Below are positions 1 to 64,000 of a stretch of 64,000 nucleotides of DNA, piece after piece. The DNA is from an uncultured Acidobacteriota bacterium (GTDB taxonomy: Bacteria > Acidobacteriota > Thermoanaerobaculia > UBA5066 > DATFVB01), in assembly GCA_963813155.1 (NCBI GenBank), contig CAWEYG010000005.1:96001-160000 (forward strand), given 5' to 3'. Position 1 is the stretch's first letter. Each line of letters opens with the position of its first letter. A model generated the notes under the pieces. The model was not told the DNA's origin. It saw nothing but the letters and a program-made list of their open reading frames with translations, and did no database searches. The translations under genes and the position numbers were made by a program.

Positions 1-339
1 GATCCGGCTCGCGTTTTCCTGCTCGGCTTCTCCCAGTCGGTCGCCGTGAACTTTCGGTTCGCGTTCACCCATCCGGAGATCGTTGCCGGCGTCGTGGGGA
101 TCTGCGGCGGGATCCCGGGGGACTGGGGTGCGGCGGACAAGTATCAAAGCGCGGCCTTCGACGTGCTCGTCGTCGGCGGAACCCGGGACGAGTTCTACCC
201 GCCCGATCGGGTTCGCGCGAACGCGGAGAAGCTGCGCGAAAGGGCTCGCGCTGTCGAGACGCTGATTCTCGAGGCCGGCCACGAGATCCCGCCCGGATCA
301 CAGGAGCCGATCCGAGACTGGGTGACGCAGAGGCTCTGA
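1..339 (+). CDS. alpha/beta hydrolase (phospholipase/carboxylesterase family), 5'-truncated by the window edge
   Basis: Frame 1 reads DPARVFLLGFSQS (nucleophile elbow), then GTRDEF (Asp) and AGHEI (His). Confidence 0.75.
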   Translation, partial: DPARVFLLGFSQSVAVNFRFAFTHPEIVAGVVGICGGIPGDWGAADKYQSAAFDVLVVGGTRDEFYPPDRVRANAEKLRERARAVETLILEAGHEIPPGSQEPIRDWVTQRL

Positions 340-902
340 TGGCGGCGCTTCTCTCCCATGCGGTCGCCGGCGCCGGAATCGCGGCGGCGCTCCGCCCGAG
401 CGCGCGTCCCCCCGCTCGCTACTGGGCTCTCGCGGTCCTGTGCGCCGTCGTGCCGGACTTCGACATCGTCGTCGTGTGGATGGGCACGAACTACCTCGGG
501 ATGTTCGGCCACCGGGGTTTCATGCACTCGATTTCCTTCGCCGCGGCCCTCGCGGCGGTGCTCTCGTACGGCGCGTTTTCGTCGCCGCGATGGCGGGAGC
601 TGCGGTTCCGTGCCGGAATCGCGTTTTTCTGTCGCGGGCGTTTCGCATGGAATCCTCGACGCGATGATGAGCGCCGGAAGAGGAGTCGCGTTTTTCGCGC
701 CGTTTTCCCCGTGCGCGTTTTCATTTTCCGATCCGGCCGATTCGGGCATCTCCGCTGAGCAGACCACATCCTTCTTCGAGAGGGGGGAATCCGCGTTTCC
801 GCGAGCGAAATCGCCTGGATCTGGGTGCCTGCCGTGCTGCTTTTCGTTCTGGCGGCCTGGTTCTGGAGGAGCCGCAAAATGAGAACTATCATCCCGGCAT
901 GA
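339..902 (+). CDS. membrane-bound metal-dependent hydrolase (YdjM/YbcI-like), split by several frameshifts
   Basis: SHAV...VPDFD...GHRGFMHS is in one frame, SHGILDAM...GVAFFAPF in a second, and EIAWIWVPAVLL...stop at 902 lies after a further shift. Confidence 0.7.
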
Positions 903-2438
903 AAACCGCCGAGAAACCGAACCGCGTCGCTCCGCTCGAAATGGACCCCGAGGAGTTTCGCCGCCTCGGGCGGCGTGTCGTCGACCGCGTCGCCGATTTC
1001 CTCGCCTCGCTTCCCGAGCGACGGGTTACTCCCGGCGAGACGCCCCGGCAGCTTCGGAAGCTTCTCGGGGAAGGCCTCCCTGCCGCTGCGCGGAGCGAAT
1101 GCCGAAGGATTGCTGGACGAGGCCGCGCAGCTTCTCATCGAACACTCGCTCTTCAACGGCCACGCCCGGTTCTGGGGCTACATCACTTCTTCGGCGGCGC
1201 CGATCGGAGCGCTCGCGGATCTCCTCGCTGCCGCCGTCAACCCGAACGTCGGCGCGTTCGGGCTCGCGCCGATCGCGACCGAGATCGAGCTTCAGACGAT
1301 TCGCTGGATCGCGGAGATGATCGGTTTCCCGGCGGACTGTGGCGGCCTTCTCGTCTCGGGAGGCAACATGGCGAACTTCGTCGGCTTTCTCGCCGGCCGC
1401 CGCGCGAAGGCGCCGTGGGACATCCGCGGATCGGGGAGCTCCGGCGGCCCGAAGATGTGCGCCTACGCGTCGGAAGAGACTCACACGTGGGTCAAGAAAG
1501 CGGCGGACCTCTTCGGCCTCGGGACGGATTCTCTCCGGTGGATTCCCGTCGATTCCGGCTACCGGCTTCGCGTTGACGCCCTTCGAGCGGCGATCCGTGA
1601 AGACCGCGCCGCCGGATACGTCCCCTTCCTCGTGGTCGGGACGGCGGGGTCGGTTTCGACCGGCGCGATCGATCCGCTTCCGGAGATCGCCGCCGTCGCC
1701 TCCGAGGAGAACCTCTGGTTCCACGTGGACGGCGCGTACGGCGGGCTGGCCGCGGTGCTTCCCGACGCGCCCGCCGCGCTGCGGGGCTTGTCGCTGGCCG
1801 ACTCGGTCGCGGTCGACCCGCACAAATGGCTCTACGCGCCCGTCGAAGCCGGATGCACGCTCGTGCGCGACAGGGCCGCCCTGGAGGACACGTTTGCCTA
1901 TCGCCCCCCCTACTACCACTTCGAGGAAGAGGACGAGGCCGTGAACTTCTACGAGCGGGGGCCCCAGAACTCGCGGGGATTCCGCGCCCTGAAGGTCTGG
2001 CTCGGCCTTCGTCAGGCGGGGCGGGAAGGATACGAACGGATGATCGCCGACGACATCGCGCTCGCGCAGAGGCTCTTCGAGAAGGCGGCCGCGACCCCCG
2101 AGATCGAGACGTTCACGCGAGACCTTTCGATCGCGACGTTCCGATTCGTGCCCGAGCGGCTTGCCGGAGCGGGGGCAGAGCACGGCGAATACCTCGATCA
2201 ATTGAATACCGAGCTCCTCACGCGCCTCCAGAATGGCGGGGAAGCCTACGTCTCCAACGCCGTCCTCGGCGGGCGATTCGTGCTCCGCGCCTGCATCGTG
2301 AATTTCCGCACCCGATCGAGCGATGTCGACGCGCTGCCGGATCTGGTGGTTCGGATCGGCCGCGAGGTCGACCGGGACCTCCGGGAGAAAGCGGAAGGCC
2401 GGCCCGGCATCCCCGAGGGAAGGAGAACGAATGGCTGA
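899..2438 (+). CDS. PLP-dependent group II (aromatic amino acid-type) decarboxylase, frameshifted at the G-run ~1067-1070
   Basis: N-terminus MDPEEFRRLGRRVVD is in one frame. The remainder has FWGYITS, SGGNMAN, WFHVDGAYGG and DPHKWL (PLP Lys). Confidence 0.85.
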
Positions 2439-3603
2439 GCCGGTCTGGGCCGATCTGGGCTCCGTGGAAAAGCTGAAAGAAGAGCTGAAGAAGAAGCCGC
2501 TTGCGCAGCTGAAGGTCGGCCGCACGCCGATCGCGCTGACGTACCGCAACGGGGAATTCTCCGCCGTCTCGGGAGTCTGCAACCATGTCGGCGGCCCGCT
2601 CGGCGAGGGGCGACTCGACGGGGATTACATCGTCTGTCCGTGGCACAACTACAAGTTTCACTTTCGGACGGGCGAAGGGGAGCCGGGGTACGAGGAGGAC
2701 AGGGTCCCGAGCTACGCGCTGCGGGTCGAAGGCGGTCGTCTCCTCGTCAACCTGACTCCGGCGACGCCGCGGCACAAGGTGATGCACGATCCGCATCCGC
2801 TCGAGAGGCCGTTGGCTCGGGCAGATGGCCCGACCCGCGTGCTCGGCATCTCGACGACGGCGATGGACACGGCGAACCCGCGCTATTCGACTTCCGACGC
2901 GCTTCTCGAAGCCGCGCTTGCGCATGCCTCCGGCGGCCTCGGGGCGGAGACGAAGCTGCTGAGACTGACGGAGCTTTCTTTCCGGACCTGCGAGGGTTAC
3001 TACTCGAAAAGCGCGCACGCCTGCACGTGGCCCTGCTCGATCACGCAGATGGACCCGAACGACCAGATGGACCAGGTGTACGACGCGATCATCTTCTGGG
3101 CCGACGTGATCCTCGTCTCGACGCCGATCCGCTGGGGCTCGGCGAGCTCGCTCTATTTCAAGATGGTCGAGCGGATGAACTGCGTCCAGAACCAGATCAC
3201 TCTTCGCGACCGCGTGATGATTCGCAACAAGGTCGCGGCCTTCATCATCACGGGCGGACAGGACAACATCCAGGCGGTCGCGGGAGAAATGCTCGGTTTC
3301 TTCGCCGAGATCGGATGCCTCTTTCCGCAGTTCCCCTACATCGCGCACTCGCGGGGCTGGTCCGCCGAAGACATGGAAAACAACATCTCCTACGTCCAGA
3401 AGAGCAGGGCGCTGAAGGAGGGCGCGGAGTCGCTCGTCGAGAGAGCGGTCGCGTTTTCCCGGACGATCGTGGAAACGACGCCGGCGCCGGAAAAAGTCAT
3501 GCGCGCCGGCCGAAAGGCCGACGGCCTCGACAACGCGGCGATGGGAGCGAACCTGCTCGCCGGGATGGCCGACGAAGGCGCCCCGAGGGACGAACCGAAG
3601 TGA
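2431..3603 (+). CDS. Rieske [2Fe-2S] domain fused to a flavodoxin-like NAD(P)H-dependent FMN reductase domain
   Basis: CNHVGGPL...CPWH Rieske motif, then CEGYYS..CTWPC and DVILVSTPIRWG in a flavodoxin-fold region. Confidence 0.8.
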   Translation: MAEPVWADLGSVEKLKEELKKKPLAQLKVGRTPIALTYRNGEFSAVSGVCNHVGGPLGEGRLDGDYIVCPWHNYKFHFRTGEGEPGYEEDRVPSYALRVEGGRLLVNLTPATPRHKVMHDPHPLERPLARADGPTRVLGISTTAMDTANPRYSTSDALLEAALAHASGGLGAETKLLRLTELSFRTCEGYYSKSAHACTWPCSITQMDPNDQMDQVYDAIIFWADVILVSTPIRWGSASSLYFKMVERMNCVQNQITLRDRVMIRNKVAAFIITGGQDNIQAVAGEMLGFFAEIGCLFPQFPYIAHSRGWSAEDMENNISYVQKSRALKEGAESLVERAVAFSRTIVETTPAPEKVMRAGRKADGLDNAAMGANLLAGMADEGAPRDEPK

Positions 3604-4469
3604 GCGGAGAGTGGCGGCGCCTCGGGGGCGTCGATCCGAAGGAGCTCTCGGCGGCGCGTCTCGATGTCCATTACGCCGCCCAGATCGTTTCCGCGATCGG
3701 CATCACGCACCTTCCCCACCAGCCCGACGACAGCCACACGAATCTGGAATGGATTCCTTCGAATGAAGCCTTCGGTGGGAACCTCGTTGGCGGATCGCGC
3801 GCGTTTCGAGGGGCGCTGCGGCCCGGCGACTTCACGCTGATGCTGCTCGACGAAGCGGGCCACCGGGAAAGAAAATTGCCTCTTTCGGAGAAGACCCTCG
3901 ACGAAGGGTACGTCTGGATGGCGGAGGTGATCGCGGCGGAGACCGGAAAGCCGATGAAACCTCTGGAGCGGCCGGCGTACGAGCTCCCGGAGCACGCCGT
4001 CGCGGAGGGCTCTCGTTTTTCGGTGCCGATGGAGGAGTTCCGCGAGATTGGCCGCTGGTACGGAAACGCGGCCTCGCTCCTGATTTCCCTGATGGGAGAA
4101 TTTTCCGAAGCCTCTTCCGTTCGCTGCTGGCCGCACCACTTCGACATCGCGATTCTCCTGACGCTCGGGGAGGGAAAGACGATCGGTCTCGGCCTCTCGC
4201 CCGGCGACGCGAGCTACGCGGAGCCGTACTGGTACGTCACGCCCTACCCGTATCCGAAGAACCCGGAATTGCCGCCGCTTCCGGAAAAGGGGCGCTGGCA
4301 CACGGAGGGTTTCTTCGCGGCGGTCCTGACCGGATCGGATCTCCTGTCCGGGGATCTCGGCGACCCAGCGGCAGCGGTCGGAGATTTTTCTTCGCGCGGC
4401 CACTCCAAGGCTGTCGCCGCTTCCTGGAATAGGAAGGCTCTTCGCTACTTCTGGCCGGCTGTGACCTGA
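3600..4469 (+). CDS. conserved hypothetical protein (DUF5996-like); true stop probably at ~4432 after indels
   Basis: The GTG start overlaps the upstream stop. Motifs CWPHHFDIA, GLSPGD..YAEPYWYVTPYP and WHTEGF are present. Confidence 0.6.
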   Translation: MSGEWRRLGGVDPKELSAARLDVHYAAQIVSAIGITHLPHQPDDSHTNLEWIPSNEAFGGNLVGGSRAFRGALRPGDFTLMLLDEAGHRERKLPLSEKTLDEGYVWMAEVIAAETGKPMKPLERPAYELPEHAVAEGSRFSVPMEEFREIGRWYGNAASLLISLMGEFSEASSVRCWPHHFDIAILLTLGEGKTIGLGLSPGDASYAEPYWYVTPYPYPKNPELPPLPEKGRWHTEGFFAAVLTGSDLLSGDLGDPAAAVGDFSSRGHSKAVAASWNRKALRYFWPAVT

Positions 4470-7400
4470 GGGATCGGCGCCGTCGTGTCGGACCGGTGGG
4501 CCGATTCGATCTCCTCGTGCGAGGGAAGGTTCGAATGCCCCGAGTGGAAGAACGTCGTGCGGTTCAGCACCTTTTCCTGGAATTCCTCGAGGTAGAGGTA
4601 GATCACGGGCGTGACGAACAGCGTGATGAACTGCGACACGACGAGGCCGCCGACGATGACGAGCCCGAGAGGCCGCCGCGACGCTCCGTCCGCGCCGAAG
4701 CCGAGCGCGATGGGAAGCGCGCCGAAGATCGCCGCGAGCGTCGTCATCAGGATCGGCCGGAACCGGTCCATGCTCGCGTCGTGGATCGCCTGCACCGCCG
4801 ACTCGCCGCGATCGACGCGTTGGCGGGCGAAGTCGACGATCATGATCCCGTTCTTCTTGACGATTCCCATCAACATGAACATTCCGACGAACGCGTACAG
4901 AGAAGCCTGCTGCCGGAAGATCAGGAGCGTGAGCAATCCTCCGACGAGCGCCGTCGGGAGCGTCGAGAGAACCGTCAAGGGGTGAACGTAGCTCTCGTAG
5001 AGGATCGCGAGGATCACGTACATCACGAAGACCGCGAGGATCATCAGGACGGTGAGGTCCCGGACGGTGTTCCTGAACGTCTCCGCCTCGCCCTGAAGGC
5101 TCGCGCGAATGCCGGCCGGGACGACTTCATGGGCCGTCTTGGCGATGAAATCTGTCGCCGGCCCGAGCGCGACGCCCGGCTTGAGGTTGAAGAAGATCGT
5201 GACGCTCGTGAACTGGTTCAGGTGGTTGACGGCCTGCGGGCCGAGAGATTGTTTCCAGGTGACGAGCTCCCGAAGCGGGACGAGATTCGCCCCGTCGTCG
5301 GACTTGATGTAGAGCAGGGAAAGGTTGTCCGCCTTCTCGCGGCCCTTGTCCTCGACTTCGAGGATGACCTGGTACTGATCGGCGGGTTTCTTGATCAGGT
5401 AGACATAGTTCTGAGAATAGGCGTTGCGAAGGAGAGCGAGGATCCGAGCCTCGGAAACGCCGTACGTCTTGGCTTGATCCCGCCGGATCTCGACGTCGAG
5501 GTTCGGCGTGTTGTTGAAGAAATCGGACGAGACGGTTTGAAATCCGGGATACTCCCGCAGTTTTGCCATGAGCTTTGTCGAAGCGTCGTAGACCTCCCCG
5601 GCGTTCACGCCGGACAGGGAATAGGCGTACTGTCCCTGGGCCTGGTTCGTCGCTCCGGTCGAGATCTGAAGGACGGGAAAGGGCTGCAGGAACGCAAAGG
5701 TCCCCGGGACCGAGCCGATCTCGCCCATGAGCTTGCCCGCTTCCTGATCGATCGGCGGCCGCTGCCCGGGGGGCTTCAGGAACGTGAAGATGAATCCCTG
5801 GTTGGAAGGGAGAAATCCGGAGATTCCCGCGACCGAAATCGTCGCGCGGATATTCGGGTCGCGCCAGAGCACGTCGCTCACGTTCTGCTGGATCGCGCGC
5901 ATCTGGTCGGGGGAGGAGCCCTCTTTCCCGAGGAAGACGCCGTTGATCACGCTGCTGTCGCCGGTCGGCAGAAAGGCCTTCGGAACCACGTAGAAGAGAC
6001 CGACGGTCCCGGCGAGGCAGAGCACCCAGATCAGCGCGGAGAGCCTCCGGCGCTCGAGAAACCACGTGAGGGAGGATCCGTATTTTCCGAGCACCCGCTT
6101 TTCGACGCCGCCGATCACGCGTTCGATCCAGGTCTGCCGGACGTCCTTGCCGCGGGGCTTCAGGAGCCGCGCGCACATCAGCGGCGTCAGAGTCAGGGAA
6201 ACCAGGCCGGACGCGAGGATCGACACGACGATCGTGACCGCGAATTCGCGGAAGATCCGCCCGACGAGTCCCGACATCAGGAGGAGCGGCAGGAACACCG
6301 CCGCGAGCGAGATCGTCATCGAGAGAATCGTGAAACTGATCTCTTTGGCGCCGTTCAGCGAGGCGAGCAGGGCCGGCTCGCCGCGCTCCATCCGGCGAAC
6401 GGTGTTCTCGAGAAAGACGATCGCATCGTCGACCAGAAACCCGATCGCGAGCACGAGAGCCATCAGCGAGAGGTTGTCGAGGCTGTAGCCGAGCGCCCGC
6501 ATCGCCATGAACGTCAGCAGCAGGGAAAGCGGAAGCGCGACCGCCGGGATCAGCGTGTCGGTCGCCCGGCCGAGAAAGAAGAAGATCACCAGAACCACGA
6601 GAACGAAAGCGATGACGAGTGTTGCCTGAACGTCGTTGACGGAGTTGACGATGCTTTGCGCGCGGTCGTAGATCGGCGTGACGCGCACCGAGCCGGGCAG
6701 CTCCGCGCTGATGACGGGCAGCAGATTTCGGATACTGCGCGAGACCTCGACGGCGTTGGCTCCCGCCTGGCGGTTGACCGCGACGACGACCGTCGCCGAC
6801 GGAATCGGATAGCCCTTGACCCAGAAGCGCATGCTGATGCGCTCGTCCTGGAGCGAGTTCGTCACGGTCGCAACGTCGCGCAGGCGCACCGCCGCCCCGT
6901 TCTTCGAACCGACGATCAGGTCGTCGTAGGCCCGCGCCGTGTCGAGCTGCCCCTGGGGGTTCAGCAGCAGGGTGCCGGAGGCGCTGTCGAGCTGGCCCGC
7001 GCCGGTGTAGCTCGTGCCGTTCTTGATGGCGGCGGCGAGATCGTCCACGGAAATGCCGCGGGCCCACATCGCGGAAGGGTCCGCCTTGATGCGAATCGCC
7101 GATTTCGTTCCGAACACGTTGACCCGCGAAACGCCCGGAAGGATGCTGATCCGCTGGCCGACCTGCGTGCTTCCGTAGTCGTAGAGCGCGCCGGGAGTGA
7201 CCGACTCGCTCGTCAGGGCGATGTACATGATCGGCTGGTCGTTGGGGTTCGTCTTGGAAAACGTCGGCGGCGACGGGAGGTCGACGGGAAGGCTCCCGGT
7301 CGCCTGCGAGATGGCCGTCTGAACGTCGGTCGCGGCCGCGTCGATGCTCTTTCCCAGCGCGAACTGAAGCGTCAGGCTCGTGTTTCCCTGCGTGCTTTTC

Positions 7401-7645
7401 GACGTGACGATCTCGAGGCCGTTGATCTGCATGAACTGGCGCTCGAGCGGCGTCGCGATGTTGTTGGCCATCGTGTCGGGGCTCGCCCCGGGGTAGCTCA
7501 CCTGAACCTGGATGACGGGATAGTCGACCGCCGGAAGGTCGTTGACCGGCAGCTGGCGGTAGCAGAGAACGCCGAAGAGAATGACGGAGACGGTCAGGAC
7601 CGCCGTCATCACCGGCTTTCGGATGAAGGGCTCGGACAGGTTCAC
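4445..7645 (-). CDS. RND efflux permease (MdtB/MdtC-like, AcrB family)
   Basis: 1066 aa; LPVNDLPAVDYPVIQV, IGFLVDDAIV, GIVKKNGIMIVDFA, RFRPILMTT. Confidence 0.95.
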   Translation of the reverse strand: MNLSEPFIRKPVMTAVLTVSVILFGVLCYRQLPVNDLPAVDYPVIQVQVSYPGASPDTMANNIATPLERQFMQINGLEIVTSKSTQGNTSLTLQFALGKSIDAAATDVQTAISQATGSLPVDLPSPPTFSKTNPNDQPIMYIALTSESVTPGALYDYGSTQVGQRISILPGVSRVNVFGTKSAIRIKADPSAMWARGISVDDLAAAIKNGTSYTGAGQLDSASGTLLLNPQGQLDTARAYDDLIVGSKNGAAVRLRDVATVTNSLQDERISMRFWVKGYPIPSATVVVAVNRQAGANAVEVSRSIRNLLPVISAELPGSVRVTPIYDRAQSIVNSVNDVQATLVIAFVLVVLVIFFFLGRATDTLIPAVALPLSLLLTFMAMRALGYSLDNLSLMALVLAIGFLVDDAIVFLENTVRRMERGEPALLASLNGAKEISFTILSMTISLAAVFLPLLLMSGLVGRIFREFAVTIVVSILASGLVSLTLTPLMCARLLKPRGKDVRQTWIERVIGGVEKRVLGKYGSSLTWFLERRRLSALIWVLCLAGTVGLFYVVPKAFLPTGDSSVINGVFLGKEGSSPDQMRAIQQNVSDVLWRDPNIRATISVAGISGFLPSNQGFIFTFLKPPGQRPPIDQEAGKLMGEIGSVPGTFAFLQPFPVLQISTGATNQAQGQYAYSLSGVNAGEVYDASTKLMAKLREYPGFQTVSSDFFNNTPNLDVEIRRDQAKTYGVSEARILALLRNAYSQNYVYLIKKPADQYQVILEVEDKGREKADNLSLLYIKSDDGANLVPLRELVTWKQSLGPQAVNHLNQFTSVTIFFNLKPGVALGPATDFIAKTAHEVVPAGIRASLQGEAETFRNTVRDLTVLMILAVFVMYVILAILYESYVHPLTVLSTLPTALVGGLLTLLIFRQQASLYAFVGMFMLMGIVKKNGIMIVDFARQRVDRGESAVQAIHDASMDRFRPILMTTLAAIFGALPIALGFGADGASRRPLGLVIVGGLVVSQFITLFVTPVIYLYLEEFQEKVLNRTTFFHSGHSNLPSHEEIESAHRSDTTAPIPQVTAGQK

Positions 7646-8733
7646 GAGTGGGGCCCCGCGACGGCGACCTTTCCGCCGGGCGTGACGGCGAGCTGGCCGT
7701 TGACGACGACGCGTTCACCCGCTTTCAGGCCCTTCTCGATCACGACGAGGGCTTCCTGGGTTTGTCCCGGCACGATCGGGCGCAGCTCGGCCGTCGAATC
7801 GGCGGCCACGACGTAGACGAACGGTCCTTTTGCGGACACCTGGAGAGCCGTTGCGGGAACGAGCACGGCGCCCTTCAGCGTCGCGAGCACGAGACGGACC
7901 TTGACGAACCTTCCCGGCCAGAGCCGATGCTCCCGATTGGGAACGGTGGCCCGCAGGGTGACCGTTCCCGTCGATTCCTGAACGGTGTTGTCGAGAAACG
8001 TGAGCGTTCCCGCGAGCGGCTTTCCGGGCTCGTCGGGAAGGCGAACTTCCACTTTCAGGTCTCCGCGCGCCATGTGCTGCTGGACCTGCGACAGGTCGTT
8101 CTCCGTGACCGTGAAGTCGGCGTAGATCGGGTCGAGCCGCTCGATCGTCAGGAGCGAGGCGCCATTGGGGGCGACGACGTTCCCGAGGTCGACGAGGCGG
8201 TGGCCCGCGCGCCCGTCGATCGGGGAATGGATCGAGCAGTACTGGAGGTTCAGGCGCGCCGCCTTGACCGAGGCGTCCGCCTGCTGCACCTGGGCCTCGT
8301 CGACCTGGGCGGTGCTCTTTTTCGTGTCGTAGTCCGACTGAGAAACGAGCTGCGCCTTCAGGAGGTCCGCGGAGCGGGCGAGCTCCACGCGGGCGAGCTC
8401 GCGCGCGGCTTTCGCCTGCGCGACATTCGCCTCCGCGGCGTCGAGCTGCGCCTGGTACGGCCGCGGATCGATCGTGAAGAGCAGGTCTCCGGACTTGACG
8501 TTCGCCCCGTCGGTGAAATGGATCTCGGTGATGCGGCCGGATACCTGCGGGACGATCGAGACGACCTCGCGCGCGACGCACTTGCCGACTTCGTCGGCGT
8601 AAACAGGAACGTCCCGCGCGACGGCCGTTTCGACCGTGACGGGCGCGGGAGGCCGCTGAAAGGCCGCGGGATTATTCTTGCCGCGGCAGGCGCAGCCGAG
8701 CATCAACAGCAGGAGCAACTTCTTGTTTTTCAC
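7642..8733 (-). CDS. RND membrane fusion protein (MdtA-like lipoprotein)
   Basis: Lipoprotein-like signal, PQVSGRITEIHFTDG, IHSPIDGRAG, LWPGRFV; overlaps the permease start. Confidence 0.93.
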   Translation of the reverse strand: MKNKKLLLLLMLGCACRGKNNPAAFQRPPAPVTVETAVARDVPVYADEVGKCVAREVVSIVPQVSGRITEIHFTDGANVKSGDLLFTIDPRPYQAQLDAAEANVAQAKAARELARVELARSADLLKAQLVSQSDYDTKKSTAQVDEAQVQQADASVKAARLNLQYCSIHSPIDGRAGHRLVDLGNVVAPNGASLLTIERLDPIYADFTVTENDLSQVQQHMARGDLKVEVRLPDEPGKPLAGTLTFLDNTVQESTGTVTLRATVPNREHRLWPGRFVKVRLVLATLKGAVLVPATALQVSAKGPFVYVVAADSTAELRPIVPGQTQEALVVIEKGLKAGERVVVNGQLAVTPGGKVAVAGPHS

Positions 8734-8848
8734 GAGCTTTTCGGCCTCAGATCATTTCCACATTCGAAGGACAGCATCGGCGTCCGTTTCCATACGGTCT
8801 TGAACCTCTCCGGTTTCATTTTATATTTCATTTCGAACGACTTGCGGG

Positions 8849-10423
8849 CTACCTTTTCGAAATGAAGCTCCACGGGCTGGTCGGCTTTTGCGGCGGCATC
8901 GACGGGGAGACGACGGCGTCGATTTCCGCGCGGTGGTCTTTCAGGAGGCGCCGAACGGGGACTCCGTCGGCGCCGCGCTCGAGGATTTCGGCGGCCGACT
9001 CGTCCATTTTCGCGAGAAACGCCTCCCATCGGGCCTCGGAAACCGGCATCCCCCGGAAACGCACGTTCGAAAGCTTCGCGAATTCGCGCGTCAGGTATTC
9101 GATCTTCGTCTTGATCTCGCCTTCCGGCGCGAGCGACTCGCTTTCGTAGGGAGTGTGCGGCTTCGGGATGAACGCGTTGACCGAGGGGACGATCGTGGCC
9201 ATCCGTCCCGTCGATTTCGCTTCGGCGAGCGCGATGTCGTGGCAATCGGACACGAGGCGCACGAGGTCGCGCACGTCTTCTTCGGTTTCCGAAGGAAGCC
9301 CGATCTGCAGATAGAGCTTCAGGTTGGTGAAGCCGTTCTGGAAGATCATACGGACCTTCTCCCGGAGCATCGAGTCGGAGACCTTCTTGTTGATGTGGCG
9401 GCGCAACCGCTCGTTTCCCGCTTCCGGTGCGATCGAGAGAGACTTTTCGCCTTGCCGCGCGAGGATCGCGAGGATCTCGGGCCGAATCGCGTCGATCTTG
9501 ATCGACGAAAGAGCGATGTGGAACTCGAGCTCGGCGAGCCCGGAGAGGATCGTCTCGATCTCCGGGTGATCGCAGACGGCCGTCGCGATCAGGCCCGCGC
9601 GATCCGTGAAGCGGCGCCCGTTCCGGGCCGTCGCGAGGATCGAGGAGGCGGGATACTGCTTGATCGGCGCCATTGCGTACGCCGCCCAGCAGAACTTGCA
9701 CATTTCCGTGCAGCCGCGCGAGATTTCGATCAGAAGCTTGTCGGAGAGCTCGGTCCGGGGCGTGAGGATGGAAGTGTGCGGGACTTCGTAGTCGGGTCCG
9801 ATTTCCTTTCGGGACATCGCCTGCTGGATGACGATTTTGCCGTCCATCGAGCCCTCGGCGCGGGGACCCTGGACGGCGGGAACGAAGAGCCCGGGCACCT
9901 TCGCGGCTTCTTCCAGGAACTGCGACCGGTTGAGACCGCGCTTGAGGAGATTCGAGAGAGGGAGAACGAGCTTCTCTCCATCTCCCATCGCGAAGATGTC
10001 GAGAAACGGGGTCAGGGGGGCTGGATTGATCCGCGAACAGTCGCCTCCGATGAGGAGAATCGGGTGGCGCTCGTCACGGTCGCGAGCCCTCCGCGGAATC
10101 CGCGAGAGGTCGAGGGTCTTCAGGAGATTGAGGTAGTCCATTTCCCAGGAGACCGACCAGGCGAGCAGGCCGAATTCCGAAAGCGGCGTTCGCGATTCCA
10201 GGGTCTCCGCCGGGGCTCCGGCCTCGTAGAAAAACCGCTCGCACACGACATCCTCGACGCGGTTGAAAAGACGCAGCACCCACTGGAAGCCGAGATTCGA
10301 CATCCCGACTTCGTAGGAGTTCGGGAACCCGAGCGCGACGCGGTACGCGCCGAATCGCTTCGGCTCCTCGAGGGGCCTTTCCGACGCGAGTCGGGCTCGT
10401 CGATTCTCTTCGTATCCCGGCAT
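8849..10423 (-). CDS. radical SAM protein with a B12-binding-like N-terminal region
   Basis: FPNSYEVGMSNLG; EISRGCTEMCKFC (CxxxCxxC); IAPEAGNERLR; FIPKPHTP. Confidence 0.85.
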   Translation of the reverse strand: MPGYEENRRARLASERPLEEPKRFGAYRVALGFPNSYEVGMSNLGFQWVLRLFNRVEDVVCERFFYEAGAPAETLESRTPLSEFGLLAWSVSWEMDYLNLLKTLDLSRIPRRARDRDERHPILLIGGDCSRINPAPLTPFLDIFAMGDGEKLVLPLSNLLKRGLNRSQFLEEAAKVPGLFVPAVQGPRAEGSMDGKIVIQQAMSRKEIGPDYEVPHTSILTPRTELSDKLLIEISRGCTEMCKFCWAAYAMAPIKQYPASSILATARNGRRFTDRAGLIATAVCDHPEIETILSGLAELEFHIALSSIKIDAIRPEILAILARQGEKSLSIAPEAGNERLRRHINKKVSDSMLREKVRMIFQNGFTNLKLYLQIGLPSETEEDVRDLVRLVSDCHDIALAEAKSTGRMATIVPSVNAFIPKPHTPYESESLAPEGEIKTKIEYLTREFAKLSNVRFRGMPVSEARWEAFLAKMDESAAEILERGADGVPVRRLLKDHRAEIDAVVSPSMPPQKPTSPWSFISKR

Positions 10424-10467
10424 GAACCCTTGATTATAAGGGATTTTCGGCGCTTTCGCGCGGCCGG

Positions 10468-11097
10468 CTAGTTCTCGGCGACGGCCCAGAGGTGGAAGAT
10501 GACGGTCAGAGGATCCTGGATCCGGTTGAAGACCGTCGACATGTTTCGAAGGCCGTACTGCTTCCAGTGGATCGGCACGGCGCCGGCAACCAGGATGTGG
10601 TCCTCGAGCACGGCGCACTGAACCGACGCCTGGAGCGGTTTGCTCACTCCGTGGATGACGACGTCGGCGGAGAGCTCCACCGTTACGGTCGAGCCGGGGC
10701 CGAACCCCGACAGATTTCCCTTGTAGCTCTTTCCTTCGAACACGATCTCCGGGAACTGCGAAGCCTCCAGGACCTTGTCGCGCAGGACGGCGTTGCGGCG
10801 CGCATTCCCGGTCTCAAGCGAATCCGCGCGAAAACCGATTCGGGAACGAAGAACTCCGGGGTTTCTCGGATCCACTTCCGCGCTTCCGCTCCACGATCCG
10901 ATCGTTCCGTGGACGAGGTGAAACGTGGTCGGAAGCTCGAAGGAGATTTTCGATTTCTCTGGCACGAAACGGTACTTCAGGACGCGGGGAGGCGGGGCGA
11001 GAGCGACAGGCGCGTCGGTCGACGAGCCGCCGCCCGTCTGGGCGAACGCGGGAGCGCAGGCCAGAATCGCGAGCGGAATCCAGCGAAAGAACTTCAC
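10468..11097 (-). CDS. YceI-like periplasmic lipid/polyisoprenoid-binding protein
   Basis: Signal peptide; SKISFEL..HLVHG, SLETGNARRN, FPEIVF, IHGVSKPL. Confidence 0.8.
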   Translation of the reverse strand: MKFFRWIPLAILACAPAFAQTGGGSSTDAPVALAPPPRVLKYRFVPEKSKISFELPTTFHLVHGTIGSWSGSAEVDPRNPGVLRSRIGFRADSLETGNARRNAVLRDKVLEASQFPEIVFEGKSYKGNLSGFGPGSTVTVELSADVVIHGVSKPLQASVQCAVLEDHILVAGAVPIHWKQYGLRNMSTVFNRIQDPLTVIFHLWAVAEN

Positions 11098-11107
11098 GCG
11101 CGTAATA

Positions 11108-12586
11108 CTAGCAGGCGCCGGGTTCCGGCACGATCGGGTACGGATGGTCCTCGAAGACTCGCGGCCGGATGCCGCGGAACGGATCGACGATCCGGCGAAG
11201 CCGCGGAAGCACCCTCCACCGCGGCCGGGGAAGTGGGAGGTACATGCACCAGCGCGTGAGCCGTTCGACGACCGGCTGTTGCGCTTCGAAAGAGTTGACG
11301 ACGTTCCGGTGCTCACGGCCGAACCGTGAAAGCTCCTCGAGGTACCACTCCCGCGGCAGCTCGGGGGAGAAATAGAAGAACGGCTCGAGCAGGTTCGCGT
11401 CCGGCGCAATCAGCCCTTCGGCCCGAAGGATGCGCTCCAGACCCGTCCGCGGATAGACCCGCACGCCGTTGGTGATGTAGACGAGGTCCGACGGCGGGAT
11501 CCGACGATCGATGAAGTCGAACGTCTCGGCGACGGTGTCCGGGTTCTCCCCGGGCGAGCCGACGAGAAAGACCCACACGGCCGGAATTCCGTGGCGGGGC
11601 AGCCACCGCGCGATCTTCTCGACATCGGCCCGGCCGAAACCCTTCTGCATTCGCTTCAGGACCGAATCCGACGCCGACTCCACGGTGCACGTCGTCGCGA
11701 CGAAGCCGCCCTTTTTCATCAGCGCGACGAGCTCCTCGGTGACGCCGACCGGATTGAAACCCGCCGCGGTGAGGCGGACCTTGAGGCCGCGAGCGAGAAT
11801 TCCGTTCAGGATTCCGCGCGCCTGCACCGGAGGATGGGAGAAGACCGCGTCCACGAACTCGAAGAATTCGGCGCCGAGGGAATTCGCGCGCGCGATTTCC
11901 TCCACCACCTCCGGGACGGGACGGAACCGGTAGCGAACTCCCTCGAGCGTCCCGTACGTGCAATACGTGCAGGTGAACCCGCAACCCCTCTTCGTCTGGA
12001 TGGGAAACACTCCTTCGCGCCGCATGTACGTCTTCATGTCGAGATGACGGAAGAGGTCGGGGTCGGGAAGGCCGTCGATCGGCTCGGAGGAATGGAGGGC
12101 GTTGTGGAGGAGCCGGCCGCTGCGGCGGACGACGAGCCCCGGAATGTCGTCGAACGGGATCCCGGCCGCCCAGCGTCGGAGCAGATCGGGAAAGCGCTTC
12201 TCGGCGTCGCCGTAGAGAATCGCGTCCGGCGAGACTTCTTCGAAGACTCGAACCGGCTCAATGGCCGCGCCCGCGCCCCCGAGGATGAGGGGAGCGGCGG
12301 TGATTCGCCGAAGGCGCGAGAAGAGCTCGCAAATCTCGGGAACGAAGTACTTCGTTCCGATCAGGTCGGAGTTGTCGACGTTCCGCATCGATACCCCGAC
12401 GAAATCGGGGCGAAAATCGTCGATCACCCGCTTCAGTGGAAGCGAGGAGTCCTCCTCCCACATCAGGTCGACGACGCGCGCTTCGATCCCGTCTCTCTCG
12501 AGCTGCGCGGCCACCAGGCAAGGACCGACCGGCACCACGGGGTAGGGCGTCCGTTCCCGGTTCGTCGAAACGAGGAGGACCTTCAC
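11108..12586 (-). CDS. cobalamin-binding radical SAM protein
   Basis: N-terminal LLVSTNRERTPYPVVPVG...VGVSMRNVDN B12-binding domain; QTKRGCGFTCTYC. Confidence 0.88.
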   Translation of the reverse strand: MKVLLVSTNRERTPYPVVPVGPCLVAAQLERDGIEARVVDLMWEEDSSLPLKRVIDDFRPDFVGVSMRNVDNSDLIGTKYFVPEICELFSRLRRITAAPLILGGAGAAIEPVRVFEEVSPDAILYGDAEKRFPDLLRRWAAGIPFDDIPGLVVRRSGRLLHNALHSSEPIDGLPDPDLFRHLDMKTYMRREGVFPIQTKRGCGFTCTYCTYGTLEGVRYRFRPVPEVVEEIARANSLGAEFFEFVDAVFSHPPVQARGILNGILARGLKVRLTAAGFNPVGVTEELVALMKKGGFVATTCTVESASDSVLKRMQKGFGRADVEKIARWLPRHGIPAVWVFLVGSPGENPDTVAETFDFIDRRIPPSDLVYITNGVRVYPRTGLERILRAEGLIAPDANLLEPFFYFSPELPREWYLEELSRFGREHRNVVNSFEAQQPVVERLTRWCMYLPLPRPRWRVLPRLRRIVDPFRGIRPRVFEDHPYPIVPEPGAC

Positions 12587-12596
12587 TTCGGATCTC

Positions 12597-13778
12597 TCAT
12601 CGAATGCCGAAAACCCAGTCGGCGACGTTGGTGCCCGTGATCCCCGGGCGAAACCGGTCGCCGAGTGTGTCGAAGAATGCGGCGGAATCGTGGCGAAGGA
12701 GAAAGTCCGGCGCCGAGAGCCGCAGCTTTCGCGCGCGGTCGATCGTCGTGCCGTCGGCGAAAGCGCCCGCGTTTCCCGAATTGCCGTCGATCCCGTCCGA
12801 GCCGCAGGCGAGCAACCCGGGCGCGCTTCCGGCGAGCTCCTGAGCGGCGGCGAGCGCGAACTCCTGGCTTCGCCCGCCGGTTCCGGAACGAGAAGGGCGC
12901 CGAACCGTCGTCTCTCCCCCCGCGAGGAGAACCCGGGGCGACCGGCGCGCGCAAAGCCGCGCGGCGAACGCCCGTCCCTGCGCGGCGGCCTCGCCCGAAA
13001 GGGAAACGCGCTCGATTCGCGCGGAGAGTCCGCGCGCGCGGGCGAAACGGGCGGCGGCCTCGAGTCCCGTCCGGTTCCCGGCGAGAAGCCACGTTCGGTC
13101 GCGCGGTTTGCGGCTGCTCACAGTCGGTCCCGAGCCGACGATGCGAAAGTCCCCTTCCGGCACGTCGGACAGAACGAGCGTCACGACGCGGGCCCGGGTC
13201 GCGTCGGCGAGCCTGCCCCCCTTCACGAGAGAGAGGGATGTTCGTAGCCGGTTGATTTGCTGAATCGGCCATCCTTTCTCCATCGCGCGCCGGATCCTTC
13301 GCTGTTTCTCTGCAAGGGTCACGCCGCGTCGCGGAAGGCAGAGGAGCGAGGAAGTTCCTCCCGAAACGAGGGCAAGCACGAGATCGCCCTCGTCGAAACG
13401 GCGAAAGAACCGGAGCGCCGCCTTCGCGGCGGCGAGGCTCTCCCGGTCGGGGTCCGGGTGGGAGGCAAAGCGGGTAAAACGCCGGAGACGGGGGAGAACG
13501 CGCGATCCGTGCGGGACGACGATGAGCGCGTCGTGAAAAGTTTTTCGGGGGACGCCCGCGGCCATTCCGGCGGCAGCTTTTCCCGAAGCGAAAACGCCGA
13601 TTCTCTCGCCCGAAAGATCGAGCTTTCCCGACCGGAAGAATTCGGCGACGAGCGCCTCCGGATCGACGGCGGAAAGCGCCGCTTTCCAGAGCTCGCGGAG
13701 CAGCCGCCGGCCTTCCACTCCGGCATTCTCGCCGATTCGGTTCCCCGGCCGCGAGTTCTTGGGATTTCCGCTCTTCAC
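12597..13778 (-). CDS. glycerate 2-kinase (DUF4147 + MOFRL); start uncertain
   Basis: GKAAAGMA, HPDPD, LVSGGTSSL, VKGGRLA, GGETTV, GSDGIDG, TGTNVAD. Confidence 0.85.
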   Translation of the reverse strand: MKSGNPKNSRPGNRIGENAGVEGRRLLRELWKAALSAVDPEALVAEFFRSGKLDLSGERIGVFASGKAAAGMAAGVPRKTFHDALIVVPHGSRVLPRLRRFTRFASHPDPDRESLAAAKAALRFFRRFDEGDLVLALVSGGTSSLLCLPRRGVTLAEKQRRIRRAMEKGWPIQQINRLRTSLSLVKGGRLADATRARVVTLVLSDVPEGDFRIVGSGPTVSSRKPRDRTWLLAGNRTGLEAAARFARARGLSARIERVSLSGEAAAQGRAFAARLCARRSPRVLLAGGETTVRRPSRSGTGGRSQEFALAAAQELAGSAPGLLACGSDGIDGNSGNAGAFADGTTIDRARKLRLSAPDFLLRHDSAAFFDTLGDRFRPGITGTNVADWVFGIR

Positions 13779-13783
13779 GGATA

Positions 13784-15487
13784 ATGCCCACGATGACGCG
13801 GTTCCGGTGGCTCCCCGTGCTTCTCGCCGCTTTCGCCGCTTTTTGCGCGCCGGTCGAGAGGCACCGCCGCACGGCGCCGCTCGGGGAGCCGAAGGAAACC
13901 AACGGCATTCGGACGATGGGCAGCTCGTTCCTCCGGCGCCGGGGAGGCGTTTTCGAAGCTCGATTCGCCGGCGGTCCCTACGAGCGCGGCTACGCGAGGG
14001 GAAGGCTCCTCTACGACCAGATCGCGGCGGGCGAGAGAGACCTCGAGTTTCTGCTGGCCCGGATGGTCCCTTCCCCGTGGAAGCGCTGGGGTCTGCGCGA
14101 GATTCTCGCGTGGACGATGAGAAGATCGGACCGTTGGGTCGGAAGGGAACACGAAGAGGAAATCGCGGGAATGGCCGACGCGGAATTCCCCGACCCGGTT
14201 CCCGGAGCGTGGACGCCGTACGCGCGGCAATTCGCCCTGCACTTTCTTCACGATTTCACTCAGCGCTTCACCGACACGATGCCCCTCGCGGGCGCCTGCA
14301 GCGGTTTTGCGGCGGGCTCGGCGTCGACTGCAGACGGGCACGTGTACCTCGCGCGCGACTTCGACTTCGAAGCGGGTCCACAATTCGATCGCGAGAAGAT
14401 TGTCGGAGCGGTCGTGCCCGACACGGGTCACGCGTTCCTGTCGGTCAGCTTTGGCGGTCTGACGGGCGTCGTGTCCGGCTTCAACGACGCGGGCCTCGGT
14501 GTGTCCCTCCACGCCCTGACCGGCGGCCCGACGGCGGGCGCCGGGGAACCGTCGGCCCTCCTCGCCGCCGACGTTCTCCAGCGCGACACGACGGTGGACG
14601 AGGCGATCGCGAGGATTCGGGCGGCGCGCGTGCTCGTTTCCGACCTCTACCTGCTCGCCGACGCGTCCGGAGCTCTTGCCGTCGTCGAGAAGACGCCGCG
14701 CGCGACGGGAGTCCGGCGCGGCGCCGGCTGGATCTCCGCGACGAACCTCGCGCGAACCCCCGAAGTCGTCCGGCTCGTCGGGCGCTCTCCGTCCTATTCG
14801 ACGGCCGCTTTCCGGCAGGCCCGTCTCGACGAGCTCCTCTCGGCCCGCGCGGGACGCCTCGACGCCGCCTCGGCTGTCGCGATCCTTCGCGACCGGAGAG
14901 CGGCGGGAGGCGCCAGCCTCGGACCGGGGAACCGCAACGCGATCGATGCGTTGATCGCGTGCCACTCCGTCGTCTTCGATCTCACGGCTCGGCGGGCCTA
15001 TGTGGCGACGGCGCCTCACACGCTGGGAGCCTACGCGGCGTTCGATCTGCCGCTGCTGGCCGCGGCCGCCCCGGAGGACCGGCGCTTCGAGAAGCTCGAG
15101 GCGGCTTCGATTCCCGCGGACCCGCTTCTGGACTCGGGAGAATACGCGCGGTACCGGCGCGCGAGGCAGCTCAACCGGATCGCCCGGGCGGAGCTGAGTC
15201 GCGGAAAGCCGGCGGACGCCGAGCGCGACGCGAGCTCCGCGCTGGGGTCCTCGCCCCATTTTCTCGAGGCGCTCGTCTGCCGCGGGGAAGCGCGCTGGCG
15301 GCTGGGAAAGAAGAGCGCGGCGGAGGCGGACTTCGACTCCGCTTCCCGCCTCTCTCCGGGTCCTCCCGACTTCGCGGCCCAGATCGACCGCGTCCGGCGG
15401 GAGCTGCGGGAGGGCCGGGCGCCGGGGCGGCTCGTTTCCTTTCCCCTTTCGCTCGAGGACCTCCTCGACGAAAATCAACGGCAATGA
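13784..15487 (+). CDS. secreted C45-family Ntn-hydrolase/acyltransferase with C-terminal TPR-like helices
   Basis: Signal peptide; PYERGYARG; GA/CSGF autoprocessing Cys; LARDFDF; VSGFNDAGL. Confidence 0.8.
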   Translation: MPTMTRFRWLPVLLAAFAAFCAPVERHRRTAPLGEPKETNGIRTMGSSFLRRRGGVFEARFAGGPYERGYARGRLLYDQIAAGERDLEFLLARMVPSPWKRWGLREILAWTMRRSDRWVGREHEEEIAGMADAEFPDPVPGAWTPYARQFALHFLHDFTQRFTDTMPLAGACSGFAAGSASTADGHVYLARDFDFEAGPQFDREKIVGAVVPDTGHAFLSVSFGGLTGVVSGFNDAGLGVSLHALTGGPTAGAGEPSALLAADVLQRDTTVDEAIARIRAARVLVSDLYLLADASGALAVVEKTPRATGVRRGAGWISATNLARTPEVVRLVGRSPSYSTAAFRQARLDELLSARAGRLDAASAVAILRDRRAAGGASLGPGNRNAIDALIACHSVVFDLTARRAYVATAPHTLGAYAAFDLPLLAAAAPEDRRFEKLEAASIPADPLLDSGEYARYRRARQLNRIARAELSRGKPADAERDASSALGSSPHFLEALVCRGEARWRLGKKSAAEADFDSASRLSPGPPDFAAQIDRVRRELREGRAPGRLVSFPLSLEDLLDENQRQ

Positions 15488-16176
15488 GTCGCCCGGAGCC
15501 GATTCTCGCCGGGAAAGGGCTTTCGAAAACGTACCGCCTCGGCCGCGAGCGGGTACGCGCGCTGCGCGGACTCGACGTGAACGTCTCGGCGGGAGAGTTC
15601 GCGGCGATCGAGGGGCCGTCGGGATCGGGAAAGACGACGTTGCTGAACGTTCTCGGGCTCCTCGATTCGTCCGATTCGGGCACTCTCCGCATCGACGGCG
15701 AGGACACCGGGCCGCTCCCGGAGCCGCAGCGCTCCGCGATCCGGCTGCGGAGGTTTGGGTTCGTCTTCCAGACCTTCAACCTGATTCCGGTCCTGACAGC
15801 GCGGGAAAACGTCGAGTACCCGATGGCCCTTTCGGGCGTCGCAAAGGCGCGGCGCCAGGACGCCGCCCGGGATCTCCTGCGGAGCGTCGGAATCGCGGAA
15901 AAGGAAGGCGTTCGACCCGATCTCCTTTCCGGCGGTCAGCGCCAGCGGGTGGCGATCGCCCGCGCGCTCGCGAATTCTCCGGAGATCGTGTTCGCGGACG
16001 AACCGACGGCGAACCTCGACAGCCATACGGCCGGCGAGATCCTCGACCTGATGTCCCGTTTGAACGAGGTCAACGGCGTCGCGTTTCTCTTCGCGACCCA
16101 CGACCCGCGCGTCGTCGCGCGCGCGAAGAGGGTCCTCGTGCTTCGGGACGGAGAGATCGTGGAGGACCGGGCGTGA
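15484..16176 (+). CDS. ABC transporter ATP-binding protein (LolD/MacB-like)
   Basis: GPSGSGKTT, LSGGQRQRVAIARAL, DEPTANLD. Confidence 0.93.
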   Translation: MSRPEPILAGKGLSKTYRLGRERVRALRGLDVNVSAGEFAAIEGPSGSGKTTLLNVLGLLDSSDSGTLRIDGEDTGPLPEPQRSAIRLRRFGFVFQTFNLIPVLTARENVEYPMALSGVAKARRQDAARDLLRSVGIAEKEGVRPDLLSGGQRQRVAIARALANSPEIVFADEPTANLDSHTAGEILDLMSRLNEVNGVAFLFATHDPRVVARAKRVLVLRDGEIVEDRA

Positions 16177-17399
16177 ATCCCTGGGAATTCGCTCTCCGCA
16201 ACGTCCTGCGCAACCGCCGGCGAAGCGTCCTCACCGCGGGCGTCGTGGTTTTCGGTTTCGCGGCCTTCGCCCTCGCCGGCGGTTTCATGTCGCAGACGTT
16301 CGACAGCTTGAGGCAGGGGACGATCCGCGGCGGGGTCGGACAGATCCAGGTCGCGCAGCCGGAAACGTTTCGGGGCGCCGAAGACCGCACGCTGGAACAC
16401 GGCATCGCCGACGCGGCCGCTGTGGAATCGGTTCTTCGGCGCGATCCCGACGTGGAGGCCGTTCTGCCGCGCATCGACTTCGTGGGCCTCGTGTCCAACG
16501 GTGCCCGGTCGATTCCCTATCTCGGCGTGGGATTCGATCCGAGGCCGGAAGCGACCGCGATGGATACGAAGGCGCTCGTCCAGGAAGGCCGGTGGTTCGC
16601 CTCTTCCGACGAAGCGGAAGTCCTGCTCGGAACAGGACTGGCGCTCGCCTTGCAGGTTCGTCCCGGCGGAACCGTGACGATGTTTGGCACCACTCCCGAC
16701 GGGGTACTGAACGCGCTCGACGCGAACGTCGTCGGCCTCGTCGATCTTCCCGTCAAGGAGCTCAACGACCGTTACCTCGCGACGACCCTTCCTTCGGCTT
16801 CGCGGCTCCTCGGCGTGACCGGGGTCGTCTCCAAGCTCGTCGTCATGCTTCGGCCCGGCCGCGACGATCGGGCCGCGAAAGGGCGCCTGGAGGTCTCGCT
16901 CCGAAACATCCGCCCGCGGCTCGAGGTCAAGAGCTGGAGAGAGCTCGCGCTCTTCTACAACCAGGTGAAGCTCCTCTATGTCGGGATCTTCGGGTTCATG
17001 GGCGCGATTCTCGTCGTCGTGGTCCTGCTGGCCTGCGCGAACACGATGACCATGGCGACGACCGAGCGAATCCGCGAGATCGGCACGCTGCGTGCCATCG
17101 GCACGCCTCCGGCGACGATTCGCAAGATGTTCGTGGCGGAGGGTGTCGTGATCTCCTCGTTCGGCTGCCTCGCCGGGGCGGTTCTCGCGCTCGTCGTCCG
17201 AGCCGCGCTGAACTCTTCGGGAATCGAGCTGCCACCCCCGCCGGGCGCGTCGCACGGAATGCCGATTCACGTCGCGTTCTACCCGGCGACCTACGCGGCC
17301 GGCCTCGTTGCAATGGTGTCGACGCTTGCTCTTGCCTCGTACATCCCGGCGCGGCGAGCGTCGCGCGTTCCGATCGTCGAGGCCCTGGCGCATGTCTAG
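16173..17399 (+). CDS. ABC transporter permease (LolC/E, FtsX-like)
   Basis: ALRNVLRNRRRS; ERIREIGTLRAIG; PARRASR. Confidence 0.92.
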   Translation: MNPWEFALRNVLRNRRRSVLTAGVVVFGFAAFALAGGFMSQTFDSLRQGTIRGGVGQIQVAQPETFRGAEDRTLEHGIADAAAVESVLRRDPDVEAVLPRIDFVGLVSNGARSIPYLGVGFDPRPEATAMDTKALVQEGRWFASSDEAEVLLGTGLALALQVRPGGTVTMFGTTPDGVLNALDANVVGLVDLPVKELNDRYLATTLPSASRLLGVTGVVSKLVVMLRPGRDDRAAKGRLEVSLRNIRPRLEVKSWRELALFYNQVKLLYVGIFGFMGAILVVVVLLACANTMTMATTERIREIGTLRAIGTPPATIRKMFVAEGVVISSFGCLAGAVLALVVRAALNSSGIELPPPPGASHGMPIHVAFYPATYAAGLVAMVSTLALASYIPARRASRVPIVEALAHV

Positions 17400-18096
17400 G
17401 CTCTTCCTCGTCGTCGCCGCCCTGACCGCGCAGCAGATCCTCGAGCTCGCGGACGCGCCGAAGCGCGCCTTTCCCGAAGCGGCCATCCATGCCCGCGTCG
17501 TGGTTTCCGGCGACGCGGCGTCCCAGGTCCCCGCCGAATTCGATCTCTACAAGAAGGGGGACGACCGCGGTCTCGTCGTCTTCACGGCAGGGAAGCAGAA
17601 GGGAAGGAAGATTCTGACCGTCGGCGAGAAGTTCTGGATCCTCGTTCCCGGGGCCTCGCGCCCGATTCCGGTGACCGCGAATCAGCGGTTGATGGGAGGA
17701 GCCGCTCTCGGCGACGTCGCGAAGCTCCGTTTTTCCAGCGAGTTTGCGGCCACGATCGAGCCCGGGCCCGATTCAGTCGGCGGCTTGACCTGCGACGTGC
17801 TGGACCTGAAGGCGAAGGATTCTCGCTCCTCCTACGGCTCCGGCCGCCTCTGGGTCGACCGGCAGGAGCGCCTCGCGCGCAAGGCCGTTCTCAACCTCGT
17901 CTCCGGAAAGCCGGCCAAAGAGATCCTCTTCGAGCGCTACGGGAAGGAGAATGGCAAGACGGTGCTGCTCACGATGGCGATCCGCGACCTGCTGGCGGGT
18001 CCGGCCGGCACCGTGACGCGCCTGGAATATTCGAACTACCGGGTAGCGAAGATCGACGATTCTTTCTTCACGCCGGAAGGCGCGCTCAAGTTCTAG
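17392..18096 (+). CDS. outer-membrane lipoprotein-sorting protein (LolA-like)
   Basis: Signal peptide; KGRKIL...W..VPG..RPI.V..NQRLMG; position after the Lol-like permease. Confidence 0.8.
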   Translation: MSRLFLVVAALTAQQILELADAPKRAFPEAAIHARVVVSGDAASQVPAEFDLYKKGDDRGLVVFTAGKQKGRKILTVGEKFWILVPGASRPIPVTANQRLMGGAALGDVAKLRFSSEFAATIEPGPDSVGGLTCDVLDLKAKDSRSSYGSGRLWVDRQERLARKAVLNLVSGKPAKEILFERYGKENGKTVLLTMAIRDLLAGPAGTVTRLEYSNYRVAKIDDSFFTPEGALKF

Positions 18097-18149
18097 GTTG
18101 CCTCCGCCCGGGTTGGGCTCAACCGCCGCGCAAGCGGAGCTTCCGCGAT

Positions 18150-18551
18150 CTACTCCTCCGGCAGCTCGTGTTCTTCTTCGACGATTCGCTCGACTCCGGG
18201 CGAGGTGAACTCCAGGATGAGCTCGGGCAGAGTTTCGGAGAATTGTGAGCGGGGGAGAACCCGATCGACGCCCTGGGCCTTCGATTCGTCGGCGAGCTTC
18301 TTGTCGACGTGCGAAAGGAATCCCACGACCGGGACCCCCCGGGTCTTCGCGCCCTGTTTCAGGCGCGCGATCACCGGAAGCGCCGCGTCGGAGAGCTCCA
18401 CGAAAACCGCGGCCGGCTCGTCCGCGCACGCTTTCGAGAGGTCGTCCAGGCGCGCGACGAATTCCACGGGAATGTTCAAATTTCGGGCGGCCGCGTCGAT
18501 CTTGGCGCGGAACATGAGATCTTCCACATGGGCGACGATTCTCTTTTGCAT
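18150..18551 (-). CDS. atypical stand-alone receiver-like (CheY-fold) protein
   Basis: VEDLMFRAKI...VFVEL...PVVGFLSHVD...GVDRVLPRSQF; Glu at the usual phospho-acceptor Asp position. Confidence 0.65.
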   Translation of the reverse strand: MQKRIVAHVEDLMFRAKIDAAARNLNIPVEFVARLDDLSKACADEPAAVFVELSDAALPVIARLKQGAKTRGVPVVGFLSHVDKKLADESKAQGVDRVLPRSQFSETLPELILEFTSPGVERIVEEEHELPEE

Positions 18552-18568
18552 GGTTCTTGGGATTGATT

Positions 18569-19660
18569 CTAGAACGTTTTGACGAGATCGAACAGGTATC
18601 GGTTCAAATAATGCGATCGATCCTGCCGCCGCTGAAAGACGACGGAAGGCCGAATCTCGACGCCCGCGACCACCGTGTAGGCGATTCCCACGCGGTGTCC
18701 GACGTACCAGGAGTGAAACCACCAGTCGTCCGTGTTGTAGGCACCGACGACGGCGTCGCGGTCGACGTACTGGTAGATCTCGAAGGCCTGGAAATCTCCC
18801 CGGTCGCCTTCCCGCCCGACCCGAATCGCGGCCTCGAATCCGTCCCTGTACGCGTTTTCGCTCGCCGCGAGATTTCGCGTCCAGTCGAGCGACAGGGCTA
18901 CCGGAACCTTGGCGACACCGAACCGGACCCTGGCCAGTGAATCGACGATTCGGAAATCGTCCAGATATGCCGGCGCGGCGGCGGAGGTCACGTTCTGGCG
19001 GAGGAAATGCAGCGCGGTCTTCTGAAGATGAGTGAACCTCCAGTAACTCTCCGACCAGTCGAGCGCGAAAGAATCGGCGTCTCCGAAGGCCCACGTCACC
19101 TGGCCCGCTCCGATGTGGGAATCGTCGTGTTCACGCTGAGGGCCGTAAAAAAAACCTCCGGCGATGCTGACCGAGGACGTCGCCGAGAAGGCAATCCGCC
19201 ACGCCGCCGATCCGCCGAGCACCTGGACGTCGTGGTCCCACAACATTTCGGTCGCCCGCAGGGGCATGCCGAACTTGCCCGCGGTGATCGTGAAATTCCC
19301 CGGCCGCGCCTCGAGGAAGGCGCGGTCGAGCGCGGCGTTGTTCGACCGGTAATTGTCCAGCAGCCGGTCGTTGGTGGCGTTGGAGTCCGACGAAAGCTCG
19401 CCGAGGAGACGGACGCCCAGGCGAAAACGATCGGAAGCGCGCCAGTCGAGCTCCGGCCGGACTTCCGATCGCCAGCGGTAGATGTTGGGCGCCGGCGCCT
19501 GCCGGGCAAGCTGGATGTCGTCGTATCGAAGGAGCGCGTCCCAGCGAAACTCGAACCCCTCCGTGGACGTCGGGGCTTCATAATGCGGCTCGGCTTCCTG
19601 TCCTGAGAGGCGGGTCGCGAAGGCGACGATGAGGAAAAGGACGGCCGGGCGAACCCTCAC
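18569..19660 (-). CDS. putative outer-membrane porin / beta-barrel protein
   Basis: Signal peptide; LDRAFL, GKFGMP, LWDHDV; amphipathic strands; terminal Phe. Confidence 0.7.
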   Translation of the reverse strand: MRVRPAVLFLIVAFATRLSGQEAEPHYEAPTSTEGFEFRWDALLRYDDIQLARQAPAPNIYRWRSEVRPELDWRASDRFRLGVRLLGELSSDSNATNDRLLDNYRSNNAALDRAFLEARPGNFTITAGKFGMPLRATEMLWDHDVQVLGGSAAWRIAFSATSSVSIAGGFFYGPQREHDDSHIGAGQVTWAFGDADSFALDWSESYWRFTHLQKTALHFLRQNVTSAAAPAYLDDFRIVDSLARVRFGVAKVPVALSLDWTRNLAASENAYRDGFEAAIRVGREGDRGDFQAFEIYQYVDRDAVVGAYNTDDWWFHSWYVGHRVGIAYTVVAGVEIRPSVVFQRRQDRSHYLNRYLFDLVKTF

Positions 19661-21798
19661 GCCGTCACTTCCGAAAGCTCCTTGTTCATCTCGGCGATGG
19701 ACTGATATCGCTGATCGGGATCCTTCTCGATCGCTTTCATCACGATCTTTGCGATGCGGGGATCGATTTCGGGATATCTCGTTTCGATCGCCGGGGGTTT
19801 TTCCTGGATGTGTTTGAGAACCACGCCGAGGGCCGAGTCCCCCTCGAATGGCAGCGTTCCGGAGAAGAGCTCGTAGAACACGATCCCGGCCGAATAGATG
19901 TCGGTCCGATGATCGAGAGTGCCCCCTTTCGCCTGCTCCGGCGAGATGTAGTCCGGCGTTCCGACGACCATCCCGGTCGCGGTCATTCCCTTGTCCTGGG
20001 AAAGCCGCGCGATGCCGAAATCCATGATCTTCAACCCGCCGTTGGGTTCGATCAGAATGTTCTGCGGCTTGATGTCTCGGTGAATGACGCCCGCGGCGTG
20101 CGCGGCCCCCAGTCCTCCGCAGATCTGCTTCGCGATCCGGAGCGCGGCCCCGACCGGCAGCCGGCGGTTCTGGTTGAGCAGGTGCTTGAGCGTGATTCCG
20201 CGCACATACTCCATCGACAGGTAGCGAAGGCCGTCCGATTCCCCGAAATCGTGCGTCCGCAGGACGTTTCGGTGGGTGATTTTCCGCGCGAGACGGATCT
20301 CCTGCTTGAAACGGTCGATGAGCGTCGCGTCGTGGGCGAGAGCCTCGTTTCGGAGCACCTTGATCGCGACCGCGTCGTCCAGCGTGCGATCGTGGGCCTT
20401 GTAAACGATTCCCATGCCTCCCGCGCCGAGCTCCGATTCGATGTCGTAGCGGCCCGCGAAGAGAGCACCGACTCGGGGCGCGTGGCCGCCGGCCGCCGAG
20501 GACGCCGGCACGGTGGCCGCCATCGCGACGGTCTTCTGCGGCGCGATTCCCCCCATCGTCAGGGAAGCAAGCTGCTTTTCGAGCTCCGCCTTCTCCTTGA
20601 GCTCCTCGATCATCATTCGGAAGGATCGAGCGAGGATTCCGATCTCGTCTTTCTGCTCGACCGGCAACGGCACGTCGTAGTTCCCGTCGCGGACCGCGTC
20701 CGTCGCGGCCACCATTTCGCCGATCGGTCCCGTCATGCGCCGGGCGAGGATGTAGGAAACGAGAAAGGCCACGAGGAGAGCGCCGAACCCGACGATCAGG
20801 AGGGTCTTTTCGATCTCGCGAAAGGCCGCGAGCTCGCGGGACAGCGGGCGCACCGTGACGACGGATCCGACGACGAGGCCCGAGGCGAGCCGCAACGGCC
20901 AGGCGAGGGCCAGGTAAGTGTCCTCTCCCGTGTCGATCGACAGCGGCCCGGCGACTCTTCCGTGCTGGAGGACCGCGGACACGAGATCTTTTCGGGACTC
21001 GAGCGTTCGAAAAAACGGTTTCGTCGCGATTCCGAGCGTCGAGGCGGCGACCTGGATGCGGGGCTCCTGCGACGGCTGGCTCAGGTTCGCCAGGAAGACC
21101 GCGTCGGTCGACGAAACGTCCCGAAAATTCTCGGCCACCTTGTCATCGATCGCGAAGCAGGCAACCAGGACCCCGAGCGTTTCGGCTTCCCTTCCCTCGC
21201 CCGAGACGACCGGGGCGGCGACGGCATGGTAGAGCTTTCCGTCGGAATACCAGATGCCCTGAGTCTCGGCCCCCTCGAGCGCCTTGCGGACGAGCGCCGA
21301 ATCCGAAATGTCGTGCCGCCACTCCCTCTTGTCGCTCCGGACGATCGAGATTCCGCGGGGATCGGTGACGATCAGGAAATCGGCGCCGGTCGCGGAGGCC
21401 TGGTCTTCCTTCAGGCTGTTGAAGATCGTGGCGGCGTCCCCCTCGTGGACGAGCGCTTTGAACCCGGAGTTGTCCACGACGGGACGCAGGGCCCGGTGGA
21501 GCTTCTCGTAGCGGTCTTCCTGGAAATTGTCGTAGGAATCCTTCGCGCGCGAAAGCGCCTTCCGGCTCGACTGTTCCGCGATCGACCGCACGCGATAGCT
21601 CGAAACCTCGACGGCGGTGCCGAGCGCGAGAAACACGAGCGCCGCGACGGCGAGAAAGATCTTGATCGTCAGCGAGAATTTCGGCTTCTCCGAGCGGACG
21701 GGAGGTTCGGGCACCGGTACGGCGCTGGTCATCGCCGCCGAGGCGGTTCCGGCGCCGATACGGGTCGTTTTCTGCGGATTGACCGTGGGTCCGGCCAT
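19657..21798 (-). CDS. membrane Ser/Thr kinase with periplasmic Cache-like sensor and HAMP domain
   Basis: Two TM helices; HAMP (PI.EM...DEIGILARSF); LGAGGMGIVYKA, VAIK, HRDIKPQN, DFG, GTPDYISPE. Confidence 0.92.
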   Translation of the reverse strand: MAGPTVNPQKTTRIGAGTASAAMTSAVPVPEPPVRSEKPKFSLTIKIFLAVAALVFLALGTAVEVSSYRVRSIAEQSSRKALSRAKDSYDNFQEDRYEKLHRALRPVVDNSGFKALVHEGDAATIFNSLKEDQASATGADFLIVTDPRGISIVRSDKREWRHDISDSALVRKALEGAETQGIWYSDGKLYHAVAAPVVSGEGREAETLGVLVACFAIDDKVAENFRDVSSTDAVFLANLSQPSQEPRIQVAASTLGIATKPFFRTLESRKDLVSAVLQHGRVAGPLSIDTGEDTYLALAWPLRLASGLVVGSVVTVRPLSRELAAFREIEKTLLIVGFGALLVAFLVSYILARRMTGPIGEMVAATDAVRDGNYDVPLPVEQKDEIGILARSFRMMIEELKEKAELEKQLASLTMGGIAPQKTVAMAATVPASSAAGGHAPRVGALFAGRYDIESELGAGGMGIVYKAHDRTLDDAVAIKVLRNEALAHDATLIDRFKQEIRLARKITHRNVLRTHDFGESDGLRYLSMEYVRGITLKHLLNQNRRLPVGAALRIAKQICGGLGAAHAAGVIHRDIKPQNILIEPNGGLKIMDFGIARLSQDKGMTATGMVVGTPDYISPEQAKGGTLDHRTDIYSAGIVFYELFSGTLPFEGDSALGVVLKHIQEKPPAIETRYPEIDPRIAKIVMKAIEKDPDQRYQSIAEMNKELSEVTA

Positions 21799-21800
21799 CG

Positions 21801-22508
21801 TCAGTAACGATCCTCGTCCTGTGGCGGAGGCGGGTATTCCTGCCCGTACTTGTTCTTGTGGGCCTGCGGCTTGAACCCCGAAACGTCGAGCGAGAGAGAA
21901 GCGATGGCAGTCTTCCGCGGGGAAACCTGGACCCGGGCGCTCGTCTCGCCGCCCTCGTCGCACCACGCCTTGATCGTCTTCTCGCCGTCGGGCACGTTCT
22001 CGAAAGTGAACTCCCCGTCGGCGTCCGTCACGGCGAAAAACGACGAATCGACGACTCGGATGAAGCCGATCATCTGCGGGTGAATGTTGCAGTAGACGCG
22101 CACGAGGCCCGGCGTTTCGAACTTCTTGTCCTTCGAGCGTCCCCGGCGGTAGAGCCCGAGGTCGAAGTGGTTCTCCGCGGAAACCGAGAAAACGTTGTGG
22201 AAGAGGGGGTCCTCGTTCGGAAAGGCGACGCTGTGGCCGACCTCGACGGCGATCACCTTCGGCGTGAATTTCTTGTGCAGCGATTTCATCGCCGGCCCGG
22301 GTTCGGCCGCCGGCGAGGGCGCGATTCCGGGAGCCGCGCCGGGCCGCCGCGCGCCTTCGATCCAGATCACGACGTTGGCCGCTTCCGCGCGAGCCTGCCC
22401 GTTTTCGACGAGCGAAACTCTGCCGCTGACCGTTCCGGCGGAAAGCGCACCCGCCGACGCCACGAGCACCGGGAGGAGCCGTAGGGTCCGCGCAGCCGGG
22501 GACTTCAT
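21801..22508 (-). CDS. periplasmic cupredoxin-like protein with carboxypeptidase-regulatory-like beta domain
   Basis: Signal peptide; FPNEDPLFHNVFS and VYCNIHPQM give a His/Cys/His/Met type-1 copper-like set. Confidence 0.8.
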   Translation of the reverse strand: MKSPAARTLRLLPVLVASAGALSAGTVSGRVSLVENGQARAEAANVVIWIEGARRPGAAPGIAPSPAAEPGPAMKSLHKKFTPKVIAVEVGHSVAFPNEDPLFHNVFSVSAENHFDLGLYRRGRSKDKKFETPGLVRVYCNIHPQMIGFIRVVDSSFFAVTDADGEFTFENVPDGEKTIKAWCDEGGETSARVQVSPRKTAIASLSLDVSGFKPQAHKNKYGQEYPPPPQDEDRY

Positions 22509-22564
22509 TGTCGCGGATCATAACAGTCCTTGACGCTTTCTTTCCACGCGATTACGCTGCTCCA

Positions 22565-22792
22565 ATGGCTTCGGAACCCGTTCTCATCTTCGGCAAGGAC
22601 ACGTGACCGTACACTTCGGCGGCCCGTGCGGACTACGCCCGACGAAAGGTTCCCTTCGAATACGTCAACGTGAAGGCTTCCCGGGAAAACATGGACAAAA
22701 TGCTCGCCTACAGCGAAGGTAGCCGTGAGGTTCCCGTGATCGTCGAGGACGGACGGGTCACGACCGGATTCGGCGGAACCTGAGGCGTCTGA
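22565..22792 (+). CDS. glutaredoxin-like selenoprotein (UXX-star type) with two in-frame UGA codons read as Sec
   Basis: MASEPVLIFGKDT(U)PYTSAARA...REVPVIVEDGRVTTGFGGT(U)GV-stop; TGA at 22604 and 22781; hairpin downstream of each. Confidence 0.85.
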
Positions 22793-22891
22793 CACCGTCC
22801 GCGGTTCGCGGATTTCCTAGACTCGAACAGCCTCCCATGTTAAAACGCTCGGAGTCTCAGTACGGGGTACTAGCCGAGGAGGGAAGCTCGT

Positions 22892-24910
22892 ATGGCCAAG
22901 ACCGAAGCCCCGGCCGCGGAGTTCCAGCCCTACGTTCCGTCGAATCAGTCTCCGCCGGAGTTCACGGCGAAGGCCATCATCCTCGGCTCTTTCTTCGGCC
23001 TTCTGTTCGGCGCGGCGACCGTGTATCTCGCGCTGCGGGCGGGGCTCACCGTGTCCGCGTCCGTCCCGATCGCGGTGCTGTCGATCGCGGTCTTCAAGAA
23101 GCTCGGAAAATCGACGATTCTCGAGAACAACATCGTCCAGACGATCGGCTCCGCCGGCGAATCCGTCGCGGCGGGAGTCGTGTTCACGGTCCCGGCGCTG
23201 CTTTTTCTCTCCAACGGCGCCGACTATTTCCGGTACGGAACGATTTTCGTGCTTTCCGCGATCGGCGGAGTTCTCGGCGTGCTGTTCATGATCCCGCTGC
23301 GCCGGGCGCTGATCGTCAAGGAGCACGGGAACCTGATCTATCCGGAGGGGACCGCCTGCGCCGACGTCCTGATCGCGGGCGAGCGGGGTGGCGACCTCGC
23401 GAAGATGGTCTTCAAGGGCGTCGGCGCGGCCCTGCTGTACAAGTTCCTGTACGGCATCATCGGCCTCTGGAACGAGACCGCGCTCTGGTTCAAAACGGAC
23501 AAGAACGGCAAGATCCCCGACGCGACGTTGAATTGCGACGTGACGCCGGAATACCTGGGCCTCGGCTACATCATCGGTCCGAAAATCGCCGGCGAGCTGG
23601 TCTCGGGCGGCATCCTTTCCTGGCTCGCGCTGATTCCGCTGATCTCGATCTTCGTGCCGGAGCCCCGGCTCGTGCAGGATCTGACGAACCTCGGTTTCTC
23701 AGAAGGATGGCGCGCGTCCCACTCGCACGCGGAGTGGATCTACCGCGCCTATGTTCGTTACATCGGCGCGGGAGCCGTCGCCTGTGCAGGCGTGATGACG
23801 CTGATCAAGACCTTGCCGACGATCGTCTCGGCATTCCGAGAGTCGGTCAAATCGATGCGCGGTGGCACCGGAGAGGCGAAGAAGATCCGAACCGAAGACG
23901 ATCTCGGGATGGGATGGGTGATCGGTGGATCGGTCGTCCTCGCGCTCCTGATCACGGTCCTTCCCCATTTTCCGCACGGCCCGTTCCCGGGCTCTCTCGT
24001 CACGGGACTTCTCGTCGTGGTCTTCGGCTTCTTCTTCGTGACGGTCTCGTCCCGCATCGTCGGCATCATCGGGACTTCGTCCAATCCGATCTCGGGAATG
24101 ACGATCGCGACGCTGATGGCGACGTGCGTCGTTTTCGTCCTGCTCGGACGCACGGGAGACATCTTTCAGCCGGTCGCGCTCTGCGTCGGCGCGCTCGTCT
24201 GCATCGCGGCCGCGAACGCGGGCGCCACGTCGCAGGACCTGAAGACGGGATATCTCGTCGGCGCGACGCCGCGCAGCCAGCAGATCGGCTTCATCATCGG
24301 CGTGCTCGTTTCGACCGTGGCGATCGGCGGAACGCTCTTCCTTCTCGACCACACCTACCGCGGCGTGGGTGAGCTCCACGGGATCGGCGGGGCGAAGATG
24401 CCCGCGCCGCAGGCGACGCTCATGGCGACGATCATCAAGGGGCTGCTCGCGAAGAACCTGCCCTGGGCGCCCGTGCTCGTCGGCGCGTTCCTCGCGTTCA
24501 TGGCGCAGCTCGCCGGCGCCCACGCGCTCTCCTGGGCAGTCGGGGCGTATCTTCCGGTCTCGACGACGTTCCCGATCTGGATCGGCGGCCTGATGAAAGC
24601 TCTCGCCGACAAGATGAGCCGCCGGAAGGAAGAGTCGGAGCTCTCCTCCGGAATGCTCTACGCGACCGGCCTCGTCGCCGGCGGATCGCTCGGAGGCGTG
24701 GCGATCGCTCTCGTGACGGCATCCGGGGACCTCCCGTTCCTCAAGAGGCCACTGGAGTCCCGCGGAGGGCTCATGAACGTGCTGAACCTCGGGGATCGAT
24801 GGTACGCGGCGTTGAAAAATGGCGTCGGGGGCCAGATCCTCTGCGCCGCCGTGTTCGCGGTGCTCTGCGTGTTGCTCGTCCGCAACGCGCGAAAGGACCT
24901 GGAAGCATGA
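22892..24910 (+). CDS. OPT family oligopeptide transporter
   Basis: [47 protein letters not shown]. Confidence 0.93.
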
Positions 24911-26236
24911 TCTTCCGTGGAAAGATGATCCAGCGGGCCTGGCTTTCGCTCGCCGCGGCCTGGATTTTCGCCGCCGCGGTGCCGGCGACGGCGCAAACGC
25001 CGTCCGCGCCGAAACCCGGTCGTCCTGAAGGCTTCGCGGATCTTCGACTCCCGCACCGGGCGGATCTCCTCGCCGGGTCTCGTCGTCGTCGAGGGCGGGA
25101 AGATCGCCTCGGTCGGCGGCTCGGCGCCCGCCGGAGCGGAGGTCATCGACCTCGGGGACGCGACGCTCCTGCCCGGTTTCATCGACGCGCACGTTCATCT
25201 CACGGGCGAGTCGTCCGAAAACTGGTTTCGCGATTTTTACCAGCGGGTCATGCGGTTTCCGGCCGAGCAGGCGCACTACGCCGCGATGTACGCGAAGCGC
25301 ACCCTCGAGGCGGGGTTCACGACCGTCCGGGACGTCGGATCCGGCGACTACCTCGCGATGGGACTCCGCAACGCGATCGAAGCCGGCGTCGCGGAAGGGC
25401 CCCGGATGCTCGTCTCGAACTACGCGATCGGTGCGACGGGCGGCCACGGCGACGGAGCGCCCTTTCCGCCCGACCGCGTGAAGCCCTCCGGCCCGATCGA
25501 GGGAGTCTGCAACGGACCGGCGGAGTGCCGCGAGGCCGTTCGATATCAGATCAAGTACGGCGCCGACGTCATCAAGTGCATGCCTTCGGGGGGCGTGCTC
25601 TCGATCTCGGACCCGGTCGACGCGCCCGAGCTCACGCAGGAGGAAATGAACGCGATCGTCTCCGAATCGCACGCCTGGGGGCGAAAGGTCGCCGCGCACT
25701 GCCACGGCGACGCCGCCGCGAAGATCGCGATCGCGGCCGGCGTGGATTCGATCGAGCACGGCTCCTTCCTGAAACCGGACACGCTCGCCCTCATGAAGCA
25801 GAAAGGGACCTACCTGGTGCCGACGCTCTACGCCGGCGAATGGGTCGGATCCCATGCGGAGAAGTTTCCCCCCGCGATCGCGGTCAAGGCGCGCGCGGCG
25901 TCGGCCGCGATGATGGCGATGTTTCGCGAGGCGGTGCGCCAGGGCGTGAAGATCGCGCTCGGCACGGACGCGGCCGTCGAGCCGCACGGCGGGAACGCCC
26001 GGGAGTTCGTCTTGATGGTCGAGGGAGGGCTTTCGCCGGCGGCGGCTCTGCAGGCGGGAACGGTCGGAGGCGCGGACCTCCTGGGGATCACGGCGATCGC
26101 GGGGTCGCTCGAGGCGGGGAAATCCGCCGACGTCGTGGCCGTCCCGGGAAACCCCGTGGCCGACATCCGCGCGACCGGAAAAGTCTTTTTCGTGATGAAA
26201 GAGGGAAAGGTCGTCAAGAGCTCGCGGCCTTCCTGA
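24907..26236 (+). CDS. secreted metal-dependent amidohydrolase (prolidase-like), frameshifted at ~25015
   Basis: Signal peptide in one frame, then VVLKASRIFD..., LLPGFIDAHVH, AGFTTVRD, AAHCHG, SIEHG, GTDA. Confidence 0.88.
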
Positions 26237-26241
26237 TTCCC

Positions 26242-26661
26242 ATGGACGAAGAGATCTCCCGCGTCCTCGATGCCAACCGGAATTTCTACGCGGCCCTCGA
26301 ACGCCGCAACCTCGGCGAGATGGAGGAATGCTGGTCGCACGCGGACGACATCGCGTGCACGCATCCCGGCTGGCATCGCCTGGACGGTTGGGACGAGGTC
26401 TCCCGGTCGTGGAGGGCGATTTTCGCGAACTCCCGCGCGTGGCGCGTGCGATGCGAGTCGGAGAGGGCACTCGTGAGCGGAGATCTCGCGGTGGTTTTCT
26501 GCCTCGAGAACCTCGAGGCGGTCGGCGCCCAGGGCGAACCGGCGCGGATGCAGGCGACCAACGTCTTTCGAAAAGAAGACGATATCTGGAAGATCGTGCA
26601 CCACCACGCGTCGCCGATGCCCGACGTCGAGGCGAGCGAGGAAGAGGACACCGTCAACTGA
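26242..26661 (+). CDS. NTF2/SnoaL-like protein
   Basis: ANRNFYAAL, CTHPGW..L.GW..V..SW, ATNVF...WKIVHHHAS. Confidence 0.85.
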   Translation: MDEEISRVLDANRNFYAALERRNLGEMEECWSHADDIACTHPGWHRLDGWDEVSRSWRAIFANSRAWRVRCESERALVSGDLAVVFCLENLEAVGAQGEPARMQATNVFRKEDDIWKIVHHHASPMPDVEASEEEDTVN

Positions 26662-27284
26662 CGCGCCCTTCCCGCTCGGAATCGGTTCGCGAACATTACG
26701 CGCGCCACGCGGCGGACTACGACCGCCGCTGGCTCTCGTACGTCGAAGCGACGACGCGCGGGACGATCGCCCGAATGCCGGCTCGCCCGGGCGGCCGGAT
26801 TCTCGACGTCGGTTGCGGAACGGGCGTGTTGCTCGGCCGGCTCTCGGCTTCCGGAGACGGAAAGCGGCTCTTCGGGATCGATCCCGTGCCGGAAATGCTC
26901 GACGTCGCGCGCCGGCGCCTGCCGTCCGGCGTCGAGTTGCGCGAGGCCTCCGTCGAACGAATTCCGTATCCCGACGAAATCTTCGACATCGTGGTCTCGT
27001 GCAGCGTGTTTCACTATCTCGGAAATCCTCTCGGGGCCCTCGAGGAAATGAAGCGAGTCCTCGCGCCGGGCGGAACCGTCGTCGTCACCGACTGGTGCGC
27101 CGATTACCTCGTCTGCCGGATCTGCGAAGCGTACCTGTCCGCCTTCCGGCACGTGCGCTACTCGGTCTATCGGGCGAAAGAGTGGGCCTCGCTCCTGGCG
27201 CGCGCCGGATTCGCCGATGTCGTCGTGCACCCGTACAAGATCAGTTGGCTCTGGGGCGTGATGACGGCGACGGCGAGGAAGTAA
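26658..27284 (+). CDS. class I SAM-dependent methyltransferase; start uncertain (CTG overlapping the upstream TGA)
   Basis: ILDVGCGTG; IPYPDEIFDIV; EMKRVLAPGG. Confidence 0.85.
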   Translation: MTRPSRSESVREHYARHAADYDRRWLSYVEATTRGTIARMPARPGGRILDVGCGTGVLLGRLSASGDGKRLFGIDPVPEMLDVARRRLPSGVELREASVERIPYPDEIFDIVVSCSVFHYLGNPLGALEEMKRVLAPGGTVVVTDWCADYLVCRICEAYLSAFRHVRYSVYRAKEWASLLARAGFADVVVHPYKISWLWGVMTATARK

Positions 27285-27306
27285 ATCTCCCGGTCGATCA
27301 CGTCCC

Positions 27307-28485
27307 TCACACCACCCCGAACTTCTTGCCCACCTTCCGAAAGGCTTCGACGGCGAACGCGAGGTCTTTCTCCGAGTGCGCGGCCGAGACCTGGCAGCGC
27401 AGTCTTGCGTGGCCCTGCGGGACGACGGGGAAGCCGAAGCCGGCGACGTAGACGCCTTCGTCGAAGAGCGCGGCCGACATCGCGAGCGCCTTCGCCGTGT
27501 CGCCGACGATCACCGGCACGATCGGATGGATCCCTTCGGGAATCGTGAACCCGGCGTTTTTGATCTCCTTGCGGAAATACATCGAATTCGAGCGCAGTTT
27601 CGCGACGGGCGAGGGGTCTTCCATCAGCATGCGGAACGCCTCGAGCGATCCGCCCGCGACGGCCGGCGGAAGCGAGTTGGAAAAGAGCGACGTCCGCGAC
27701 CGCTGGCGCAGCATTTCGACGAGCGGGGCCGGTCCCGTGACGAATCCCCCGGCCGCCGAGCCCATCGCCTTCCCGAGCGTGCCGGTCGTCACGGGGATCT
27801 TTCCGTGGATGCCTTCCTCTTCGGCGGTCCCGCGCCCGGTCTTCCCGAGAACGCCCGTCGCGTGGGAGTCGTCGACGACAAAGAGAGCGCCGTACTTTTC
27901 GGAGATCGAAAGCAGCTTCGGAAGGTCGGCGAGCTCGCCTTCCATCGAGAACACGCCGTCGGTCACCATCATCTTGAATCGGGACGTCGAGTCTTCCGAG
28001 ATCATTTTTTCGTACGCGGCGGCATCGGAGTGCGGCACCTTGAAGCGCTTGGCCTTGCAGAGACGGATGCCGTCGATGATCGACGCGTGGTTGAGCTCGT
28101 CGGAATAGAGGCCGTCGGCTTCTTCGAGAACGGCGGGGAAGAGCCCTTCGTTCGCGTTCCAGCACGACATGTACAGGATCGTGTCCTGCGTCTGGAAGAA
28201 CGACGAGATCGCCTCTTCGAGGTCCTTGTGGAGCTGTTCGGTCCCGCAGATGAAGCGCACGGAGCCGAGCCCCGCGCCCCACCGGTCGATCGCCTTTTTC
28301 TGGGCCTCGCGGATCCGGGGATGGTTCGCGAAACCGAGGTAATTGTTGGAGGTCAGCATGAGGACGTCGCGTCCCTCGACCTTCACGTGTGCGTCCTGCG
28401 CCGATTCGAGCACGCGCTCGACCTTCAGGGTCTTGTTCGCCGCCAGTTTCGCGAGCTCTCCCGCGAGGTGTTCGATCAATTGCAT
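27307..28485 (-). CDS. kbl: glycine C-acetyltransferase (2-amino-3-ketobutyrate CoA ligase)
   Basis: SNNYLG, SVRFICGT, LNHASIIDGIRLCKA, DGVFSM, DDSHATG, GTLGKA, RQRSR; near tdh. Confidence 0.93.
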   Translation of the reverse strand: MQLIEHLAGELAKLAANKTLKVERVLESAQDAHVKVEGRDVLMLTSNNYLGFANHPRIREAQKKAIDRWGAGLGSVRFICGTEQLHKDLEEAISSFFQTQDTILYMSCWNANEGLFPAVLEEADGLYSDELNHASIIDGIRLCKAKRFKVPHSDAAAYEKMISEDSTSRFKMMVTDGVFSMEGELADLPKLLSISEKYGALFVVDDSHATGVLGKTGRGTAEEEGIHGKIPVTTGTLGKAMGSAAGGFVTGPAPLVEMLRQRSRTSLFSNSLPPAVAGGSLEAFRMLMEDPSPVAKLRSNSMYFRKEIKNAGFTIPEGIHPIVPVIVGDTAKALAMSAALFDEGVYVAGFGFPVVPQGHARLRCQVSAAHSEKDLAFAVEAFRKVGKKFGVV

Positions 28486-28519
28486 TCGCGAAGAATATCG
28501 CGGTCGGCCTCCGTTTCAG

Positions 28520-29287
28520 CTAGCCCCAGAATCCGACGATCCGCCGGATCTTTCCATTCGGAGCGAAATCGTAGGCGTTGGTGCCCCGCGCCTTGACGGA
28601 ACCCTCCGGGCCGGCGACGCTCCAATCGCCGAGCGCGCTCGCCTGGCACTGCCGAAGAGCGCCCGCGCTCCGGAGCGTCATGCCCGGCATGAAACGCTGG
28701 ACCGCGGCGAGATTCGCGTTCAGGTCGTCGATTCCCCGGAGGCATGCGTAGGCGTCGTGGAAGGAGACGTCGTCCGTGACGGACGAGGCGAGGATCGCCC
28801 GGCGGGACGAAGCGTCCGGCTCGCTCCAGGCGGAGAGGTAGGCGTCCACCGTCTTGCCCGCGTCCGCAAAAAGCTCCCGGCTGACGACGTTCGCAAAAAG
28901 CGAGAGCTGGTAGCGCCAACCCTGCGTGTGCTCCTCGAGAATCTCCGCGGTGGGAACGTCGTGGCGGAGATGAAGTGTCGTGCCGTCGGGAACCCGGGTG
29001 AGGTCGACGGTTACGCGCGATGCCCCCGGCGCGATCGGTTTGCCCTCGCCTTCGTAGCCGTACGTGAAGACGAGGTGGCTCGGAGCATCGGCCTCGACGA
29101 CCTTGCCGCTTGCGACGGTGCCGTCCGGGTAGCGGATGTGAACGCGCCCGCCGGGACGGCAATCGATGTCCGAACCGACGCCCCACCATGCGGCGAAGCG
29201 GACCGGGTCCGTGAAGTAGCGGAAGACGACCTCGGGCGGCGCGCCGATCAGAATCGTTCTCTCCAGAAAAAAGGGAAGCTCGTTCAT
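28520..29287 (-). CDS. SRPBCC (AHSA1-like) domain fused to a SnoaL-like domain
   Basis: IGAPPEVVFRYFTDP...WW; H..GW; C-terminal VDAYLSAW.E.D...R. Confidence 0.8.
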   Translation of the reverse strand: MNELPFFLERTILIGAPPEVVFRYFTDPVRFAAWWGVGSDIDCRPGGRVHIRYPDGTVASGKVVEADAPSHLVFTYGYEGEGKPIAPGASRVTVDLTRVPDGTTLHLRHDVPTAEILEEHTQGWRYQLSLFANVVSRELFADAGKTVDAYLSAWSEPDASSRRAILASSVTDDVSFHDAYACLRGIDDLNANLAAVQRFMPGMTLRSAGALRQCQASALGDWSVAGPEGSVKARGTNAYDFAPNGKIRRIVGFWG

Positions 29288-29679
29288 GGCATCTCTCCTG
29301 GGCGCGGCTTGGCGCCGCGACCTCCTTGCGCGCCCCGCCGGCGCGAGCTTCGTTCCGGCGCCGGCCTCGGGCCCCTTCGAGAGGCCTCGAGCTCGGCGCG
29401 CGTCTTCAAGCGTTCCAGGGCGTCGTCCCACATCTTCTCGAGAACCACCCGCAGGTCTCCGAGCGCTCTCTTTTCCGCCGCGTAGTACCGCCGCCGCCCG
29501 TCCGGACGCACGGCGACGAGGCCGGCGGTCTCGAGAACGCGCAGGTGCTGCGACACCGCGCCGAACGTGACCTCCGGCATTTCGCGGGCGATCTCCCCGG
29601 CCGAGCGCTCGCTGCTCCAGACCAGGCGCAGGATTTCCCGCCGGCGGGGCGCGGCGACGACTTCGAGGGCGTCCATCAC
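29284..29679 (-). CDS. ArsR/SmtB family transcriptional regulator
   Basis: PRRREILRLV...SAGEIA...AVSQHLRVL...G.RRYY. Confidence 0.9.
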   Translation of the reverse strand: MMDALEVVAAPRRREILRLVWSSERSAGEIAREMPEVTFGAVSQHLRVLETAGLVAVRPDGRRRYYAAEKRALGDLRVVLEKMWDDALERLKTRAELEASRRGPRPAPERSSRRRGAQGGRGAKPRPGEMP

Positions 29680-29685
29680 GATAAT

Positions 29686-29714
29686 AATTTAGTGTAAACT
29701 AAACCAACGGTCAA
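29686..29714 (-). promoter_or_regulatory. sigma70-type promoter with overlapping palindromic operator, likely giving a near-leaderless arsR mRNA
   Basis: Minus strand TTGACC-17 nt-TAAATT, 6 nt before the GTG start; palindrome TTTAGT-GTAA-ACTAAA at 29688-29703. Confidence 0.6.
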
Positions 29715-29748
29715 TAGAAATGTAAATGACTGAAATATAGCTGTTTAT

Positions 29749-29870
29749 GGTTGGGCGGGTGGTGTGGGGCGAGACTCCCTTTTGCCGCTCGCGACGCGGG
29801 CATAGCAAAGTCATCAGGCTCGCGGCGAGCGGAAAAGAGGAGCGAGTTCCGCGACAGGACCCGCCCAGCC
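29749..29870 (+). repeat. ~120-nt structured hairpin element, copy 1
   Basis: Long imperfect stem-loop, homologous to the reverse complement of 39467-39591. Confidence 0.8.
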
Positions 29871-29871
29871 G

Positions 29872-30972
29872 TTACGGTTTCCCGTTCGGGTAGAAGACGA
29901 CTTTCATCGCCTCGCGGGAAGCGAGAAGCGTCTGCGCTTCGTGGAAGCGGTCGAGGCCTTCAAACTCGTGCGAGACGAAGTCATCGACTTTCAGGCCGGC
30001 CCGCAGCAGGTCGAGCATTTTCACCCAAGTCGCGAAAACCTGCCGGCCGATGATCGCCTTCATCGTGACGCCCTTGTAGATGAGGTCGCGCGAATAGTTC
30101 GAGATCGTCACGGCGTTCCCCTTCGGGAGGCCGAGCAGCGAGATCCATCCTCCCGGGCAGACGACTTCCAGCCCGAGATTGATCGAAGCCTCGGCGCCGG
30201 AAAGCTCCAGGACGACGTCGGCCGCGCCGCCGAGGGCGTCCCGCAGCGCGGCGGCCGGCTGGACCTCGGCGCGCAGGTCGATGGCCGTGACGTTGCGAGC
30301 TCCGCGGTCCTTCGCCCAACGCTTCGCTTCGGCGATCGCGTGCTCGTTGACGTCAGTGATCGCGATCGATGACGCGCCCGAGATCCGCGCGATCTCCGCG
30401 CAGAAGGCGCCGATTGGCCCGAACCCCAGGACGGCCACGGACCGGCCGGACAGGTCCGCCACCTGGGTCGTGTGAACCGCGTTTCCAAGCGCGTCGAGGA
30501 AAGCTCCCACCTTCGGCGGAACGACGTTGCGGTCGAGCGGTACGACGTTGTCCGCCGGGACCTTCACGTACTGGGCGAAACAGCCGTCGCCGTCGAGGCC
30601 GAGAATGCGGGTGTTTTCGCAGACGTGCCGCTCCCCTTTTCGGCACGGCCGGCAATGTCCGCACGTGACGTGCATTTCCGCGGATGCGTAGGTACCGAGC
30701 GAGAGCGACGGGCGCTCCGCCCCGGAGCCGAACGCGACGATCTCGCCGCAGAATTCGTGTCCCGTGATCCGGGGGGGCGAAACCCGATGCTGGATCGAGG
30801 GATCCCAGTCGTAGATGTGGCGGTCCGTTCCGCAGACCGCCGTCGCAAGGACCTTCAGCAGAACTTCTCCCGGGCCGGGGTCCGGAGTGGGGACATCCAG
30901 GATTTCTGTCGCGTCTCCTCCGGCGGCCGCCCTCGTCTTGACGACCGCCTTCATCGTCGAAGGAATCTTCAA
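29872..30972 (-). CDS. tdh: L-threonine 3-dehydrogenase (Zn-dependent)
   Basis: CGTDRHIY.W, GHEF, EMHVTCGHCRPC...C, LGNAVHT, GRQVFATW; near kbl. Confidence 0.88.
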   Translation of the reverse strand: MKIPSTMKAVVKTRAAAGGDATEILDVPTPDPGPGEVLLKVLATAVCGTDRHIYDWDPSIQHRVSPPRITGHEFCGEIVAFGSGAERPSLSLGTYASAEMHVTCGHCRPCRKGERHVCENTRILGLDGDGCFAQYVKVPADNVVPLDRNVVPPKVGAFLDALGNAVHTTQVADLSGRSVAVLGFGPIGAFCAEIARISGASSIAITDVNEHAIAEAKRWAKDRGARNVTAIDLRAEVQPAAALRDALGGAADVVLELSGAEASINLGLEVVCPGGWISLLGLPKGNAVTISNYSRDLIYKGVTMKAIIGRQVFATWVKMLDLLRAGLKVDDFVSHEFEGLDRFHEAQTLLASREAMKVVFYPNGKP

Positions 30973-30990
30973 TGCCGCGCCTCCCGGAAT

Positions 30991-32350
30991 TCAGTCACCC
31001 GCTTCATCGTCCCGCACGAAGGCTCCGGCATCGTCGCGGTCGGCGACGTCCACCGGGTGAACGTACTTTTCGACGTGCCGGCGCGTGTCGCCGGCCTTCA
31101 GTTTTTCGAACAGGAAGTCGAATTTCGCCTCGAGATCCCGCGAGATCGCGTCTCTCGTGCCGACCGGGAGCGTCCACAGGGCCTCCTTGAAGGGACCGAG
31201 CGCTTTCTTTCGCGCTTTGTAGAGAAACTGTTCCTGCGTTTCGCCGGTCTTGCGCTCGTCGGCGGCGTTGTCGTAGAGCCATCGGTAGATCGTCTCTCGC
31301 AGGAGGCCGGGAAGAGCCGGGTGGTCGAGGATCATGTTCTGGAACCCCGTCGCGAGGTGGATCTCGGCGGCCTCCGCTCGCGGGAAAAGGCCGAAATCGC
31401 TCTCCGGCAGCGTCGAGGCGCCGTGCTGGACCGCGCCCGCGAGGCCGAACTCTTCGCGGGCGATCCGCGAGATCGCTTCGATCGCCGAAAAATCCACCGA
31501 CATTTTCTTCAGGCTTCCGTCGGGCGCGACCATTCCGCCGTGGGCGGAACCTGTTTGAATGGACACCTTCGCGATTCCCTTCTCCCCGGAGAGGTTTCCC
31601 GAGTAGCCGCGCATGTAGGCGCGGAATTCCTCCGGGGTCGAGTTCTCCTTGCCCACCTCGCCGATCTCCCCTCCGATGGAAATGGCGACCTCCCGGGGCT
31701 GGTGGCGGCGGATATAGCGGGTGAAGTGGGCGCAATTCTCGTAATTCGGCCGTTGCTGCTCGTCGACCGTGGGCTTCGAGAGATCGACGAGCGTCGACGT
31801 GTCGATGTCGATCTGATAGAAACGCGCGGCGATCGCCTCCCGGATGAGATCCTCGATCGCTTTCACTTCCCTCGCGGGATCCGCCTTCATTTTCTTCGCG
31901 TTCGTCTGGAAGTGATCGCCCTGCAGGAATACCGGGCCGGTCCATTCTTCGCGCAGGGCGGCGGCCAGGATGACCGCGGTGTATTCGGCGGGCCGCTGGT
32001 CGGTGTACCCGATCTCGCTGCGGGCGATCTCGAAGATGAAGGCTCCCGCCGAGATCCTCTCGGGCGGTTCGAAAGACGGCGCGCGCGCAGTCGTAAGTGA
32101 GAGCCCGGAGGTTGAGCGCAGGAACGGTGAACCCGCCGATCTCGCCCCGGCCGCGGGCCTCGTAGAGGGGCAGGATCGACGCCGGAAGGATGCCGCGATC
32201 GGCCGCGAGACGGCGGATGCGGGCGCGCGCGGCCCGCTTTTCCGCTTCCCCTTCGAAGACGGCGCTCCAGACCAGGTTGTCGACCTCGCGGGCGCCATAG
32301 CGGAGCTCGCCGACGGAAAGCGGTTCCTTCGACGCCTCGATCGTGCTCAT
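30991..32350 (-). CDS. class II fructose-bisphosphate aldolase-like protein, frameshifted at ~32058
   Basis: FTVPALNLR in the first frame; then FEIARSE, QGDH, DIDTSTLVD, GEIGEVG, TGSAHGG, VQHGASTL, EIHLATGFQ. Confidence 0.85.
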
Positions 32351-32412
32351 CGTGCTCCTCCGATTCCGGATTCTATCCGCCCGGGAAAACGGGCGCTTGC
32401 CGGCGGCCGGAT

Positions 32413-33383
32413 TCAGGGCTTGCGGAAATTCTCCTCGCTCCACGGAATCGAGACGTTGATCGTGTACTCGCCGCGGCGCTTTCCGGAGAGACGGCGCGAG
32501 ATCGCGAAAGTCCCGGCCGGGGTGATCTCGGCAGGAGTGATCGTGACGCTCTGCTCGTCGCCGCTTTCCATCGAGATGATTTCCGTCGACAGGTTCTTCA
32601 GGTTCAGGCGCAGGGGATGCTCGAGTCCCGCCAATCCGATGACTTCCGCCGCGAACGAGGTTGAGTCGCCCGTGTGGATGATCGGGCGCGGCGGGGTCAG
32701 TCGAAGGCCGACGGTGCGAAAATCCCCCGAAACCCTGTCGGTACCGTTCTGGAATTCGATGCGGGTTTTGCCGATCGGGTCCTTCGGAACGTCGAAAATG
32801 CACGCACGCGGCGATTCCGCGACGATATGAGCCGTCAGGCCGCCGATCGTGACTGAAGTTTTCGTGAGATCGCCGTCGAACGGGCCGACAACGAGCGCCC
32901 GGTTGAAGACGAGGCCCTCGCTTCGGCAGGATGAAGCTCGGGCTGTTGAGAAGCGTCGTCACTTTCGGGAACCGACAGCGTTTGGCTCGGAGATCGCCTT
33001 CGCCTCCAGCTCGAGGGTCAACCAGGAGCCCGTCGACCGGAGACTCCGGGGACAGACGAAGATGCCCATGTCGACCCGAAAAGTCGCGCCGCAGATATCG
33101 ACGCTCAGCGACTGCAGGGCCGCGTTGTTCGCGGCGCGCTCGGGCTCTTTCGTTCCCTTCGGGAGCGTCGCGAAGGTCCCCGAAATGTGATCGCCGGGCG
33201 CCATGTCGCTCGGAAAATTCGCGTAGACGTTTCCGAGGTTCGTTCCGAAATTCGCGGAAAGGACTCCCGGGCCGATCTCCACGATGCGCGACTCGATGAG
33301 GATCTGGGGAGTCGGTTGTCGAGCCCCCTTCCATACGCGAAGACAGGCCACATCAAAGCCGCCGACATCCACGCTCTCTTCAT
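32413..33383 (-). CDS. secreted hypothetical protein, broken by several frameshifts
   Basis: RBS AAGGAGAGG before MKRAWMSAALMWPVFAYG (signal-like). Consecutive frames give beta-rich segments (GPFDGD..., VAESPR...). Confidence 0.5.
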
Positions 33384-33453
33384 TCGGAACCTCTCCTTAA
33401 TGCTATCAAGGGAACAGGTTTCTGCTACGCTTCCCTTCCGTCCGGAGGGAACC

Positions 33454-33867
33454 TTGATCCGACTTTCCCGGCAAATCCATTTCAACGCCTCCCGCCATCT
33501 CTGGCGTTCCGACTGGAGCGAAGACCGAAATCGTTCCGTGTTCGGCGAAGAATCCCCCCACGGATACGGGCACAACTATCGTCTGGAGGTGGAGATCGCG
33601 GGCGAGATCGACCCGGAGAAGGCGATGGTCGTGAACCTCACCGATCTCGACCGGATCCTGAAGGAGGAGGTCGACCGCCCCCTCGACCACCGGAACCTCA
33701 ACCTCGACGTGCCCGGGTTCGAAACGACGATTCCGACGTTCGAGAACCTCGCGCGGTGGATCTGGGAGCGCGTTTCGGCGCGGATCGAGAAAGAAAAATG
33801 GCCCTGCCGCATTTCGCGGCTGCGGCTCTCTCCGACGCCGGAGATCACCGTCGAGATCGAGGAGTGA
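33454..33867 (+). CDS. 6-pyruvoyl/6-carboxy-tetrahydropterin synthase family protein with an atypical active site
   Basis: RBS GGAGG before TTG; GHNYRLEV, MVVNL.DL, LDHRNLN, PTFENLA. Confidence 0.8.
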   Translation: MIRLSRQIHFNASRHLWRSDWSEDRNRSVFGEESPHGYGHNYRLEVEIAGEIDPEKAMVVNLTDLDRILKEEVDRPLDHRNLNLDVPGFETTIPTFENLARWIWERVSARIEKEKWPCRISRLRLSPTPEITVEIEE

Positions 33868-33868
33868 G

Positions 33869-34819
33869 GTGCGCTACCTCCAGGTTACCGCCTCGCCCGC
33901 CGGCTATTCTTCGCATCTCGCCGAAGCGGCGCTCCCGTCGCCCTCGGCGGGCGAAGTCCTCGTCCGCGTCGTCGCATCCGGCTTGAACCGGGCCGACCTC
34001 TCGCAGATCGCCGGAAAATATCCTCCTCCGCCGGGCGAGTCGGAGATTCTCGGGATGGAGATTTCCGGAACCGTCGAGGGAACAGGCGAGAAAGTCTGCG
34101 CGCTCCTGGCGGGCGGCGGCCACGCCGAATACGCCTGCGTTCCCGCAGGCCAGCTCCTGCCGGCCCCGAAATCGCTCGACCTCGTGTCCGCGGCCGCCAT
34201 CCCGGAGGCCTTTCTCACCGCGTTCCTGAATCTTCGGATCGAGGGCGGGTTGAAGGCCGGCGAACGCGCCCTGATTCACGCAGGCGGTTCCGGAGTGGGC
34301 CTCGCGGCGATTCAGGTCGCCAGGCTCAGCGGCGCGGCCGTCGCCGCGACGACCCGAACGGCGGGCAAGCTCGCCAGGCTCGAGGAGGCGGGCGCCGAGC
34401 TCGCGATCGACACGTCGGCCGGGCGCTTCGAGGACGCGATCGAGAAACGGTGGGGGAAAGACGCGATTTCCGTCATTCTCGACCCCGTCGGAGCCTCGAC
34501 GCTCGCGGGAGACCTTGCGGTGCTCTCGGTCGGGGGCCGGGTGATCGCCCTCGCGACGATGTCCGGATCGAACGCGGAGCTCGAGATCGCCCTGCTGATG
34601 AAGAAACGAGCCCGCCTGATCGGTTCGACACTGCGCTCCCGCTCCCGCGCGGAAAAGGCGGAGATCGTGCGCCGATTCTGCGAGGAGGTGCTCCCCGCTT
34701 TCGACACGGGCGCGCTGTCGGTCTCGATCGATTCGATCTACCCGACCGAGCGCGCCGCGGAAGCGTTCACCCGGATGCGCGAGAACAAGAACATCGGGAA
34801 AATCCTGATTTCCTGGTGA
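33869..34819 (+). CDS. NAD(P)H-quinone oxidoreductase, PIG3 family
   Basis: GLNRADL.Q..GKYPPPPG...ILGME; IHAGGSGVG; GSTLRSR. Confidence 0.92.
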   Translation: MRYLQVTASPAGYSSHLAEAALPSPSAGEVLVRVVASGLNRADLSQIAGKYPPPPGESEILGMEISGTVEGTGEKVCALLAGGGHAEYACVPAGQLLPAPKSLDLVSAAAIPEAFLTAFLNLRIEGGLKAGERALIHAGGSGVGLAAIQVARLSGAAVAATTRTAGKLARLEEAGAELAIDTSAGRFEDAIEKRWGKDAISVILDPVGASTLAGDLAVLSVGGRVIALATMSGSNAELEIALLMKKRARLIGSTLRSRSRAEKAEIVRRFCEEVLPAFDTGALSVSIDSIYPTERAAEAFTRMRENKNIGKILISW

Positions 34820-34848
34820 CGAGCGCAGCGAGAGGATCGCCTCGCGAG

Positions 34849-35289
34849 CTATGCTCGCCGGTGGTCCGCCCGCCAGTTCTTGACCCGCTTCTTGACTTCC
34901 TTCCTCGCGAGCTTCTCCGAGACGGCGGCGCGTGCGAGCTCGGCGAGCTCGGCATCGGAAGCGAAGCGCAGCCCGATCAACTGGTCGTCCGACAGCTGGG
35001 TTCCGGCGTCTTTGCCCGCCGCACCGATTACTTTTTCCAGCCGAAGTCTTTCTTCCAGCCCGATCAGCCGATCCTGCACGGCAAGCGGATACAGGCGCGT
35101 CTTCAGAGTGTTGATCGCGAGCGCGAGCGCCACGACGACGATCACGCCGCTCTGGGGAGTCGGATGCCGAATGACGTGGATGATCGAGTAGATCGGAAAC
35201 AGCAGCAAGAGCACCGGGAGCGCGAAGAAATGGAAGATCGGGTCCCATCGGGCGTGATTGGCAAAACTCTGGGATTTCGGGTCGCTCAT
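34849..35289 (-). CDS. conserved membrane protein (DUF6526-like)
   Basis: QSFANHAR...FHF; QDRLI.LEERLR; QLIGLRFASDAEL; WRADH.R. Confidence 0.7.
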   Translation of the reverse strand: MSDPKSQSFANHARWDPIFHFFALPVLLLLFPIYSIIHVIRHPTPQSGVIVVVALALAINTLKTRLYPLAVQDRLIGLEERLRLEKVIGAAGKDAGTQLSDDQLIGLRFASDAELAELARAAVSEKLARKEVKKRVKNWRADHRRA

Positions 35290-35380
35290 GTTCAACTCCT
35301 TATGACTTCGCCGGCGATCTTACCGGATAGAGCCGATGGAAGAGAAAGAACATTAGCGCGCGAACCGCAAAGCGCGAGCG

Positions 35381-36856
35381 ATGTTCCGTCCGGAGGAGTA
35401 CTCTCGGCGGGTGAGTTCCCCCGGAATCGGCGGACCGATCGCCGATCCTTCGTCGATTCGGGCGCTCTTCGAGCGCCACAGTCTGGCCCTTGCCCGCGAA
35501 CCTCCCTCGACGGCGAGGGAGAGGATCGAGAAGCTCGAACGGCTCGGGCGAGCCATCGAATTTTCGAGAAACGAGATCCTGGCGGCGGTCCATGCCGATT
35601 TCCGGAAGTCCCCGGCGGAGGCGCTGTTGTCCGAGATCTTCGTGGTCGCGACCGAGATCCGCAGCGCCCGTCGTTCGTTGAGGCGGTGGATGAAACCGCG
35701 CCGGGTGCCGGGCCGCCTCTCCTATCTCGGAGGCCGCGGCGAGATCCGACGGGAGCCCCGGGGCGTGGTCCTGATCCTTTCGCCCTGGAATTTTCCGTTT
35801 CAGCTCGCGGTCGGGCCCCTGGTCTCCGCCGTCGCCGCCGGAAACCGGGCGATCGTGAAGCCGTCGGAGTTCACTCCTCGCACCTCGGCAGCCTTGAAAA
35901 AGATTCTGGCGGACGTCTTCCCCGAGGACGAGGTCGCGGTCGTCGAGGGAGACGCGACCGTCGCCCAATCGTTGCTCGAGTTTCCGTTCGACCACATTTA
36001 TTTCACTGGAAGCGCGTCGATCGGCCGGAGAGTTCTCGCCGCTTCCGTCAAGCATCTCTCCTCCGTCACGCTCGAGCTCGGAGGCAAGTGCCCGGTCCTC
36101 GTGGACGAGGGGGCGGATCTTCGCGAGGCGGCGAAGAAGATCGCGTGGGGAAAGTTTCTGAACGCGGGCCAGACTTGCGTCGCGCCGGACTACGTCGTGA
36201 TTCCACGACCCCGGCTCGACGAATTCGTCCGCGAGATGAAGTTCGCGATCCAGGATCTCTACGGGCCCGACGAGGGGATTTCGACCAACCCCGACTATTG
36301 CCGGCTTGTCGACGCGCGTCATTTTGCGTCGGTTCGGGGCCTGCTCGACGATGCCTTGAGATCCGGCGCGAGCATCGTCGCGGGCGGCCAGGTCGATGCG
36401 TCCGACAACTTCGTCGCCCCGACGCTCGTCACCGGCGCCGGCGCGGACTCCCGCCTGCTTCGGGAGGAGATCTTCGGGCCGGTCCTGCCGATCGTCGCCG
36501 TCGAAGGGTTCGACGGGGCGATCGAATTCGTGAAGAGCCTCCCGCCTCCGCTCGCCCTCTACGTTTTCAGCCGGGACAGCGCCCGCATCGCGGCGGCGAT
36601 CGACCGGATTTCGTCGGGAAGCGTTCTCGTGAACGACGTCGTCAGCCACTTCTGCCACCCCGATCTCCCTTTCGGCGGGATTCGGGACAGCGGACTCGGG
36701 AGGTCCCACGGCGAGGCGGGCTTCCGGGAATTCTCGCGCGAGCGGGCGATCTTCCGGCAGCCGAAGCGGACGATGATGGGGCTTCTCTACCCGCCGTACA
36801 CGGCGACCACGAGAAGACTCCTCGGCCTTGCGGTCCGCTTCCTTTCCGGACGCTGA
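35381..36856 (+). CDS. aldehyde dehydrogenase (ALDH3 / fatty- or coniferyl-aldehyde type)
   Basis: PWNFP, KPSE, FTGS, LELGGK, NAGQTCVAPDY, EEIFGP, LPFGG. Confidence 0.93.
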   Translation: MFRPEEYSRRVSSPGIGGPIADPSSIRALFERHSLALAREPPSTARERIEKLERLGRAIEFSRNEILAAVHADFRKSPAEALLSEIFVVATEIRSARRSLRRWMKPRRVPGRLSYLGGRGEIRREPRGVVLILSPWNFPFQLAVGPLVSAVAAGNRAIVKPSEFTPRTSAALKKILADVFPEDEVAVVEGDATVAQSLLEFPFDHIYFTGSASIGRRVLAASVKHLSSVTLELGGKCPVLVDEGADLREAAKKIAWGKFLNAGQTCVAPDYVVIPRPRLDEFVREMKFAIQDLYGPDEGISTNPDYCRLVDARHFASVRGLLDDALRSGASIVAGGQVDASDNFVAPTLVTGAGADSRLLREEIFGPVLPIVAVEGFDGAIEFVKSLPPPLALYVFSRDSARIAAAIDRISSGSVLVNDVVSHFCHPDLPFGGIRDSGLGRSHGEAGFREFSRERAIFRQPKRTMMGLLYPPYTATTRRLLGLAVRFLSGR

Positions 36857-36912
36857 TTCTGTCTCGCTCCGGCCGAGGGGCGGGTTAAGATCCGTCCGCA
36901 GGAGAAACGATC

Positions 36913-38454
36913 ATGACGAGTTGGAAACAAGCCACGGCGGCGGTGTCGATCCTTTTCGCGCTTTCTCTGTCGGGCGGGACGTCGCGGGCGCAGGACGGAA
37001 AGGGCGACGAGAAAAAAGAAGAGAAGAAGGACGCGCCGAAGCCGGCGCCGGAAACCAAGCCGGTCGTCACGCAACACGAAATCCAGCTCGGCGGGAAGCC
37101 TCTCCGTTACACCGCGACCGCCGGCTATATGCCGATGAAGGATGAAGAGGGCAAGCTCAAGGCGAACATCTTTTTCGTCGCCTATACCCGCGACGGAGGC
37201 GATTCCTCCCGCCGCCCGGTGACGTTCGCCTACAACGGGGGACCCGGTTCCTCCTCCGTCTGGCTTCACCTCGGCGCCCTGGGTCCCAAACGAGTCGCGA
37301 TGCAGGATGAAGGCTGGGCGCTTCCTCCCCCGTACCGCCTCGTCGACAACGAACAGACCTGGCTCTCGTTCACGGATCTGGTGTTCATCGACCCGGTCAC
37401 GACCGGGTTCAGCCGCCCCGCGACCGGCGAGAAACCGGAGCAGTTTCACGGCCTGCGGGAGGACGTCGAGTCGGTCGGCGATTTCATCCGTCTGTACACG
37501 ACGCGCTACCACCGCTGGGCGTCGCCGAAATTCCTCGCCGGGGAGAGCTATGGCACGACGCGATCCGCAGGGCTCGCCGGCTATCTCCAGCGCCGACAGG
37601 GCATGTACCTCAACGGGATCACGCTCATCTCGACCGTGCTGAACTTCCAGACGCTCGAGTTCAATCCGGGAAACGACCTGCCGTACATCCTGTTCCTTCC
37701 GTCCGAGACGGCGGCGGCGTGGTACCACAAGAAGCTTCCGGCCGACCTGCAGGGGAATTTCGACGCGGCGCTCGCGGAGTCGCGAAAGTTCGCGGCGGGC
37801 GACTATTCGCTCGCGCTGCTCGCGGGGGACCGGCTGCCGGCGGAAAAGAGATCTGCGGCCGCGAAAGAGCTTTCCCGGCTCAGCGGCATCTCCGAGAGAT
37901 TCATCGATCAGCACGACCTTCGTTTCACCGAGGGCGAGTTCTTCGCCGAGCTTCTCCGGGACCAGGGGAAGACGATCGGGCGTCTCGACGCGAGATTCAC
38001 GCGTCCGCTGCTCACCGATTCGGAGCGGGAGTTCGGGACCGACCCGAGCTACGAGGCGATCTACGGCCCCTACACGGCGCTGCTGAACAACTACGTCCGC
38101 GAAGATCTCAAGTACGAAAACGACCTGCCCTACGAGATCCTGACGGGACGCGTTCAGCCCTGGAAGTTTCCGGAGGGGCAGTACGCCAACGTCGCGCAGA
38201 CCCTGCGCGACGCGATCGTTCAGAACCCGGCACTTCACGTTTTCGTCGCGGCGGGATATTTCGACTTTGCGACGCCGTTCTTCGCCGCCGAGTACACGAT
38301 CGACCACCTGGGGCTCCCTCCCGCGCTTCGGGGGAACGTGTCGCTCGACCACTTTCCGGCGGGGCACATGGTCTACATCCAGAAGCCTTCGCTCGACCGT
38401 CTGACGAAGGACGTCGAGACGTTCTACTCCACCGCGAACTCCGGCAAGCCCTGA
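36913..38454 (+). CDS. secreted serine carboxypeptidase, S10 family
   Basis: Signal peptide; YNGGPGSSS, FIDPVTTGFS, GESYGT, GHMVY. Confidence 0.92.
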   Translation: MTSWKQATAAVSILFALSLSGGTSRAQDGKGDEKKEEKKDAPKPAPETKPVVTQHEIQLGGKPLRYTATAGYMPMKDEEGKLKANIFFVAYTRDGGDSSRRPVTFAYNGGPGSSSVWLHLGALGPKRVAMQDEGWALPPPYRLVDNEQTWLSFTDLVFIDPVTTGFSRPATGEKPEQFHGLREDVESVGDFIRLYTTRYHRWASPKFLAGESYGTTRSAGLAGYLQRRQGMYLNGITLISTVLNFQTLEFNPGNDLPYILFLPSETAAAWYHKKLPADLQGNFDAALAESRKFAAGDYSLALLAGDRLPAEKRSAAAKELSRLSGISERFIDQHDLRFTEGEFFAELLRDQGKTIGRLDARFTRPLLTDSEREFGTDPSYEAIYGPYTALLNNYVREDLKYENDLPYEILTGRVQPWKFPEGQYANVAQTLRDAIVQNPALHVFVAAGYFDFATPFFAAEYTIDHLGLPPALRGNVSLDHFPAGHMVYIQKPSLDRLTKDVETFYSTANSGKP

Positions 38455-38455
38455 T

Positions 38456-39433
38456 TCAGCGCGGGAGCGACTGCCCGAACGGCGGGCGGTGCACCCCTCG
38501 TTCGGTGACGATCGCGGAGATGTACCGCGCGGGAGTGACGTCGAAGGCGGGATGGCGCGCCGAGACGCCGGCCGGCGCGACGGCGACTCCGGCGATGGAG
38601 GTGACTTCGCCGGACGAGCGTTCCTCGATGGGAATCCCCGATCCGTCGGCGATCGAAAGATCGAGCGTCGTCATCGGCGCGGCGACGTAGAACGGCACGC
38701 CGTTCTCTTTCGCGAGGACGGCGAGGGAGTAGGTCCCGATCTTGTTCGCCGTGTCCCCGTTCGCCGCGATGCGGTCCGCGCCGACGATCACCGCCGAGAC
38801 TTCCCCGCGCGAGAGAAAGTGCCCCGCCATTCCGTCCGTGATGATTTCGACGGGGATTCCGTCCCGCTGAAGCTCCCACGCCGTCAGGCGCGCGCCCTGC
38901 AGGAAGGGACGAGTCTCGTCGGCGAGCACGCGGATTTGTTTTCCGTCCTCGACCGCGCCGCGGATGACGCCGAGAGCCGTTCCGTACCCGGACGTCGCGA
39001 GCGCGCCCGCGTTGCAGTGCGTGAGGACGGTCGCGCCGGTGGAAAGCAGCTGCGCCCCGTGCCGCCCGATCGCGCGGCAGGCTTCGATTCCCTCCTCGGA
39101 GAGTTTGCGGGCCTCTTCCGGGAGGTCTTTCCGGAGCGCGAACGCCCGTTCCATCCGCTCGACCGCCGCGAAAAGATCGCGGGCCGTCGGCCGGGCGGCC
39201 CGGATCACCCGCGCCGCATTCGCGAAGCTCTCGTCGCCGCTTCCGGCGAGGGCCATGCCGAATGCCGCGGCGGCGCCGATGGCCGGCGCTCCCCGGACGG
39301 CCATGTCGCGGATCGCGGCGGCGACCTCCTCGGGCGTCTCGAGCTCGAGCCAGACTTCCTTTCCGGGCAGCAGGCGCTGGTCGAGAAGCTTCAGCTTCCC
39401 CGCTTCCCAGTAAAGCGGGCGGAAGAGGTCCAT
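38456..39433 (-). CDS. mtnA: S-methyl-5-thioribose-1-phosphate isomerase
   Basis: [56 protein letters not shown]. Confidence 0.95.
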
Positions 39434-39466
39434 GCGAGGGATCATAAGGCGAATAGAAATTCGCTC

Positions 39467-39591
39467 GGCCGACGAGGGTCCTGTCATGGGAGTCGCCCCG
39501 CTTTTCCGCTCGCTGCGAATGTGAGGACTTTGCTACGACTCCGCGCCGCGAGCGGCAAAAGGGGGTCTCCTCCCATGCCACCCTTCCGGCC
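39467..39591 (-). repeat. ~120-nt structured hairpin element, copy 2
   Basis: Reverse complement aligns with 29749-29870, with compensatory stem changes. Confidence 0.8.
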
Positions 39592-39783
39592 TTCGCTCAG
39601 GTGGGGGCTCCGCCTCTGAGCAAAGATCCGCGAGGGTCCGGGTCAACGCGCCGGCGCAGGCTGGTCTCTGAGATCCCGAGGGAAAGCGAACTGCGGCCGA
39701 GGGTCGAAGAGACTTGCCGAGACCGGCGCTGGGGCTTGACCGCGAGCGGATCGAGCGAAGCTCCCTGCGCTAAGATTCGCCCG

Positions 39784-40956
39784 ATGAAGACCCTCGACGA
39801 CGTCGACCTCCGCGGGAAGACCGTTTTCCTCCGCGTCGACTTCAACGTGCCGCTGAAAGACGGGCGCGTCGCCGACGACATGCGGATCGTCGAGACCGTG
39901 CCGACGATTCGCCGGGCGATCGAGGCCGGCGCGAAACTCGTGCTCGCGAGCCACCTCGGAAAGCCGAAGGGGAAGAGGGACGAAAAGCTCACGCTCCGAC
40001 CCGTTTCGCTCCGCCTGGCGGAGCTCCTGAAGCAGCCCGTCTTTTTCGCGACGGATTGCGTTGGCGAAGAGGTCCGCGCCCAGGTCGCGAAGCTCGCGCC
40101 CGGCGACGTGCTCCTGCTCGAGAACCTCCGTTTCCACGCCGGCGAGGAGAAGAACGATCCGGAGTTCGCCGCCGCGCTCGCGGAAGGAATCGAAATCTAC
40201 GTCGACGACGCCTTCGGCGCGGCGCATCGGGCCCACGCGTCGATCGTCGGCGTTCCGAAGCGCGTCGCCGTCCGCGCCGCGGGGCTCCTCATGGCTTCCG
40301 AGGTCCAACACCTTTCGGCGCTGCTCGAGCCCGAGCGGCCGTTCGCCGCAATTCTCGGCGGCGCGAAGATCTCGACGAAAATGGAGCCCCTGCACGCGCT
40401 CGCCGGCCTGGCGGACATGCTGCTCCTGGGCGGCGGAATGGCGAATCATTTCGTTCGGGCCATCGGACTGCCGGTCGGAAAGTCGCTGCTCGAGGAAGAC
40501 CGCGTTCCGGTCGCGCGGGAAATCCTCGACCTGTGCAAGGAAGAGGGAAAGACGATCGCCCTTCCCTCCGATTTCGTCGTGGCGAAAGACCCCGCGGACG
40601 GAAAGAACGCGAAGACCGTGTCCATCCAGGGAATTCCCCCGGACAAGATGGCGCTCGACATCGGCCCGAAGACCGTCGAGCAGTTCACCCGCCTCCTCGG
40701 CGACGCTCGGACGATCTTCTGGAACGGTCCGATGGGGGTTTTCGAAAGCCCTCCGTTCGACAAGGGGACAATGGCGGTCGCCCGCCTGCTGGCGGAGTCG
40801 GGCGCGGTGACGGTCGTGGGCGGCGGCGAATCCGTGCAGGCCGTCCGCCGGGCCGGAGTGGCCGGGAAGATCACCCACGTTTCGACGGGCGGCGGGGCTT
40901 CGCTCGAGTTCCTGTCGGGCGTCGAGCTTCCGGGGCTGACAGCGCTGGAAGAGTAA
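39784..40956 (+). CDS. pgk: phosphoglycerate kinase
   Basis: RVDFNVP, SHLGKP, LENLRF, DAFGAAHRAH, GGAK, WNGPMGVFE, STGGGASLE. Confidence 0.98.
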   Translation: MKTLDDVDLRGKTVFLRVDFNVPLKDGRVADDMRIVETVPTIRRAIEAGAKLVLASHLGKPKGKRDEKLTLRPVSLRLAELLKQPVFFATDCVGEEVRAQVAKLAPGDVLLLENLRFHAGEEKNDPEFAAALAEGIEIYVDDAFGAAHRAHASIVGVPKRVAVRAAGLLMASEVQHLSALLEPERPFAAILGGAKISTKMEPLHALAGLADMLLLGGGMANHFVRAIGLPVGKSLLEEDRVPVAREILDLCKEEGKTIALPSDFVVAKDPADGKNAKTVSIQGIPPDKMALDIGPKTVEQFTRLLGDARTIFWNGPMGVFESPPFDKGTMAVARLLAESGAVTVVGGGESVQAVRRAGVAGKITHVSTGGGASLEFLSGVELPGLTALEE

Positions 40957-40960
40957 GACC

Positions 40961-41674
40961 GTGAAGAAGCTTTTCGTCGCGAACTGGAAGATGAACAAGA
41001 CGCGCGCCGAGGCGCTGGAGTTCCGGGAAGCGCTTTCGGGCCGCGCCGCGGAGCTCGGCGGGGTCGAAGTCGCGATCGCTCCCGCTTTTCCGTTTCTCCT
41101 CGAGCTCGTCGATTCCCGCGGCCGCTGGTCGACCGCGGGGCAGAATTGTTCGGCGGAGGCGGCCGGGGCATTCACCGGCGAGGTCTCGGCCTCGATGCTC
41201 GCCTCGTGCGGTTGCCGGTACGTGATCCTCGGCCATTCGGAACGGCGCAGGGATTTCGGCGAATCGGAGCCGCTCCTCGCTTCCAAGCTCGCGCGGGCGC
41301 GAGACGCGGGGCTCGTGCCGGTCTTCTGCGTGGGCGAGACCCAGAGGGAGCGGGGCGAAGGCCTGACCCGCGAAGTGCTCGTTCGCCATCTCGAGGCGCT
41401 GAGAAACGACCCTCCGCGCCTACCGCTCGTCGTCGCCTACGAGCCGGTCTGGGCGATCGGCACGGGGCAGAACGCGACGCCCGAACAGGCGGGGGAGTCG
41501 ATCGCCGAGATCCGGCGGCTCCTGCCGGGCCGCGCGGAGCTTCGAGTGCTGTACGGCGGCTCCGTGACTCCCGGGAATTCCGCCAACCTGCTGCGGCAGC
41601 CGGGAATCGACGGCTTCCTGATCGGGGGCGCGTCCCTCGACGCGGTGTCTTTCTGCTCGATTTGCCTGTCTTGA
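40961..41674 (+). CDS. tpiA: triosephosphate isomerase
   Basis: ANWKMN, GAFTGEVS, GHSERR, AYEPVWAIGTG, YGGSV, IGGASL. Confidence 0.98.
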   Translation: MKKLFVANWKMNKTRAEALEFREALSGRAAELGGVEVAIAPAFPFLLELVDSRGRWSTAGQNCSAEAAGAFTGEVSASMLASCGCRYVILGHSERRRDFGESEPLLASKLARARDAGLVPVFCVGETQRERGEGLTREVLVRHLEALRNDPPRLPLVVAYEPVWAIGTGQNATPEQAGESIAEIRRLLPGRAELRVLYGGSVTPGNSANLLRQPGIDGFLIGGASLDAVSFCSICLS

Positions 41675-41759
41675 CTCCGTTTCGGAGTGTCTTGACCCCG
41701 TTTCGGCCCCCGGGCTATGATCTGCGGCTCCCTCGGAAGGGGGACCGGAAAGGTCGCTG

Positions 41760-42107
41760 ATGTTTACATTTCTCGTGGTTCTCTACATTTTCGTCTGCCT
41801 GTTCCTCATCCTCGTCGTGCTCCTCCAGCAGGGGCGGGGCGCCGACCTCGCCGGGGCCTTCGGCGGCGGAGGATCGCAGCAGACCTTCGGCCCGCGCGGG
41901 GCGGCGACTTTCCTGCACAAGCTGACGACCGGATTCTTCGTGGCTTTCATCGTGCTCGCGCTCGCGCTCGCGGTTGTCGAAAGCCGCCCGCAGTCGTCCG
42001 TGATTCGAGAAGGAACGAAGAATCCGAAGACCGCTCCGAAACGGCCGGCTTCGTTTCCGGTTCCCGCGCCCACTCCCGCTCCGGCTCCGCCGAGCACGCA
42101 GAAGTAG
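41760..42107 (+). CDS. secG: preprotein translocase subunit SecG
   Basis: [32 protein letters not shown]; tpiA-secG-tRNA-Leu synteny. Confidence 0.95.
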
Positions 42108-42115
42108 GTTCCCAT

Positions 42116-42200
<85 letters not shown>

Positions 42201-42217
42201 GACCTATCTTTTCCGGA

Positions 42218-44689
42218 TCAAAACTCCCAGCTGAGTCCCAGGCGCGCGACCCGGGGAGCGACGGTTTCGACCGCCTCCTGGTAAGCGGGGCCCGTGACGT
42301 CGAAGTTCCGGGTCTTCGTCTGCGAATTCGCGAGGTTGAAGACGTCGAGCCGGGCGGAGAGGGTCCCGGCTCCGGCGCGAAACGATCTTTCGAGCCCGAG
42401 ATCGAACGTCATTACATGCTCCGTGCGGGGGCCGTTGCGAATGTCGATTCCGGCGAGCGTGAGATTTCCCCGTTGCGCGGCGAACACGTAGAACGGCCCC
42501 TGGTTGAGGCCGGTCACGACGACCTTTCGCGCGTATGGGGTCCCGTCGTAATACCGCCCCACGCAGCCGAGGCGAAACCCCGCCGGGAGACGGTAGAGAG
42601 CCCGGGCTTTCGCGATGTAGCCCCGGTCGTAGAAGAGGCGGCCGTCCGCATGAATGAGGGTGTTGGGGTTGTCGAACAGCGTGCCGATCACGCCCTCGTC
42701 GTACTCCTGGGACGTCAATCCCTGGCTCGCCTCGCCGACGATTGCGAACCCGGTGAATGACGCTTCCAGCTGAAGCCTTTCCCGGGCGTCGTTCCATCGC
42801 AGGAGAATCTGCGCCCCCCGATGAAAAGCGCGAAAACCCCGCGGGTTCGTCAGGAAGAAATGGTCGTCGCCGAGGGTCGCGGGATCCTGGTCGTAGACCG
42901 TGATCGTCTGGTCGTCCCCGGTTCCCGGGATTCCGTCCCGTCCGGGGTCGACGTAGGAGACGGGGGTATAGCTCGACGCCGGCACGCCCGTGTTCACGGT
43001 TTCGAGCAGGTTCTTCTCGTAGCTCTGCCGCAGGGTGACGCCGAGCGCGAGGCGGGGTCCCGGCCGCCATTGTCCGAGAAACTCGAATGCGTCCGTGACG
43101 GGCGCCTGCAGATGGGGATCGAGGCTCGTGTTCCGGCCGCCGAAAACCCGGAGCGTCGTTGCGTCTTCCCCCGGCTGGTACTGCGAGTCGCCGTTCGCGT
43201 CGACCCAGGTCGCGACGCGCCCGCTCGGGGCGCGCGGATCGGCGGTCTCGAGCTGCTGCCCGAGCAACTCGTGCGCGTAGCGGGCGTAAGAGCCCTGGAA
43301 CAGGAAGTGCTTGCCGGCGGGAACCGTGATCGCGATTCTCGGAGAGACCGTCGTCCAGCGAACTTCGCCGACGGAGGTCCCCGGAAGCCAGCCGGAAGTG
43401 GATTCGAGCCGTGCTCCCGCGGAAAGCGTGAAGAGATCTCCCGCGCGCGTCTCGGTCTGGACGAACAGCGACAGGTTCCGAACCCGCTGGCGGCTGCGAG
43501 GATCCGGGTCGAACAGGGTAACCTCGGATGGCGAACCGTTCAGGAACTGAAGATTGACGTCGTCGAGAACGCGAAACCGGTTCGACGACGCGTTCTCCTT
43601 CCAGCCGAGCCCGACGCTCGCGGTGACGGACAGCGGAATGTCCTTCCCGAACCACGCGGCGCGCGAGTCGTATTCCCGGAGGCCCGTGAGGTTCATTTCG
43701 TACCGGCTTCGCCTGCCGTCCGCGGCCATCGGCGCGGCGCCCGAGAGGTTTCCCGTGAAGAGCTCAATCCCGCTCTGCAGGGATGCCCCCGAGGGAAGAC
43801 GGTTGTCGACGGAGACCGAGCTGTACCCGAGCCGGCCCTCGATGACGGTCGACGGGCCGATCACGAAGCGGTCGGCCGCGGACACGAAGGTGCCAGATCG
43901 AGTCGAATCGAGCGTCGAGGCGGGCGGTTGCAGGGGGGACGCGTCGAGCGCGGAGTCGTGCTGCTTTTCGAAAATGCCGAACGCTTCGAGAGCGTGGCTT
44001 CCGATCTCGTCGGAAAGAGAGAGAGCCCCGGACGTGTGGTTCCAGCGCTCGGGGTCCGACACGTTCTCGGCGTACCGGACGAGCCGATCCGTCGCAAGGC
44101 TCGCGAAATATCTCGGACCGTCGGACCCGAGCGGTCCCCCCAGGCGCGCCTCTCCCTGGACGTATCGCCCGAAATGCTCGGGAGACGCGATTCCGGCCTC
44201 CCGCTGATCGGCCGTCAATCTCCCGCTCTGGAAGTTGTGGTCCGTGTAGGAGAGATCCGCTCCCGCGTGGAGCTCAGCCTCGCCCCGCCGGGGGACGAGG
44301 GAGACGACGATGCCGGGCGCGGCGATCTGCGCGTCGTGCTCGTCGACGAGATAGCGGACCGGGGCGAAAGCCCGAACGTCGGGATCGACTAGCGGAGCGC
44401 CGCCCGAATAGGGATCCGTCAGGTCGATCGAGCCGATCGTAAACGCGTTCTGCGTCCACGTCGTTCCGAATCCGCCGAAGTGGGACGGCAACATGCTTCG
44501 AAGCCCTCCGACGTCGATGCGGCCGGAGACGACGCCCGCAACCTGGGTCTCGAGAGGAGCCCAGACGTTTTGGGCGCCGGGAAGATCGAAAAAATCGGGA
44601 AATTCCTGCGAGAGCGCGACGGCGGGCGAGAGGAAGACCGCGAGAGTTAGAACCGGAATTGCAGGGTTGTTCCTCACTCGCGGCGGCAT
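42218..44689 (-). CDS. TonB-dependent receptor-like outer-membrane beta-barrel
   Basis: Signal peptide; [13 protein letters not shown] and [13 protein letters not shown]-terminal signature. Confidence 0.8.
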
Positions 44690-44744
44690 CGTACCACGCG
44701 AATCCTGCCGCTATAATCCCGCAAATGTCTTCGGGTGAGCTCGG

Positions 44745-45890
44745 TTGAACTCGGATCTTTTCAGCGCGTGCGTTTTTTGCGCCTCGTGGCTCCTCGGCGG
44801 AGATCATCCGGCGCCGCCTTCGTTTTCGGCGGAGCTCGCCGCTGCTTACGCGTCGATGCAGCGCCAGAACGTCACCGCGGGAGCGAGCTCGGACGATCGT
44901 TCCGACGTCACGGCGAAGTTCACGGCCGTGGGCCTGCGGGACGCGCGTCCGGCCGCACCCGGGCTCGGCGCCGGCACTCCCGAATCGGAGCTTCGGCTGT
45001 TCGTTTCGTTTCCGAATTCCCACGACGAGGCGGACGAGGGAGCGGGAGCGCCCGGGCGAATCGTCGCGACCGGGGGAGGCCGCTACGAGAATTACAGCTT
45101 TCTCGCTCGCCGCCGGATCACTGCGGCCGACTCCGTCGAGATCGGATTCGAGCAGAGGCGGCACAAGATCACCGATCTCGTCGATCTCGGCGGTTCGAAG
45201 TTTCAGGTTTCCGAAGAGCGCGATCTGATCGCCGAACGAATCGATTATTTCGCGGGAGCTCGCCACCGCTGGAGGGGCCTCGAGCTGGCCGCGGCGTGGA
45301 ATCACGCGACGTTCCAGGGAAAGACGAACACGGCCGAGAGTGTGATCTCCGCGCGCGGCCATCTCGACGGGGGAGTCGTCGAGGTCCGGGGGCGAAAGGG
45401 AGACTGGGGCGCAGCCCTCTCCGCGGAGGCCCTGGCCGGCTCTCTTCCGGTCGCGGCCGAGTTTCAGCCCGATTTCCAGTCGCGGACCCGGGACTCGACG
45501 GCGTGGACGGAGGCGCTCTCGGCGACGTTGTCGCGCGAGGCGGGAAAGTGGGACGGCTTCGTGTCGGTCTTTCTCGACCGTTCGCGCCTCCCTTTCGTCT
45601 CGCTCGCCGTGCTCGGCGCGGAGACGCGGGCCATGGACGCGGGCAGCCGGGTCGACTCGCGCACGCGGGAGTGGGGGTACGAGCTCTCGATTCGCCGGGA
45701 AGTCGCGCCGGGCGTCTGGCCGAGAATCTTTTATCGCGCCGTCCACGGAAATGAGACCGTCGACCTCATCCCGGACGGCGCGGCCGGAAGCGAGCTGCGC
45801 GTCCGCCGCGGCGGCCGTTTTCCGGGAACCCAGTTCGTCGTGGGTCTCGCGGCGCAATTCCAGATCGGCAGATCGGCCGAAGCGAAGTGA
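44745..45890 (+). CDS. hypothetical outer-membrane beta-barrel-like protein
   Basis: Alternating-polarity strands; stop overlaps the next start (GTGA). Confidence 0.55.
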   Translation: MNSDLFSACVFCASWLLGGDHPAPPSFSAELAAAYASMQRQNVTAGASSDDRSDVTAKFTAVGLRDARPAAPGLGAGTPESELRLFVSFPNSHDEADEGAGAPGRIVATGGGRYENYSFLARRRITAADSVEIGFEQRRHKITDLVDLGGSKFQVSEERDLIAERIDYFAGARHRWRGLELAAAWNHATFQGKTNTAESVISARGHLDGGVVEVRGRKGDWGAALSAEALAGSLPVAAEFQPDFQSRTRDSTAWTEALSATLSREAGKWDGFVSVFLDRSRLPFVSLAVLGAETRAMDAGSRVDSRTREWGYELSIRREVAPGVWPRIFYRAVHGNETVDLIPDGAAGSELRVRRGGRFPGTQFVVGLAAQFQIGRSAEAK

Positions 45891-46435
45891 AGATTCTCGC
45901 TTTCGCGGCGGCGCTCGCGGCCGCCGCTGCGGCATCCGCTGCGTCCGGTTCGGGCATCCTGTTGACGGCCGGGGAGAAGATCCAGGGATCCAACCAGGGG
46001 AACGCCCGGTTCGTTTCCGTGGGAGTCTTCTTCGAAAAGCCTGTCTCCCGCGCGTTCGACACGCGGCTCGAAATTCTTCCCGTCCAGGTGTTTCGCGAGC
46101 GGGCGCGCCCCGAAAGGCAAGGCCCCGCGGACCAGGTCGACGTCGTGACTTCGGCGGCCTGCCTCATGGCGCGGTACCGCTGGCGGGAGGGGTCCCGAAC
46201 CTCGTTTTTCGCGGAAGCGGGCGCCGGGCCCTTCTATGCTTACTCGCGGCCCGTGCCCTCCGGCGGGACGAGGGGCAATTTCTTCGACCAGGTCGGCGTC
46301 GGGGCGCGGCGAGGGCGCTGGGCGTATTTTCTCCGCTTCACGCACGTCTCCAATGCGAACATCGGCCCCCAGCGGCACCGGGGGAATCCCGGCCTCTCGT
46401 TCGCGGCCGCCGGAGCGAGCTGGGCGTTCCGCTGA
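45887..46435 (+). CDS. acyloxyacyl hydrolase / lipid A 3-O-deacylase (PagL-like)
   Basis: Signal peptide; FAEAGAG; NF.DQ.G.G; RFTHVSNA (His-x-Ser); NPG. Confidence 0.78.
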   Translation: MKILAFAAALAAAAAASAASGSGILLTAGEKIQGSNQGNARFVSVGVFFEKPVSRAFDTRLEILPVQVFRERARPERQGPADQVDVVTSAACLMARYRWREGSRTSFFAEAGAGPFYAYSRPVPSGGTRGNFFDQVGVGARRGRWAYFLRFTHVSNANIGPQRHRGNPGLSFAAAGASWAFR

Positions 46436-46494
46436 CGAAAATCGGAACGACGGGAATTTCGGCCGTTGCGCCGCTGGTTGGATAGAATCCGCGC

Positions 46495-47442
46495 ATGTCC
46501 GCAAAGAAAACCCATTACCGCATCGCGATCATCGGTTCCGGGCCCGCCGGCTGGACGGCGGCGCTCTACGCTTCGCGCGCGGAACTGGAGCCTGTCGTCT
46601 TCGAGGGTCCGCAGCCCGGCGGCCAGCTCACGATCACGACCGAGGTCGAGAATTTTCCGGGGTTCGTTCACGGCATTCAGGGGCCGGAGCTGATGGACGT
46701 CTTCCGGGAACAGGCCAAGCGCTTCGGAACGGAGGTCGTGCAGGAGACGGTCGTCGAGGTCGATTTCTCGCGCCGCCCGTTCCGGCTGAAGCTCGATTCC
46801 GGCGCTTCGGTTTCGGCGGATGCGGTCATCGTCTCCACGGGAGCCTCCGCGAAACTTCTCGGGCTCGAATCGGAGAAATCGCTGATGGGTTACGGAGTCT
46901 CGGCGTGCGCCACGTGCGACGGGTTCTTTTTCAAAGGGAAAGAGGTCGTCGTCGTGGGCGGGGGCGACACGGCGATGGAAGAAGCGACTTTTCTCACGAA
47001 ATTCAGCTCGAAGGTCACGGTCGTTCATCGCCGGGAAGAGTTCCGCGCTTCGCGGATCATGCTCGACCGGGCGCGCCAGAACCCGAAAATCGCCTGGGTC
47101 CTCGACTCGACGGTCGAAGAGATCCTGGGAGAAAAGAATGCTGTGTCGGGCGTCCGCCTTCGCAACGCGAAGACCGGGCAGACGACCGATTACCCCGCGC
47201 AGGGCGTCTTTGTCGCGATCGGTCACGAACCGAACACGGAACTCTTTCGGGGAAAGCTTGCCATGAACGACGTCGGGTACCTGATCGTCGAGAGTCCCTC
47301 GACCCGGACCTCCGTCGAAGGCGTCTTCGCTGCCGGCGACGTCTGCGACCCCACTTACCGACAGGCTGTCTCGGCCGCGGGGGAAGGGTGCAAGGCGGCG
47401 ATCGACGCGGAGCGGTGGCTCGCCCACCAGGGGATCCACTGA
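46495..47442 (+). CDS. trxB: thioredoxin-disulfide reductase
   Basis: [38 protein letters not shown]. Confidence 0.97.
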
Positions 47443-47576
47443 GCGAGCCCGCGGGGGAACCCCCGGGCGAGCCCCCTCAGAGCGCAGATTTCGGTGGGAC
47501 CGTGAGATGGATGGCCGCCCTCTTCGCCGTCATTGCGCTTCTCGCCGCTCTGGCAGGATGGTTGTTGAAGAGATAA
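47439..47576 (+). CDS. possible small single-TM protein (45 aa, CTG start overlapping the trxB stop)
   Basis: [45 protein letters not shown] fills the trxB-suf gap. Confidence 0.4.
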
Positions 47577-47604
47577 AGAGAAGCAAACAAAGTCCTTATT
47601 CTAC

Positions 47605-47661
47605 TTGACAGGCCTGTCGAATCCCGTTAAATTCTAAATCGTACTGATTTGGTCCTGTTTT
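47605..47661 (+). promoter_or_regulatory. suf operon sigma70 promoter and probable Rrf2 operator
   Basis: TTGACA-17 nt-TAAATT, followed by the imperfect palindrome AAATCGTAC-TGATTTG-GTCCTGTTT. Confidence 0.65.
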
Positions 47662-47680
47662 ACGGGACGCGGGAGTCGAG

Positions 47681-48127
47681 ATGATCCGAATGGCGAAACT
47701 GACCGATTACGCGAGCGTGCTGACGACGTATTTCGCCCGCGAGGAGGGGCGCGCCTACACGGCCCGGGACCTCGCGGCCGAAGCCCATCTGCCGCTGCCG
47801 ACCGTGAGCAAGATCCTGAAGTCGCTCGCGAGGGGGGGCATCCTGACGTCTCACCGCGGGCTGAAGGGCGGCTACACGCTCGCCCGCTCCCCCGAACAAA
47901 TCTCCCTGACGGACATCATCGCCGCCATGGAAGGACCGATGACGCTCACCGAATGCGGCGAAGACGTGGGCCACTGCCCCCACCAGTCGCTCTGCCCCAT
48001 CACGGCCAACTGGCAGCGAATCAACTTCGTCCTTCGCCAGGCTCTCTCGACGATCAGCCTGGCGGAGATGACGCACCCGCTTCCCCGGGAGCTGCGCTTC
48101 GGCGGACCGAAGCTGAGGAGCCTCTGA
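47681..48127 (+). CDS. Rrf2-family SUF system Fe-S assembly regulator
   Basis: [25 protein letters not shown], three Cys; first gene of the suf operon. Confidence 0.92.
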
Positions 48128-49575
48128 TGTCTTCCCGTCCCAACGCGATCGAAGAATTCACCTCGAGCGAATACAAGCACGGGTTCGTCACCGATATCGA
48201 GCAGGAGAGCTTTCCGAAGGGCCTCTCCGAGGAGACGGTGCGCCTGATCTCGAAGAAGAAGAACGAGCCCGAATTCCTGCTCGAATGGCGGCTGAAGGCG
48301 TATCGCAAGTGGCTCACCATGAAAGAGCCGGCCTGGGCCAACGTGCACTACCCGCCGATCGACTATCAGGAGATCGTGTATTTCTCGGCGCCGAAGTCTC
48401 CGAAATCGGCCCCGAAGAGCCTCGACGAGGTCGATCCGATTCTTCTCGAAACCTACGAGAAGCTCGGAATTCCCCTGCGGGAGCGGGAGATTCTCGCCGG
48501 CGTGGCGGTCGACGCGGTGTTCGACAGCGTTTCCGTCGCGACGACGTTCAAGGAGAAGCTCGGCGAGCTCGGAATCATCTTCTGTTCCTTCTCCGACGCG
48601 GTGGCGAATCACCCGGACCTGATCCGGAAATACCTCGGCACGGTCGTTCCGTACAGCGACAACTACTTCGCGACCCTGAACTCGGCCGTCTTCTCCGACG
48701 GCTCGTTCGTGTACGTGCCGAAGGGGGTGCGCTGCCCCATGGAGCTCTCGACGTATTTCCGGATCAACGCGAAGAACACCGGCCAGTTCGAGCGAACGCT
48801 CATCATCGCCGACGAAGGTTCGTACGTCTCCTACCTCGAGGGCTGCACGGCCCCGATGCGGGACGAGAACCAGCTCCACGCCGCCGTCGTCGAGCTCGTC
48901 GCTCACGACGATGCCCGGATCAAGTATTCGACCGTGCAGAACTGGTACCCCGGCGACAAGGAAGGCAAGGGCGGCATCTACAATTTCGTCACGAAGCGCG
49001 GCAAGTGCGAAGGCCGGCGGTCGAAGATCTCCTGGACCCAGGTCGAAACGGGCTCGGCGATCACGTGGAAATACCCGAGCTGCATCCTGATGGGGGACGA
49101 CTCGGTGGGCGAGTTCTATTCGGTCGCCGTCGCGAACAACTACCAGCAGGCCGACACCGGAACCAAGATGATCCACATCGGGAAGAACACGAAGAGCACG
49201 ATCATCTCGAAGGGAATCTCGGCCGGCCACGGTCAGAACAGCTACCGGGGAATGGTGAAGATCCTGAAGGGGGCCGACAACGCGCGCAACTATTCGCAGT
49301 GCGACTCTCTCCTGATGGGCGACCGGTGCGGCGCGCACACGTTTCCGTACATCGACGTCGCGAATTCGACCGCGCAGATGGAACACGAGGCGACGACTTC
49401 GAAGATCGGCGAGGACCAGATTTTCTATTTCCAGCAGCGCGGGATCTCGGCCGAGGATGCCGTCTCGATGATCGTCAACGGGTTCTGCAAGGAAGTCTTC
49501 CGCGAGCTGCCGATGGAGTTCGCCGTCGAAGCGCAGAAGCTGCTCGGCGTTTCGCTGGAAGGGAGCGTCGGATGA
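48127..49575 (+). CDS. sufB: Fe-S cluster assembly protein SufB
   Basis: [42 protein letters not shown]. Confidence 0.98.
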
Positions 49576-50330
49576 GCCTGCTCGAGATCCAGAATCTCCA
49601 CGTTCGCGTCGGAGAAAACGAAATCCTGCGCGGCCTCGATCTCGCCGTCGAGGCGGGTCAGGTTCACGCGATCATGGGACCGAATGGCTCGGGCAAGTCG
49701 ACGCTCGCGCACGTACTCGCGGGGAAACCGGGGTACGACGTCACGGCGGGGCGCGTGCTCTACCGGGGACAGGACCTGCTCTCGATGAGCCCGGAGATCC
49801 GCGCCCGGGAAGGGATTTTCCTTGCGTTCCAGTATCCCGTCGAAATCCCGGGAGTCTCGAACACCTATTTTCTCAAGGCCGCGGTCAACGCGGTTCGCAA
49901 GCACCGCGGGCTCGAAGAGCTCGACGCGATCGACTTCTTGGCGATGTTGAAGGAGAAGATGAAGGTCATCGAGATCGACCAGGAGCTCGTCAACCGGCCC
50001 GTCAACGAAGGGTTCTCGGGCGGCGAGAAGAAGCGCAACGAAATCTTCCAGATGGCGGTGCTCGATCCGACGCTCGCGATCCTCGACGAGACCGACTCCG
50101 GGCTCGATATCGACGCGCTGCGCGTCGTCGCCCGGGGAGTCAACGCGCTTCGCTCGCCGGAGCGCGCGACCGTGCTCGTCACGCACTACCAGCGCCTCCT
50201 CGACTACGTGGTCCCCGATTTCGTCCACGTTCTCGTCGACGGCCGGATCGTGCGTTCCGGCGCCAAGGAGCTGGCGCTCGAGCTCGAGGAGAAGGGCTAT
50301 GCCTGGCTGGAGGGGGCCGCGGCGCGATGA
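49572..50330 (+). CDS. sufC: Fe-S cluster assembly ATPase SufC
   Basis: [50 protein letters not shown]. Confidence 0.98.
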
Positions 50331-51634
50331 TCGCGACGGAGCCCTCCCTGGGGGTTTTCTCGGAGCTCGACGCTCGTCGCGCGGACGATCCAAAGGAAGT
50401 CCGGGAGTTTCGGCGGTCTGCTCGCGAGCGTTTCCAGAAGCGCGGGTGGCCGACCGCCCGCGAAGAAGACTGGCGCAACACGAACGTTTCGCCGATCGCG
50501 TCGCGGGAATTCCGGCCCGGCCCCGCGGCTCCGACGCAGATTCCCGCTTCCCGGATCGATTCGATCGCTCCGAGGACCGCTCCTCGCGCGGTCTTCGTGG
50601 ACGGAAGGTTCGCGGCCGAGCTCTCGACGCTCTCCGCAGAGCTCTCGATTTCGCCGCTGCGCGACGTCCTCGCGAAGGATCCGCAGAAAGTCCTGCCGTG
50701 GCTCTCGCGGCTGTCGGCCTCGAACGACCCGTTTGCGATGCACAACGACGCCTTCCTCGAAGAGGGCGTGGTTCTCGAAACCCCGAAGGGAAGCGTCGTT
50801 CCGCAGCCGATTCATTTCGTCTATTTTTCGACCGGAGAGACTGGACGCCTGTCTGCCGTTCGAAACCTCGTCCTGGCCGGCGAGAGCTCCCGCTTCACCC
50901 TCGTCGAGACTTTTGCCGGCGCCGGATCGGAGCCGACTTTGACGAACGCAATCACGCAGATCGCGGCGGGAGAGAATTCTGCCGTCGAGCACCTCAAGGT
51001 GCAGCGGGAAGGGCCCGGCGGCTTTCACGTCGGGACTCTCTCGGTCGTGCAGGCGCGCGACAGCCGCTTCACGTCTCACCTGTTTTCGACCGGCGCGGCC
51101 CTCGCGCGAAACAACGTTCACGTCGAGCTCGCCGCGGAGGGCGCGGAGTGCTCTTTGAACGGCCTCTTTCTCGCCGGGGGCTCGCAGCACGTCGACAACT
51201 TCACGGTGATCGACCACGCGAAGCCGCACGGGACGAGCCGCGAGCTCTACAAGGGAATTCTCGACGGAGCCTCGCGCGGCGCTTTCACCGGACGGGTCCT
51301 CGTCCGCGCCGGCGCGCAGAAGACCGACGCCCAGCAGTCGAGCAAGAACCTCATCCTCTCCCGCGACGCGCTCGTCAACAGCACTCCGCAGCTGGAGATC
51401 CGGGCCAATGACGTGAAATGCCGGCACGGCGCGACGACCGGGCAATTGGACGAGGACGCGCTCTTCTACCTGCGGTCGCGCGGCATCTCGGAAGACGCCT
51501 CTCGAAATCTGCTCACGTACGCGTTCGCGGCGGAGCTCGTCCAGAGGGTCGCGCACCCGGATCTGCGCAGGGCCGTCGACGCGGTCCTTCACGAGATCCT
51601 GCCGTTCGCGCCGGAGATTCGGGAGATCGCGTGA
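50327..51634 (+). CDS. sufD: Fe-S cluster assembly protein SufD
   Basis: EDWRNT, AQKTDA.Q...NL.L, PQLEI..NDVKCRHGAT.G, FYLRSRGI. Confidence 0.95.
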   Translation: MIATEPSLGVFSELDARRADDPKEVREFRRSARERFQKRGWPTAREEDWRNTNVSPIASREFRPGPAAPTQIPASRIDSIAPRTAPRAVFVDGRFAAELSTLSAELSISPLRDVLAKDPQKVLPWLSRLSASNDPFAMHNDAFLEEGVVLETPKGSVVPQPIHFVYFSTGETGRLSAVRNLVLAGESSRFTLVETFAGAGSEPTLTNAITQIAAGENSAVEHLKVQREGPGGFHVGTLSVVQARDSRFTSHLFSTGAALARNNVHVELAAEGAECSLNGLFLAGGSQHVDNFTVIDHAKPHGTSRELYKGILDGASRGAFTGRVLVRAGAQKTDAQQSSKNLILSRDALVNSTPQLEIRANDVKCRHGATTGQLDEDALFYLRSRGISEDASRNLLTYAFAAELVQRVAHPDLRRAVDAVLHEILPFAPEIREIA

Positions 51635-52887
51635 GCAGCGTCCGGTCGGCCGAAGCTCCCGCGCAGCCCCTTCTGGACACCCGCAGGATCCGACGTGATT
51701 TTCCGATTCTCGGGCAGAAAATCCACGGACACGACCTCGTGTACCTCGACAACGCGGCGTCGAGCCAGAAACCGACCGACGTCATCGATTCCGAACGGGA
51801 CGTCTACACGCACTACTACTCCAACATCCACCGGGGCGTTCACTGGCTCTCCGAGCAGTCGACGAAAGCCTACGAGGACTCCCGCAAGACAGTCCAGAGA
51901 TTCGTGAACGCCCGCGAATGCCGGGAAATCATTTTCGTCCGGGGCACGACGGAAGGAATCAATCTGGTCGCGCAGACGTACGGCCGCCGGCATGTGGGAT
52001 CGGGAGACGAGGTCCTGATCACGGCGATGGAGCATCACTCCAACATCGTTCCCTGGCAGATGCTCTGCGAAGAAAAGGGCGCCCGGCTCCGGGTGGCCCC
52101 GATCGACGACCGCGGCGACCTGATCGTCGAGGAGTTCGAGCGGCTTCTCGGCGACCGGACGAAGATCGTCGCTCTCTCCCACGTGTCGAACTCCCTCGGA
52201 ACGATCAATCCGGTGCGGGAACTCATCGCCATGGCGCACCGCCGGGGAGTGCCGGTCCTCGTCGACGGAGCGCAGGCGGTTCCACATCTCTCCGTCGACG
52301 TCGTCGAACTCGACTGCGATTTCTACGTCTTTTCGAGCCACAAGGTCTACGGCCCGACCGGCGTCGGCGTCCTGTACGGCAAGGCCGCGCTGCTCGAAGC
52401 CATGCCTCCCTACCAGGGGGGAGGCGACATGATCAGCTCCGTGACGTTCGAGAAGACGACCTACAACGTGCTGCCGTACAAGTTCGAGGCGGGAACGCCG
52501 AACATCGCGGGAGTGATCGGGCTGGGGGCGGCGATCGACTACGTCGAGCGGATCGGGCTCGCGAGGATCGCCGCGCACGAATCGGACCTCCTCGCGTACG
52601 CGACGGAACGCCTCTCCTGCGTGGCGGGACTGCGAATCGTCGGGACCGCCCGGGAGAAGGCCGCCGTGATCTCTTTCGTCCTGGAGGGCATCCATCCTCA
52701 CGACGTGGGCACCGTGCTCGACCAGGAGGGGATCGCCGTGCGCACGGGCCACCACTGCGCGCAGCCGGTGATGGACCGGTTCGGCGTGCCGGCGACCGCC
52801 CGCGCGTCCTTTGCGGTCTACAACACCCGGGACGAAGTGGACGCGCTCGTTTCGGGCCTCGGAAAGGTCCGCGAGGTTCTCGGCTGA
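51631..52887 (+). CDS. sufS: cysteine desulfurase SufS
   Basis: YLDNAASSQKP, EHHSNIVPWQ, SSHKVYGPTG, RTGHHCAQP. Confidence 0.97.
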   Translation: MSSVRSAEAPAQPLLDTRRIRRDFPILGQKIHGHDLVYLDNAASSQKPTDVIDSERDVYTHYYSNIHRGVHWLSEQSTKAYEDSRKTVQRFVNARECREIIFVRGTTEGINLVAQTYGRRHVGSGDEVLITAMEHHSNIVPWQMLCEEKGARLRVAPIDDRGDLIVEEFERLLGDRTKIVALSHVSNSLGTINPVRELIAMAHRRGVPVLVDGAQAVPHLSVDVVELDCDFYVFSSHKVYGPTGVGVLYGKAALLEAMPPYQGGGDMISSVTFEKTTYNVLPYKFEAGTPNIAGVIGLGAAIDYVERIGLARIAAHESDLLAYATERLSCVAGLRIVGTAREKAAVISFVLEGIHPHDVGTVLDQEGIAVRTGHHCAQPVMDRFGVPATARASFAVYNTRDEVDALVSGLGKVREVLG

Positions 52888-53348
52888 TGTCGGACCTGAA
52901 GGCCCTCTACCAGGAGGTCATCCTCGACCACAACCGGAACCCCCGCAACTTCGGAAAGCTCGAGAGCGCGAACCACCGGGCAGACGGGCACAATCCCCTC
53001 TGCGGCGACCGCCTGACGGTCTACGCCGACCTCGAAGGAGACCGCATCGCGGACCTCCGATTCGAAGGCTCGGGGTGCGCGATCTCCAAGGCGTCCGCGT
53101 CGATCATGACGACCGAGCTCAAACAGAAATCGACGGCCGAGGCGAACGCGATCTTCGAGAAATTCCACCGCATGGTGACGGGCGAAATCCCGGAGTCGGA
53201 GGTGGAGTCGCTCGGCAAACTCGCGGCGTTTTCCGGGGTTCGCGAATTTCCGGTGCGGGTGAAGTGTGCCAGCCTGCCGTGGCACACGCTGCAGGCGGCG
53301 CTCCGATCTTCGTCGTCGGCCCCCGAGCCGGTTTCGACCGAAGAATAA
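52887..53348 (+). CDS. sufU: SufU (NifU-like) protein
   Basis: LYQEVILDH, NPLCGD, GCAISKASAS, RVKCASLPW. Confidence 0.95.
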   Translation: MSDLKALYQEVILDHNRNPRNFGKLESANHRADGHNPLCGDRLTVYADLEGDRIADLRFEGSGCAISKASASIMTTELKQKSTAEANAIFEKFHRMVTGEIPESEVESLGKLAAFSGVREFPVRVKCASLPWHTLQAALRSSSSAPEPVSTEE

Positions 53349-53352
53349 TCCC

Positions 53353-53463
53353 TCAGAGCCTCTCGAGAAGCCTCCACGCGACCATCGCGAAGGTGAAGGC
53401 TCCGACGGCCATCGTGAGCACGAAGAGACAGCCCGACATGGCGGCGCCGATCTCGGGGTTCAT
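53353..53463 (-). CDS. possible small membrane peptide (36 aa)
   Basis: MNPEIGAAMSGCLFVLTMAVGAFTFAMVAWRLLERL, downstream of the ABC permease. Confidence 0.4.
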   Translation of the reverse strand: MNPEIGAAMSGCLFVLTMAVGAFTFAMVAWRLLERL

Positions 53464-53505
53464 CGTCCGTCCCATTGAAAGTCGGCTCTCGCGGGATGCA
53501 TTTCG

Positions 53506-54435
53506 TCAGATCGGTTCCCGGTAGCGTCGCAGCCGCACCGCGGCCGCCAGACAAACGGCGGCGAACGCGAGCCCGATCCAGAAGCCCGGGCTTGCGAGGA
53601 ATTGACCCGGGCTCGCGGAAGGCATCGAAGACATCGACATGTTCTTGCCGGCGGAGGCCATGTCTTCGGGACCGCCCACGAAGCGGTGCCGGAGCAGGTC
53701 GGCGAAATGCGACGTGTTGAACGCGATCTTTTCGACGAGGCCGATCGTGAGCGGCGGCAGCACGGCCCAGAGAAATGGGGCGCGCCGCGACCAGGCCGAG
53801 ACCAGCAGCAACCAGCCCCAGAACGGCGCCCACCAGAGGGCATGGACCGCGACGAGGTGATAGAGCAGCCTCAGCCCGTCGGGAAAAAGATCGAACCGCG
53901 CCCACGTCGTGGCGGCAAGACCGCTCGGCAGCAGGACGAGGCTGCTCCAGAGCATCATCACCAGTTGCAGGGTGACGGTGACGGCGAACGTGATCAGCGG
54001 GAGGACCACGAACGGAATGCTCGCCTTCGAGAGAACGGTCGTCAGATCGGAAACCGGCAGCGACTTCCAGAACAGGATGCTCCGATCGCGGCGTTCGCCG
54101 TGCAGCGCGTCGAGACAGTAGAACACGCCGACGACCATCGTGATGAACATGATCAGGAGCGCGGCGAAGTTGTACGGCTGCCCGATGGCGGCCCGCTGCT
54201 GCGCCGCGTTGAGCAACAAGACGGCGCGGCGACGGGACGGCATGCCGACCGCGCTCACGACGAACCCGATGAACGCGACGGCAGCGGCAACGAGCGGCGC
54301 GATGTAAAGCGAACGGTTCTCCCACAGTTCGCGCCGCACCGACCAGTACAGGGGTCGAGTTTCCGACAGGGTCGAGGGAGCGGTCTCTTGCGGGTCGACC
54401 GCGGACCCGGCCGCGGTGCTGGCTGGAAAATTCAT
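53506..54435 (-). CDS. ABC-2-type transporter permease
   Basis: WSVRRELWENRS, DRSILFWKSLPVSD; multiple TM helices. Confidence 0.88.
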   Translation of the reverse strand: MNFPASTAAGSAVDPQETAPSTLSETRPLYWSVRRELWENRSLYIAPLVAAAVAFIGFVVSAVGMPSRRRAVLLLNAAQQRAAIGQPYNFAALLIMFITMVVGVFYCLDALHGERRDRSILFWKSLPVSDLTTVLSKASIPFVVLPLITFAVTVTLQLVMMLWSSLVLLPSGLAATTWARFDLFPDGLRLLYHLVAVHALWWAPFWGWLLLVSAWSRRAPFLWAVLPPLTIGLVEKIAFNTSHFADLLRHRFVGGPEDMASAGKNMSMSSMPSASPGQFLASPGFWIGLAFAAVCLAAAVRLRRYREPI

Positions 54436-55314
54436 GCGGTCACTCCTTGTCCGAACCCCGTTCCGGCCGGATTGCCCATCACGGCCACGAACACGTCGGC
54501 GATGCCGGGTGTGCGGACGTCGCCGAGCTCGGCGAGCTTCTGACGATCGGCGCGATCGAACAGGAGGAGGGTGCGGCCGATCGCCTGACGCTCGTGGATG
54601 GGCTTGAGCGCCCTTGCCGCCGCCATGTGATCGGGATGCACCATCACTTCCACGATAACGCGATTCGAAATCTTCCATGCTGCATTCGAGCACGATGCGG
54701 CCGCGGTCGATGAACATGAGGTCGGTGAGGACGTCCTGGATCTCCTCGACCTGATGCGTCGTGACGACGATCGTGCGGCTGCGATCGAAGTAATCGTTCA
54801 GCAGCGAGTCGTAGAACTGTTTGCGGTAGAGGATGTCGAGGCCGAGCGTCGGCTCGTCCAGCACGAGCAGTCGCGCGTCGATGGCCATGACCAGCGCGAG
54901 GTGCAGCTGGGCCACCATGCCCTTCGACAGCTCCCGGACCTTGCTCGCGCGCGGGATCGTGGTTCTTGCGAGAAAGCCCTCGGCCTTCGCGCGGTCGAAT
55001 CGCGGATGCACGCCGGCGACGTAGTCGAGGGCTTGCGAGACTCGAATCCAGCGCGGCAGCACCGCGACGTCGGCGATGAAGCAGACGTCGCGCATGACCC
55101 GGTCGCGCTCGGTCCAGGGATCGCGTCCGAGCACCCTCAGTTCGCCCTGATACGAGGTGAGGCCGAGGATCGCGTTGAGCGCGGTCGTCTTTCCGGCGCC
55201 GTTGGGGCCGACGATCCCGAGGATGCGGCCCTCTTCGACGCGCAGGTCGATGCCGTCGAGGGCGACGGTCGCGCCAAACGCCTTCCGGAGCCCGCGGGCT
55301 TCTATCGTTGCCAT
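54432..55314 (-). CDS. ABC transporter ATP-binding protein, frameshifted at ~54655
   Basis: GPNGAGKTT, LSKGM, LDEPTLGLD; true C-terminus (EVMVHPD...TPGIADVFVAVM) in the 54432-54653 frame. Confidence 0.88.
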
Positions 55315-55318
55315 GGCT

Positions 55319-55690
55319 TCAACGCTCCTTCTCTGGGACTATCGGCGGCTGCAGCAGTTCTTCCGGTGCCAGGCCGAGTCGCTGGATGGTCGCGTGAACC
55401 CTCGGCCATTCTTCCGCCAGAAACTTCCGGCGCTCGCTCTGCACCAGCAGGTCGCGCGCGCCGGCATTGATGAACATTCCCAGGCCCCGCCGGCTCTCGA
55501 CGATCTGTTCGTCGACCAGCTGTTGATAGCCCTTCAGGACCGTGAGCGGATTGACCCGATACTCCGCCGCGACGTTGCGCACCGACGGCAGCGGATCGCC
55601 CTCCTTGAGGACCCCGTCGAGGATCATCGCGACGACGCGGTCCCGCAGCTGGCGGTAGATCGGCTGGCTGTCATTCCACTCACGGTCCAT
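55319..55690 (-). CDS. GntR family regulator (YtrA subfamily)
   Basis: PIYRQLRD, LPSVRNVA, VNPLTVLKGYQQL, RRGLGMF; upstream of the ABC genes. Confidence 0.93.
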   Translation of the reverse strand: MDREWNDSQPIYRQLRDRVVAMILDGVLKEGDPLPSVRNVAAEYRVNPLTVLKGYQQLVDEQIVESRRGLGMFINAGARDLLVQSERRKFLAEEWPRVHATIQRLGLAPEELLQPPIVPEKER

Positions 55691-55710
55691 TCTGGCTTCC
55701 CGGACAGTCC

Positions 55711-56307
55711 TTACCAGAGTTCCGTTTCCGTGGCTTTGGTTCGCTGCAAGTCGAAGTGGGCGTGGATCGGCTTGTCTCCCATCATGAAGGTCCAGTCTTC
55801 GGAGTGATGGTTCGCGTCGATGAGGGTAAACACCGCGTGGTGCATGTGGTACTTCGGGTTCCCGCTGATGTCCGCGAACTCGAACTCGACCGTCTTGCCG
55901 TCGGGTGACATCTTGCCGGTCATACGCGGGCGATTTCCGGCGTCGCAATAGTGAATGAGCGTCAGCTGATCCCCATCCAGATAAAGCATCGTGACCGGAT
56001 GGTCGAATTTTGTCGGATCCAACGGCGTTCCGCCTTCCTGCAGCTCGTGTACGAGCGTGTTTCCCCGGGAGGTCACTCGCATCGAGAGATGGATCGGTTT
56101 TCCGCCCGACATCGCCGGCACTTCCGGGACGTTGACCGGGCCTTCCCACTTGCCCGCGAGGGTTTTCAGGGTGTCGAAGGAGATCTGCGCGTCGGACCTG
56201 GGCGCGGCGGACTTCGGCATGTCCATCTTGTGGCCCTCGGACTGGGCATAGGCCGCGGCCGCCAGCGACATGAGGACGACGGTCAGCACGGGACGAAGGG
56301 ATTTCAT
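55711..56307 (-). CDS. conserved secreted hypothetical protein
   Basis: RBS GGAGG; signal peptide; LKTLAGKWEG, LIHYCDAGNRPRM. Confidence 0.7.
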   Translation of the reverse strand: MKSLRPVLTVVLMSLAAAAYAQSEGHKMDMPKSAAPRSDAQISFDTLKTLAGKWEGPVNVPEVPAMSGGKPIHLSMRVTSRGNTLVHELQEGGTPLDPTKFDHPVTMLYLDGDQLTLIHYCDAGNRPRMTGKMSPDGKTVEFEFADISGNPKYHMHHAVFTLIDANHHSEDWTFMMGDKPIHAHFDLQRTKATETELW

Positions 56308-56409
56308 GTTCGATCCTCCTGAGGAGATTCCGGTTCGTTTCTTTCTTGCACCGCTGCGTCTTGCCGAAAGGTCATCGCGGGCGGTGTTGACTTCGCGAGC
56401 GCTCATCAC

Positions 56410-56429
56410 TGCTATAGTTAACTATAACA
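56410..56429. promoter_or_regulatory. palindromic operator, probably for the YtrA-like GntR
   Basis: TGc-TATAGTTAACTATA-aCA; perfect 14-bp core upstream of the GntR/ABC operon. Confidence 0.65.
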
Positions 56430-56566
56430 CTGATGGCAATGCAAGCTATTTTTTAGCCTTTCTGAAGCGTGCCGCTCTTAATGTCTATCTAATTAGAAGA
56501 ATGACTGTTACAGGTAGCACTAGAAGTAAGATATACTAAACAATATCAGTATGATATAGTAACCTA

Positions 56567-56866
56567 ATGCTAGATTCTGTAGTCTACGCCCGACGGAAAG
56601 CCGGTCTCTCCCAAAGAGCGCTTGCGGAACGGGCGGGGATCACCCAGGCCACGATCGCGAGGATCGAGAAGGGCGAGATCGACCCGCGTTCGGACACGGT
56701 TGTAAGGCTTCTGCGGGCGTGCGGCTTCGAGCTCGAGGTGATGCCGCTGTCCGGAGTTGGCGTCGACCGGACGGCGATCCGGGAGTTGCTCAAGCTATCT
56801 CCCGCGCAACGCGTGCGCCTCGCGACGCAGGAAGCCCGAAATCTCGAACGGTCGCTCGGCCGATGA
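56567..56866 (+). CDS. XRE-family HTH protein (putative antitoxin)
   Basis: ARRKAGLSQRALAERAGITQATIARIEKG..DP; palindrome ATATCA-GTA-TGATAT at 56543-56557 just upstream. Confidence 0.85.
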   Translation: MLDSVVYARRKAGLSQRALAERAGITQATIARIEKGEIDPRSDTVVRLLRACGFELEVMPLSGVGVDRTAIRELLKLSPAQRVRLATQEARNLERSLGR

Positions 56867-57360
56867 AAGGGCCGGCGGTTTTCGATCCGCTCCTGGCATT
56901 CGGGGCCTTGTCGAAGCAGGGCGTCCGGTTCGTCGTCGTCGGAGGTTTCGCGGGGCGGATCTGGGGCTCCCCGACCGTGACGAACGACGTCGACATTTGC
57001 TACGCGCGCGACCGGGCCAACCTGGAAAGGCTCGCGACTGCGCTCTCGAGCCTTCACGCTCGCCTGCGCGGAGCTCCGGAGGCTGTCCCATTCCAGTTGG
57101 ATGCGCGAACGCTCGAGGCTGGCGATCACTTTACTTTCGTCACGGACGCCGGAAATCTCGACTGCCTCGGCGTTCCCGCCGGATCCAACGGCTACGACGA
57201 TCTCGCGAGCACGGCGGCGGAATTCGACGTCGGAAAGGTCAAGGTCAAGGTCGCGGCGCTCGAGGACCTGATCCGGATGAAACGAGCCGCCGGCCGGCCG
57301 AAGGACCGGATCGAGGTCGAGGTGCTGAAAGCCCTGCAGGAAGAGATCGAGGGGCGTTAA
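56863..57360 (+). CDS. nucleotidyltransferase-fold protein (putative toxin)
   Basis: FVVVGGFA...G...T.DVDI (GG...DxD) and LI.MK.AAGRPKD; ATGA overlap with the HTH gene. Confidence 0.8.
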
Positions 57361-58703
57361 CGGGCCTTCGCGTACTGCGGGTTCTGGGCGCGAAGCGCCG
57401 AGACCGCGCGGACTACCTCGCCGATCGTGTAATCGACCTCTTCTTCCGTGTTGAATCGGCCAAGGCCGAACCGCACGGAAGAAAATGCGAGCTCGTCGGG
57501 AACGCCGATCGCCTTCTGCACGTGCGACGGCTCGATCGAGGCCGATGTGCATGCAACCGTGTAGTCGACCTCTTCCTCCGTGTTGAAGCGCCCGAGTCCG
57601 AACCGCACGGAGGAGAACGCGAGATCGTCGGGCACGCCGATCGCCTTCTGCACGTGCGACGGCTCGATCGACGCCGACGTGCACGCGGCGCCGGAGGACA
57701 CGGCGACGTCGCGGATGCTCGTCAGGAGCGCTTCTCCCTCGACGTAGCCGAACGAGAGATTGAGATTGCCCGGCAGGCGCCGTTCTTCGGACCGGAGATT
57801 TCCGTCGGCGTCGATCTCCGGAAGCAAGGCGCCGTTCAGGTGCACTTCGTCGAGCTGCGAGGTGATTCCTTCGTGAAGCCGGTTTCGCAGCCGCCGCAGG
57901 CGGGCTGTTTCCGCGTCGAATTCCGCTTTCGCGAGCTCGCACGCTTTCGCGAGACCGACGATCCCGGGGACGTTCAACGTTCCCGACCGAAGGCCGTGCT
58001 CGTGGCCGCCGCCGTAGAAAATCGGCTGAAGCCGGACGCGGGGATTCTTGCCGCGAACGTACAGCGCCCCGGCTCCCTTGGGTCCATAAATCTTGTGGGC
58101 TGTGATAGATACAAGGTCAGCATGAAATTCTTCCACGTGGAACGGTAGTTTTCCGACGCCCTGAACGGCGTCGCTGTGAAAGAAGACTCCGCGCTCCCGG
58201 CAGAAAGCCGCGATCTCCTGGATCGGATGAACCGTTCCGATCTCGTTGTTCGCGAGCATCAACGTGACGAGGATCGTCTGTTCCCGGAGGGCGCCCCGGA
58301 CCTGGTCGGCCTCGACCCTGCCGAATCGATCCGGCGAGAGGTACGTGACCTCGAAGCCTTCCTTCTCGAGCTCTTTGCACGAATCGAGCACGGCCTTGTG
58401 TTCCGTGAGGCACGTGACGATGTGGTTTCCCTTTTCGCGGTAAAGGCGCGCGACGCCGAAGATCGCGAGATTGTCCGACTCCGTCGCTCCCGACGTGAAC
58501 ACGATTTCTTTCGCGGAGGCGCCGAGGAAATCCGCCACCCTCTCCCGGGCCTGGTCCACCGCGGCTTCCGCCTCCCAGCCGTAAAGGTGATTGCGGGAGG
58601 CCGCGTTTCCGAACGACGTCGTCAGGTACGGCATCATGGCGTCCAGGACTCTGGGGTCGATCGGGGTGGTCGCGTGGTTGTCCATGTAGATCGGGGTTTT
58701 CAT
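57357..58703 (-). CDS. iscS: IscS-type cysteine desulfurase with an internal 44-aa tandem duplication
   Basis: [51 protein letters not shown]. Confidence 0.92.
57426..57686. repeat. tandem repeat inside iscS, period 132 bp, 2 copies
   Basis: 57426-57554 versus 57558-57686: 14 mismatches in 129 bp. Confidence 0.95.
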
Positions 58704-58763
58704 GTTCCTCGCTCCGGACGCGATTTTACGCCCCATTTTCTAAATGGTAATCTTACGCTTCAG

Positions 58764-60353
58764 ATGTCCACGGTCCACCTGCCCGAAGACAAGGCGTTTT
58801 CGTTTCTCTCCGCTCCGCCGCGGGTGCAGCTCTCCCATGCGTTTTCGAGGCCGTTCGAGAACGTCGTCGCGGCGGCGAGGACGTGTTATTCGAGCAAGGG
58901 TGTCATCGACGAGGACCAGGCATCCCGCAATCCGGAGCGCCGGGACGCTCTCGCCCGCTCGATCTACGCCGCCGGGCACCACACGACGTTCCAGCACGCG
59001 AGCTTTCAGTTCACGATGTCGAACGTTTCGCGCCAGTTCCTGTGGTCGTTCCTCCACAGCCATCCTTTCTACAATTCCGAGCAGGTTTCGCAGAGGTACG
59101 TGGAGGTCAAGGCGGGCAACTTCGCGGTCCCGCCGCTCTTGCCGCGGGACCGGGAGCTCTACGAGGCCTGCGCGCGGCTTCAGAACGAGAATTACGCGAA
59201 GCTCACTCGGCTCCTCGTTCCGATTTGCCGCGAGCGGTATTTCGAGCTCTTCCCCGGCCGACTGCGCGGCGACGGGCCTCAGCGCTTCCAGTCTTCGGTC
59301 GTCAAGCGGGCGCAGGAAATTGCCCGTTACGTGCTTCCCGTCGCGACGTTCGCGTACCTGTACCACACGGTTTCCGGGATAACGCTCTTTCGCTACCACC
59401 GGCTTTGCGAATCGTTCGACGCTCCGACCGAGCAGAAATACGTCGTCGGCCGGATGATCGAGGAAGTCCTCGCGTTCGACCCTCTCTACGCAAGCGTCCT
59501 GGAAGACCCGATCCCGCTGGAGGAGACGCCCGAGTACCTCGTGTTCGAGCGCCTCGCGAATCGGAGCTCCGGCTCGGCGGAATTCCGCCGCGAATTCGAC
59601 GCTTCGCTCGGCGGGCGAACGTCTCTTCTCGTCGACGCGAAGGCGCGCAACGAAGAGATCCTGGCGTCGTCCGTGCGAGAGGTTCTCGGCCTCGCGAGCG
59701 CGGAAATGACCGACGACGAGGCGATCGCGCTCTGCCTCGACCCGGGCAAAAACCGGCTGCTCGGCGAGACGCTGACGTTGACGACCCACGGAAAGCTGTC
59801 GCGCGCGATGTTCCATCCCGGTTACACGTTCCGCAAGAAGCTCTCCCACACGGCCGACTCGCAGGACCAGCGCCACCGGATGACGCCCGCCTCGCGCCCC
59901 GCGCTCGGGGCATACCTGTCCGACGAGCCCGATTACCTCGTTCCGATGCTCGTCGACGAAGTTCCGGAGGCCGCGGCGCTCTACCGTGAAACGATGGAAG
60001 AAACGTGGAACGCGATCGGAAGACTGCGCGCGGCGGGCGTCGCGGACGAGTTCGCGGCCTATCTCCTGCCCAACGCCGTGCCGATCCGGTTCACCGAATC
60101 GGCCGACCTGCTGAACCTCCACCACAAGATGGCGATGCGCCTCTGCTACAACGCGCAGGAAGAGATCTGGAAGGCGTCCGTCGAAGAGGCGACGCAGATC
60201 CGCGAGGTGAACCCGCGCATCGGCAAGTGGCTGCTTCCTCCGTGCGGCCTGCGCCACGCCGCGGGCGTGCGCCCCGTTTGCCCGGAAGGGGACCGCTTCT
60301 GCGGCGACATCGTGTGGAAGAAGGACTTGCCGGAGTACCGCCGCAAGCTGTAG
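58764..60353 (+). CDS. FAD-dependent thymidylate synthase-like protein with two tandem ThyX domains
   Basis: AARTCYS, GHHTTFQH, SQRYV and ARYVLP in domain 1; QRHRM, YLLPNA, RLCYNAQEEI, C.EG..C in domain 2. Confidence 0.8.
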   Translation: MSTVHLPEDKAFSFLSAPPRVQLSHAFSRPFENVVAAARTCYSSKGVIDEDQASRNPERRDALARSIYAAGHHTTFQHASFQFTMSNVSRQFLWSFLHSHPFYNSEQVSQRYVEVKAGNFAVPPLLPRDRELYEACARLQNENYAKLTRLLVPICRERYFELFPGRLRGDGPQRFQSSVVKRAQEIARYVLPVATFAYLYHTVSGITLFRYHRLCESFDAPTEQKYVVGRMIEEVLAFDPLYASVLEDPIPLEETPEYLVFERLANRSSGSAEFRREFDASLGGRTSLLVDAKARNEEILASSVREVLGLASAEMTDDEAIALCLDPGKNRLLGETLTLTTHGKLSRAMFHPGYTFRKKLSHTADSQDQRHRMTPASRPALGAYLSDEPDYLVPMLVDEVPEAAALYRETMEETWNAIGRLRAAGVADEFAAYLLPNAVPIRFTESADLLNLHHKMAMRLCYNAQEEIWKASVEEATQIREVNPRIGKWLLPPCGLRHAAGVRPVCPEGDRFCGDIVWKKDLPEYRRKL

Positions 60354-60430
60354 ATCCCTTCCCCTCAGAGACTTTGAACCACTCATTCCCGGATTAGTAA
60401 AAAGTCATAAAATGTGCTAAAAAGTTCTGA

Positions 60431-60973
60431 ATGGGCGCCCTCACAATTATCGCTGGAGAACGGCTGGGAAAGGCCACGCTGGCGAAACGACGGAAGCTAA
60501 GAATCAGGCTGGAGACGATCGACACGGCTGCGACCCGCCTGACCGGCGTTCGTAGAACTCAAGAGTACGCGACACACGTTGCAGAGATTGACGAGGTTCT
60601 TTTCGAATACGCCCGCGAGTCTGACTCCGACGAACGGAAGAATATTCTGCGGACGCTCGAAGAGATCGTCGAGGATGAACCGTTGGCTCTGCCGACTCAG
60701 AGCATCGAAGAATGGAGCGATCAGCTCTCGCCCGGTGACGTGCGGAAGAAGGGCCTGCGACTCCGCGGCGGACGAGAAATTCGACCTTTCCTGAAGAGAT
60801 ACTTCTCGCTCCGGGCCAGGTCGGGGATGCGCACGCAGGCCGACGTCGCGAAGAAGGCCGGTCTCTCACGGACTCACGTTGCCTCTCTGGAATCAGGAAA
60901 TCACTATCCGCAACAGAAGACGCTTCAGAAGCTGGCGAAGGCCTTTCGCGTGGACGTTACCGATCTGATGTAG
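60431..60973 (+). CDS. protein with C-terminal XRE HTH and ~115-aa N-terminal extension
   Basis: TQADVAKKAGLSRTHVASLESGNHYPQQKTLQKLAKAF; AT-richer codon usage. Confidence 0.8.
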   Translation: MGALTIIAGERLGKATLAKRRKLRIRLETIDTAATRLTGVRRTQEYATHVAEIDEVLFEYARESDSDERKNILRTLEEIVEDEPLALPTQSIEEWSDQLSPGDVRKKGLRLRGGREIRPFLKRYFSLRARSGMRTQADVAKKAGLSRTHVASLESGNHYPQQKTLQKLAKAFRVDVTDLM

Positions 60974-61357
60974 TCACCGCCACGGGGGCTGGCCGTCCGC
61001 CAGCGCTTGTTTCAGTTTTCGAATTCGATGATCTGCGCGGATTCGGTCCGCTTTTGAGATCGCGTTGGTCTTTTTCCAGAACAGGTCGACTACGTAGATC
61101 GTTTTCGATTTCTCGTGGATCCAGAAAATGGCTCGGAGCCAGCCCCGTTTTCCGATCGCAGGGTGCTCGACCCGGAGTTCCATTCCTTCCCCGCACGGCT
61201 CGATTTCCAGCTCGGAAGTATTCGGGTAGAAGTGCAGCTTTCTTACTAGTTTGATTCCTTCGCGGAGTTGATCTTCAGAAAGCTCCTTCGATGCCCATCG
61301 CTGGACTATTGGGAGAGGCAGAACAACATACTTTGCGTCCAGGGGATTCTTGTTCAC
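60974..61357 (-). CDS. RelE/ParE superfamily (Gp49/HigB-like) toxin candidate
   Basis: GMELRV...LRAIFW...IYVVDLFWKKTN...RIR pattern. Confidence 0.65.
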   Translation of the reverse strand: MNKNPLDAKYVVLPLPIVQRWASKELSEDQLREGIKLVRKLHFYPNTSELEIEPCGEGMELRVEHPAIGKRGWLRAIFWIHEKSKTIYVVDLFWKKTNAISKADRIRADHRIRKLKQALADGQPPWR

Positions 61358-61837
61358 GACTCCGACGGTCCCCTCTTATTCGAGTTTGTGTACTCGTCGA
61401 CGAGCCGCTCCGCCTGTGAGGTCGCGTAGTACTGATCGCCTTTCTTGCCCAAATAACCCATGATGACCGCGCGACCGTACTGGGATTGAGCGGGAAGCTT
61501 TCCCTCTTTAGCATCCCGGAAGGCAGCGGTGATGTCCTTGAACCCAAATGTCTTGAGTTGCTTCTCCCTTTCCAGGTAAACCGCCAGCACCGCGATGCGC
61601 TTCGTCATTATTTTGTAGGCGAACTTCCGCAAGTATTCCTGAGGTGAGACGGGCTTTGAGAACATGGAGGCGATTCGCGGGGCGGTTCTTCGGCGCTTCG
61701 CCCCGTTCCTCCGCCTGAGGCTTTCCCCCGAAGGCGTCAAGGGCGTAAGTCAGGACGCGGAATCGGGAGGACTCGCTGAGCGGAGTGAGGATCTCGATGA
61801 GTTTCTTCAGAGCTTCGACTTCATCAGTAACATTCAT
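61354..61837 (-). CDS. hypothetical winged-helix-like protein, frameshifted at ~61680
   Basis: MNVTDEVEALKKLIEIL.PL...R.RVL.Y in one frame; SPQEYL...RIAVLAVYL...F.FKDI..AF...GYL in the next; GTGA overlap with the toxin gene. Confidence 0.55.
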
Positions 61838-61938
61838 AACATGGAAATAAGTATCATAAGTACTATGTACAGTCAAACTCGTGATCTGCTCGCCGGCGGA
61901 AGGGACATGCAAGAGAGAAATCGAGGATTCTCCGGCCC

Positions 61939-61969
61939 AAAAAAAAGGCGGGCCCTCGTGGGCCCGTTT
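61939..61969 (-). terminator. Rho-independent terminator
   Basis: Minus strand CGGGCCC-ACGA-GGGCCCG hairpin followed by CC and T8. Confidence 0.85.
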
Positions 61970-61990
61970 CGGGAAGGAAAGGAAGGATAC
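61939..61990 (-). ncRNA. candidate sigma54-dependent small RNA (~52 nt)
   Basis: Lies between a -24/-12 promoter and the terminator; CU-rich 5' arm. Confidence 0.5.
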
Positions 61991-62001
61991 CTACTAGTAC
62001 G

Positions 62002-62016
62002 GCAAAAGCCGGGCCA
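62002..62016 (-). promoter_or_regulatory. sigma54 (-24/-12) promoter
   Basis: Minus strand TGGCCCGGCTTTTGC versus consensus TGGCAC-N5-TTGC: exact spacing, one mismatch. Confidence 0.65.
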
Positions 62017-62096
62017 GGTTTCGATTTCGTCTTTTCAGTAATTTAGGAACGTCAGGCGACTGCCGTTTTGGCGATTCAGGACAAATCGTCCGATTT

Positions 62097-63578
62097 TCAG
62101 ACCACCGCGATCTCGTAGTGGGCGGCCGGAAGGTTTTCCTCTTCGCGAATCTCGATCGACGCCTCGAGGTCCCGCTCGAGGCCGTCGAGAATTCCGAGCT
62201 CTCCGCGCAAGGCCTTCACGACTTCCGGCGTCGAGCGGACGAGAACCGTCTCACCCGGAGTGAGAGAGCCCGAGAGCTTCAGAATTTCGCGCCGGATCTC
62301 GAGCGCGACGGTGAAATCGTTCTTGACCCGGCCGTTGCCGCCGCAGCACGGGCACGACCGCGTGAGAACGCGCTCGAGCGAGGGTCGCGAGCGCTTGCGC
62401 GTGACCTGGACGAGCCCGAACTCCGAGATCTGCAGGATTTTCGACTTCGCCCGGTCCTTTTTCATCTCGGACTCGAACGCTTCGAAGAGCGTCCGCCGGT
62501 GCTCCTCGTCCTCGAGATCGATGAAGTCGACGACGAGGATCCCGCCCAGGTCCCGCAGGCGGATCTGGCGCACGATCTCCCGGACGGCCTCGAGGTTCAC
62601 GGCGAGCACCGTGTCTTCGAGGCTGTCTTTCCCGACGAACTTTCCGGTGTTGACGTCGATCGAGACGAGGGCTTCCGTCGGGTTGATCACGAGATATCCG
62701 CCCGATTTGAGCCAGACCTTCGTCTTCAGGGCCTTTTCGATCTCGGCTTCGACGCCGAATTCTTCGAAAAGGGCGTCTTTCCGGTGGAGCTTGACGCGCG
62801 GAACGACGGACGGCTCGGTGACGTGAAGAAAATCGACGATCCGCCCGAAGGCCTCGTGGTCGTTGACCCGGACTGCCGCCACGTCCTCGGAAACGAGGTC
62901 GCGCAGCGAACGAAGAAGGAGGTCCTGCTCGCCGTGGAGCAGCGCCGGAGGCTTGCTGGAGTGGGACCGGGAGAGAATCGACTCCCACAGGGCCGAGAGG
63001 TAGATCCGGTCGGTTTCGAACTCCTCGGTTCCCCTTCCCTGCGCCGCCGTCCGCGCGATGAACCCGCGGCCGCCGGGAAACGCCTCGAGCGCGGCCCGCA
63101 GCCGCTCCCTCTCGGGCTCGTCCTCGATTCGGCGCGAAATCCCCGCCTTCGACGAGAAGGGCGTGTACACGAGGAGCCGGCCGGGCAGCGAGATGTTCGT
63201 CGAGACGCGCGCGCCTTTGGCTCCCATCGATTCCTTCACGACCTGGACGATGATGTGCTGCCCTTCCTTCAGGAGCGTGTCGATCGAGACCGCCGGGCGC
63301 GCGGATTCTTCTTCGGGCGGTCCGTCGTCGTCCACTTCCCACTCTTCGCGGACGTCGGCGACATAGAGGAACGCGTCCTTCTCCAGGCCGATGTCCACGA
63401 ACGCGGCCTGCATGCCGGGAAGCACTCTCGATACCTGCCCGAGGTAAATGTCGCCGACGGAGCCCTGCTTGCGGGGGCGCTCGAAGTACAGCTCCGCGGC
63501 GCGGCCGTTCTCCAGGAACGCGACCCGGGTCTGGTACGGGTTGCAGTCGATCAGGATTTCGCGGACGGTTTCAGGCAT
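62097..63578 (-). CDS. rng: ribonuclease G/E family protein
   Basis: GDIYLG.V..VLPGMQAAFVDIG, SIDVNTG, RLRDLGG..V.DFID, C..C.G.G. Confidence 0.93.
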   Translation of the reverse strand: MPETVREILIDCNPYQTRVAFLENGRAAELYFERPRKQGSVGDIYLGQVSRVLPGMQAAFVDIGLEKDAFLYVADVREEWEVDDDGPPEEESARPAVSIDTLLKEGQHIIVQVVKESMGAKGARVSTNISLPGRLLVYTPFSSKAGISRRIEDEPERERLRAALEAFPGGRGFIARTAAQGRGTEEFETDRIYLSALWESILSRSHSSKPPALLHGEQDLLLRSLRDLVSEDVAAVRVNDHEAFGRIVDFLHVTEPSVVPRVKLHRKDALFEEFGVEAEIEKALKTKVWLKSGGYLVINPTEALVSIDVNTGKFVGKDSLEDTVLAVNLEAVREIVRQIRLRDLGGILVVDFIDLEDEEHRRTLFEAFESEMKKDRAKSKILQISEFGLVQVTRKRSRPSLERVLTRSCPCCGGNGRVKNDFTVALEIRREILKLSGSLTPGETVLVRSTPEVVKALRGELGILDGLERDLEASIEIREEENLPAAHYEIAVV

Positions 63579-64000
63579 TCGCGAACCGCCGGGCTTCGAC
63601 GCTCAAGATCAGGCCGATCGCGGCGAGCGTCGTCGCGACCGAGGTTCCCCCGTAGGACAGCAGCGGCAGGGGAATGCCGGTCGTCGGAAAGAGCCCGATC
63701 ATCATTCCGGTGTTGAGAACGACCGACGCGAACAGGCTCGAGATCAGGGCGAGCACGAGGAAGGCTCCGCCGCGATCGCGCGCGTGCGACGCGAGCCGAA
63801 GGCCGCGAAGAACGACCGTTGCGTAGAGGGCGAGCACGACGAGAACGCCCATGTACCCCCATTCCTCGGCCAGCACCGCGAAGATGAAATCGGTGTGGCG
63901 GACGGGGAGGAACCGCAGCTGGCTTTGCGTGCCGCGGCGATATCCCTTCCCGAAAAGGCCGCCGGATCCCACGGCGATCTTCGACTGGCGAAGCTGGTAC
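63571..64000 (-). CDS. rodA: rod shape-determining protein RodA (SEDS), 5'-truncated by the window edge
   Basis: YQLRQSKIAVGSGG, GTQSQLRFLP..HTDFIFAVLAEEWG, TGIPLPLLSYGGTS. Confidence 0.9.
   Translation of the reverse strand, partial: YQLRQSKIAVGSGGLFGKGYRRGTQSQLRFLPVRHTDFIFAVLAEEWGYMGVLVVLALYATVVLRGLRLASHARDRGGAFLVLALISSLFASVVLNTGMMIGLFPTTGIPLPLLSYGGTSVATTLAAIGLILSVEARRFANA

Follow-up and report, generated by a model that had tools for sequence, protein, structure and literature searches.

The predicted RNA unit downstream of rng

The window, by which we mean the whole stretch of 64,000 nucleotides that was analyzed, comes from the genome of an uncultured soil acidobacterium with a G+C content of 66%. 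The site considered here lies on its minus strand, downstream of a gene for an RNase E/G family protein, and comprises the following features.

62097..63578, minus strand: rng, RNase E/G family, the upstream gene (open reading frame and Pfam PF10150 at 327.6 bits)
62072..62088, minus strand: 17-bp palindrome CGATT-N7-AATCG, 82 to 98 nt upstream of the predicted +1
62018..62022, minus strand: GAAAC, ECF-type -35-like element, with AAC kept in genomes G001 and G002
62002..62016, minus strand: TGGCCCGGCTTTTGC, sigma-54-like -24/-12 block, which fills the ECF spacer
61998..62001, minus strand: CGTA, ECF-type -10-like element, invariant in all three genomes of the genus
61967..61990, minus strand: predicted 5' end and single-stranded CU-rich arm (seed) GUAUCCUUCCUUUCCUUCCCGAAA, unpaired in the centroid fold
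61939..61966, minus strand: intrinsic terminator with stem CGGGCCC/GGGCCCG and loop ACGA, followed by CC and U8
60431..61912, no strand assigned: insertion of approximately 1.5 kb between a thyX-like gene and the terminator, given as context and outside the unit

The original prediction was of a sigma-54-dependent small RNA (sRNA) of approximately 52 nt, in which an unstructured CU-rich arm precedes a strong terminator and no open reading frame is present. TGGCCCGGCTTTTGC was indeed located at positions 62016 to 62002 of the minus strand, with the GC at 62003-62002 setting a sigma-54-type +1 at G 61990, and the 52-nt RNA running from 61990 to 61939 had exactly the sequence that had been written for it. 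This RNA has a minimum free energy of -16.1 kcal/mol, with a z score of -2.55; among 200 shuffled sequences, 3 folded equally well. Its first 24 nt were unpaired in the centroid fold, and the terminator scan found an all-GC stem of 7 pairs (61966-61949) and, after it, CC and T8, in keeping with the predicted arm and terminator. An open reading frame search within the 52-nt RNA found none, as the list of open reading frames confirmed. A reading of the site as a small coding sequence was rejected: the 38-amino-acid plus-strand open reading frame at 61881-61997 covers 61881-61938, past the U-run, where homology to G001 ends. A Rho utilization site was also ruled out, since the C-rich stretch spans only about 24 nt. 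The Rfam scan that had been proposed as a check returned no match for the RNA, and nothing else at the site, at E values up to 10.

The region from the rng stop codon to the promoter block (62096-62017) was AT-richer than the 66% G+C genome, as originally noted. The 17-bp palindrome within it was identical in G001, and G002 retained the half-sites with altered spacing; as a candidate regulator or activator site, it is a lead only. Between the rng stop codon and the hairpin, the one candidate from the terminator scan was weak, with 6 pairs (62102-62088). Because no strong terminator precedes the hairpin, rng transcripts probably end there, which agrees with the proposal that rng and the sRNA have a terminator in common. 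The insertion at 60431..61912 carries open reading frames with HTH_3 and Gp49-like domains and is missing at the corresponding place in G001 and G002.

Conservation and distribution of the unit

All relatives that were compared are MAGs, as is, without a cultured exception, every genome found to hold this sRNA family. Within-genus conservation rests on three genomes only (G000, G001, and the unpublished genome G002). Between G000 and G002, identity was 46 of 69 positions upstream, 22 of 23 in the promoter block, 3 of 7 around the +1, 23 of 24 in the arm, and 26 of 28 in the terminator. The source arm matched that of G001 at 23 of 25 positions, compared to only 5 of 7 for the nucleotides just upstream, and the homology to G001 ended directly after the terminator U-run. 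Of 15 aligned copies in family f3, 13 had the 23-nt arm CAGCACGCGAUACCUUCCUUCCC unchanged; the loop and the DNA upstream varied, and conservation began abruptly about 8 nt past the -10-like element. A single covariance model for all types of the unit was given up, since the hairpins were out of register in the MAFFT alignment of 32 copies, from which RNAalifold recovered no more than 3 pairs; the model R1 was therefore restricted to the 15 f3 copies. It gave matches in all 17 f3 genomes and did not recover the source window's own copy at E values up to 0.01. The 21-nt core of the arm was present in 90 stretches of species-representative MAGs. A metagenome scan for genus-like copies with an arm-derived pattern returned 21 stretches, none of which was homologous. 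Judged from the aligned copies, the RNA is under selection, and it is conservation, not the motif count, that places the feature beyond chance.

A CU-rich arm, a GC hairpin, and a U-run were found within approximately 0.65 to 1.5 kb of rng in 42 of the 46 genomes examined from one order of the class Thermoanaerobaculia (6/6 in family f1, and 16/16 and 20/24 in the sister families f3 and f2); coincidence does not account for the promoter lying just ahead of the rng terminator. In most genomes the unit and rng pointed the same way; G043 and unit A of the sister genus g2 had it inverted relative to rng. At three loci (L019, L022, and L024) it lay behind other genes, 0.9 kb from rng, and in G002 it was parted from rng by about 2.1 kb through an insertion element that is bounded by 19-bp terminal inverted repeats and has duplicated 8 bp of its target. 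The source genome also carries a second copy, a paralogue between rho and lemA, which in G001 is inverted along with its own promoter. Since inverted and displaced copies exist, the link between rng and the sRNA is not obligatory. Together, the conservation and the changes of orientation led us to reject chance as an explanation of the feature as a whole.

These arrangements also bear on whether the unit is a gene in its own right. It might instead be no separate gene but the 3' untranslated region of rng with its terminator, perhaps acting as a processing or stability element, with promoter-like motifs that arose by chance. The likely end of rng transcripts at the hairpin would fit this explanation, and the motif count is by itself not significant. 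Against it stand the inverted units in G043 and g2, the three units set off behind other genes, the severed unit in G002, the copy at the unrelated rho-lemA locus, the recurrence of promoter-like blocks at a fixed distance every time, and the abrupt start of conservation in f3, and we consider it highly improbable. Our preferred reading, to which we give a probability of about 0.75, is that positions 61939 to 62022 of the minus strand form an independent gene for a trans-acting sRNA of approximately 52 nt, transcribed from an alternative-sigma promoter and belonging to a hitherto uncatalogued family that occurs throughout one order of the uncultured class Thermoanaerobaculia.

Two overlapping promoter signatures

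The block TGGCCCGGCTTTTGC has the core of a sigma-54 promoter, with GG at -25/-24, GC at -13/-12, and 10 nt between the doublets. It does not match the extended consensus TGGCAC-N5-TTGCW, on which the genome's own sigma-54 promoters are built, having C for A at -22 and a C after TTGC. In the window, TGGC-N7-TTGC occurred 3 times compared to 1.12 expected, a count reached by 12 of 100 shuffles. For the intergenic regions of the source genome, counts that rest on a crude gene caller and 86% genome coverage showed TGGCA-N6-TTGC to be enriched (22 versus 3.4 expected), whereas the TGGCC class to which the block belongs was at chance level (7 versus 6.1 +/- 2.2), as was TGGC[CGT]-N6-TTGC as a whole (16 versus 14.9). 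AAAC and CGTA on either side would be incidental if sigma-54 polymerase, aided by an enhancer-binding protein, were the only enzyme to transcribe the sRNA. Consistent with such a promoter, the TGGC-N7-TTGC motif is correctly spaced from the point where RNA conservation begins; all three genomes of the genus retain GG and TTGC, with both substitutions at the non-core positions -21 and -19; and the block is identical to that of the source genome at 15 of 16 positions in each congener, far better kept than the spacer of the same class in the rho-lemA paralogue (only 6 of 17 positions shared by G000 and G001). The rng-linked units of f2 have a canonical TGGCA[CT]-N6-TGC in the corresponding place in 20 of 20 cases, g2 unit A has CTGGCGCGAATYTTGAA as its only promoter signature and conserves upstream only the related block TGGCGC-N5-TTGA, and the source genome encodes rpoN (PF04552, 224.8 bits) and many activators (26 PF00158 matches to enhancer-binding proteins). 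A search with the f2 promoter pattern allowing 2 mismatches was discarded, as its noise equaled that of the reversed control; it merely pointed to the copies adjacent to rng. Exclusive use of sigma-54 is nevertheless unlikely, given that the TGGCC class is unenriched, that AAAC and CGTA on its flanks are likewise invariant and agree with the promoters of units B and C as well as with the enriched class AAAC-N16-CGTA, that f3-type units lack the motif altogether (0/79), and that no clear activator site was identified upstream.

The ECF consensus consists of a -35 AAC and a -10 CGT element 16 to 17 nt apart, 5 to 8 nt before the start. CGAAAC-N16-CGTAC at 62023-61997 fits this spacing, and the sigma-54-like block lies exactly within its 16-nt spacer. 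It is quite possible, although the odds are somewhat against it, that an ECF sigma factor alone drives the sRNA through CGAAAC-N16-CGTA, in which case the sigma-54-like block would be a relic or a coincidence within the spacer. This would account for the fact that the unit aligns over its promoter as well as its arm with unit B of g2, where GAAAC-N16-CGTA is present and TGGC and TTGC are both missing. It also agrees with the signatures of other copies: AAAC-N16/17-CGTA in f1 units B and C, xAxAC-N17-CGTAGA at the rho-lemA paralogue in three genomes and AAAC-N17-CGTA at its g2 counterpart, AAC-N17-CGTA in the G141 unit, and G[GA]AAT-N17-19-GTT in all 79 distinct sequences upstream of f3-type units, 5 to 12 nt before the conserved block. 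The f3 motif, GAAAT-N17-(C)GTT, resembles the ECF type and appears related to it. Intergenic AAAC-N16-CGTA was enriched threefold in the source genome (17 versus 5.3 +/- 2.0 expected) in a spacing-specific manner. Of 14 PF04542 matches in this genome, 13 were above the cutoff and 12 of those fell in open reading frames of 177 to 224 amino acids; several sigma genes of ECF size have AAC-N16/17-CGT(A) upstream. However, the spacer of a pure ECF promoter would be expected to drift, as happens in the paralogue and in f3, where its information content is near zero, rather than to match at 15 of 16 positions in each of the two congeners. A chance TGGC-N7-TTGC in the exact start register has, as estimated from frequencies, a probability of about 1e-4, and at this gene the sister family f2 relies on sigma-54.

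The ECF-type CGAAAC-N16-CGTA and the nested sigma-54-type TGGCCC-N5-TTGC predict a common start at 61990-61992, and we infer transcription from there. Involvement of sigma-54 in the source genome is slightly favored on this evidence, and involvement of an ECF sigma factor, which does not exclude sigma-54, stands at about even odds. Of the sigma-54 dependence originally proposed, the presence of rpoN, the 20 canonical f2 promoters, and the retention of the block within the genus speak for the claim, but the unenriched TGGCC class and the overlapping ECF-type promoter qualify it. The check for conservation had a similarly divided outcome: the arm and terminator were kept in relatives, but the sigma-54 motif was not kept in f3-type units. 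It is conceivable, though less likely than not, that the anti-Shine-Dalgarno arm has been retained while its promoter was swapped between two unrelated sigma-factor systems, sigma-54 (f2, 20/20) and an ECF-type factor (f3, 79/79). The source genome would then represent an exchange in progress or a dual input, and g2 would hold two divergent copies with one signature each. If this is true, a single 52-nt RNA would integrate enhancer-dependent and envelope or stress signals and, in this genus, pass them to HU.

Predicted targets and relation to known sRNAs

The locus has several features of Hfq-type sRNAs, namely promoter motifs of its own, a Rho-independent terminator with a U-run, and a conserved single-stranded seed, and Hfq is encoded in the genome. 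The unpaired CU arm is predicted to pair with purine-rich Shine-Dalgarno regions (GGAAGG, AAGGA), which would block 30S binding and repress translation, and the sRNA probably acts with Hfq. Through its alternative-sigma promoter, it would add a repressing arm to that regulon.

In the whole genome, the arm's longest complement measured 16 nt and fell where an HU-family gene has its Shine-Dalgarno region, 3 nt ahead of the AUG; the next longest was 13 nt. Complements of at least 10 nt lay within 18 nt of an open reading frame start in 43 of 237 cases, compared to 0 to 24 (mean, 8.8) for 20 shuffled arms. Complementarity to the HU ribosome-binding site (RBS) extended over 16 to 20 bp in all three genomes of the genus, with duplex energies of -30.2 (G000), -25.8 (G001), and -35.0 (G002) kcal/mol; of 300 shuffled untranslated regions, 2, 3, and 0, respectively, reached these values. 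A one-base insertion in the G001 arm leads to a bulge in the duplex. The mRNA of this HU-family nucleoid protein is therefore the best predicted target within the genus. As a target for the whole family it was rejected, the pairing being significant in the genus only, with z values between -1.7 and +0.8 in g2, f2, and f3. A search of 5 f3 genomes for long complements of the invariant f3 arm gave only the gene itself and one site with 3 mismatches, so no family-wide target is known. The target prediction called for as a check thus yielded the HU RBS in 3 of 3 genus genomes but no significant pairing in g2, f2, or f3. As for the proposed trans-acting, RBS-pairing role, its basis in a conserved unpaired CU arm complementary to purine-rich RBSs stands, but the pairing with HU is confined to the genus.

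The RNA might alternatively serve as a decoy for a protein or ribosome-related factor that recognizes pyrimidine-rich single strands like the 16S 3' tail. The f2 arms contain CACCUCCU, which equals the 16S 3' end GGAUCACCUCCUUUCU of the source genome, and both the invariance of the f3 arm over 23 nt, beyond the usual length of a seed, and the lack of a conserved long target would suit a decoy. We nevertheless judge this improbable. No candidate protein was identified, and the arms differ among families yet stay CU rich, as fits evolving seeds. The 16- to 20-bp HU complement is kept in the genus, where one change preserves a pair (G.U to G-C) and two nearby changes in the arm add pairs to the duplex. 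The trans-acting sRNA that we favor would belong to a sharply defined and easily recognized family, with a 23-nt arm nearly invariant across many species-level genomes, that lends itself to immediate annotation in hundreds of soil genomes. The family offers a natural comparison of the turnover of sigma-54 and ECF-type promoters at one gene and a handle on the signals that these bacteria couple to translation, with HU as a concrete candidate target that is testable heterologously.

To our knowledge, almost nothing is known of RNA regulators in Acidobacteriota; as a kind, sRNAs driven by alternative sigma factors and carrying CU-rich seeds are already well known. The sigmaE (ECF)-dependent MicA, RybB, and MicL of enterobacteria are short RNAs whose single-stranded seeds repress translation, providing a repressing arm for a sigma factor that only activates. 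The sRNA described here is alike in being short and in having, as predicted from its sequence, an alternative-sigma promoter and a single-stranded seed. It is unlike them in phylum, shows no sequence or Rfam relationship to them, and has a generic CU-rich anti-Shine-Dalgarno arm, whereas theirs are porin- or lpp-specific seeds. In sRNAs of the DapZ/MicL type, which are embedded in a 3' untranslated region, the terminator of the upstream mRNA is combined with an internal promoter. The C-rich or UCCC-motif sRNAs of Firmicutes, RsaE/RoxS and other Rsa RNAs, pair with Shine-Dalgarno sequences through pyrimidine-rich motifs, but these lie in the hairpin loops of longer RNAs with other promoter types and no homology to this sRNA.

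MicL is reported to originate inside the coding region of cutC (PMC4102768). GlmY/GlmZ of Enterobacteriaceae and Qrr1-5 of Vibrio are known sigma-54-dependent sRNAs (on GlmY/GlmZ and Qrr, see PMC3045617 and PMC10162802). The rng-linked units of f2 are like these in having a canonical -24/-12 promoter directly before a short RNA. Qrr, GlmY, and GlmZ differ in being longer, with multiple hairpins and no homology, and GlmY is a protein decoy; in the source genome, moreover, the -24 element is nonconsensus and overlaps an ECF-type promoter. Of the alphaproteobacterial anti-Shine-Dalgarno sRNAs NfeR1 and MmgR, NfeR1 has three anti-Shine-Dalgarno seeds, silences ntrB canonically, and is expressed from a sigma-70 promoter under LsrB and NtrC control (PMC10746234), and the motif CCUCCUCCC occurs a single time in that paper. 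NfeR1/MmgR differ from the present RNA in phylum, the latter being shorter with its seed at the 5' end. Among six related loci scanned against Rfam, the only match was a subthreshold one of g2 unit A to RF00519 (mmgR/suhB), at 31.4 bits and below the gathering score of 41. The layout of that unit is nevertheless the one seen in RF00519, a small hairpin, a CU stretch, and a terminator, and NfeR1/MmgR and the present sRNA are alike in presenting an unpaired CU-rich anti-Shine-Dalgarno motif for RBSs followed by a terminator.

Anatomy and local conservation of the unit

The 80 nt 3' of the rng stop were AT-rich relative to the 66% G+C genome. The features of the putative small RNA (sRNA) unit and of the DNA beyond its terminator were as follows.

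Features at the 3' side of rng
62097 (stop), minus: rng, the RNase E/G gene (ORF; PF10150, 327.6 bits)
62016-62002, minus: sigma-54-like block TGGCCCGGCTTTTGC, read from the sequence
61990-61939, minus: predicted 52-nt RNA, GUAUCCUUCCUUUCCUUCCCGAAA, then CGGGCCC-ACGA-GGGCCCG, CC and U8
61354-61740, minus: 128-aa ORF without a Pfam match, within a ~1.5-kb insertion and behind an AT-rich promoter-like stretch
60974-61357, minus: Gp49-like DUF891 protein, within the same insertion
60431-60973, plus: HTH_3 protein, within the same insertion

The original prediction had described a -24/-12 promoter block, a start at G 61990, an unstructured CU arm and a terminator, with no ORF, and this anatomy was confirmed as written by sequence, fold and terminator scan; G 61990 is 12 bases past the GC of TGGCCCGGCTTTTGC. 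The scan detected the CGGGCCC-ACGA-GGGCCCG hairpin, with seven pairs that were G-C throughout, and the arm was unpaired in the centroid fold of the 52-nt RNA (MFE of -16.1 kcal/mol, z = -2.55), which 3 of 200 shuffles matched in folding. The ORF listing of the window contained no ORF inside the RNA, Rfam, run on the window, gave no family match at the sRNA site at E values up to 10, and BLAST of the unit's own genome found the rng-linked element to be single-copy.

Both congeners carried the unit. In G001, the counterpart of window 62249-61936 was 91% identical, and homology ended directly past the U-run. In G002, an unpublished genome, a 2.1-kb element with two ORFs followed the rng stop directly; it has inverted repeats of 19 bp at its edges and is bounded by CCGATTTG, an 8-bp sequence present in duplicate. 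Past this element, the counterpart of window 62088-61935 was found at 81% identity, directly adjoining the thyX-like gene at its 3' end. The element, located between rng and the sRNA (locus L010 on contig C203, ~2400-4540 of the locus), has terminal inverted repeats GGGGATAATTTACTTGACT and ORFs of 315 aa (transposase-like) and 306 aa. These two layouts point to an ancestral order of rng, sRNA element and convergent thyX. Judged from these alignments, window 60431-61912 is a later insertion with the HTH_3 and Gp49-like genes; its ~1.5 kb separate the sRNA terminator from the thyX-like gene, and it is missing there in both congeners and looks like a HigB/HigA-type toxin-antitoxin cassette. The thyX-like ORF itself (58176-60353, plus) is 725 aa as listed, and its Thy1 domain matched only from residue 223, in two stretches; the true start probably lies further downstream, and a duplicated ThyX fold may be present.

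Identity between the window and G002, by segment
Upstream segment: 46/69
Promoter block, 62020-61998: 22/23
7 nt around +1: 3/7
Arm: 23/24
Terminator: 26/28
Downstream segment: unrelated

By these values, the promoter block is one conserved island and the RNA another, the latter starting at the predicted transcription start.

Distribution across the order and independence from rng

The RNase G search covered 61 genomes of the order; the 330 nt past its stop were read in 30 loci, and 16 further genomes of sister family f2 were read later. Conservation in relatives, proposed earlier as a check, was found for arm and terminator: a CU-rich arm, GC hairpin and U-run adjoined rng in 42 of 46 genomes (6/6 in the window's own family, 16/16 in sister family f3 and 20/24 in f2). 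The f3 RNA consists of CAGCACGCGAUACCUUCCUUCCC, a 9-bp stem and a U-run; its 23-nt arm was invariant in 13 of 15 aligned copies, in which the loops varied and the stem showed one compensatory change plus G.U changes. A covariance model built from these 15 copies and run on 151 genomes of the class matched all 17 of the f3 genomes in that set and gave a few weaker full-length matches elsewhere, one of them outside f3 in G141 (arm CACUCCUCCUUCCUUCCCC). The 21-nt core of the f3 arm occurred in 90 stretches of species-representative genomes, every one an uncultured Acidobacteriota/Thermoanaerobaculia MAG. Versions of the f2 arm were GCGCACCUCCUCCUCC, GCGCACACUCCAGCCUCUCCUCC and GCGCACUUCCAACCUCCUGCC, and several f2 arms include CACCUCCU, the 16S 3' end itself. 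One f2 genome without a rng-adjacent unit (G007, C33:9550-9660) has a canonical CTGGCATGCGGCTTGCGA, then a GC-rich hairpin and ACACCUCCUGCCUCCUACC, perhaps a displaced or second sigma-54-driven anti-Shine-Dalgarno (anti-SD) RNA.

The position of the unit relative to rng varied. It was inverted in G043, parted from rng by the insertion element in G002, and separated from it by an extra gene in three f3 genomes; in g2, the sister genus, two back-to-back units (A and B) lay near rng, with the pair flipped in one of three genomes. A paralogue (unit C) was present in both genera.

C1:451386-451427 of the own genome (locus L077:1087-1150), minus: paralogue between rho and lemA, with arm UCUCCUCCUCCUUCCC, GC hairpin and U-run

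In G002, the terminator of this paralogue is tandemly duplicated, and a 1.6-kb gap precedes rho. Its upstream elements read xAxAC-N17-CGTAGA, and in G001 it was inverted along with these promoter-like elements between flanks of unchanged orientation. Taken together, the inverted, displaced, cut-off and rho-lemA copies indicate that the unit is its own gene and not the tail of rng. The sole Rfam signal came from g2 unit A, which scored 31.4 bits against RF00519 and so fell under the gathering score of 41, and a keyword search of the literature found no paper on Acidobacteria sRNAs with such features, which is not proof of absence. On these comparative grounds, the sRNA family formed by the units is real and conserved and had not been catalogued before, and the window holds one putative member.

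Predicted targets

A single-stranded 5'-terminal seed ahead of a U-run terminator, in a genome that encodes Hfq, is how trans-acting base-pairing sRNAs are built, and the arm is complementary to purine-rich ribosome-binding sites; the 16S rRNA of this genome ends in GGAUCACCUCCUUUCU. Genomic complements of the arm of at least 10 nt numbered 237, of which 43 were no more than 18 nt ahead of an ORF start, compared to 0 to 24 near ORF starts (mean, 8.8) for twenty shuffled arms. These counts and the conserved single-stranded arm support the general function originally predicted, that of an anti-SD-like base-pairing sRNA.

Target prediction ranked the ribosome-binding site of an HU-family gene (PF00216) best: the longest arm complement in the own genome was 16 nt, on AAGGAAAGGAAGGAUA, 3 nt ahead of the AUG, and the runner-up was 13 nt. 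The predicted arm-HU untranslated region (UTR) duplexes reached -30.2 kcal/mol in the window's genome, -25.8 in G001 and -35.0 in G002, energies attained by 2, 3 and 0 of 300 shuffled UTRs, respectively. In G002, the duplex extends to 20 bp; a U-to-C change in the UTR preserves one pair by converting G.U to G-C, and two nearby sRNA changes create extra pairs. A one-base arm insertion in G001 leads to a bulge. Duplex predictions showed no arm-HU pairing in g2, f2 or f3, and the invariant f3 arm had no long complement in five f3 genomes; HU is thus a genus-level lead and not the core target of the family.

Promoter classes and choice of sigma factor

The own genome carries rpoN, whose presence had been left for confirmation, along with sigma-54 activator domains (26 matches) and region 2 of the sigma-70 family (14 matches, 13 above the cut-off and 12 of those in ORFs of 177-224 aa). 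All 20 units found in f2 had TGGCA[CT]-N6-TGC, with a conserved GCGCAC block starting ~12 nt past the GC; from these textbook promoters, a sigma-54-dependent CU-arm sRNA exists in the order. In g3, an f2 genus (e.g., L143, L144 and L140), an inverted repeat, GCGCCG-TTYC-GGCGCG, is conserved 3' of the rng stop, ~10-15 nt ahead of the -24 element, and may represent either a regulator site or the hairpin that terminates rng. The 79 distinct f3 upstream sequences all had G[GA]AAT-N17-19-GTT, located 5-12 nt ahead of the conserved block, and none had a sigma-54-like motif; information content peaked at GAAAT and (CC)nGTT only, the spacer being uninformative. This two-block form is like that of ECF-sigma promoters. 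The third promoter class, AAAC or AAC, N16-17 and CGTA, preceded g2 unit B, unit C of both genera and the G141 unit. Upstream of g2 unit A, CTGGCGCGAATYTTGAA alone was conserved, a sigma-54-like sequence except for its GA at -12.

The window's unit bears both signatures, CGAAAC-N16-CGTAC with TGGCCCGGCTTTTGC occupying 15 of the 16 spacer bases. Either signature would place the start at 61990-61992, and 5'-end mapping alone therefore cannot discriminate between them. The two sigma factors are not mutually exclusive; we put the involvement of sigma-54 here slightly above even (about 0.55) and regard that of an ECF-type factor as evenly balanced. Alignment of the window's unit to g2 unit B over both arm and promoter favors the ECF-type factor, as do AAAC-N16-CGTA-like motifs upstream of several ECF-size sigma genes and the intergenic enrichment of AAAC-N16-CGTA in the own genome (17 versus 5.3 +/- 2.0 expected), which was spacing specific (3 and 2 occurrences at control spacings N12 and N21). 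The lack of enrichment of the TGGCC class points the same way. TGGC-N7-TTGC occurred 3 times in the window (1.12 expected) and 38 times in intergenic DNA as delimited by a crude gene caller that relied on GC3 and covered 86% of the genome (19.8 +/- 4.7 expected). The entire excess lay in TGGCA-N6-TTGC (22 versus 3.4 +/- 2.1); TGGC[CGT]-N6-TTGC (16 versus 14.9) and its TGGCC class (7 versus 6.1) were at chance level. The window's variant falls in the nonenriched class, and by itself the sigma-54-like motif is not beyond chance.

For sigma-54, the GG and TTGC were retained in all three g1 genomes, the two substitutions sitting at -21 and -19, and the spacer was 15/16 identical in each congener, compared to 6/17 for the same-class promoter spacer of the rho-lemA paralogue between the window's genome and G001, which argues for constraint on something within the spacer. 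That TGGC-N7-TTGC should stand in register with the start by accident has a probability of ~1e-4, estimated from intergenic motif counts. Sister family f2 employs sigma-54 at the same gene, and a related block is the sole conserved upstream element of g2 unit A. Caulobacter flagellar sigma-54 promoters take the form TGGCCC-N5-TTGC. The sigma54 dependence originally predicted is right for sister family f2; at the window's unit, where an ECF-type motif encloses the block, it is one of two candidate readings.

Elsewhere in the own genome, TGGCATCGGCGTTGC, a sigma-54-type promoter at C1:108875 (minus), precedes by 50 nt an ORF of 524 aa whose N terminus has a membrane or signal segment, and it is ~2 kb from a same-strand activator-domain match (C1:106322-106819). 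It also fits GGAAT-N18-GTT by chance, so the two motif types can coincide by chance. TGGCAGC-N4-TTGC, also of sigma-54 type, occurs in two near-identical copies (C2:725742, minus; C20:27190, plus) that then share ~40 nt, CATCGAAGCTYTCACATGCCGCGTGCGCGGCACAG, with the closest same-strand ORF starts 85 and 511 nt away; this pair is possibly another sigma-54-driven noncoding RNA, or a repeat.

Although sRNAs of this kind are already common, what stands out here is how cleanly the promoter has been exchanged between two sigma systems, together with a possible nested dual promoter. The window's RNA belongs to none of the MicA/RybB/MicL, Qrr/GlmY, NfeR1/MmgR or Rsa families. By analogy, it would resemble the sigmaE-dependent MicA, RybB and MicL, in which an alternative sigma factor gains a repressing RNA arm, and the f2 units would also resemble the sigma-54-dependent Qrr and GlmY. 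Target recognition would be like that of the C-rich Rsa RNAs of Firmicutes and of two alpha-proteobacterial anti-SD sRNAs, NfeR1 and MmgR. NfeR1 combines anti-SD seeds with a sigma-70 promoter (PMC10746234).
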